A stretch of 63,223 nt of DNA, the filler included, from Neoconidiobolus thromboides FSU 785 (taxonomy: Eukaryota; Fungi; Entomophthoromycota), in NCBI GenBank assembly GCA_025603075.1. It is 10 parts of 10 records of this genome, joined end to end, with 100 filler letters (N's around TTAATTAATTAA, not from the genome) between each part and the next. Parts side by side here need not be neighbours in the genome. Positions count along the whole stretch, not along the records: positions 1 to 21,098 come from MU626547.1; 9 more parts are not named here. The stretch is one strand, 5' to 3'. A program made the translations under genes and the position numbers. Below are positions 1 through 63,223 of this stretch, in pieces; within the stretch, counting starts at the first letter, position 1; every line of letters starts with the position of its first letter. The notes beneath the pieces were generated by a model. The model was not told where the DNA came from. It saw nothing but the letters and a program-made list of their open reading frames with translations, and made no database searches.

Positions 1-530
1 CAAATACTAGTAATAATACATTGACTCTTTCAAAACAATACAAATAACTCGTAATATGATGTGTAAACATTAATACTTTGATCTATAACAGTGTTTGTTG
101 ACTTCAATAATGGCATTTGACTAAAAAATGAATTAGAGTATCGGGTTAGAGTTACTCTATAAAAAAACAAGAATCTTTAGTACAAATAATCGGAAAATGA
201 AATGTTTTGATCGGAAAAGCAAAGCTAATTGTAGCATTAGAATCAAATCACTTTCCATCTGTATAAGTCTTAAAATAGGATCACCTTTAATATTTTTTGG
301 TTTCCTCTTTATTTGTTTAGAATAATAAAAATAATTTGGAATGAAAAGCTTCATTATCACACATTACTGACCTTTTTCTCGCTTTTCGTTCCCCAGTACA
401 TGTTAGCCCTTTTTTTACAACTACAAGTTGTTATTAACAAGTTACGTTACTTTTTTGATTTATAATATTGGCCACATACTACTCTAATTATGTTTTAGTT
501 AAAATGGATTCTTTCGACATTGATTGTAAA
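1..530 (-). pseudogene. Zn(II)2Cys6 transcription factor relic, copy A (runs off window start)
   Basis: Minus strand reads MSKESILTKT, then after a frameshift IRVVCGQ[Y]YKSKK*[R]NLLITTCS-CKK, then after another frameshift KGLTCTGERKARKR. This is C-x2-C-x6-C-x6-C-x2-C-x6-C spacing with a stop, Cys substitutions and frameshifts. Bases 1-480 are ~98% identical to the reverse complement of 20570-21049. Confidence 0.65.
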
Positions 531-598
531 TGTTTATAAAGATAAGGTTTGGCTGATATTCTTACAAATATTGCTGATCTAAACAACTGTAAAAAACT

Positions 599-698
599 AT
601 ATGGTGATGTTTTTTTTCATTGTTTTTTTTAATTTTTTAAGCGCTATTTGAACAGAAAGATCAGTAAAGTTCTTAAACAAAAAAACATATTCCTATAT
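599..698 (+). mobile_element. ATAT-flanked MITE family copy
   Basis: Consensus ATAT|GGGGATGTTTTTTTGGCTTCATTACTTTTTCCATCTTTTAAGCGCTATTTGAGTGGAAAAATTGTTAGTAAAATTCTTAAATACAAAAATACATCCCC|ATAT; this copy is diverged. Confidence 0.75.
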
Positions 699-1583
699 AC
701 TATTAAGCGATTAAGGAGGATATTTTCGTTGTACTTAAAGATGGCATTTAACCAATAAAGTTCAAAAAGTTAAGCTAACCAAATCAATTTCTAGGCTTTA
801 TTGGTTAAAGGCTACTTAGAATAAATTTGCTTTAAAGGGTTAACTGTAGCAGTTTTTATAAAAGCTGACGGCGCTCAAGGGGTTAAACGACGCTTCAATT
901 GTGATCAAATATCATTTGAAAAATTCATACGTATTACATAATTAACATTGATTAGAGTAAATTTTAGGCTCAGTATTCCATTATTGTTTTTAAATTCAAA
1001 ACCCAAAGGACTTTATATTTTATTAATCTAATATAACATGTAAGGGTAGAAGTCGTTAAGGTGGAACAAAGTCAAATAGTAGGTAGAATTCAAAAAAATT
1101 GGTGAAAGAAATTATTATGGAACAATCGAAACCAGAAATTTGTTCCATTATTAACTTCTGTGCGACTTGCAATTAAAAGAACAACACTAAAAGATAATCA
1201 CTATTTTGTTTGATTTGAAATTAATTCAATAGAATTTCTAAATTTTTACTTCAAAATTCATCAAGTTAGAAAATAGTTTATATCAAACAATCTATTACTA
1301 CAATGACACTTGTTTAATAGTTTTAATATATTTTATAATTTATTTTAAAATATCCTCTTTTTACTATTTTGTACAATCTGTAAGCAACTTTAAATTTAAT
1401 ATACAAGAATTAAAATTTTTGAACAAAAATAAACTTTTGTCGATTTTATTTCTTGGTAGCAGTTTGTATTATAATACTAATGACGAATAGTAACTTTATG
1501 CTATTATTTTTAGATAATCGAATAAGTTGGACCAGTGTTTGATCAAATAAAACATTAGCATTGGCTATCGATTTAAAATAAGG

Positions 1584-1686
1584 AATGGGGATGTTTTTAG
1601 TTTAATTGCTTTTTCCATCTTTTAAGCACTATTTGAGTGGAAAGACTGTTGGTAGAACTCTTAAACATAAAAACGCATCCTCAAAT
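1584..1686 (+). mobile_element. ATAT-flanked MITE family copy
   Basis: Matches consensus; ends eroded. Confidence 0.75.
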
Positions 1687-1749
1687 GATACTGTCAATAG
1701 TTAACAAAAAGGCAAAATATCTAATTAAGGAATAATGTTTGGGTTTTAA

Positions 1750-2890
1750 ATTGGGATCATGGAGGACAAAAGATTAAGTATTAGTTTCCAATAGATGCAT
1801 ATCTTTTGGTTTTATGCCTGTTATATATTTGAAGAGCAAATCTCCTTTATGACTATGAAATGCCAAATATTGTACATTATATAAAAGTACCCAACTGGAA
1901 TAACGAACGATTTTAATATAATAAGTATATCGATATAGTTGCATAACCCTTTACTGAAAATGTATTTCTTAATCAATACAAGTTTATGGATTGGGATTTC
2001 AGTGTTACTATCTAATGAGCTTACTGATAAATTACTTTTATTACTTTTGAATTATTGATATTTAAAGGCCTAATATGCGATAAGGAATCAAAAAGATGTT
2101 TAAAAAAACTTAGTACATTTATGATAGATAGATTAGGCTAACGACATTAATTGCCTTGCTATTTTGATTGGTTTTTTTTATTTGACACTGACTTTTTTTG
2201 ATCCTTTTTCTACAAGCCATGGATATCAAATAGGGATGTTTTTCTATTTCGTTATTTTTTCTATCTCTAAACACCATTCGAGTAGAAAAACTATTAGTAA
2301 AATCTTTAAATACAGAAATATACCCTCATATGTAAATAATGGCAATAATAAATCAATCCTTTGAAAATAAGAGTTAATAGTTGTGACATGATATTATAAA
2401 TATCAATATTCTTTTTGATTGTAGTACATATTGAATTAAATAACGGCAAGTCACTAAAAAACTTATCAAGGCACTGGCTTGAAGTGATTTTATAAAGAAA
2501 TAAGAGTTTTAGCCAATTACAATAGAACAATGAAACATTTTAAATGGAAAAGCAGAGGCAACAGAAGCGTTAGAATCAGGTCGATGCCCACTTATATATA
2601 TGTTATACGGATTAAGATATTGTTGACTCTTAAGTAAAGTACACTCCACTTTTTCTTTCCTTTTCCTTTTGCTTGATTGAGATAGTAAAAAGGATTGTGA
2701 ATGAAAGACTTGGTTGTTATGCATACGTGGTTTTCGCTTGCTCTTTCAATCCTTTGTACATGTTAGTCTTTTTCCTTTACACCTAGTACAAGTAGACATT
2801 ATTACATCACTTTTTCATTCTCCAATATGATATTGGTCCCATACTGGTCTAATTCTTGTTCGTTTTATTAATAGCGGTTCATTTGTTTTT
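1750..2890 (-). pseudogene. Zn(II)2Cys6 transcription factor relic, copy B, interrupted by a MITE
   Basis: Minus strand from ~2885 reads KRTRIRPV[W]DQ[Y]HIGE*K[S]DVIMSTCTRCKGKRLTCTKD*, with exact Zn-cluster spacing. Downstream DSNASVASAFPFKMFH and KFFSDLPLFNS align with copies A and C (DSNTTISFAFPIKTFH, SFFSQMPLLKS). Homology is clear over 2335-2890; the extension past the MITE to ~1750 is tentative. Confidence 0.6.
2229..2331 (+). mobile_element. ATAT-flanked MITE family copy, inside Zn-cluster relic B
   Basis: Diverged match to consensus. Confidence 0.7.
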
Positions 2891-3320
2891 AATAGCCAAT
2901 ATTCTAAAATACAAATTCATATATATTTTTATTTAATTGAAACAATTTGAAATAATAAAAAGTTTTTAAAATTAAAGCATAAATCTTAAACTAGAATGTA
3001 ACAGTGAAAATCAATAGCCCAATTAGCATAATCAATTTAAACTAATATAGTTTAAGTTCAAGTGTACAATAATTAACTATCCATTTAAAATTTAAAATTT
3101 ATGACAGTTTTTAATTAGCACAACAAAATATTTTATAAATTATACAAATTATTGTTAACTATTATATATTTGAGCTTATAATTTACAAAACTGACTAAAA
3201 TTAGATATCATTTTGCACAAATTTGTATTGATTAAACCAGCAGTCACAGAATTGGGTAAAAAAGTTATCTTAATTTTTTTGTAAAATAATCTAAAACTAA
3301 GCAATTTTTAAAGAAAAGAA

Positions 3321-6300
3321 ATGCAAGGGATCAGCGATTATATAACCGGGTTAATGGGAGGTGAAAGTCTACATAAGAGATTAAGCAGCTACATTTTAAA
3401 ATGGGTTTTGGGTTCCTTTTTACTAAATGATATTAAAGATCAGGATTTTCAATTAGATAGAAATGATTCAAAGTTTAAATTATTTCAATTGGAAATTGAT
3501 CCAAAAGTAAATATTTCGTCTTTTTTATATTTAATATAACTGTCTTTAGGCTATTAATGAACTATTACCAAACCTACCCTTTAAGTTTTTAAGTGGAAAG
3601 ATTGATAAATTGGAATTATCGATTCCTTGGCGTGCAATTGCCCAACCTAGTTGTGTAATTTTATCTGGTCTAAACGTTGAGTTGGAATTACAACAAGTAG
3701 AAACGATAATAAAAGGTAAAATTCCAATAACTTTTTTAAGTCAATTGTTAATTTTAAAAGAAGAATTTGATTTAAAGTCCAGTATCGGGGAATCGAGTTT
3801 ATTTATGGCAAATAGTTTTATTGTTGAACAAGGTGATGAGATACCAGATATACCAGAGGTTAAAGATAGCGCTGAAAAAGCATCCATGATAAGTGGTTGG
3901 ATTGAGAGTATAGTTAAAATGTTAAAAGTTTGTATTTATGATGTCCAAATAAGTATCAAGCTACCAAACAATAATAATAAAATAGTACTAGAAGTAGACA
4001 GTTTAATATGCAATGAAGATTTATTATTAGCAGCAAATGATATTGATAAGAATCCTATTGCTAGAGTGTTTGAAGTCAACGAACTAAAACTATTTTTCAA
4101 TTCAGACCTTCTATTAAAAGGCGAAGGTGTTTTACTTAAGTTAATTGGATTATCAGACAAAGAGAGTGAAAGGACGTCATCACTATTTGCAAAAAAATTC
4201 AACAATTGTACTTTAGAAATGGAATTAAATAGTATGGAATTATTAATATCACCCAAGCAGGCTAAGGAAATATTTTGTTTTATTGATAATATAAATGAAA
4301 TTATTAATAAAAATGGAGTTAAGAATAACGAGAAAGAAAATAAAGAAGAAGTCGAGGATATTTATTTAAAAGTATTTATGGAAATTAAAAAGATTAACAT
4401 TCAATTGTTTTATTTACCTCAAAGTTTTGAAGCTGAATTCGAAGCAACAAAACATTCACACTTAAGATTATTTTCTGAAGTAGTTATAGTTGAGTTCGCT
4501 AGTGTGCCAAGACCACCAATGGTATCTATTGAAAGTATTTATGAAGGGAGTTACAGAAAAGATATTCAATTAAATTTCAATTTCCAAAAGCTGATGATAG
4601 ACGAATATCTTTCATATTTTGAAAATGAGGCTGAGCTATTAGAAAATCAATTCAGTTTTCAAAAAGATAGTTATCTACCAATTCTATATTTTGATGAAGA
4701 ACTTCAAAGTTCAACAGATTATTTAATAAAATTACCTGTTGTTACAAAAGATGGTAAGGTTAATGTGGATCAAGACAATATAATTTCTTCTGGAATACCT
4801 TCTTTATATTCAAATAGTTTAGATTCTAACAATAACTCTTTCTCTTTTGATCCGGATGACTATATTGATGAAGTTAAATTTCAATTAAAGATTCAACTAT
4901 TTTTAAGTAAGTTTTATTATTTATTATATACGAAATGAGTTCAATCTTTAACAACAATTGTAATAATAATAATAAATTAGATTTAAAAAACACATGCATT
5001 ATTGATGGAGAGCCTATATGTTTACGTGTTGATCCTAGAATGATTGATCGATTTGAGTATTATTATCATATGCTGATGCCATTTTTTGTAAATAACCCTA
5101 GTAAAGAGGAAAGTGATAAATATAACAACATTAATTTTAATACATCCAATAATAACATATTTGATGATATTTACATAATGAATGACTTGGATATGAGAAA
5201 CAATAATTCACCTAAAAAGAAAAAAAATTGGGAAATTGAGTTAAAATCCAATTTTGTTCGTTTAATTATATTTACACCAGCAACTGTACTCGGGGAAGAT
5301 ATCTTATTAAATCATAAGTAAGTTTCTATTCTATATTAATAAATTAAATTAAACATTAATATTAATGGTTTTATAGAATTGGACGAATACATCAAGATTT
5401 TTGGATAATGGATATTTTAAAACCAAGAATTATTTATCCAAAGATAATTAATAATAATGAAGAAAAAGAAGAGATTTCATTTAAAATTGATTATCATTTA
5501 TTAGATATTTCATTATATTTAAGAAAAGAAAATGAAATTTATTGTTTTTTGAGTATTTCTCCAATGGAAGGATATGAAAAACTAGGTTTACCGAATTTAG
5601 ATATTACTTTATTAAGTAATGAAAATATAACAGAAAGAATTAGTTCACCTATAATCATTAATCGGAATCCTAATTATTTTGACACTTCATTATCACCATC
5701 AACAGCATTACCAGTACCATTTCCAAAAGTATTTCAAGGATTTATTGAAGGGGAAGTTAAATTATTACTTAAAGGTTATGAAGAAGAAGTAATGGAGTTT
5801 AAACAAAAAGTATTGAATTTTACTAAAGTTATTGTCTCCACTCATTTTCAAACAATATTAATTAAATTTGACAAATTACATTATGACAGAAATCAATTTT
5901 TAGTCAATGATATATCTTCTTATGAGCCTCATTTTTTAAAATTTAAAGAGATGGAATTAGAATTTGAGGATTCAAATTCTTTTTTTACAGCTGAAGAAGA
6001 TTATGCTTCAAAATATAGATCAACGACATTTTCAAATGCTGAAGAAAAATTTGATAATGAAGGGAATAATTTAAATTTATCTTCCTTATTATGTTTAATT
6101 GTTGCTATGCCTCATTGTAATATTGTTTATTAAATATTATTTAAAATTTTATTAATTATTTTTTTAGTGGATATTCAATTAGATTTCAAAACAGGAGAAT
6201 GTGATAATTCATATACAATTAATTTTTCAGAATGTCGATTTTTTTCAAGTAGTAAATTTCAAGGAAAGGTAACTAATTTTATTTAATTCAATTAATACAA

Positions 6301-9300
6301 TTTTTTATTATTTTTAATTAATATTGAATTTTTATTAGAATCAAACGTATTGTCATATTGAAGCAGACGAATTTTATTTAATTAACGATTTGGAACAAAA
6401 AAACCCGATAATTTCTCCTACTTTCTTAAATCACGTGAGTTTATTATCATTATTATTATATAGTATTTACTCCTTTTTTTAGGTTAAAAATAATTTTTCA
6501 ATTACATTTTTTTCATCACTTGAACCACCATTAAGTCACATCAAAGAAAGTTCCATTAATATTTCACTAAAGGGATTACAATTAAGTTTGAATCATAATG
6601 AACAATGGTTAGTAGATTTCATTTCCTTTGGCAATCCAGATGAAAAAGGGGTAAGTTTATTTTATTATTTACATTAATTACTTATATTATCTATTCATAT
6701 TATCTATTTATTATTTAGTTAACACCAATTAGTAATACATTAATAAGAGCCAAAGTATCGGTTAATATTGATGATTTGACATGTTTGTTTAAAAGTGAAG
6801 AGGAAAATTTATCATTTTTATTTGAACAATTTAAAGTAATTAATTTATATATAACTAATACACAATAATAATAATAAAACCAAACATTTTTTATTAGTTA
6901 TCAACAACAATATTTAATCCCAACCCCGAAATCCAAATTAAAGCAGGAATCCAAAGTATGAAAATCATGATCAATAATCAATTATTAATCCAAAAAGAAA
7001 AAATACCATTAAGATACCGTAAAGCAGAAAATCATAAATTTATGTATTCAAGTCAATTTAATAATAAAAAACAATCAAGTATTCAATTATGGAAGGTAAT
7101 ATTCATTATACTGTTATAAGCATAATAATAGAGCTGTATTAACTATTTTAATATCTTAAATTAGAAACAAGGATTCATTCAAATTGGATATTTAAGTTAC
7201 CTTTCTATATTAGTTAAAATAATCAATAGCGGAAATGAAGTACCTCATATTGATATTCAATGTGATAATCAATCCTTTGATATACAGCTATATAAAGATT
7301 CCATTCAAATATTAACTTTATTGTTGGAGAAAATAACTCAAAAATTCAATAATAATAACAATAATAATAACCACAATGATAGTGATAACGATAACAATAA
7401 TAGTAATAGTAATAATAGCAGTGATTATGATGACAATGAGTAATTTATAATATTGGATATAAACTATTTATTTATTTGTATTAATTTGATTTAGATTCAT
7501 TGATGGAAGCCATGAAATCAAAGAATCAGATATTCAAATAGAAGCCAACTTAGATTTTAATATATTAGGTAAGTTAGACCAAATTTTATTAAAAATAAAT
7601 AATGAACCCGTGTTATATTAGATACAATAGATAACCATGCATTTGAAATGCCACCCAATTTACCACCTCGACCTGAAACAAGAAATAATAACTCTTATAG
7701 TACAAATGAAACTGAAATTGAAATTAATTTTAATGAGTTATTATCACCAACAAATATTGATATGGACTATTTTGATCATTTAAACTTCAATGACAAATCG
7801 GATGAAGAATGGGAAAATGAGAATTGTAATTATGATAATATTAATAATAAGAATAGCATGGAAAAAGTTAAAATACTAGACATTGAACCGTTTGAATTAG
7901 TGGAAGATTATTTTAGTACAATACAGCATAATCTTAATGAAATGGAGGATAATTTAGTTTGCAACTATTCTATGAAATTGAATGTTAAAGAATTCAATTT
8001 GAATATTCAATTTTTTAAAGGTAGTTGTTTTGATGAAATAGATCAAAAAGAATGTATTGAAATTCAACTAAATCAATTCAAATTAAATTATATTCAATTT
8101 ATTATGGGCGATATTCAATCAAAATTTAATATTGAAGTAAACGAATTCAATATTTTGGATCATTTCCAAAAAGATAAATATCAAAAATTCATTTCGTTTA
8201 ATAAGGGATTTAAAGATTATATATTCAATTTAGAACTTACTAGTATTAGTTTGAATGATTCAAACGTCGAGTATAGATTTAGTGTAAGTTATTATTTATT
8301 TCCTATTCCATAGTTATTGATAATTTACTTTTTTCAAATTTTTTAGATGGATTTATTACCACTACGATTATTTATTAATCAAAATAGTATTTTGTTCTTG
8401 ATACAATTATTTGAAAATGAAAATAACTCAACCATCTCTAATGAAACAGGTAGAGTAAGTGAAGATAGTATGGATAGTAATAATAATAACGAAACTACAA
8501 AATTATTAAATAAAATATACTTTCAATATATCAAAATTAATGAAATTCAGTTGATTATCGATTACCAACCCAAATCAATAGATTTAATGAATTTTAAAAA
8601 TGGGCAATATTATGAAATATTAAATTTGTTTTCTTTTAAAGAAGCTCAATTAAAGTTATTAAATATTGAATTAAATGGGGTAAGTTATTTTTTAGCTAAT
8701 TTATAGAATCGAAATTAAATATAATTATTTTATTATTGTTTATCAATTCTATTATTAATTCTATTCTATTTTAGATTGAAGGTATTGATCAATTATTTGA
8801 AAATATATTAAATTGTTGGTTACCTAATATAATTAACCATCAATTACCAACAATGATTGGTGGATTAAAACAAATTCAGCCCATTTATAATTTATCTAAC
8901 GGAATTAAAGATTTTATTCAGTTACCTTTACAACAATTCAAAAATGAAGGAAAAGTATTAAAAGGTAAATGACAATTAATATTAATATTATTTAATAGTA
9001 TTAATATTATTATAGGCGTTAAATTAGGAACATACAATTTATTGAAAGTAACTACCTTTGAAGCTTTGAGATTTTCATCTACAATAGCCAATTCTGTACA
9101 TCAAATACTGGAAGGAGCAGGAGCAGCATTAGGAGCTAAAAATACAAACCAACAACAAAATGAACAACCAAATGGATTGAAAGAAGGTAATACTTATAAT
9201 ATCTTTTTATTAAAACAAGAGAATTCAATATTAATAATGATTTATTTAATTAGGATTTGAATTAGGATTAAAATCGTTTAATCGTAATTTAAATAATAAT

Positions 9301-9480
9301 AATTTAATAATTGGTAATCATAATAATCAAGAGTTACAGCAACATAATGAAACTAATTTAGTTTCAACTCATGCTTTATTACAAGCTACTCCTATATTAT
9401 TATTAAAACCAATGATTGGTACAGCTCATTTAATTGCTCTATCTTTAACTGGATTAAAAAACTCCATTAAAAAGAAATAA
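3321..9480 (+). CDS. ATG2: Autophagy-related lipid transfer protein Atg2 (multi-exon)
   Basis: Exon 1 is 3321-3506, then intron 3507-3549, then AINELLPNLPFKFLSGKIDKLELSIPWR (Chorein_N-like). The C-terminal exons contain DLLPLRLFINQ, IIDYQPKSID, WLPNIINHQLP and QATPILLLKPMIGT (Atg2 C-terminal signature). Stop TAA is at 9478-9480. Internal splice sites were not all resolved. Confidence 0.9.
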
Positions 9481-9550
9481 GATTAAATAGAAATAAGAAT
9501 AATAAGAATAACAAGAATAACAATTAAGATATAATATTTTATTTGTTTAC

Positions 9551-11944
9551 TCAAAGTTCATCATGTTCTTCTAATTCTTCAATTGAATCCTCTTCATCTA
9601 CATCCACTTTAACTTCTTGATTTTGTTGATATTCATTATTTTGATTTTTAACATCTGGATAATCTAATTGAGTATCTAAGCCTAATTGTAAACGAATTAA
9701 TATTTCCACTCTATCAGCATAAGCTTGAGGGGAAGGTAAATCATAATCAGATCTTAACATTGAAGTTTGAAATAATAAATGAGCCATATCAACCATATTT
9801 TTGTCCATTTGATTATTATTGATTTTAGCTAATAAATTTTGAATAATTTTATGATGTGGATTTAATTCTAATCCTTTTTTAGCGTTTAGCCATTTGTTCA
9901 TTTCAGTTTCTTGTTGAGATGCATATGCTTGTGCTTTCATCAATCTTTCTTGATTACCACTTAATCCACCTAATGTAGAAGGTGTAATTGCTGTTGGGGA
10001 ATAAATTAATCTTGTTGATAATTTAACGGACTCAACTTCTTCTTTCAATATTTCATTAAACCAATCAATCAATGGTTTGTACTCTTCTTCTAATTGATTT
10101 AATTCTTTTTTATTATCCTTGACATCATTTTGAGCAGCAATAGCATGAACTAATTCTTTTCCTTTATATTTTCTTAAATATTGCATTGTAAATTCATCCA
10201 CTGGTAAATCCATATAAATTACTTCATATCCTAAAGATACTAATTTTTCAACATAAGGGGAACGTAATAAAGCTTCCATTGAACCACCTGTAATAAAATA
10301 AATTTTATTTTGGTTTGGCTTCATTCTTTCAATATATTCATCTAAAGAAGTAAATTTTTTATGAGATGAATCAAATCTTAAGAATTTAGCTATCTTTTCA
10401 GAATGATATTCATCTTCACGAATACCTCTCTTTAAATGAGCTCCAAAGTCACCTAGAAATTTTTTATATTTGGTTTCATCTTTAGTTATTTGTTCAAATA
10501 ATTCAAACGATTTATTTAATAATTTTTTCTTAATAACTCTCACTAATCTTGAATTTTGAACTGTTTCTCTAGATACATTTAATGGAATATCATCACAATC
10601 CACAATCCCTCTTAAGAATGCTAACCAATCTGGAATCAACTTAATAGTATCATCTGTAATAAACACTCTTTTGACATGTAATTTAATAGGGGTATCAATG
10701 ACTTTTGGTAATTTTAAAGATTCAAAGCCCAATTCAGGTACATAAATAATAGCTTTAAAATTACTATCCCCTTCTGCTTTAAAATGAATTTGTTGTAGCG
10801 GTTGGCCAATATTATCGTTTAATCGTTGAAATAATCTTAAATGTTCTTCTTGAGTGACATTCTTGGGATTTTTAGTCCAAATTGGTGGTTCTAAATTCAT
10901 TAATTGAAATCCTTCTACTAACTTATCTTCTTCTGTGGCTTCTTCTCCAGTTTCTTCTCCAGTTTCTTCTTTTATTTCATTCTCTACATTATCTTTATCA
11001 GATTTTTTAATTTCTTTTCCTTTTTTCCAAAGATAAATTGGGAATTCAATGTATTCACTATATTTACGAATCAATTCTTCCAAAAATTCTGGTTTTAAAT
11101 ATTCTTTGGCATCCTCTTTTAAAAATAGAGTAATCTGAGTACCTCTACCTAAAGTATTACCTCTTGGATCTTTAACAATTGTAAAATCCGAAATAGCCGA
11201 AGATTCCCAAATATATTGTTCATCTTCCGAATTTTTAGAAATTACTTGAACTTTATCAGCAACTAAAAATGCAGAATAAAACCCTACTCCAAATTGGCCA
11301 ATTAGATGGTTATTATCCTTATTGTTTTCAAATTGTTTAATAAAATCAGCAGTCCCTGATTTAGCGATAGTGCCTAAATTTTTCTTTAAATCATTATAAG
11401 TCATACCAATTCCTGTATCAGTAATAATTAAGGTATTGGTAGCGGGATCAGGTTTGATTGTTAAATATAAATCTTTAGCTTCAGTTACTTTGGATTTCTT
11501 GGTCAAGGAGAGTAAACGTAATTTATCTAATGCATCAGAACCATTGGAGATTAATTCACGTAAAAATATTTCTTTGTTTTTATATAAAGAATGAATAATA
11601 ATATTCATAACACGACTATAATAAAAATATTGTATTAGTATCATATAGATTTATTTGAATAATAACTAATTTGTTACCTAACTTCGGTCTATTTATTTTA
11701 TTAAAATAGAAAATTAAGATGTTAATAAACAGTTTGATAAATAATAATAAGGAATCTTTACCTCAAATTGAAATTTCTTCTTAGTTTGATCTATTTCTTT
11801 AATTTGTTCTTCATTTAGTTGTACACCTTCAGTACTGTCCTTTAATTCAATATCAACTACTTTATCTTTAGAAGTATCACTTCCAAGGACAAAAGTGATG
11901 CTTAGTAGGCTCAATAATACTAACCAAGAGAGATTGAACTTCAT
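9551..11944 (-). CDS. HSP90B1: ER Hsp90 (GRP94/endoplasmin), 3 exons
   Basis: Signal peptide MKFNLSWLVLLSLLSITFVLG. Spliced [32 protein letters not shown], plus DTGIGMT, IGQFGVGFYS and GIVDCDDIPLNVSRE motifs and C-terminal HDEL. Exons are 11762-11944, 11678-11688 (11 nt) and 9551-11615. Confidence 0.95.
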
Positions 11945-12207
11945 GATTAAATGTAAAGCACTAAAAGAGAAGAAGAAAGATAATTAATATAAGATTAAAT
12001 GAAATTAAAAGTAAATAGTAAGTTTGAATATTACCTTTTAATTCAAACCTTGATATTTTATTTATTAAAATAAAATTTGTTAGATTGTTAATTCTTTTTA
12101 TACTTTCTTATTAGTTTGAAACTTGTAGCCAGTTATTAATAATATGCAAGATTGAATTCATGATTGATATTTTATTCTTGAAATTTATCATTACTTTCAT
12201 TAAAAAT

Positions 12208-12229
12208 CCAATCTTCACTTGCCACGTCA
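12208..12229 (+). promoter_or_regulatory. ERSE-I (CCAAT-N9-CCACG) overlapping a UPRE-type TGACGTGG upstream of GRP94
   Basis: CCAAT at 12208-12212, 9-nt spacer cttcacttg, CCACG at 12222-12226. CCACGTCA at 12222-12229 reads TGACGTGG on the gene strand. The site is ~265 bp upstream of the GRP94 ATG. A TATAAAAAG lies on the minus strand at 12094-12102. Confidence 0.65.
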
Positions 12230-12842
12230 CAATTTCTTATTTTTTTTAATAATTTTTTTAAACATGAAATTGGAATCATTCACTGTTATTTGAAATTAGT
12301 AAAATAATTGCCCAATAATAAAAGTTTGGGTCAGTCTTAGTTTATCATCAGGTCACTAAACACATCAGCTGAGAAACATGATAAAGTGTAATGAGATATG
12401 ATGCTTTTTTTAATATTGTTTAAGAATAAAACCGATGGAATCAGTTTAATGTGAGATTTTTGTTAAGAATAGTATTTTTTAATGATATTTTGAGTAAGAT
12501 ATAATAGTACAAAAGTCATTAAGAATTTGTTTTAAGAAGATGATTTGGTATGGGAACTATTAACTAATGAAAAGGTAATCAAACTTTCTATTGCTTTCAA
12601 TATTTTAGTTCTGAAAATTGAATTCTTCAAGTTTTATAAAATATTAAATTCAATATCAGTAATAATGTTAACATAGATATTAACTATTTCAATCATACTT
12701 ATTTTTAAAACTCCTTTTATTAATGTTGGAAACAACATATAAATCGATAAATTGATTTTTTTTAAATTTCATTTTACTTTTTCAGAATTGATCATTTGCT
12801 TTCGAAAATCTTTATGATATTAGCTGTCATTAACGTTTTAGA

Positions 12843-12948
12843 ATATGGGGATGTTTTTTTTGGCTTCATTACTTTTTCCATCTTTTAAGCGCTATTTGAG
12901 TGGAAAAATTGTTAGTAAAAATTTTAAATACAAAATACACCCCTATAT
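12843..12948 (+). mobile_element. ATAT-flanked MITE family copy
   Basis: Near-consensus, ATAT both sides. Confidence 0.85.
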
Positions 12949-13177
12949 TATAAATAACAAATAACCCAATGAAACTTTCATCAAATATAGACTCAAACAA
13001 TATATTTGTATAGAAATTTTTATATTAAATTCAATCAAAGTTCATTTTTAACTACTTCATGACCCAATCACATGAAGTAAAGAATTAAAAATCAGTAATA
13101 ATATATAAAAATACAATTAAAAAAAAGTAAAGTTAATAATTGAAAAATTGACTATTTTATTATAATTAAAAAAATAC

Positions 13178-25809: not shown

Positions 25810-27400
25810 AAGTAATTCACCTCTCAAAAAGCAACCATTTCTGATGAATAAATATAAAGGCTTGTTGGACCCCAAGTTTTTATATCAATATTTGTTGACG
25901 GAGCCTTTGGGCAGTAAATCATTACCACTAATAGAAGATAGAAATTCTTGCAATCCTTTATGCAGCAATGAATAGCAATATAGAAAGATAAAGTAAACTT
26001 AGATATAAAGAATCTGGCTTTGTCCATGAATGTGAAGAGTTTTGTGTTAGAAAAGGAATCATCGCCAATTTTGGGTTTATTAAATGAGTTGATGAAGGCT
26101 ATATAATGAAAACTATAGTTATAAGAGATTGTATATCATCAGCATTTATTACAAATGATCATTGATATGGTTATGGCACGAATGCTATTTATTGTATTTA
26201 GTATCCTCGCATAGCTAAAGAAGAGACTTATAGAGGGTTACCATACCATAGACTTAGTTTAAAGTAACATATTAGTAGGGGTTGTATAATAGCCAGATGT
26301 AATAATTTTTATTCTGAAATAGACCTTTACCTGAATTTAGTCTTTATCTGTAAGCAGAGGAAATAAGGAATCAGTATGTTCTTGATGGCACTGCTTCTAA
26401 AATAAAAGGTGATATTTATTTTAAATTAGGCAAAGGTCTTTTTCCTTTCCATCGTAATGAATACCACTCTATTGATAAAGATAGTACTCTTAAATCAATT
26501 AATCCAAACGATTTTGATACGATAAGAAAAAGACAAGAAAATATGTTTAAAGATAATTTAATGGTAGCACAAAGAATGATCGTGTGTAAAAAAGAGCCAT
26601 CAACTAGAGATTTATACACAAGCCCTTGTAAATCATAGCTATTTGAAATTAGCAACGTGAATGACAGATTTATCAAAGCTAAAACGTACGAAATAAAAGA
26701 ATTGCTACATCACAGCCAAGACATTGGTCAATATGTAGATTAACATTAGAAAATAGTTTCTTTAGATCTTTGTTTACCAACAGCTATTTACTGATGATTC
26801 CAGATTTTTGTAAAACCGATAACCAAAACACTCGTCAAGATAATTAGATATTAAAGAAGATCAACTCTAAGCTTTATATTTCAACCTTAGCCACTATTGA
26901 CCAATCTCGCACGAGATCAGTTTTTATTTCACTATTAAAAAACTAAAACATCAGATTTATTTTTTATATTTTGTTGATGTGAGTTTTGCTAATTGTCATT
27001 TAACAAAAACCTTTATTGATATTAAAATACTCAGATAAATTAGATTTACTTCTTGTTATATTAGCAGATTTTACCATTCTTCTATGGGCTTCATCTATCT
27101 ATTTTTAGGAACCTTTGAGTAAGCGAAAAGCTTACAGTAATTACTTTTGGAAAATATACTCTTGAATTTATTGGAGTTCTTTGTGTATGTAGTCATTTCA
27201 ACTCTAGTTAATTTTCTAACGACCTCAGCTACTCTCATTTCGGAAGTTTCTTCCATATATCTGGGTTAGTTTAGAAAACTTGACTCCAATTTTGTACAAA
27301 TTGGTTTTTAGTGAATATCAATTTAGCATCATACACTATAAAGATAGTTGTTTTTTGCTTTAAATAACTCATTAGAACATTTTTTTTGTCTAGTATTTAT
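25810..27400. other. Degraded coding-like relic of unknown origin (possibly a transposase)
   Basis: Less AT-rich than its flanks, with stop-riddled protein-like frames (e.g. ESGFVHECEEFCVRKGIIANFGF, YRGLPYHRL). No family was recognised. Confidence 0.25.
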
Positions 27401-27556
27401 ATATTCTAAAAAATTAGTACAAAAAATGGACAAAAAAAATAAAATTTTCTAATTTTATTCGAATTTAAATCAAATTTTTAAACTTACCTCCTATGTTAAT
27501 AAAGTTTATTTTAAAATTTCTATTGAGAAAACTAATCATTTTAAATCAAGCAACTA

Positions 27557-27702
27557 CACTAGAAGAGGCTTTAGGTAGTAGTTACCCTCAAAACTTAATT
27601 TAGTAAAGTTTTATCAATTTTTTTTCAATAAAAATAAATTTTCATGCTTTACTAAATACTAAATAAAGTTTTGAGAGTAACTATCTAAGACCTTTTCTAG
27701 TG
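27557..27702. mobile_element. 146-bp hairpin MITE with CACTAG...CTAGTG termini and TA flanks
   Basis: CACTAGAAGAGGCTTTAGGTAGTAGTTACCCTCAAAACTT pairs imperfectly with AAGTTTTGAGAGTAACTATCTAAGACCTTTTCTAGTG. An inner TTTAGTAAAG/CTTTACTAAA pair is also present, with TA on both sides. Confidence 0.65.
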
Positions 27703-27845
27703 TATAAACTCCCAATTAAAAATGAACAAATGAAAACCAAAAGCAATCCTAAGTTTTCGAATTTCAAGACTTAGAAATTTTAAAAAAAGCAAAAAAATCT
27801 TTTCACTTTTCATCTAACCAACATTTTACCCTATAGAAAACTAAT

Positions 27846-30032
27846 ATGAACCCGTTGATACGTCAACAAAAGGTATTAAAATGGATTCCAATAAGCTCCG
27901 CCATAAAAAAAACAATTCCGGGAAAATGGAAAGCTGATTTAAGATCAAGATATTTATATCAACCTGAAAAAGCAGTGATTTACATTAATAATGACAACAA
28001 TCAACAATTGAAAGTAATGAATTATTATCTATTAAAAAAAGATATTACTTCTGCAAGTTACAGTTTCATCAGTCTGCTGAGTACTGGAGATATAAATTGT
28101 ATGGATAAAGAGAGTTTTAAATTATATTTGAAATTATTAAATAAAAATTACAAATCAATCAGAAAGCAAATGAAAATGAAAGAATTCATCAAAGTTTTAA
28201 TTTATTATATAGAAAAAAATAATATATGGGAAGAATGTGAACAGGATATAAATTGTTTATTTAAAAAAGGTTATTTAAAAGGATCATTGTTATATATAGA
28301 GAAAATATGGATGGATTGTGATGGTGAAGAGAAGAAGTTTAAAGAAGAGGTGTTTAAGTATAATCAGTGGTTGAAATTATCGGCTATGGAATTTGGGTAT
28401 TTGTTGAGGACTTTGTATCAGAGAAAGGGGATAAAAAAGAATAAAGATCATATAGAATATAATAAGAAACATAATAATGTAGATGATAATATAAATAATA
28501 TGAATTATTCTACTTTGATTAGAGAAACAATTTTAGAATTAAGCCTAATATCACACCCTTATTTATTAAAGAGTATAATGAAAGAGATGATTAATATTAA
28601 CGAATTAAATCCAACCGAGCTATTATTAATTATTCAATATCATATTAAATTTAATGAAAATGAAAACGAAATTATTCAATTAATTGTATTGTTAGACAAA
28701 AAGGGACATAAAGATAGTGGATTAAATCAACAAATAGAAAATAGATTAATGAAGATATGTAATTCATTAGTAGAAAAAGGTAAAAGTCATTTATGTTTAT
28801 TTTTATTAAATCAAATATTACAAAAGCCAATGGTAAATCAATATAAAATTAAATTCATGAATAAACTATTATCTTTATTATTACAAATTAATGATAATAG
28901 TATAATATTAAAATATTATAATTTTATTAAATCTCAATATTCAAAAAATAATGAGAGTCAAATTCAATTTTTAATATTTTTGATTAAGTTTAATTTAAAT
29001 CATCCACAGAATACAATGTTAAATCAATATTGTTATTATGAGTTATTAAATCAACAAGAATTAGTATTTAGAAATGCAAAATTGTTGCAATTGACAATTT
29101 ACTATTTCTCAATAAAGAATCAAAATCAATTCGTAATTAAATATTTTAAAATGATTATGAAATATTTTGACAACTTATTAAATATTAATGAAAGTAGTAA
29201 TTCCAATATTAAAATGAGCAGTAATAATGAGGTATTTAATAATGATAACAATAATAATAAAGAAAAAGACCAAATAATATTAATATTAGCTACTTTATTA
29301 GATGCCACATCAAAACAATGTATAACTAAAAGATATTTTAATGAATTATTAAATTTAATATCGCAAAAAAAATTAGTATTAAATTCTAAAATTATATCGA
29401 TTGTTTTTAATTATTATTTGAAAACAAATCAATTAGACAAAATAGAACAATTATTAGAGATAATATTTAAAGAAAAGAAAGAGGGAGAAAATGAAAGAGA
29501 AAGTAAAAATGAGCTATTAAGTAATCATTTAATTTCAAACATATTTAAGTATATTGGTAGAAAATATCGTTCAAGTAATAAAATTATGGAATATTATAAT
29601 TTAATTAAAAGTCAACAACCAAATATTCAATTCAATTTAATTAATTGTATTATATTACTATCACAATTAAATCGAAGTTATTATTTGCCAAAAAAAATAA
29701 TTGATAATGAATTTAATTGGAATCAGCATTTAGATTATTATTTTAAATATAATTATTATACACACCAGTTTCATTTAGATAATATATTATTTAATTATAA
29801 TTTAATAATTAGTAATATTAGAAAAGAATTGATACAATTAGATAAAGTAAATACAGATAAAAGGTTAACTAATGAAGAAATTAAGAGTATAATAAATAAC
29901 AATAACAATAGTAATAATAAACTAATATTAATAAATAATAAAAATCAATTAGAAATTGAGAAATTAAAATATTTCAACTATCAATTTGAAGTAATTAATT
30001 ATTTATTTCAACAATTAGAAATTAAAATATAG
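27846..30032 (+). CDS. 728-aa helical-repeat protein, probably a mitochondrial PPR-like RNA-binding protein
   Basis: Intronless ORF with a basic, acid-poor N-terminus. PPR-like segments include NSKIISIVFNYYLKTNQLDKIEQLLEII and SNHLISNIFKYIGRKYRSSNKIMEYYNLIK. Confidence 0.55.
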   Translation: MNPLIRQQKVLKWIPISSAIKKTIPGKWKADLRSRYLYQPEKAVIYINNDNNQQLKVMNYYLLKKDITSASYSFISLLSTGDINCMDKESFKLYLKLLNKNYKSIRKQMKMKEFIKVLIYYIEKNNIWEECEQDINCLFKKGYLKGSLLYIEKIWMDCDGEEKKFKEEVFKYNQWLKLSAMEFGYLLRTLYQRKGIKKNKDHIEYNKKHNNVDDNINNMNYSTLIRETILELSLISHPYLLKSIMKEMININELNPTELLLIIQYHIKFNENENEIIQLIVLLDKKGHKDSGLNQQIENRLMKICNSLVEKGKSHLCLFLLNQILQKPMVNQYKIKFMNKLLSLLLQINDNSIILKYYNFIKSQYSKNNESQIQFLIFLIKFNLNHPQNTMLNQYCYYELLNQQELVFRNAKLLQLTIYYFSIKNQNQFVIKYFKMIMKYFDNLLNINESSNSNIKMSSNNEVFNNDNNNNKEKDQIILILATLLDATSKQCITKRYFNELLNLISQKKLVLNSKIISIVFNYYLKTNQLDKIEQLLEIIFKEKKEGENERESKNELLSNHLISNIFKYIGRKYRSSNKIMEYYNLIKSQQPNIQFNLINCIILLSQLNRSYYLPKKIIDNEFNWNQHLDYYFKYNYYTHQFHLDNILFNYNLIISNIRKELIQLDKVNTDKRLTNEEIKSIINNNNNSNNKLILINNKNQLEIEKLKYFNYQFEVINYLFQQLEIKI

Positions 30033-30140
30033 TTTAAATAATAACAAGAATAATAAATAAATAAATAAACATAATAGTTATTCCTACTTTTACTTTTACC
30101 TTTACCTTTTATTTAATATAATTTTTTTACACTCATTAAA

Positions 30141-32414
30141 TTATTTTTTATTAAAATTAGGTAAAAAATACATTAAAAATTCATTAACAATAGGTAATGT
30201 CTGTAAAAATTGTTGAAAACATTGACTATATAACTAAAAACAATTTCATTAATATAGAAATTAAATAATAAATAATAAATAATAAATAATACTTACTTTA
30301 TTTTCATCCTTTTTAATCCAATCTAAGCTTAACGGTTTTTTTAACTGTATTCCTTTCCTTTTTAAAAATATTAAAAATAAATTCATTGTAGCTAAGTGAT
30401 TAGCTAAAGGTAAACAATCATTAAAGTTTAAATCCTCAAATTGATTTTGAATAAATAAACTTAATTCATTAATTAACGAAAAATTCAATTCAAATATTGA
30501 ATTTTGTTTTAATAAAATTGAATGTTGTAAATTAATTCCTTTGAATTTATATAATGAATTACAATACAATATAATTATTGAATTTAATTGATTAATTGTA
30601 TTAATATCAATCGTTGTCATTGTTGTTGATGTATTGAGAGTGGTAGTTACTGGTGTATTGCTTTGAGATTGATTTAATAATTCATAACTTTTTTTAAAAT
30701 TAATTAAATATTTCAATATTAAATTAAATTCTGTTAATGAATTAGTAAAATAACATAATGAAAATATACAATTGCTTGGTATTTTTAATATTGGTATATT
30801 AAATTTGATATTTAATTTGGCTACTTGATTATTAAATAATAAGTATGCTAGATTTAGTCCATTGCTATTATTATTTACTAAAATATACTGAATCTGATAA
30901 TATTGTTCTACAAAATCAATAAATAATAAGTATTTATTAAATTGTAATTCATTATAACATAAATTCCATTGATTTAGTATATTATAAAATAGATACATTA
31001 ATTTAATTGAAAACAAATCACCATTAAATTGTGCTAATTTCATTAATGGCAATAAGATACATTCATAAAAATCTTTATAATCAATGTTACTAGATATTAA
31101 TTGAATTAATTGAAATATAATACTTTGGTATCTTTCTCCATCCCAAATTAACAAATAATGAGTGAGAAATGACAATATTGATGGAAGATATAAATTAGGG
31201 AAAAATTGGAGAAATTGGCAACAATTCATCAGAAACTCTTCCAATTGTAAGTCTTTTTTATATTGATTGCTATACACAATTTTTTCTTTTAATATCGAAT
31301 TAATAAACCAGTTAAATTTTATTATATAACCGGACATTTCATTTTGTTGTAGTTTAGCAATAATTTGCATTTTTGTATCCCATAATAATTGATTACTAAA
31401 TTTAATGTTTTCGATAGATTTCCAGTTCTTTATATTAACTTTCTTTACATCATAATAAATGTTCACTATTTTTTGTTTTTTGAATTGAGGTTGATTCATA
31501 CTACTATTATTCATGAAATATTGATTATTTTGATTTAACAATTCGCTACTAAAACTAATATTTTTTAATTGATTTTGATTTATTATAATTTTTCTTACAA
31601 TATTACTCCATTCTTGATTATTATTTTGAGCAAAGTCGCCTTTTTTATTAATATTAGATTTAATTAATATAACTGAATTAGGTGAATATCCTTTATAACA
31701 TTGTAATAAAGATTGAATACTTGAAGATAATGGGTATTTATTTTGTAACTCATATCTAATAATTAATAGTTAATAATATAAAAAAATAATCAAATATTAA
31801 ATAAATAATACTTACAGCATTCGAATTCTGAAAGGTTTCACATGATGCTCTTCCGTTAATAAATATAAATAATTAGCCATTAAATCTTGAATGGTATCAA
31901 AATTTAAATAATGAAATAATAAAGAATATAATTTTTTTAATTTGAATAAATTATCTATTAAATTTAATTCATTCATAATTGTTAAACTCCATTTTAATAA
32001 TAATACATTATTTAAGTCCATTTTATAATTTAGTTTACTTAAGATTTTGATGACTATTTCACTATCTAGTCGACAATTGGGGATCAATAATATTACTACT
32101 TTTCTAATAATCGAATGTTCTAAAATTAAATTGTTATTATAGTTGTTTCCTTTTATTATTATTGTTATTTACCTATATCATTACTTAAAATCCAATCAAT
32201 TATAGTATCTATTTGGTTATAGTTCAATCCATTATCAATTACATAATTATCCCAATGTTGAAGTAAATCATTAACTCTTTCTCTTTTAAAATGATTTAGA
32301 CTTCCTGTACCAACTGATAATAACAAGTCGTTGTTTTTATTTAATCATTTTTGTTTTTCTATACTAATAATTACCTTGTTGAATTTGGTCAATAATAGAA
32401 TCTATATCCGTCAT
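30141..32414 (-). CDS. CENPI: Centromere protein I (Mis6/Ctf3), multi-exon
   Basis: The exon MIPNCRLDSEIVIKILSKL...LLKWSL...YSLLFHYL...HVKPFRIRML and the FLTHYLLIWDG segment match CENP-I motifs. The inferred start is MTDIDSIIDQIQQ (ATG 32414). The last exon is 30141-30233, ending in TAA. Confidence 0.8.
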
Positions 32415-32442
32415 TTCAAATATCAGTTTTATTTTATAAAAG

Positions 32443-32936
32443 TAGCAAAACAAATTTAGAAATTTAACTTCCAAAAAATAAAAGGAGAAAAATAGTCAAT
32501 GTTTAAGTCAACCAATAATATCACATATAACATTCACAAAGAAATTACCACCATAACTTTAACTTATTTTTAAAATATTTCAACTTTAGTTTTATATACG
32601 ATAACATGTTTCGTCAACTTGATTCAGGAGCAGGACGTAATCAACAGATCAACTTACAATTGATAGACTATGAAAGAAATATATATGAACATAATTATCC
32701 AGCAGCAAGTTTGAATTTATCGATATTAAATAATACTTCCATATCATTAAATAAAAGTTATTATAGAGTAAGTATTATTTTTGTACTATTTTTTGTATTT
32801 GATCATTCAAAATAACAAATATATGTAAAAATATAAACATGTAAATATAAATATAAATATAAATATAAATATAAATATAAATATAAATATAAATATAAAT
32901 ATAAATATAAATATAAATATAAATATAAATATAAAT
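32443..32936 (+). repeat. Right arm of the 494-bp perfect inverted repeat
   Basis: Identical in reverse complement to 25307-25800 and ends in a 94-nt (AAATAT)n at the gap. Confidence 0.92.
32606..32767 (+). CDS. First exon (54 codons) of an unidentified gene divergent from CENP-I; continues beyond the gap
   Basis: MFRQLDSGAGRNQQINLQLIDYERNIYEHNYPAASLNLSILNNTSISLNKSYYR is followed by a phase-0 GTAAGT donor. The ATG is 191 bp from the CENP-I ATG. Confidence 0.5.
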
Positions 32937-33036
32937 NNNNNNNNNNNNNNNNNNNNNNNNNNNNNNNNNNNNNNNNNNNNTTAATTAATTAANNNNNNNN
33001 NNNNNNNNNNNNNNNNNNNNNNNNNNNNNNNNNNNN

Positions 33037-33390
33037 ATTTGGTATTTTTTACCAGCTGCATTAAGTATGTTCCAATAAAACTCATTATCTAAATTCAAAT
33101 ATGATAGCTTCAATGCATCTAAGTCGCCATTGCTTTCACTAGACCCGAATATCTTCTTGAAAAAATTCTCAACTGCGACTAAAACCATGACTAAAATAAC
33201 TATCACTTACAACTGTTTTTTTGCCTTTTTATATTTTTTTTCTGATATATACGATATCACCCTATACTCACTTTTGTTCCATTAAAACTGCTATTAAATT
33301 CCAGAACAATAAAATGGTCTTATATCAATCAAATAATAATAAACGGAACAGAACAATTAATTGCGAAATTTTAAGACCAATTACTCATAG
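33037..33390 (-). CDS. Possible 5' part of an unidentified gene, cut by the gap
   Basis: The open frame AVENFFKKIFGSSESNGDLDALKLSYLNLDNEFYWNILNAAGKKYQ runs into the gap. Upstream linkage needs very short introns (33179-33210, 33242-33271). Confidence 0.25.
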
Positions 33391-33557
33391 TAATATGCTT
33401 TTAGTTTAATATTTGAAAAAATTAATAAATTACCACTATAATTTAATTAATTGTATCTTCTGCCGTTACATCCTCGGTTTATTAAGCTACTCAAACTGGC
33501 TACAATATGAGTTTATTATGTTATATTGCATCCCTAGATTATCCTTAAAAATATGAC

Positions 33558-33664
33558 TATTGGGGATGTATTTTTGTGTTTAAGAATTTTACTAACAAAT
33601 TTTCCGCTCAAATAGCGCTTAAAAAATGGAAAAAATAATGAAGTCAAAAAAACACTCCCATTAT
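33558..33664 (-). mobile_element. ATAT-flanked MITE family copy
   Basis: Reverse orientation match. Confidence 0.8.
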
Positions 33665-34278
33665 ATTTTTAAAACATGTTAAAAGAACAAAAAATAAGCA
33701 ATCGTATTTAAAGTTGCGGCAAAATACCTAAGGTTCTTACATGAAGGTATGATTTTTAAAGCTCACTAAACAAAAACAAAATAGTTCACCAATATTTTTA
33801 TCTCACCTGGCCTGATTATGAGTAAAAGCTAGGCTAAGCCAACCGTATCAAGGTTTTAATGTGAATATTAAAACTATGATAGTTGGAAACTTAGAATATC
33901 ACATTAAAAGTCCTTTTTATTTTTATTCTTTAGTAATGCCATTGTAAAGTAAAGAAACACCGCTTTTAAGGAATATAAATTTATCGCTATTATAACAAAA
34001 TACCTACTACTTTATTTGGCAATTATATGCCTTCACCCTTTGACTGACATTTTATAGTTTTAACGAATATCTCAGTAATATAAATTATTTTTATAAACAT
34101 CTAAAAGGGTCAACTCTAAGGTTGTGACTAATAGTATCCTTTTTTAAGTTGATCCGAAAAAAAAGTAAGTATTATCCTTCAATTATCCTAACTAAATTAT
34201 TGTTAAAAAGTTTAGTTTTAGTACTCTAGTAATTTATACAAGTAATCATCTTATCAAATAATTATAAATGTAAAAAAT

Positions 34279-34370
34279 ATATGGGGATGTTCTTTTTGAT
34301 TTCATTACCTTTTCCATTTTTTAAGCGCTATTTGAGCGGAAAATTTGTTAGTAAAATTCTTAAACACAAA
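34279..34370 (+). mobile_element. ATAT-flanked MITE family copy, cut by gap
   Basis: Match to consensus up to contig end. Confidence 0.8.
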
Positions 34371-34470
34371 NNNNNNNNNNNNNNNNNNNNNNNNNNNNNN
34401 NNNNNNNNNNNNNNTTAATTAATTAANNNNNNNNNNNNNNNNNNNNNNNNNNNNNNNNNNNNNNNNNNNN

Positions 34471-34667
34471 AGCAAGGTATTCTGGCTTTTTGTTATCAAC
34501 ACCAAATTGAAAATTAGGGTCATAATCAATTTCAACACCACTTAATTTGGCAGAAATTAGAATTTTATTTGCTCTTTCATAGTTTGGTATACTATATAAA
34601 CGCTATAAAATAAAATATAAAATGAGTGAATTATTATTATATACAAACTTACTCCAATTGAACCCAT
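34471..34667 (-). CDS. EF1B-gamma-class glutathione S-transferase, 5' part (cut by gap)
   Basis: Exon 34653-34667 (MGSIG), intron 34603-34652, then RLYSIPNYERANKILISAKLSGVEIDYDPNFQFGVDNKKPEYLA, which is the EF1B-gamma GST-N pattern. Not in the supplied ORF track. Confidence 0.75.
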
Positions 34668-34974
34668 CTTAATTTAATATTTGTTTTTAATTTCTTAGAA
34701 GCTTTATTATTGCTTATATACTTTTTCAATTAATTTATTTGAAAATAAAGATGACATTTAATATTACTATTATTTTGATTTAACTGGTTTGGTAACTATA
34801 ATAGGTAAATCACTCTTATTAGCAGGTAAATTACTTTTAAGATCAACTATATAAAGTTGGATATTGCTGATAAGATAATAATTAAAGATGTCATAGTATG
34901 AATTTATGAATGAGCGTCAAATATAATTGATATTAAATAATATAATAAATTGTCAGTCTATTTTTAATTTATTT

Positions 34975-35794
34975 AATACTAGGCTTCAGGAGTATATTTA
35001 GGTCACTATTGGCATATCTAAATTCTCCAACAGCCTGAACAATTTGAGGTAACTTCAAGATACAATCAAAACAATTAGTAAGATTGATCAATTGATTATG
35101 ATCTTCTTTGATACAAAGCTTACTATATATAGTTCCAGTAACTAAAATATAAACATGTCAGTTATTAAGTTGATTTCCAACTAAACATTGTTTTCCATTT
35201 AGTTGGTTATCAAAGTAATCTAAGGCTCTATTAATACGGCTATATGCTCCTTTTTGTTTCTTTGTATCATATTGAGTAAAACCTAATATTAGAAAAAACG
35301 AACCAATATAGGAGTGCTTTTTTTTTACTTCATTATTTTTTCCATTTTTTAAGTACTATTTAAAGCGGAAAATTTGTTAGTAAAATTCTTAAACACAAAA
35401 ATACATCCTCAAATAGTAAGATCATTTGAGTTGAAACATAGAAAGGATATTGGAGTATATTGGCATACTTATTTTTATTAGCACTTAATAAAGTGTTATT
35501 TCTTTCTTAAGAAGCAATATAGAAACCAATATCATTAGATTTAGTTAATAAAAGACTATCTTTTGATTCAAAGGCAGGTGTTTGACCTAGAGGAAACTAA
35601 AATATTCTTCAGACTTGTTACTAACACCAAATTTAAAGTTAAAATCATAATCAATTTCAACATCACTGAGTTTAGAAGTACTTAATAGCTTATTTATTCT
35701 ACTACTATCTGCGGGGCCATATAAGCGGTATATAATAATAATAAATTACTGACTAATAAAAATATTCTAATAAACTCATTCCAATAGAAACTAT
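34975..35794 (-). pseudogene. EF1B-gamma-class GST pseudogene with MITE insertion
   Basis: ATG is changed to ATA and the GT donor is lost. It reads RLYGPADSSRINKLLSTSKLSDVEIDYDFNFKFGVSNKSEEY, then a frameshift, FPLGQTPAFESKD...IGFYIAS*, the MITE at 35306-35414, then GST-C-like LILGFTQYDTKKQKGAYSRINRALDYFDNQLNGKQCLVGNQL. Confidence 0.8.
35306..35414 (+). mobile_element. ATAT-flanked MITE family copy, inside GST pseudogene
   Basis: Match to consensus; splits GST-N from GST-C. Confidence 0.8.
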
Positions 35795-35843
35795 TTCAAC
35801 TATCACTTTTTTAAAAATATATTTGTCAAAACTTATTTTATCT

Positions 35844-35948
35844 ATATGGGGATGTTTTTTTTTGGTTTCGTTACTTTTTCCATCTTTTAGGTACTATCTA
35901 AAGGGAAAAATTGTTGGTAAAATTCTTAAACACAATACATCCTTATAT
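35844..35948 (+). mobile_element. ATAT-flanked MITE family copy
   Basis: ATAT both sides. Confidence 0.8.
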
Positions 35949-35959
35949 ATTTTATTATG

Positions 35960-36061
35960 ATTTGGAGGTTTTTTTTTGGCTTCATTTTTTTCCACCTTCC
36001 AAGTGCTATTTAAGCAGAAAAATTATTAATAAAACTCTTAAGCAAAAATATATCCCTATTT
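35960..36061 (+). mobile_element. ATAT-flanked MITE family copy (tandem to previous)
   Basis: Diverged match, ~11 bp after the previous copy. Confidence 0.75.
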
Positions 36062-36227
36062 ATTTCTTTTCGATAGTAATTAAAGATGAGGTTTAATTGA
36101 ATTTTATTAGTTTAGTATTTATAACCCTTGCATGTGTTAGACTTATTTATATATTTATGATATTTTATATATGATAAGTAGCTGCTCTTAATACTAAGTT
36201 ACATAATATACATATATTGTTTACAAT

Positions 36228-36333
36228 ATATGGAGATGTATTTTTGTATTTAAGAATTTTACCTATAAATTTTCCGCTCAAATAGTGCTTAAAAAATGGA
36301 AAAAGTAGCGGAGCCAAAAAAACATCTCCATAT
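36228..36333 (-). mobile_element. ATAT-flanked MITE family copy
   Basis: ATAT|GGAGATGT...ACATCTCC|ATAT. Confidence 0.85.
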
Positions 36334-36602
36334 ATTGACTGAAATATTGTTTATTAAAATTGTTTATTAAGCTAATTTGTATTATGCTAAACATTGACTA
36401 AAGTATAAAGCTTATAGCACGACGCAATACTAGCATTATAGCTTTTATTTGTATTGGTGTTTATAGTATATCTCTTATAAATAACACAGTTCATTTAATG
36501 GAGAATTGTCTTATAAGTTTTTTGAGATTTCAAGTATTTCAAACAAAATATTATTTTATATTTTAAATTGACGACTATTATTTAACTTTATAAATATAAT
36601 AA

Positions 36603-36706
36603 ATATGGGGATGTATTTTTGTGTTTAAGAATTTGATAGCAATTTTTCCACTCAAATAGCGCTTGGAAGGTGGAAAAAGTAATGAAGCCAAGAATATCCC
36701 CCATAT
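36603..36706 (-). mobile_element. ATAT-flanked MITE family copy
   Basis: ATAT both sides. Confidence 0.85.
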
Positions 36707-37412
36707 AATAAATAATTCAGATACTCAAACCAAAAAATTAATACTTTTTTAGTTTTAAAGTTATTAGACTAAATATATGCTTATTGCAACTAACTTTTAC
36801 CTCTTATTGTTTATTTTGTCAAGAGTTTATTGAACTTATAATTATTAACGATTTAAAGTATTCAGTAACGGACATTTTTAAGGAAATTAATTTATAAAAT
36901 ACATTTTTTATTTTATATACTTTTAATATAGTTAAGCTTATATTATTAATCATTTATTATCAATGAAAAAGTAAACTAGTTTATTTATTTTAAAAAGAAA
37001 ACATACTATTTATAAAAAAAGGGGGAATATTTATAATGAATCTAGTCGCTATAATTAAATAATTGAAATTAAAATATTTAACTTTAACCAATGATAATTG
37101 ACCATTTTTAACAATATGATCATTTTATAAGTGTGGCGGATATTTTTAGATTCTATTTTTAACGAATATTTACTCTTGAAACGTGAAAGTAATAAAAAAC
37201 CATTAAGAAGTAAAATTTTATGCAAAGAATTCAACTTTATTTTTAACCACCAAAAGGGGTCAAATTCAATATAATAATAATAAAATAAATAGATTTATTA
37301 AATAAAATAAAATCATTGGCTTAAATAAAGATATTCATGTATTTAAATCAAATATATTATAATTTCACTTCTTTTATTTTTTAATATTTTAATTTTTTTT
37401 GACTTTTAAATA

Positions 37413-38705
37413 ATGTTTGTACATCAACAATTGTATATATTATTATTATTGTTATTATTATTTGTAAATACAGTTCATTCGAATAAAGGGTATATTAATT
37501 CAATATATTACCTCGGTTCAGGTATGCCAAATGTATATGATTTTTCAAAATTGGATTTGAATAAAGTAACTCATATTAAATATGCATTTGCTAATATCAC
37601 TGGAAATAAAGCTACATTAAATTACGATTCTAAATTACAAGGGGATAAAACAGTATTAGTTGGACATTTAGGAACATTGATTAAAATTAAACAACAATAT
37701 CGTAATATTAAAGTAGGTATATCAATATTAGGTGATTTTGGTTCTATGGTATCGAGTGAAAATGGAAGAAATGAGTTTGTTAATTCAGTAATTGATTTAA
37801 TACAACAATATGGATTTGATTTTATTGATTTAGACTGGGAGTTTCCAGTAAGAGGTTTTCCACAAATGGGAGTTAAAGGGAATCCAGATGATGCTGACTA
37901 TATGTTACAATTATTAAAGCAATTTAGTCAACAATTCCAATCTCAATTAAAATTCAACTGTTTTATTACGATTGCATTACCTTCACCTGAATATTATTTA
38001 TCTCAATATGATATCAATAGTATTGATCCCTATATTGAATATTACAATGCAATGACTTATGATTTTTCGGGTACATTTAGTGCTACTGCTAATTTTGCTT
38101 CGAATTTATATACTAATGGAACTGGTTTAGCTGTAGATGAAAGTATTAAAAGAATGATTAAAGCTGGTATTCCAAGTGATAAGTTGTTAATGGGAATACC
38201 TGCTTATGCTACTACATTTCGTGATTGTAAAGAGAATAAATTTCCCACAACTTATAATAAAGATTCAACACTTAAAATAGGGGAAAATGGATATATCCCG
38301 ATTAATAAAGTAGATTGGTCTAAAGTAGATCAACAATGGAATGATGAATTAAAAGCTAATTATGGCTATTTTAAAGATTATAATATGTTATTATCATATG
38401 ATTCAATAAAATCAGTTACTGAGAAAGTGAATTACATTAAAGATAACAAACTAAAAGGTGTAATGGTATGGGCATTACATCAAGATTTTCCTGTGAGTGA
38501 TCAAAGATCCTTAGTTAGTAATTCCGTCAATTTGTTAGGTCAAGATAATTTAGAAAATTCTCAAAATAATATAAATTATCCAAATTCGAAATTTGAGAAT
38601 GTAAAAGATAGTAACTTTAAAGTGACTGTTACTTCTAACTCGTTGATTTTGTTTAGTTCAAACTTATTTACATATATATTTCTAGTAGTACTTATATTTA
38701 ATTAA
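37413..38705 (+). CDS. GH18 chitinase, secreted, probably GPI-anchored
   Basis: Signal peptide, THIKYAF, catalytic DFIDLDWEF (DxxDxDxE), MTYDFSG, GVMVW, and a hydrophobic C-terminal tail. Confidence 0.92.
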   Translation: MFVHQQLYILLLLLLLFVNTVHSNKGYINSIYYLGSGMPNVYDFSKLDLNKVTHIKYAFANITGNKATLNYDSKLQGDKTVLVGHLGTLIKIKQQYRNIKVGISILGDFGSMVSSENGRNEFVNSVIDLIQQYGFDFIDLDWEFPVRGFPQMGVKGNPDDADYMLQLLKQFSQQFQSQLKFNCFITIALPSPEYYLSQYDINSIDPYIEYYNAMTYDFSGTFSATANFASNLYTNGTGLAVDESIKRMIKAGIPSDKLLMGIPAYATTFRDCKENKFPTTYNKDSTLKIGENGYIPINKVDWSKVDQQWNDELKANYGYFKDYNMLLSYDSIKSVTEKVNYIKDNKLKGVMVWALHQDFPVSDQRSLVSNSVNLLGQDNLENSQNNINYPNSKFENVKDSNFKVTVTSNSLILFSSNLFTYIFLVVLIFN

Positions 38706-39006
38706 TAAATATGTTTTGAACTATTTTTATATTTTATAAACTTTATCACATTTCAACTTTATCAAATTGTACTTAGTTTAAGAATAAATATCCCCATTTT
38801 ATCCCTGCATAATAAAGTGTCAAACTTCAGAATAATTTTAATAGGTTTTCTGATATCAGATTCATCGAATGTACTTCAAATAGATAAGATAATAAAACAA
38901 TAAAAAATATTATTTATATTTAATTTATATTTATTTATTTATATTTAGTTTATTTATATTTAGTTTGTTTATATTTGATTAATGTTAATTAGTTTAAGTT
39001 ATTATG

Positions 39007-39101
39007 ATATGGGGATGTATTTCTGTATTTAAGAATTTTACTAACAAATTTTCCACTTAAATAGTGCTTAAAAAATGGAAAAAATAATGAAGTCAAAAAA
39101 A
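39007..39101 (-). mobile_element. ATAT-flanked MITE family copy, cut by gap
   Basis: Reverse match up to contig end. Confidence 0.8.
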
Positions 39102-40525
39102 NNNNNNNNNNNNNNNNNNNNNNNNNNNNNNNNNNNNNNNNNNNNTTAATTAATTAANNNNNNNNNNNNNNNNNNNNNNNNNNNNNNNNNNNNNNNNNNN
39201 NAAAGTGTAATAAAATAGTAAACATTTGAATTTTCTAAACATTTTCGACACATCTTAGTTTCATATATATAATGTTCCTATATATTCTGGATACTAAATA
39301 TAACTCAAATATTAACTATAAGGTAGATCTCTTGTTTAATAATTTAACTTTATAATATAAACATGAATTAATGAAGAATAAATATATAGAATTCTTTTAA
39401 AGTAGTTATTATTACAAAGTAAGAATAAAAAATTAAATAATACGGGTAATTGTATTTATTAAAAGCTGTAATCTAGGCTATAATAAGAATTCTATTTTCG
39501 ATGCCTTATGACAATACCCTGTTAATATATATTTAATATATTCTTTATGATTTTATACTAAATCGATTAGTTTTTAAAGCCATATAAAATCACTTCTAAT
39601 AATTTGGTCTTATGAAAATATTTAATTATCTGCTACTTGTTAATATTTAAATACTATTTTAGCCATATTAAGTTAACATTGGCTATTATACCTCCTCTGT
39701 CCCAATATTTTGTTATCTTTCAGTAGCCTATCTTTATGTTAATAGTACATTTGGAGTTTATAACTATTTTAGGGTTTAAAAATAAATCAATTATTACGCT
39801 TGTACCTGATACTTATCATCAAAGTATGTAATATTTTTAGTAGAAGTAATTGAACCTGTCTAATTGATATTTAAATTAGATTAGTTAAAAAATAAATTAA
39901 TGTCTTCTACAAACGTTATCATCAGGCTAAAAATTGATGCTACTTTTTCTATTCACCCAACGATATAAAAATATAATCAAGATAATTTATTTAATTCAAA
40001 GCTATATATATTTGACCAAAAGTTACACTTACTGTTTATAAATTTTGATCATAGTATAATTTATAAAACATGATTTAAAAACAGTATTTTTATATTTAAA
40101 AAGAAACGCAAATTCGAACTTTACTGATTCAAAAATAATATCAATTAAAACGTATTAGTATTAATTATCTTTAAGAACATTACTATAGTTGAATATTATT
40201 GATATATATCTATGTAATGTGGATTAAATTTAACCCAAGGCTCAACTTTTCTCCGGTGTTGATTGATTATAAAAAAGGTAGATTAAGGCTTAATATTATG
40301 AAAGTAAAGAGTTTTTTTTGGCTCAGAAATTGACTAAAGTATTTTTTAAATATTAGACTAAGAGTAAAGATTAAAAATTTAGCCTTCAATTGTTTGGCAA
40401 TATTTTAAAATTATTTGTACAAAATTTATAGGTTTTGGTTTAAAACGATTTAAAAAAATCTATGTATACTATACAGTTAAAGATAAAAGTGATTTAATAA
40501 CATCATTTTTTAATTTTAAAGCAAA

Positions 40526-40632
40526 ATATGGGGATGTATTTTTGTGTTTAAGAATTTTACTGATAACTTTTCCACTCAAATAGCACTTAAAAGATGGAAA
40601 AAGTAATGAAGTCAAAAAAAACACCCCCATAT
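40526..40632 (-). mobile_element. ATAT-flanked MITE family copy
   Basis: ATAT both sides. Confidence 0.85.
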
Positions 40633-41007
40633 GTTAATTTTTTTGGCATATTACATACATTGTTTTTCTTTAACACTACTTCCAAAGCTTTAATTTTTTT
40701 ATTAGCTTATAAACTTTATATAAAAGATATATAGCTCTGTAATTTATTCTGTTTAATAAAAGTAGTGTTTTTTTAACTTTTTATTATTATTATTGTATTG
40801 TGAAATCTGGTACTCAGTAATTAGAGTCAAAAACAGCTATTGCTGGGTTGACTACACTATAGGTCGAAAGATCTTAGTTTATGTGACTAAGATAGACTTG
40901 AATTATGNNNNNNNNNNNNNNNNNNNNNNNNNNNNNNNNNNNNNNNNNNNNTTAATTAATTAANNNNNNNNNNNNNNNNNNNNNNNNNNNNNNNNNNNNN
41001 NNNNNNN

Positions 41008-41469
41008 ACTCAAATGAGCACCAGCAGAATGACCACCTAAATAAATCTTATTGTATCCTTTTAAACTAAGTGTGATGTTTGTAAATCCATTTAACGAATC
41101 TTTTAAATGAGCTGGATGTTGTATATTTGATATCTGATTTTTTTGACTTAATCTATAATGTAAAATAGCAGTAGTGATATTTTTTTCAGCTAATTTATTA
41201 GCCATAATTCTACTTGGCTCAATATCTTCACTAACCCAAGCACCACCTAATAACCAAACTAACAATGGAGAATCCTTAACATTTGATTTTGGAGTAACTA
41301 ACTCATAATAATTATTTTGGTTGCTGTCATAATAATACTTCGGAGTATCAATAACATCTACTACAGTTCTCAAAGTTGGAGTAGAGATATTTTTTATAAT
41401 AGCAGTGGGCCAAATACATGTTGATAATCCAATATAAATAGAAAGTGTGATTATTGCTCTATAAAACAT
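41008..41469 (-). CDS. Secreted alpha/beta hydrolase (HSL/kynurenine-formamidase-like), N-terminal half, cut by gap
   Basis: Signal peptide, LVWLLGGAW oxyanion segment, LHYRLS, HPAHLKD, and the nucleophile motif GGHSAGAHL. Confidence 0.8.
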
Positions 41470-43107
41470 TTTATTTTGTTAATAATTTATTACTTTCTCC
41501 TCGTTTTATATTGTGAGCTTTGTTTCTTTTTTTAGACCAAATTTAACATTTTATTAATAAAGTGATTGTGCTTAAGGATCAAAAATTATAAGTTCTTTTT
41601 TATTCATAAGCTTGATATTGATTTAGTAAGCTCACTTTATCAATAAATTTATGCTAGTATTGTCGCTTTTATCATTTCCATACTAAATTATCTATAAACT
41701 AGTTATCCTTAAGTAGCATTCAGGAAAGCTGCTGTATTAAATAAGAAATAAGCCAACTCATATACGTTTTAGTATGTATTGCTTAACTCATTGTAGAATG
41801 TATTTTATGTAAAATAATGTTTATAAAAAAATAAGGTTCAAAAAAAAAAGGTACTTTAATGTATAAAAAATACTACAGTTATAATCTTGATTTATCATTC
41901 GGATTTAAACAATTGATTCTTATTCTATATTTAGTCTCGATTGATATTAATTTGATATAAATACCCAAATAAAAACTATGGGTTATAATCAAAATCAGAA
42001 TAGACAACCATATCACCTTTTTTTGATAATTTGGAGCCATTTACCTTATTATTATATAATATATTTTAGTTATTAGATTAAAGTTATGTGCCCAAATTTC
42101 AGATCAGTACTAGCTTTAACATAACATCTTTAGGTTTTACAAAGTTTATACACGGTGCTACTTTTTCACTATTCATTATAACCCACTAACTGATTCAATT
42201 CCAGTCTAAAATTAACAATTTTTCATTATAAAATACAGACAGATGCAATTTTACTTTTCAAAAAAGATATAATTCAATTATTATAAACTATTTCTCCTTG
42301 TAATATATAAACTAGTCTTCAATTAGATAATTCTAGATTTGATTTAAGTTTATTGAATTTCAATGTATTAGTGTTATAATATAAAGGTATTGGAGCGTTT
42401 TGTGGTGCTATGACTGCTTCCAATTACCAAGAATAATTTAATGGTTTATTAATTAATAATTAAGTCTAATTGAACTTGAGATTGTTTTGTAACCTAAATC
42501 TCAATTTTGAAAATGTTATTTTGGGATGGGAATTTCACCCTATGACATATCTATAAATATACAAAAATTATGTTAAAACGTACAATAATTAAAATATAAG
42601 CTTTTAAAATCATGTAGAAGTTGTTATATAGCAGCCTTTCACTTAAAAACAAATGGTAGTAATTTATAAATTTCGGTAAACGAGACAATTAGACTCAGCG
42701 CAGGAAGCGTCCTGCCCTAGTATTAAAACGTGTCAATAGATACAAATTATCTTTATCTGACAAAATAATAAAAAATCGATGAGCTAAGTATATTACTATA
42801 CAAACCCTCAAAATCCTTTATAAAACTTCATGATTAGTAACCAATTATGATCAAATTTAATATCTTAACCTTAATGAAAAAAGATAGAGGTAGGTTAGTG
42901 CATATTACATTTAAATACTAATGGAAACACTACATGTACTCAGTCTTTTTGTCTTTACTTTGGCCTATTTAGGACAACTACTCCTGGGTCAAGTTTCAAA
43001 AACTGAACTTCATAATGTACACAAAAATAAGTTTTAAAAAAAACTAAACTTACTATTAATTACTATGAGCCTTAGTTCACACTTCTATTTTATTTTTTCT
43101 AAGATTT

Positions 43108-43205
43108 ATATGAGGATGTTTTTTAGCTTCACTTTTTCTATCTTTTAAGCACTATTTGAGTGGAAAAATTGTTAGTAAAATTCCTAAAAAAATACATTCC
43201 TATAT
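43108..43205 (+). mobile_element. ATAT-flanked MITE family copy
   Basis: ATAT both sides, small deletions. Confidence 0.8.
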
Positions 43206-44110
43206 AGTTTTACAATTTCGCAATTCAGGTCAATGGGTTTACATTACTAGTTTATAAAATCCATTATATAAATTCATTGAAAAGAGGATAAACATGAGCC
43301 CATCGTTTTTTATATAGCCATTTATTACTATTTGTGTTCATATAATTTCTAATTATAAGTATATCATATTATTTCTAAGAACCAATTTATTAAAATGCTT
43401 GTAGTAGTTCATGTGATTGCATTTATAATGAAAGGCAAGACTTTGAAGAAAAAAGTATAATATTAGTATACACTGAGCAATTGGTATGGCTCTAATCTAT
43501 TATAAAAAACAAAAGCTATCCCAAATAGCTGATATATGTAGATAAAAGGCTTTCGGTTTACTAGCCCAGTGTAGATATGGATTGTAATAATAAGTTCAAA
43601 ATTATTTTCAAAGCTTCTTTTCCAGATTATGGGTCTTCACATTTTTATTGAGGTTATAAAAACCTTAACTTATATATATGGCTATTTCCATTGCTAAATT
43701 TTACTTCCGACTATTTTTTATAAAAAAATAAGATATTCCGATTACTAAACTATATTTCAAAGATCTTTTGTTACTCTATGGATCAAATTGTTTTAAAACG
43801 TTATATACTTTAATTAATACAATAAAATAGGTTAATGTAGTTTTTGTCAGTAGTGCTTTTTGATCGAAAGCGTTTTACTATTTATATTTATTTTTGAGTT
43901 GTGCTTTTATAAATTTTTTGATCAAAGATAGTTTTTTGTTAGCAGATAGGACATTAAAAAGATAAAGCTTGTTCTCTCTAAAAGGAATCCTGTAGTTTAA
44001 ATATTAAACATACTATATTTATATGTTAAGATAAACTTTTCAACCACCGTTGTATTTTATTTCCTTATTTGATTGATTCTGGATTCAAAATCTATTAATT
44101 TAAATTAACT

Positions 44111-44217
44111 ATATGGAAGTGCTTTTTTTCAACTTCATTATTTTTTCCACTTTTTAAATACTATTTAAGCGGAAATTTGTTAGGAAAATTCTTAAACACA
44201 AAAATGCATCCCCATAT
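44111..44217 (+). mobile_element. ATAT-flanked MITE family copy
   Basis: ATAT both sides. Confidence 0.8.
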
Positions 44218-44987
44218 ATATATTAAATGTAGCTTTATGCCATTTTATAGCGTTTTTAACATCCTAGTTAACCAGGATTAAACAACAGGCTTAACATCGA
44301 GCTATTGGTTTTATTAATATCAACTATCTTTTATCTTAAATATTGTAAGTTGTTAACTGTTTACAAAACCAAAGGGTGCGAAATTATTAAGTTTCATTTA
44401 AATCGTAATATAAAAATTGTTCAAGTGAAAAATGGGATAAGTTATATAAGACAGGGGTAGGAGGATGTAATGGAATAGATTATTCAATTAGAAAAAATAC
44501 TCTAAAGCACAAGCTCCTACTTTAAACTTGAGCAAGTCATATTCAACAGGCTTGAACTATGCTTTATATAAGTTTACTCAGAGATAAAATAGAAAAGAGG
44601 CAGAATTGTATAGGATAGGAGAACTATCAGCTAAAAGTTTGATTTAAAATGATGACTTTTTAATAAAATTTTTTAATTTCGCTTTTTTATGTTTTTGATA
44701 CATAGAGTTCACTAAAAGTTTTTGTAATAATTTAATAATTTTTTAACTATCTGATGGAAGTTTATTAAAGTTTTATTGAGTAGTTGAAGAGTAAGCAATT
44801 TATAAAACCGGAGCATTAAAAAAGCATAAAGTAATAATAAATTTCAGAATTGTTTATTTTTCAACTACACAATAAAATTTATTAAATTTATTAAACTTAA
44901 TAGTATGGTAGTTTAATATTAGAATTATCGTGTTAAATTTTATAAATCATTATCAAGTAATCGAAAAGTTACTAAATTATTTTTTAA

Positions 44988-45095
44988 ATATGTGAGTGCT
45001 TTTTTTGACTTCATTATCTTTTCCATTTTTTAAGCGCTATTTAAGCGGAAAGTTTGTTAGTAAAATTCTTAAAAATACAAAATACATCCCCATAT
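44988..45095 (+). mobile_element. ATAT-flanked MITE family copy
   Basis: ATAT both sides. Confidence 0.8.
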
Positions 45096-45893
45096 CTTTA
45101 TTTTTTTTACTAGCTATGAAATTTATAATAAACTATATACTAAAGTTTAAAGAAATACTAATTAAACACTCGATAAAAAAATATTGCAATATAAATAATC
45201 TTGAGATTAAATGAATAAATAATTATTTTATAGTATATACGGTTTAATTTGCAATTTTATTAAAACTAAAATAGATTAAAATATAAAAAAACATAAATAA
45301 TTTTTAACTTTTATTTAGAAAATATTACAAGTTTATTATAATTTTAGCTAATAATATCCTAGCATTTATAAATTTTGTAATTTTTATCTCACGAATTTAA
45401 CCAGTTCATGTTAAAAAGGATATAAGTTTGTTTAATATAGTTTTTTAAAAAAATAAGATTTTATAAGATTAAGCATAAAAATACTTTACTCTTAAATAAA
45501 ATAACATTTTTTATACTCATTTATTATTTCTAATATAATAGTAGCATTTTTTCGCCATATAGCCCCCCCAAAATGTAGCTATATCATTATCAACCCTCTA
45601 GGTACCAAGTTATCAAAAAACTTTGTCCCAATCAAGCATAGCTTTTTGATTAAAATTTTATGTCAAAGTCAAATTTTTTACTAGGCTGGATAAATTTGAT
45701 GGGTCAGGCTCGTTATCATTAAGGATTGGCTTGAAAAAATAAGATGAGTGCAATTCCGCTTATAATAACAAAAGAGTTTATCAGGTATTTTAATACATAC
45801 GATATCTAAACAAAAAACAATGAATCAACCAATATATGACAATAGTCGTATAAACTATTTTAATAAATAGTTTTATTTATGTAGTAAGAAATA

Positions 45894-46283
45894 TCATACA
45901 AGAAATTTGTAAATTCGATCAACAACATCTACGTTTTGTGGTATATTGTTATGATCCCCGAATTTATCATCTACTACTTGGATGTTATTAAATCCTAATC
46001 CTTTTAGATGGGATGCGAATTCAGTTGTTTGTTCGGTATTTACCAGAGTATCTTCTTGTGAGTCAATTAATAAGTAATTGGGCAACTGATTATAGTTTAT
46101 TTTTTTTAATGATTCTTTTGAAACAAATTGAGGTGATGCTTTCTTCCATTTATTTATATCATCTCCAAATGCTGGTATAATGTATTCATTCTTATAGCCT
46201 TTGTATCTATTAACTAAAGATGGAATATCAAATATACCACCAATAGAAATAACACCTTTAATATTTTTAAGTTGATTCAACTG
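45894..46283 (-). CDS. Alpha/beta hydrolase C-terminal half, begins at gap
   Basis: IKGVISIGGIFDI, ASP, DSQEDTLV (catalytic Asp) and GDHNNI (catalytic His), with stop TGA at 45894. Confidence 0.8.
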   Translation of the reverse strand, partial: QLNQLKNIKGVISIGGIFDIPSLVNRYKGYKNEYIIPAFGDDINKWKKASPQFVSKESLKKINYNQLPNYLLIDSQEDTLVNTEQTTEFASHLKGLGFNNIQVVDDKFGDHNNIPQNVDVVDRIYKFLV

Positions 46284-46536
46284 NNNNNNNNNNNNNNNNN
46301 NNNNNNNNNNNNNNNNNNNNNNNNNNNTTAATTAATTAANNNNNNNNNNNNNNNNNNNNNNNNNNNNNNNNNNNNNNNNNNNNAAGAAGCCATAATTTTA
46401 TCTATACCACTTATTAGAATAAGGAAGATAAAAATAATAACTCGAATAAAGTTTAACTTGAAAAAATAAAAAAATAAGAAAAAAAGTAATAAATTCATAT
46501 AAATTTTACTAATATATTGTTGAATGAAGTACAGCT

Positions 46537-48159
46537 TTATTCTTTCTTCTTTTTAACAGTATAAACTAACTTTTTAGATTGAAATCTTAAAAATAATTTA
46601 TAAAATGTATAAATGAAAAAAATAGAAATAATAATAATTGAAGTCAATAAAAACCCAATAATATCTAAATAATAATCTTTCCAGAAATTACTTTCTGATT
46701 TAGATAAATGTGCATTATAACAAGTAGAATCTTTACTACATAATTTGGTTAGCTCTAAATGAGCTTCTACCAAATCTGCTGTTTGACTTTTCATATTTCT
46801 TCTATTCTTAATAATATTGTTTACTCGATTTAAATTCATTTCAAATTTATTGTTATTTAATAATTGATTTATTTTATAATGAATTTGTTTTATGGTGTTT
46901 TGATGAATATCAATACTTAATCCTACATTCATTTGAATAACTTTTTGAGAACTACGTGGTTGATCTGCTAAAAAGGGATGACATAACAATGGTTTCTTTG
47001 CACTTATAGATTCAAATGTAGATTCTAGTCCACAATGAGATAAGAATAATTTTGTATGTTCATGGTTTAATATAGCTTGTTGTGGTGCCCAATTTAATAA
47101 TCTTATATTTGGATGTTGATTTTCAATTAATTGTTGTGTTGTATAATTAAAATTGTTAACATTTAATTCAAAATTTAATTTACTTAATCCTAATCCAAAT
47201 ATAATACCATTGTATAGTCCTTTGTTTAGTCCTTCTATTAATACTGTCATAAATTTAGTCATTATCTTATTACCTAATAAGACATTAGAGCCAAAAGCAA
47301 CATAAACTATATTATTATGTTGATTTAGAAATATATCTAATTCATTTGATAATTGAATATAATTATTATTAAAAATAGGACCAATCATATGAAAATTAGG
47401 TTGAATAGGTAAAATTGGTTCGTAGGGAAAGAAAGTGTTAGCTAAAGCTAAATCTTTATCCCAGTCTCCTAATGGGTTGATGCTTTGTGGAATATTAAAT
47501 TTAGCTCTTAATTGTTGCATTTTATTAATAAACGGTAAAAAGTAATATATTTCTTTTAGTTTTAAATAAATCATTTCATATAATCTTACAATGAAACTAC
47601 ATTGATTTAAATACATATCGTTCAAACCAAATGAATTACTTATTACTCCATTGCTCTGTAATCCATACATATCTGCATGTTGGAAAGTATTGATTATTGG
47701 TATATTCAATAATTTACCTATATCTCTACAAACAGGCGAAAAGAAATCACAAAACAATAAATCTGGATTTAACTCTTCTAATATTTCTTTAAAAGAAACA
47801 AATGAATCTTCATAAACTCCTGCTATCATGTTACTAATGATATAAGTTACCAGTTTAAATCTGTCAATTGGTTGATCAAATCCATTCAATTGATCTAAAA
47901 TAGTATCCACATTCCATTTATCATTGACAATGCTTCCACTTGCTAAAAAGGTAAAGTTATACCCCGCTATATATTCAACATTTTCCTTTGGTGCTACATA
48001 ATATATTTCATGACCACGCAACTTTAATTCTTTTCCGATTTCTAACACAGCTTTAATATGACTTTTGCCACCAGCACCACTATGTAATACGATTTTATCA
48101 CCAAAGCTAAGATTGATACACAAGTAAAATGTTAACAATTTGATCAACAAAAATACCAT
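46537..48159 (-). CDS. GT1 UDP-glycosyltransferase with signal peptide, C-terminal TM and KKxx tail
   Basis: Likely ATG at 48159 (MVFLLIKLLTFYLCINLSFG). Contains GGKSHI...LRGHE, DLLFCDFF, the UGT signature WAPQQAILNHEHTKLFLSHCGLESTFESISAKKPLLCHPFLADQ, a TM segment, and ends KKKE. Confidence 0.92.
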   Translation of the reverse strand: MVFLLIKLLTFYLCINLSFGDKIVLHSGAGGKSHIKAVLEIGKELKLRGHEIYYVAPKENVEYIAGYNFTFLASGSIVNDKWNVDTILDQLNGFDQPIDRFKLVTYIISNMIAGVYEDSFVSFKEILEELNPDLLFCDFFSPVCRDIGKLLNIPIINTFQHADMYGLQSNGVISNSFGLNDMYLNQCSFIVRLYEMIYLKLKEIYYFLPFINKMQQLRAKFNIPQSINPLGDWDKDLALANTFFPYEPILPIQPNFHMIGPIFNNNYIQLSNELDIFLNQHNNIVYVAFGSNVLLGNKIMTKFMTVLIEGLNKGLYNGIIFGLGLSKLNFELNVNNFNYTTQQLIENQHPNIRLLNWAPQQAILNHEHTKLFLSHCGLESTFESISAKKPLLCHPFLADQPRSSQKVIQMNVGLSIDIHQNTIKQIHYKINQLLNNNKFEMNLNRVNNIIKNRRNMKSQTADLVEAHLELTKLCSKDSTCYNAHLSKSESNFWKDYYLDIIGFLLTSIIIISIFFIYTFYKLFLRFQSKKLVYTVKKKKE

Positions 48160-48840
48160 TATTATGTTTAATAAAAAACAAAAAATAAAAAACAAAAAAT
48201 AAAATCTTTTGTTATTACTTTATATATTACTTTGGACTAATTTATAAATTTAAACCAGTTTTAAACATATTATTTTTTTATTAAATTCTTGACAGTATTT
48301 ATTCTTAATTAGGTAATCAAAGCTAATTATTGAGATCTAATTACTATGATAAGATAGAAAAGGTAAACTTTATCAGAATAGTAATACTATATGATATAAT
48401 ACTACTTAAACATCTAAAGCCTTAGATTCAATTAATATAATTGTTTCTTTAATACAGTTTATAATACTTAATAAAAATTCGAACATTTATTTTTTCTAAT
48501 ATTAATGTAAAGGCCTTATAGAGTGAATCAGAAACTGTATTAATCTTTTATATTTTTTAATCTTTTTTAAAACACTACTGTAATCTGTTTATATGACTTT
48601 TAAATATTCAGTTAAAAAACAAATAATTCAAAATATCTTTCATTTAATATTTTTTATTATTACTCCAATTTTTATAAAAGATGTTTTATCCTTCATAATC
48701 AATTTTAACTCCAGCTTTTCTGTGATAAAAAACCCAATATTGAAAAATCTTTCTTTTATTACATAGCTTAAATTCTTTAAATTAAAGCACATTTGTTCTG
48801 ATTTACTTAAATATCTTTTGATTTTTTTTAATATTAAATC

Positions 48841-48943
48841 ATATGGGAATGTATTTTTTTAAAGATTCTACTACCAAGTTTTTCCGCCTAAATAGCGCTT
48901 AAGAAATGGAAAAAGTAATGAAACCAAAAAAACATCCTCATAT
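48841..48943 (-). mobile_element. ATAT-flanked MITE family copy
   Basis: ATAT both sides. Confidence 0.8.
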
Positions 48944-49444
48944 ATTTTCTTTCTCAAAGGACCTTTTTCATCCCCCTTTATACAGCCTTAGTTATAAGCA
49001 TACTTTTATCGCTATATCACTGTCAATAAAATTATAAAACTTGAAATTTAAAATTTAATACAATAGGTGATTTTTTTAAAGTTCAATTGTAACAACTTTG
49101 ATCCATAAATATACCATTGATACGTTTATTCAAGTGCTTAAAATTTAACTGAAATAGTATAATAGAAGTTAAGTTGAACTCTATATAATCACGAAAATAG
49201 AAAACAAACAAACAATTATACAAGCTAGACATTAATGATTTAGATTTAAGCTTGGTTTAAGATGTTCGGTACTCAAAGGGGTAACTTTAAAAAAAAATTC
49301 CATTTGATTGGATCGCAATTTTTGATTCATTTTTTAATTATTGAAGAGCGATTTTTGTCTAGTAATGTTTGTCATAATTTTGCTCTCCAAAAATTTGATG
49401 AACATAGCCCTGCATATGATACTCAAATGGTTAAAATTTTTGAA

Positions 49445-49517
49445 TGATCCCGCCAGGGATCGAACCTGGAATCTTCTGTTCCGTAGACAGACGCCTTATC
49501 CATTGGGCCACGGGACC
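49445..49517 (-). tRNA. trnR-ACG: tRNA-Arg (ACG)
   Basis: GGTCCCGTGGCCCAATGGATAAGGCGTCTGTCTACGGAACAGAAGATTCCAGGTTCGATCCCTGGCGGGATCA. Acceptor stem, anticodon arm TCTGT-CTACGGA-ACAGA and GTTCGA T-loop are present, with a T-run downstream. Confidence 0.96.
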
Positions 49518-49638
49518 ATTTTTAGGCGATGCTTGCAATCTTTCGAATGAAGTCAATTGCCTGAGTTTTTATGTAGCAATTAGTATATAACCTATTTTTT
49601 ATATTTACCTCTGCTGTTTTATTAAATCAATTGAAAGC

Positions 49639-49742
49639 ATTTGGGGATGGATTTTTTGTTTAAGAATTTTACTACACTCTTTCCACTCAAATAGTGCTTA
49701 AAAAATGGAAAAATAATGAAACGAAAAAAAACAGCCCCATTT
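49639..49742 (-). mobile_element. ATAT-flanked MITE family copy
   Basis: Reverse match, ATTT-like flanks. Confidence 0.75.
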
Positions 49743-50045
49743 TCTAAATTTTGAACTAAAAAGCAGAATCTGTTTAAATATAAAATAGTATCATCATCTT
49801 TTACAAGTGACTATTCTATTGATGAAGTAAATTTTAATACCCATATGAAGTGCAAACAGGAGCTTAACTATGCTTATCTATTTTATCAGGATTAATTTAA
49901 ATAAAGTCAAAACTAAAATGGGTAATATTTTCGGATTTATTAGTAAAGTGATGAAATGGATAATGAAATAAAGCGAGTAATTTAACCAAGTAGTTAAATT
50001 GATATTAATCAAGCAAACAAATATCAAGTATGATGCTATAACTGA

Positions 50046-50948
50046 CTACCAGCACTTCATATGCCTGTAAAAGAAAGTCACTTCTTTTCTTATACCAGTA
50101 TGTATGGTTAAAAGTAACGTTGAGTTGGTCAATATTCCAATGATAAATAAGATTTGGGCTACTTGGTTTGTAATAAGTATTGTTTGATTTATTTTACCCC
50201 ATGTATAATGGAGTGAGCTTTCTAATAAATGAAAAAAAATTGATCCAAACATACAGATAGTATATAATATTAATATAATATATATCTTAATTGAAGCCGA
50301 ATTATATTTTGGATTTACACTATCTACTCGCTTATGTCGGTTTGAAATTGCTTCGATTTCAATAAAGTTTTTCAAATTGGTTATGCTTTTGGCTAATTTA
50401 TAATAGCAAAATGATATTATTACAATTCCTAAGAAAAAGCCAAATAAAAGATAATGATAAGTAATTGAGCCAAGTATTGAAGTAGTTACAGCTAATACAC
50501 AAGTTAATTCGGAAGTAGCTGGTATCATTAAATTTTGAGATGTACAATAGGATAAAAGGAACAAGAAAACTAAGGTGTTTGAATATAATACAAAATATAC
50601 AAAACCAGGTAGTCTAACTTCAAGTACTTTGCATAATCTTTCAGCAGCTAAAAAAACATTTAATAAAATTTCAAAATAATAGATAACTGTTGTTAAAAAT
50701 CCAAGGACTTGGCATCCTAAACTTATGTGAATTAATCTTTCTCCATGGATGCAATAGTATATATAATCAATCAATACCACTATTGGTACAAAATACTCTG
50801 CTGCTGCTATAGCAATTATTAATTTTAAATCTCTGGTTAATGTCTTTATACGTAGGCAAAAATATATCAAAAATGTATTTAATAGTATAGCTGCAAAGAT
50901 TAGTCCTACAGCTGTATAATGAAATGAATTATAGGAATCAATTTCCAT
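50046..50948 (-). CDS. 7TM receptor with class A (rhodopsin-like) features
   Basis: Seven hydrophobic segments. TM1 has LLN, TM3 begins GCQVLG and ends LAAERL (DRY-like), ECL2 has TCV, and TM7 has TNSTLL. Confidence 0.7.
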   Translation of the reverse strand: MEIDSYNSFHYTAVGLIFAAILLNTFLIYFCLRIKTLTRDLKLIIAIAAAEYFVPIVVLIDYIYYCIHGERLIHISLGCQVLGFLTTVIYYFEILLNVFLAAERLCKVLEVRLPGFVYFVLYSNTLVFLFLLSYCTSQNLMIPATSELTCVLAVTTSILGSITYHYLLFGFFLGIVIISFCYYKLAKSITNLKNFIEIEAISNRHKRVDSVNPKYNSASIKIYIILILYTICMFGSIFFHLLESSLHYTWGKINQTILITNQVAQILFIIGILTNSTLLLTIHTGIRKEVTFFYRHMKCW

Positions 50949-52908
50949 TAAAATAGTTATTAATTGAGCTTGGTAGATAGTAAAGTTCTACAAATAAAAT
51001 ATAAAAAGCTATTGTTAAAAAGCTTATTTTTAAATATTAATTCAACACAAGATAAAATAAAGTTAAATAATGTTCAAAGCAGAATAATCTTATCCAATCA
51101 CTTCCAAATAAATTTTATTTTAGCGAAATATCAAGTAGGCTTGAGCTTAAACTTCTCATGATCCTTATATTTTATGTTAGATCAAGAATGTATTACTGCT
51201 AGTGAAGATATTCTACACAGAAATCTATATTAATGCCGCTTTTAAATTATAGGGTAAATATAAATGGTTATTTTGGATTAACCGAATTTCAGAAAAAATT
51301 AAATAGATCAAAACAATAGAAAAGAATAGAAAAGAATTATATGCAGATTACTAATGTATTATTATTTGTATGAATTTCCGCTAAACTTACCATGGTTTTT
51401 ATTACAAAATGGTTCTTTAGATACTGTAAATGTTAATCTATTTTGATAAAAGAGCTACACCACTAACTAGTTTATTAACAAATTGAGAATTTTGTCAAGA
51501 ATTTTTTTTGGAATAGTTTCAATCGAGCAATGACTATTCTAATCTCTAGTAGAATGAATTTTGATCATTTTAATCAAAGAGATGTCAACTACATGTCTTT
51601 CTTAAGTATAGTTTTATTAGTGATAATTAAATTTTATAGATAGCTCTATTTATGTTTAAATCAATTTATACGATCAAAGGATCGAAATGCATATTAAGTT
51701 AATATAAAACTAAATTAGTGTAGTATAAACCCAAGAGTTATGAAGGAATTATTTAAGTAATTGAAATTCAACTTATTGCATCATTGATTTTACCATGGGC
51801 ACAGAGATATAGCTTAACGGGTCATCTACCTTAAATATTATCAGTATTCTTTAAACTATATATATCAGCAGCATTGTTCATAGATTGAAAATTTTATATT
51901 TAGATGTAGCGTGTACGTTTAAATATCATACAGCTTTTACTATAAAAATGAAATTATGTGTATCAAATTAGCGATATATGAGGAATACTTGAATATTTTG
52001 AAAGGAATCAGTCAAACTTTTTTTCTAACACTTTTCTTTAAGAAAATCAGTCTATATAGAAGCAATTATTTGATAAAAGGGTATCAGATCTTATTAACAG
52101 ACATGCATGATCCGCATGAATACAACAATGGATTATCTTACTTCTTTTTCAATATAAAATTTAAGTACTAAGATTATATACGCTATTTAAGTCAAGTAAA
52201 AATATTCTATTTATTATATTCTTAATGGTTGTATAGTAACAAGCTAAGCAAGACTGAACTAGATAGCGATAAAACAGTTCAAGATATCAAAGATAATAAA
52301 CCAAAAAAGAATTTACCATTATTTTAACCCAAATAAACAATTAAAATTTATAAATTTACATACAGTTTTAAAAAAAACCGAATTCGATGCTATTTGAAGC
52401 AAGTGTGAAGACGCCATTTATTAAATGTAGCACATTTGTCTCTTTAAAGTATATTTCTTTTATATTATATGCTAACAACTAGTGATTTTATACCAAACAA
52501 TTCTATAGATTAATTTTTAAATCTAAATTCAAACTTTGATTCTAAATTAGCTCTAATTTTTCTTAAATAAAGCTTCTACTATATAGGTTTATTTTGATGT
52601 GTTATTAATTTAAAATAAGAACAGGAACATGAGCATAAATAAACTACATAAAGTTAATAAATAAGGATAAAACAAGTACTAAAACTACTATAAAATCAAA
52701 TATGAATGGATACTTTTTAAATACTTCATCAAAAATGAATAGTGCTAATGGCTTTAATTAGTATTTATTAGTTTTTTACCAATACAATTTCAATTACTTT
52801 CATCTTATTTCTTTTCACGCCATTTAGTACTATTTCACATACTAGTAAAGAAGCAAACAAATCAATTTCATATAGACTATCGTTTTGTATCTTAGTCGGC
52901 GATTTAAT

Positions 52909-53015
52909 ATATGGGAATGTATTTTTGTATTTAAGAATTTTACTAACAGTTTTTTCACTCAAATAGCGCTTAAAAGATGGAAAAAATAATGAAGCCAAAA
53001 AAAACATCCCCATAT
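52909..53015 (-). mobile_element. ATAT-flanked MITE family copy
   Basis: Near-consensus, ATAT both sides. Confidence 0.85.
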
Positions 53016-53383
53016 AATATTAGGATAACGCTACAATCTACATATGCTATAGTCGCTTCGCCACCAATATGTTATCTATTTCAAATGATTAATTTATTAT
53101 GTCAAGCTCGATATTATACTCAATCTCAATAGCAGTAGTGTATTTAATTAACCTAAAGTATAACATATATTCACAAAAACGATGAAATGCTTTGTTTTCA
53201 TAGTCCCACTTTTGATATTTTCGGGAATAAGCTTGTTGGCCATTATATTTAATAAAATTAATATTGAAAATGCTTATGAACCTACTTTAAAAAGATACGT
53301 TTTATATTGAGGGATCTTCTGCAACCATTAGTATGTACTTTTTATATAATAATGGCACTAATTATATATAATCACAATTTATT

Positions 53384-53489
53384 ATATAGGGGTGCTTTTT
53401 TACTTTCATGATTTTTTCCGTTTTTTAAGTGCAATTTGACAGGAAAAATTATTAATAAAATTATTAAACAAAGAAATGCATCTCTATAC
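53384..53489 (+). mobile_element. ATAT-flanked MITE family copy
   Basis: Diverged match. Confidence 0.7.
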
Positions 53490-54245
53490 ACTCAAGGAAA
53501 GAAGCGCTTTGAATAGAATAAATACAAACTCAAAAAACCAAAGGATTACAATTAACCGTATTACTATTTATAGGTTAATTAAATATCCATTAATCTTAGA
53601 TATGGTTTATAACTTGAATGCTTGCATAGCTATTATCACACTCTTTGACTTTACAATTAGTTCCAAAACTAGTTATATCATTATTAATATATATACTTTT
53701 TACTGATATACAAAGGTTTATAAACTCCCATTTATGTTTTACTAACACTATTTTACAAAAAGAGCTAAATGGCCTTTTTGATAGAATACTACATTAAATT
53801 AATTGCTAATTCTACTAATAAGCAATTTTTTGAAAATTTTAAAGGAGTCAGAGACTTGGAAGTGTTTTATTGTTAGGTAAAAACTAAAAACTGATTAAGT
53901 GATTGACTAATGGGCATAGACAAAGACTTCCTCATATAAAGTATTTTTATAATGTAGATTCTATTACCGGATGTAAATATTCAACCTTGAAATATCATAT
54001 ATTTGCTTCTAAGTTAAATTCATTAAAACCTCTACATTGGGATAATCCACTAACTAAATAAAGAAACCTCTATATTTTATTAATTCTAATCCCTATTCTG
54101 TTTGATAATAGGAAAAGTCCTTTTTTAAAACAGCCTCTTATTGTCATTTAGTATTTATCTCTTAAATATTTTTTTTGCCTTAGCTATAAATTTGTATTAT
54201 TTAAATTAATAAATATTATTAATTTGGTTTAAATAAAAGGTTAAT

Positions 54246-54352
54246 ATATAGGGATGTTTTTTTTGGCTTCATCACTTTTTTTATCTTTCAAGCACTATTT
54301 GAGTAGAAAAATTGTTAGTAAAATTCTTAAATACAAAAATACATCCCCATAT
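54246..54352 (+). mobile_element. ATAT-flanked MITE family copy
   Basis: Near-consensus, ATAT both sides. Confidence 0.85.
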
Positions 54353-54942
54353 CCTTTTTAAAAGCTGAGAGGGAGATATTAAGGCTTATACTTCGGATAT
54401 AACTTAATATGGGCCTTTCTCCTATTTTGGTATTTTGTTTGACCCTCTTAGCTTAAACGTCTTTCAGAAATAAACAATGGTATGTTTTACATCTTCGAGA
54501 TCCATAAAAAAATAAGAGAGCCAGAAAGTTTCCAATTGCCTGTTATGAACTAAATAAAACTAAAGTTCAAAACAGTAAAAAGTAACGATACAGATAAGAG
54601 GGCGATAGGAAGACGATAAAAGATAGATTAGATGGAATAGAGCTAACCTGCAAACGATTTGTAATGTTTTTCTCTATTATTTTTGTATGAGAACATTATT
54701 TGATATTAAAAAATTGCCCAAATGTTACTTCAATTGTTGATAATCGTCCAATCAATAGGGAGCTATCATTGTCTTTTATAGATACTTACGCCTAAAAGAG
54801 CAGTAGTTTTTTTTAACATATATGGTATAAAAACTAAAAAGTGAGATAAATAATTATACACTGTCTCTAAAAATTGTCCCAAAAACTGAAGCACTCAATT
54901 TTGGATGATCATTTATTAATAACTGGTAATTGAAAATAGAGC

Positions 54943-55049
54943 ATATGGGAGTGTTTTTTTAGTTTCATTACTTCTCTCTATTTTTTAAGCACTATTTGAG
55001 TAGAAAAGCTATTAGTAAAATTCTTGAACAAAAAAATACATCCCTATAT
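54943..55049 (+). mobile_element. ATAT-flanked MITE family copy
   Basis: ATAT both sides. Confidence 0.8.
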
Positions 55050-55328
55050 TTTCAAATTAAATAAGGGTTATAAACTTAAATGCCCTAACCTCAGAATTAA
55101 ATCCAAAGCTTCTAAAGAACACGAGTTATGGCAAAAGAGTTTTATTATAAAATGTGATTGTCCAATTCCAAAAAGTTGTCATCACAATTAAAAAACTTTT
55201 TAATCGTAGATATAATTTTTTCAATTGATCTAAAACTTCCTAATAGAAGTAATATTTTTAACATGAAAAAATTATTCTAAAGTTATACACATCATATTAA
55301 AAATCATGTTGGTTTTAACAGCCAATCT

Positions 55329-56183
55329 TTATTTCCAGCTACCTAAAAATTTATGTATAACATACGAATATTTATGTTTAGGACCTTTGGGCCTCATATC
55401 AGTATATGGATTGAAAGAAAAAGGAGGCAATATCAAAACATCATCAATAAGTACAGGCTCTTCTAAGTTTCTTAAACTCCTCCAATTGCAAAACTTGAGT
55501 TTGCATAAGTAGTCTAAAACAAGCTTAGTCCAAATCGATGGCCCGGTTGTATCATGAACTGATATCTTTTCCAACTCCTCGACTGGTGTAGAAGAATAAC
55601 TGAATGCAATGCCGTTAATCACATGCTGTATAATAGGATGATGTGGAGAAGCAGCAAATGTCCATTGCATCAACTGTAATTGAACTGGACTAAACCAAGG
55701 TACAATATGGTCTGAGGCATCTAGCTCAATTCCGATAATTGCTCCAACATTTTCATAATTTTTAGTCCATTCATCGATAGGTTTAATACATTCGGTGTCT
55801 ATATCTGAATATATGCCTCCTTCATCATAAATCAAAAGGTACCTGGATAAATCAAATCTCATTATATCTTTTGGAAGTTTCATATATAACGGGTAAATAT
55901 CCGGAAATCTTTCTTTTACATACTCATCATATTCCTTATTTATATGAAGCTTATATTCATATTCTGGATTCATTTTTTCCCATGATTCTTTGGCTACTAC
56001 ATCTTGTATATTTTTATCTTTCCATGTTTGATGGATTATTTTTGGTATTTTTCCATTATTATATTTAAACCCAGATTTATATACTCCAATAAAAGGTTTG
56101 TCTAGGTTTGCATATAATAAACTTGCAGTAATTAAAACAACTAAAATTAAAAAAACAATTTTTTTATAAACAAGCCTAATCAT
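55329..56183 (-). CDS. GT32 glycosyltransferase (Och1-like mannosyltransferase)
   Basis: Type II anchor, IPKIIHQTWK, RFDLSRYLLIYDEGGIYSDIDT (DxD), QWTFAASPHHP, TTGPSIWT, and terminal HKFLGSWK. Confidence 0.9.
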   Translation of the reverse strand: MIRLVYKKIVFLILVVLITASLLYANLDKPFIGVYKSGFKYNNGKIPKIIHQTWKDKNIQDVVAKESWEKMNPEYEYKLHINKEYDEYVKERFPDIYPLYMKLPKDIMRFDLSRYLLIYDEGGIYSDIDTECIKPIDEWTKNYENVGAIIGIELDASDHIVPWFSPVQLQLMQWTFAASPHHPIIQHVINGIAFSYSSTPVEELEKISVHDTTGPSIWTKLVLDYLCKLKFCNWRSLRNLEEPVLIDDVLILPPFSFNPYTDMRPKGPKHKYSYVIHKFLGSWK

Positions 56184-56836
56184 TTAAAAAAAGAAATATA
56201 ATCAATATTAAAAGGTTACTATACTTTTTATAGTTTAATTGTGCTAATAATATAAAATTGTATATTGATTTGCTTAAATGAGTTCTTGTTTGGTAAATTG
56301 AGAATTATATTAATTTTAATTTAATAACTATTGCAATAGGTTTTGATGTAGTGATTAAGAAAATCTAACACTATCAAGATATTACATTAAAAATTTTATA
56401 TACTACTAACTTGGTAGTAGAAAGTAAAAATCAGTTTTTATGTCTAAGAGTATTATAAACAGTATCTTTTTTATAAAAAGATTTAGCACAATATAAACTT
56501 AAAATTTAACTTCTATTTTCAATTTTAATTCCTATTGAAGATTTTTTACTTATGATTAGTGTTTAGTTTGTAACATTTATTGCCCCTTCGAACACAAAAA
56601 TTCTTTAATTACATAATAAATATACCAATTCTATATGTACCATTGCATTTGCCTAATTTTATACTTAAACTGAGAGATCTTATAAAGAATAGAATTAAAT
56701 CCTACTTTCTTGGCACTTTATTCAAAAGAGCAGGCAGATCTGGTTAATGCATTTCTTTTTAAAATTAATTCCTTTTGCTATCGTACCACCCTAACAAACA
56801 TTAACTCTTAATTATTCTTTTGTTTTGGAAAACAAA

Positions 56837-56942
56837 ATATGGAGATGTTTTTTTAGCTTCATTACTTTTTCCATCTTTTAAGCACTATTTGAGTAGAAAA
56901 ATTGTTAGTAAAACTCTTAAATATAAAAATACATCCACACAT
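56837..56942 (+). mobile_element. ATAT-flanked MITE family copy
   Basis: Near-consensus. Confidence 0.8.
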
Positions 56943-57149
56943 TTAAATCATTTGACCTTTCTATATCGAAACTATTTGTGAACAAAATGGATTTATTTTT
57001 AAATCATAAAAATAGAGAGTAATTTAAAATAATAAAAGAGTGATAAATGGAAGACTCGGACATAACCTTATGTTCATTTAATTTGGGTTGATGATGAAAT
57101 CATTAAATTATATTAAATATTTTATTCCTTTTGTTTAGTATTTTTCAAG

Positions 57150-58130
57150 TGTGCTACCCAATTTTTTTTAAATTCAAGAAAAGAGTCTTGTGTCTTTGTT
57201 AGTGTAAAAAAAGAAATCGAAGAATCAATTAGGGAACATTGAAGTAGAGGGAAAAGGCAGCCTTTAAAGTGTAAAAGTCTTGTTGTGAAAATGGGACAGG
57301 GGCTTTGCAAAATCTGGGCCAGGAGATTTCGATCCGGAAGATTTGCAATGAGTGATGAAAGAGAGTTCTTTAAAGATCAAGTTCTTGCATACTGAAAAAA
57401 CCGTCAAAGGGATGAAGGAGAAAGAGCGAAAACTTGGTTTTATATTTGCAGCTTCAACAGTGGAGAAAGTGGATCCGACTAATGTAAATATCATATCAGG
57501 ATTATGTAACAATAATAAGGGTAAGAAATTTTCAAGAGGATTGATCTTTTCTGTAGTAGAGGCAGACATAGAGGGGGGAAAGGGTCGAAATTTCATGTTA
57601 GAGTTCTGATGAAAAACATTGGGTAATACAACTGTGTAGGAAAGCTTCATTATCTATATTATAGATTAAACAAGATGAGGTGGGGGGATTTATTTTCCTG
57701 AATTGTTTTATTTGTTTGCTTAAAACTACTATTCTAGAGCAAACTGCTTAGATAGCGGATTTGATTTTAGAAGGCAGAAGTGAAAATTTGGTAAGTAATT
57801 TCAAAAAGTCAGAGATAGATGGGTTAGAAGAGATGATATAGCAACATAAAGTAGGATTAAGGATAAGTGAGAATTTAGTTGGTTCAAAAAAACTTTGCTA
57901 TTAACTTGTTTATAAAACGAGTGGTAAAAACCTTTATAAGCAAAAAGGATTAGATTGTTTGGAAGATTTTCGAGGATGTTGAAAGACCTGGGAACCAATA
58001 AAAGGCTATTGGCAGGACGAAAAAAGCTGTAATTGAGTAACATGGCTTTGTGGTGATGTTGTTATATATTAAGGGATAAGTTACCTTGGAAAAAAAATGG
58101 CTAGTTAATTTAAAGTCAATTAACCCTATG
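57150..58130 (-). mobile_element. Degraded non-LTR retrotransposon (LINE ORF2) fragment
   Basis: Locally higher GC. The minus strand has APE-tail-like LIDFKLTS and HHKAMLL (cf. SDH), then ELSFITHCKSSGSKSPGPD (cf. the KSPGPDG motif preceding LINE RT), with stops and frameshifts. Confidence 0.5.
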
Positions 58131-58410
58131 CTTCCTGATTTTTTTGTAAATTAAACCTAGGTTTTTTAGTTTTATACCTGCTGCTATATTATAACCAGAA
58201 GTTTAAAGCAATACTGATTTTTTATATAGAGTTATATAAGACTAAATTAATATAATAAATGAATTTTAAAAAAAGCTGAAATATTAACTAATAAAGCTTT
58301 TCTATATAGTAATATACTGGAAGGAAACTAAAAAACTAAGCATGTTTCAACTTTACTAATAATTTATAATAGTTACAAAATAACTTCAAAACTTAATTAT
58401 TAAAATATTT

Positions 58411-58517
58411 AAATGAGCATGTATTTTTGTGTTCAAGAATTTTATTAATAATTTTTCTACTCAGATAGTGCTTAAAAGATGGAAAAAATGATGAAACCAA
58501 AAAAAACATCCCTATAT
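58411..58517 (-). mobile_element. ATAT-flanked MITE family copy
   Basis: Reverse match. Confidence 0.8.
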
Positions 58518-59311
58518 ACTAAACCTTCTTAAAGTATAGAGTTGGAGAGTATTGGTTACCTTTTGTGTTTTTAATTCTTAAATACAGTGGGTCTACATAT
58601 AGTCTAAGTAATTAAGCCCATTAATTTCTAATTTCAAGTAATTTGATTTTTATAATAATTTCAAACAAATTGGTAGTAAACAATCAAAAATAACCTGGTT
58701 GTATGTACAAAAGGGTTATATATTATAAAGCGAATATTCTTTATTTAAAAATGATGTATAAAGTATATTTTAGTAGATGGTTACATAAAATTTACATTGT
58801 GATTTTATTATAAATCATGTGTTTGATTACATTTAATAATAATAATAACAATAAAATATTTGATAATAATAATGGGGCTTTAGTTTAATTTTAATGCCAT
58901 TTAATTCATAATTTTATTAATTTTATAAAACCTTAAATTGTCTATAAAAAGCAAATTTCGCATAAGAATATTGTTTTTGATTTGTGTTTGTCCATCTTTT
59001 ACGCAATATAAACTTGTAAAATTATTAAATACTGAACCAAAGTATACACTACAAATTATCTACCTATCTGTTTCAAATAAATAATAGAAATCAAGGGTCA
59101 ATGAAATGGAATTAAATCCAGCTTTTAAAATAGTAGTGTTTTGTGTAGCTCTTTTAGCATTTACTTTAAACAGNNNNNNNNNNNNNNNNNNNNNNNNNNN
59201 NNNNNNNNNNNNNNNNNTTAATTAATTAANNNNNNNNNNNNNNNNNNNNNNNNNNNNNNNNNNNNNNNNNNNNTTAGGAAAATTAGCTATTTAAGAAAAG
59301 GAAACAATTAA

Positions 59312-59428
59312 AATAAGTTTTAAATAGAGACATTTAATTATAGGCTTTTTAGATTTAACCATCATATTAGACACAAATTTGAAAATTTAAAATTTGGATT
59401 AATTTCTAAATAAATTCTGAAACCAATT
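59312..59428 (+). repeat. Left copy of ~117-bp inverted repeat
   Basis: The core 59341-59428 has one mismatch to the reverse complement of 61683-61770. A weaker match extends out to 59312/61799. Confidence 0.85.
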
Positions 59429-59643
59429 AGGACAACCCCATATGTTGAGGCAGGCTTTAGAAATTTAAAAACTCAAAACTTGGATTAATTTTTAACATCA
59501 CAATAAATAAAATTTAAAGTTACTTTTAAATTACTTATTTTAACTTTTTAGCATTATAAAACAAAAGATTTATTAAAAATCATTTAATTATAAGTGAAAT
59601 AAATAGCCAAAAGTTTAATAAAAAAGTAATTTTTGTTTATCTT

Positions 59644-59750
59644 ATATGTGAATGTTTTTTTAGCCTCAACGTTTTTTCCATCTTTTAAGTGCTATTTTGG
59701 GTGGAAAAATTATTAGTAAAATTTTTGAAAACAAAAATACATCCCTATAT
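59644..59750 (+). mobile_element. ATAT-flanked MITE family copy
   Basis: ATAT both sides. Confidence 0.8.
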
Positions 59751-59811
59751 ATTCTTTAATATCAAACAATTGTATTGCACATACATCTTTTATTTGGACT
59801 CTATAAACTAT

Positions 59812-59916
59812 ATATGGGGTGTCTTTTTTGGTTTCATTACTTTCTCTATTTTTTGAGCGCTATTTGAGTAGAAGATTGTTGGCAAAATTCTTAAACAAAA
59901 AAATACATCCCCATAC
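59812..59916 (+). mobile_element. ATAT-flanked MITE family copy
   Basis: Match to consensus. Confidence 0.8.
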
Positions 59917-60385
59917 TGTACTGTGTAATTTTGATTTTTAGATAAAAAGCTAGAAAAAATTTCTTTTAATCCTTATTATTTATTATTACTTTAAAATCAA
60001 ATAGACATTTAAGCTAGAGTAAAATATGATTTATGTAAAAAAAGCTTTACTAATACAAAACAAAATTAGAAAGTAATACTACCTAATGTATGTGAAAGCT
60101 TATTATTAAGGAGCTTTCGAAATTATAAATTGTTTTCAAAATGGTACGATGCATTGAATTCTAACTAATTGTTGTTTAGATGTAATTGTAGTTTAAACTA
60201 TTCCATTTGTTTCAAAATACAGTTAAATTTTAAAATTGAGCTTAAATTTAAGTAATTGCTAATTAAAAAATTTATTTTATTAAACTTTGATTAAATATTG
60301 ACAAAATAAAGAAAGGAGTAAAACCCCTTAGGTTTACTTTTGAAAGCAATAAGGGGGTTTATTTACTAACTAGTTTTATAAAACT

Positions 60386-60491
60386 ATATGGTAATGTTTT
60401 TTTTGACTTCACTATTTTTTCCATTTTTTAAGCGCTATTTGAACGGAAAATTTGTTAGTAAAATCCTTAACACAAAAATACATCCCCGTAT
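60386..60491 (+). mobile_element. ATAT-flanked MITE family copy (GGTAATG variant)
   Basis: Match to consensus. Confidence 0.8.
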
Positions 60492-60956
60492 TTAATTACT
60501 TTTTTCATTTAGTTGCCACAGGGCAGGGTATTACAAAATGGAATCAACTAAAAAACAAAGGAGCTTAGTAATAGAATAAAAGTAAAAGATATACGGTTTT
60601 TTGTATTATCTTCAAAGGGCATAGAAACCTGTGAAAAGTTACTATTTATATTCAAAGTATGGGGTAGCTTTAAACTATAAAAAAATGACTAGATAATATG
60701 GCTGAGTATGGTTGCGTTGCTCTCAAAAGTTTATTTAAAAAGGTTTAAAAAAAGCCATAGCTTGGGATAAAAGGTAAAGCTTAATAATAATAACCTTCCC
60801 CTGAAGCTGCTTCTATTGAGTTTGAATGTTCTGTATAACACGGGGGTACCAGAGACTACTTATACTTAAAGTACCCCAAGTTATTTTTAAAGAGAAAACA
60901 TAGGATGTACTGTATAAGTGTGAGTATTTGCTGTTTTTTTGATAGGAGAGGAGAGT

Positions 60957-61063
60957 ATATGGTAATGTTTTTTTTGACTTCATTATTTTTTCCATTTTTT
61001 AAGCGCTATTTGAGTGGCAAAATTATTAGTAAAATTCTTAAATACAAAAATAGATCCCCATAT
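60957..61063 (+). mobile_element. ATAT-flanked MITE family copy (GGTAATG variant)
   Basis: ATAT both sides. Confidence 0.8.
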
Positions 61064-61682
61064 TGTATAAGTTTTTACATGTATATAAGAAAAGGGAGAA
61101 AGCATAATTTTCATTTTTTTTCAAAATAAACTTAATATCGTGTGTACACGAAGTTTAAAAATTGATAAAGGATGTGTGGTGTGGACTGGACTGGACTGTT
61201 TTTGCAAACAAAGTGGAAATGGGGACAATAGTATAGTCTTAATGATTATGCCCAAAAAGTCAAATTTAGATCATCCGGAAGGAAAAAAGTAAGGAAAAAA
61301 GTAGCTAAGTAGTAATAGAACAAACTTATGAAAATGGGTTATATTTAGAATAAAAAACTTATGGGGAGGACAACTAAATTAAAAAATAAGACACGTTACA
61401 CGTTGGGTTTAGGGTTAGGGCCATTGTAATGAGTTAAATAATATTTTTATAATATTAAACTAGCTTTTATATGGAAGTGCCTCTGCTGAAAGCTATAGAT
61501 CGGAAGTTTAACAGAGGTTTGGTATTCAGTATTAAAAAAGGATGGTAAAACAATTCATATGTTAACAATAATAATAACAACTCTTTAAAAAAACAGTTTT
61601 TACTTTTATCTATCTTGCCAGATTCTAGTTTTCATCTTAAAACAAACAGTGCTTAAAAACTTTAGTGTGTGAGGGTTATACG

Positions 61683-61799
61683 AATTGGTTTCAGAATTTA
61701 TTTAGAAATTAATCCAAATTTTAAATTTTCAAATTTGTGTCTGATATGATGGTTAAATCTAAAAAGCCTAAAGTTAAATCTCTCTATTCAAAACTTATT
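61683..61799 (-). repeat. Right copy of ~117-bp inverted repeat
   Basis: Reverse complement of 59312-59428. Confidence 0.85.
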
Positions 61800-61995
61800 C
61801 TTTGTTGAAATAAAAATAAAATGCAGACTTTCATAACTAAACTTTCGAAATGGAATTTTTCAAAATTTCAATACAATATCAATATAGGGGAGTAGNNNNN
61901 NNNNNNNNNNNNNNNNNNNNNNNNNNNNNNNNNNNNNNNTTAATTAATTAANNNNNNNNNNNNNNNNNNNNNNNNNNNNNNNNNNNNNNNNNNNN

Positions 61996-62090
61996 TTTTT
62001 TTAGTTTCATTACTTTTCTCTATTTTTAAGCGCTATTTGAGTAGAAAAGCTATTAGTAAAATTCTTAAACAAAAAAATACATCCCCATAT
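61996..62090 (+). mobile_element. ATAT-flanked MITE family copy, 5' end cut by gap
   Basis: Match to consensus, ends CCCC|ATAT. Confidence 0.8.
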
Positions 62091-62272
62091 GCTTTTATTG
62101 TAAGTAATGAAAATCTAGTGATTTGATCTTATATCCTTAAAGAAGAATAATAGTAATCATATTAAGCTGAGCCTAAATGTGCAGTAGAACTCTGGATATA
62201 ATCCGATTGGAAATATTATCTCACCTTGATATTTTTATGCTCAATGGGGAGTATAGATAACAATTTTTTAAC

Positions 62273-63223: not shown

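Follow-up and report, generated by a model that had tools for sequence, protein, structure and literature searches.

The proximal promoter of GRP94 in the early-diverging fungus Neoconidiobolus thromboides FSU 785 (Entomophthoromycotina) contains an exact ER stress element (ERSE), CCAAT-N9-CCACG, which overlaps a UPRE core of the XBP1/Hac1 type. At its simplest, the site is likely to be a functional Hac1/XBP1-type UPRE. The best explanation of the arrangement as a whole is a genuine UPR cis-element, in which the bZIP core and the CCAAT box form an ERSE-like module; judged from the sequence, this is probably correct. The two-part reading as an 'ERSE' is the weaker half of the claim; it is plausible, with support that is statistical and falls short of proof.

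Textbook accounts contrast the yeast UPRE, which uses Hac1, with the metazoan ERSE, which uses NF-Y together with ATF6 or XBP1. No prior description of an ERSE, or of CCAAT-N9-CCACG, in fungi was found in the open-access literature. The window analysed here is a stretch of 63,223 nucleotides, composed of ten parts of the genome joined end to end; the element lies in the first of these, a 21-kb piece of contig MU626547.1 with approximately 24% G+C.

The GRP94 gene and its transcript

The gene next to the element is encoded on the minus strand and is GRP94 (endoplasmin). The protein has HSP90 and HATPase domains (PF00183, PF13589), an N-terminal signal peptide (MKFNLSWLVLLSLLSITFVLG) and the C-terminus ..EEHDEL. 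Its sequence matches the entry 'heat shock protein Hsp90 [Neoconidiobolus thromboides FSU 785]' with 100% identity; the animal matches that carry a name are vertebrate endoplasmins, with 44–46% identity over 93% of the length. Domains, signal peptide, ER retrieval signal (HDEL) and endoplasmin homologues all place the protein in the GRP94/HSP90B group, and the initial annotation of this locus was right to name it as the GRP94 of an early-diverging fungus. Several lineages of fungi have lost HSP90B (GRP94; PMC1525184).

The structure of the transcript was derived from spliced RNA contigs of three public runs with unlabelled conditions, which were used for structure only; the 5′ ends of these contigs give a lower bound for the transcription start. 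All exons lie on the minus strand. The first is non-coding and covers at least 12035–12139, with a spliced contig of run X2 reaching 12139; transcription of GRP94 starts at or upstream of this position. A 74-nt 5′UTR intron follows (11961–12034, GT..AG on the gene strand), seen as the joint 11960/12035 in runs X2 and X5. The next exon (11762–11960), defined by sequence and RNA contigs, carries the start codon at 11944 together with the signal peptide and what remains of the 5′UTR. An 11-nt micro-exon, ACCGAAGTTAG (11678–11688), located between the two sides of the joint 11618/11762, encodes part of ..TEVS..; across this region, protein P0001 reads FQFETEVSRVMNIII. The main coding exon (9551–11615), recognised from sequence, domain and homology matches, ends in ..EEHDEL and the stop codon.

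From the minus-strand ATG at 11944 to the start of the element the distance is 264 bp, in agreement with the approximately 265 bp first annotated. Since the first exon reaches at least 12139, the element is at most 69–90 bp upstream of the 5′-most spliced RNA. Between the element and this RNA end lies a TATA-like sequence, AATAAAATAT (12167–12176, minus strand), approximately 30–35 bp upstream of the 5′-most RNA contig end; it is a candidate by position only, in an AT-rich context.

Sequence and rarity of the element

The ERSE, CCAATcttcacttgCCACG, occupies positions 12208–12226 on the plus strand. In a pattern scan it is the single match to CCAATCTTCACTTGCCACG in the 21-kb piece, and none of 100 dinucleotide shuffles contained one. 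The element is antisense to GRP94, so that the gene strand reads CGTGG-N9-ATTGG. Its CCAAT box (12208–12212, plus strand), which the gene strand shows as ATTGG, is a possible site for Hap2/3/5 (CBC/NF-Y) and lies approximately 69–73 bp upstream of the 5′-most RNA evidence. At the other end lies the XBP1/Hac1/Cib1-type UPRE TGCCACGTCAC (12220–12230, given for the plus strand), the core of which, TGACGTGG, is found at 12222–12229 on the minus strand, that is, the gene strand. This core agrees with the XBP1/Hac1-type consensus (TGACGTGG/A) and overlaps the ERSE. It is also a single match, and 2 of 100 shuffles reach one. The initial annotation of an exact ERSE overlapping a UPRE is thus borne out, with both parts present as single matches.

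The pentamer CCACG occurs three times in the 21-kb piece. For the full ERSE, the expectation from base composition is 5.3e-8 per position, which corresponds to 0.0022 for both strands of 21 kb and to 5e-5 for a 600-bp promoter. The rarity claimed initially therefore stands, although the figure attached to it, approximately 0.01 per window, was a fourfold overestimate, in the conservative direction. The N. thromboides site has the sequence of a type I ERSE and, like such elements, belongs to the proximal promoter of a gene for an ER chaperone.

An Rfam search of 11900–13700 gave no family, and ARAGORN found no tRNA in the whole 21-kb piece; the element is therefore not part of a known RNA gene. 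ORFs that overlap it have only 29–39 aa. There is no divergent gene in the annotation; the upstream neighbour, Rav1p_C, lies on the same strand as GRP94 and ends at 13637.

Orthologous promoters in the Entomophthoromycotina

Corresponding sites, all on the gene strand, are present upstream of GRP94 in three relatives. These are CCAAAaatttgttcCCACGTCA in Massospora cicadina (L001 3704–3725; TATA box approximately 45 bp downstream, ATG at 4001), CCAGAaatttgttcCCACGTCA in Entomophthora muscae (L002 4240–4261; TATA box approximately 40 bp downstream, real ATG at 4471) and CCATAaatcaattcACACGTCA in an entomophthoralean contig of ERR10900105 (L003 250–271), where the layout is as in the other two. 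The bZIP half, CCACGTCA, is exact in Massospora (L001 3718–3725) and Entomophthora (L002 4254–4261); ERR10900105 has CACGTCA (L003 264–271), 7 of the 8 bases. The UPRE is thus conserved upstream of the orthologues of a UPR target gene. In all three relatives the bZIP half is found approximately 40–45 bp upstream of the TATA box, and in a three-way promoter alignment with a mean identity of 64%, the UPRE block and the TATA box form conserved islands. For the 8-mer CCACGTCA, 0.001–0.005 copies are expected per promoter; the 7.1 kb of GRP94 promoter contain three, and the remaining 107 kb of fetched sequence contain none.

The CCAAT half behaves differently. It is exact only in N. thromboides, and the three relatives have CCAAA, CCAGA or CCATA, with the 9-bp distance kept; classical NF-Y binding to these variants would be poor. 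Conservation in orthologous GRP94 promoters, to which the initial annotation had looked for support, therefore holds for the bZIP half in Massospora, Entomophthora and ERR10900105, but not for the CCAAT pentamer in these relatives. In an ungapped alignment of the four elements, TCCA, TT, CACGTCA and one further A are invariant. TCCA is located at the 9-bp offset in all four Entomophthoromycotina elements, where the chance at a fixed offset is 0.002. The N. thromboides module is oriented the other way round with respect to the gene, and simple descent of an alignable promoter therefore does not account for the resemblance.

These promoters bear on two alternatives. The first takes the bZIP half as a generic CRE/ATF-type site (Atf1/Sko1/Aca-like) that serves general stress or cAMP and has nothing to do with ER stress or, at the extreme, as pure chance. 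TGACG is indeed a CRE half-site, and ACGT cores are bound by many bZIPs, but the G-box-like GTGG half and the flanking GCCACGTCA agree with XBP1/Cib1 rather than with the palindromic CRE TGACGTCA; furthermore, the site is kept specifically upstream of an ER-lumenal chaperone in four species. With 5e-5 expected per promoter standing against chance, we consider this alternative most unlikely.

The main rival to the ERSE-like module is that the UPRE functions alone, so that CCAAT is a coincidence or an ordinary, independent box near −70, with no ERSE-type cooperation. In its favour, the CCAAT pentamer is not conserved in Massospora, Entomophthora and ERR10900105, and CCAAT at other spacings is common in these promoters; in mammals, too, the XBP1-type TGACGTGG is bound without NF-Y (PMC3645738). 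Against it stand a CCAAT at one fixed offset, which has a chance of <1e-3 in this AT-rich promoter, and a TCCA that is invariant at the 9-bp offset across an inverted, non-alignable promoter; it also leaves the excess of spacing-9 near-matches in other lineages (see the next section) without explanation. This rival is a serious one, but on these grounds rather unlikely. An ERSE-like CBC-plus-Hac1 module in N. thromboides is made plausible by three findings taken together: its CCAAT is exact at N9, TCCA is invariant at this offset in the relatives although the module is inverted, and other lineages show an excess of near-matches at N9.

Near-matches and spacing in other fungal promoters

Beyond the Entomophthoromycotina, near-matches at spacing 9 are present in the GRP94 promoters of Gigaspora margarita (CCAATaaaatcgttCCACA at −215; L005) and Lichtheimia ramosa (CCAATttgaatgttGCACG at −167, upstream of its TATA box; L008), each with 9 of 10 bases. 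A second match in Lichtheimia, CCATT..CCACG at −26, falls in the probable 5′UTR and is probably noise. At this spacing, Hesseltinella (L011), Podila (L012) and Phlyctochytrium (L013) reach at most 8 of 10 bases, Gonapodya (L009) and Piromyces (L014) at most 7, and Funneliformis (L010) at most 6. An ERSE-like site is thus absent from the GRP94 promoters of these last six, out of nine independent test lineages; in the case of Funneliformis, there is nothing in the 2.5 kb upstream of a gene model that itself lacks a signal peptide (L010 2501). The near-matches of Gigaspora (CCACA) and Lichtheimia (GCACG) are without the ACGT core, and they are not common to the whole of the Glomeromycotina or Mucorales, being missing in Funneliformis and Hesseltinella. 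For the suggestion that CCAAT-N9-CCACG would recur upstream of GRP94 in relatives, the outcome is therefore divided: near-matches are enriched at spacing 9, but six of the nine test lineages have no site.

The enrichment was assessed in several ways. First-order Markov resampling gives a probability of 0.007–0.04 per test promoter for at least 9 of 10 bases, and of 0.0005 for N. thromboides. In a spacing control with CCAAT-Nn-CCACG (n = 0 to 40) across 12 fungal GRP94 promoters, five matches of at least 9/10 occur at n = 9, as against 0–2 (mean 0.2) at each other n; this threshold was set after the data had been seen, but spacing 9 also ranks first at 8/10 or better, with 13 matches, compared with an average of 4.0 and at most 10 at the other spacings. 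When the discovery promoter is left out, the counts at n = 9 are 4 (at least 9/10) and 12 (at least 8/10). Location gives a similar picture, with five near-ERSE matches in 7.1 kb of promoter versus one in 107 kb elsewhere. The support for an N9 bipartite architecture is thus real, though it comes from a small sample.

Two further searches were negative. The ERSE-II pattern (ATTGG-N-CCACG) does not occur in the 2–3 kb upstream of GRP94 in Massospora, Entomophthora, ERR10900105, Gigaspora, Lichtheimia or Gonapodya. When metagenomes were scanned with an alignment of 13 fungal GRP94 sequences, the only matches were contigs of mRNA length and bacterial HtpG loci, with no usable promoter; one of these HtpG loci, from a human-gut metagenome record, was left out.

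Comparison with known UPR elements

In mammals, the ERSE is CCAAT-N9-CCACG, the ERSE-II is ATTGG-N-CCACG and the UPRE is TGACGTGG/A (PMC3645738). NF-Y binds to the CCAAT of the ERSE, and ATF6 and XBP1 both bind to CCACG; the UPRE is bound by XBP1 without NF-Y (PMC3645738). With the ERSEs of mammalian GRP78, GRP94 and calreticulin, the N. thromboides element shares the identical 19-bp consensus and 9-bp spacing, the location in the proximal promoter of an orthologue of a classical target, and the occurrence in either orientation. It differs in that its CCACG half continues into a full UPRE, CCACGTCA, and that the nearest relatives have a degenerate CCAAT half; the likeness is one of sequence. 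To our knowledge, no ATF6 is known in this fungus.

Plants possess a similar architecture, with a pERSE (CCAAT-N10-CACG) and a pUPRE (ATTGGTCCACGTCATC) that are bound by NF-Y and bZIP28 (PMC3645738). The two-part CCAAT/bZIP logic and the CCACGTCA core are common to plants and N. thromboides, although the plant elements (NF-Y with bZIP28 or bZIP60) belong to another kingdom, and bZIP28 is membrane-tethered. The initial description of the fungal ERSE as 'metazoan-type' is hence too narrow.

The closest counterpart of the bZIP half is fungal. In Ustilago maydis, ChIP-seq of Cib1, a Hac1/XBP1 orthologue, yielded the motifs T/CGACGTGGAAG and TGACGTGG, which were likened to the human XBP1 motif (PMC6490947), and deletion of TGCCACGTCG from the pit1/2 promoter abolishes UPR-dependent expression (PMC4836707). 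The N. thromboides 8-mer equals the ChIP-seq motif, and TGCCACGTC is base-for-base as in the pit1/2 UPRE; over TGCCACGTCA and TGCCACGTCG, 9 of 10 bases are alike. The extended site TGCCACGTCAC likewise matches the Cib1 and XBP1 motifs given in these two papers, and GRP94 belongs, like the Ustilago genes, to a class of UPR targets. As it equals the Cib1 motif, the bZIP half belongs to the UPREs already established in fungi and is nothing peculiar to metazoans (PMC6490947; PMC4836707); on this point the initial annotation overstated its case. The best reading is that of a Hac1-type UPRE, a motif familiar from fungi that has turned up in a further phylum. Differences from U. maydis are that the latter is a basidiomycete and that a CCAAT partner at fixed spacing has not been described there; the terms CCAAT and NF-Y are absent from PMC6490947.

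The involvement of ATF6, implied at first, is accordingly not needed, because Hac1/XBP1-type factors bind the element sequence in fungi (PMC6490947). This also weighs on a third alternative, according to which N. thromboides would have retained an ancestral opisthokont ERSE circuit that consists of NF-Y and an ATF6-like, membrane-tethered bZIP. Such a circuit would fit the exact match to the mammalian consensus and the ERSE-like near-matches in two other zygomycete lineages; nothing, however, requires ATF6, the ERSE is absent from the sampled chytrids and Neocallimastigomycota, and the like architecture of plants makes 'opisthokont' the wrong level of ancestry (PMC3645738). Taken together, these points render the alternative very unlikely.

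Fungi do offer a precedent for recognition by CBC and a bZIP at a fixed distance. CBC and the bZIP HapX cooperate on bipartite sites with the motif CSAAT-N12-RWT plus a TKAN half-site, in which only CCAAT positions 1 and 3 are invariant and positions 2, 4 and 5 are variable (PMC7144946). This system belongs to the iron regulon, however, and its spacing and half-site are different. A CBC:HapX reading (CSAAT-N12-RWT) does not fit the element itself and was set aside, since bases 13–15 after CCAAT are CGT and not RWT. With the UPREs of Saccharomyces cerevisiae, UPRE-1 (GGACAGCGTGTC) and UPRE-2 (CTACGTGTCT), the element has in common the ACGTG core of UPRE-2, and Hac1 would be the orthologous factor; the yeast elements have other flanks and no known CCAAT partner, and GRP94 is absent from S. 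cerevisiae.

For the preferred reading, a functional Hac1/XBP1-type UPRE with an ERSE-like CCAAT partner, the following mode of action is proposed. ER stress would activate IRE1, which would lead to splicing of the mRNA of a HAC1 orthologue. The Hac1 bZIP would then bind to the core TGCCACGTCA(C), approximately 85–90 bp upstream of the transcription start, and GRP94 transcription would rise. The CCAAT exactly 9 bp away would most likely recruit the ubiquitous Hap2/3/5 CCAAT-binding complex, and the pair could act as an orientation-independent ERSE-like module. The binding proteins, the inducibility by stress and the cooperativity are thus all predictions. Among zygomycetes, Rhizopus is reported to have a likely Hac1 orthologue with a non-canonical, IRE1-type intron (PMC10946435).

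Evolutionary considerations

A bipartite CBC-plus-Hac1 ERSE with a fixed 9-bp spacing may conceivably be an ancestral eukaryotic UPR enhancer of animals, plants and zygomycetes, which has been kept in GRP94 promoters of Zoopagomycota/Mucoromycota and lost or remodelled in Dikarya. This is put forward tentatively. If it holds, the yeast UPRE would be the derived state, and the ERSE would be independent of ATF6. Any ancestry of the ERSE would be eukaryote-wide; otherwise, the elements would be of convergent origin.

The Ustilago precedent already places a fungal Hac1 orthologue on an XBP1-type site. An ERSE-like module in zygomycetes, if true, would close the gap between animals and plants and would suggest that the composite enhancer is older than ATF6; it would also provide a simple, testable promoter for work on UPR wiring in fungi that have kept GRP94. 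Should only the UPRE half be functional, the site would simply add one more phylum to the range of a motif already known from fungi.

Further observations on the loci

The Entomophthoraceae have a second conserved block approximately 60 bp upstream of the UPRE (L001 ~3650–3672, L003 ~180–205, L002 ~4165–4190). On the antisense strand it reads CCAAT-N7-TGCCATTT, with the variant CCAAC..TGCCAAT in Entomophthora; CCAAT-N7-TGCCA also occurs inside the N. thromboides ERSE. The ERR10900105 sequence (Logan contig ERR10900105_11714) begins with GTGGTATCAACGCAGAGTAC (L003 1–20), which we take to be the end of a template-switch cDNA adapter, and the 5′ end of the contig is therefore not genomic; the contig nevertheless keeps introns and promoter sequence.

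Some gene models have problems at the N-terminus. The E. muscae GRP94 model (621 aa, L002 5001) lacks it, and the real ATG and signal peptide are found at L002:4471; the models of F. caledonium and F. mosseae also start without a signal peptide. In Gigaspora, an alternative spliced transcript starts at least 840 bp upstream (L005 2159–2863, via L006), and its exon 2654–2863 holds the ERSE-like site; a shorter isoform (L007) has its start at 2943 or further upstream.

The 11-nt micro-exon of GRP94, with its AG/GT flanks, is kept across the subphylum and reads ACTGAAGTTAG in Entomophthoraceae (L002 ~4733–4743; L003 ~742–752). A 5′UTR intron just before the ATG is likewise apparent by sequence in Entomophthora, Massospora and the ERR10900105 contig. 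In the N. thromboides window, one contig of run X1 overlaps the region of the element (~12204–12261) and continues past 12261 into unlike sequence with no canonical splice site; it may be chimeric or a low-complexity match. Further upstream, approximately 45–57 nt within 12843–12900 are matched by dozens of different RNA contigs with unlike flanks, and the summed depth is very high (approximately 9000 in run X1). Only one copy of this stretch is present in the window, and it matches no Rfam family or tRNA; it could represent a short, dispersed repeat or a UTR module that is shared.
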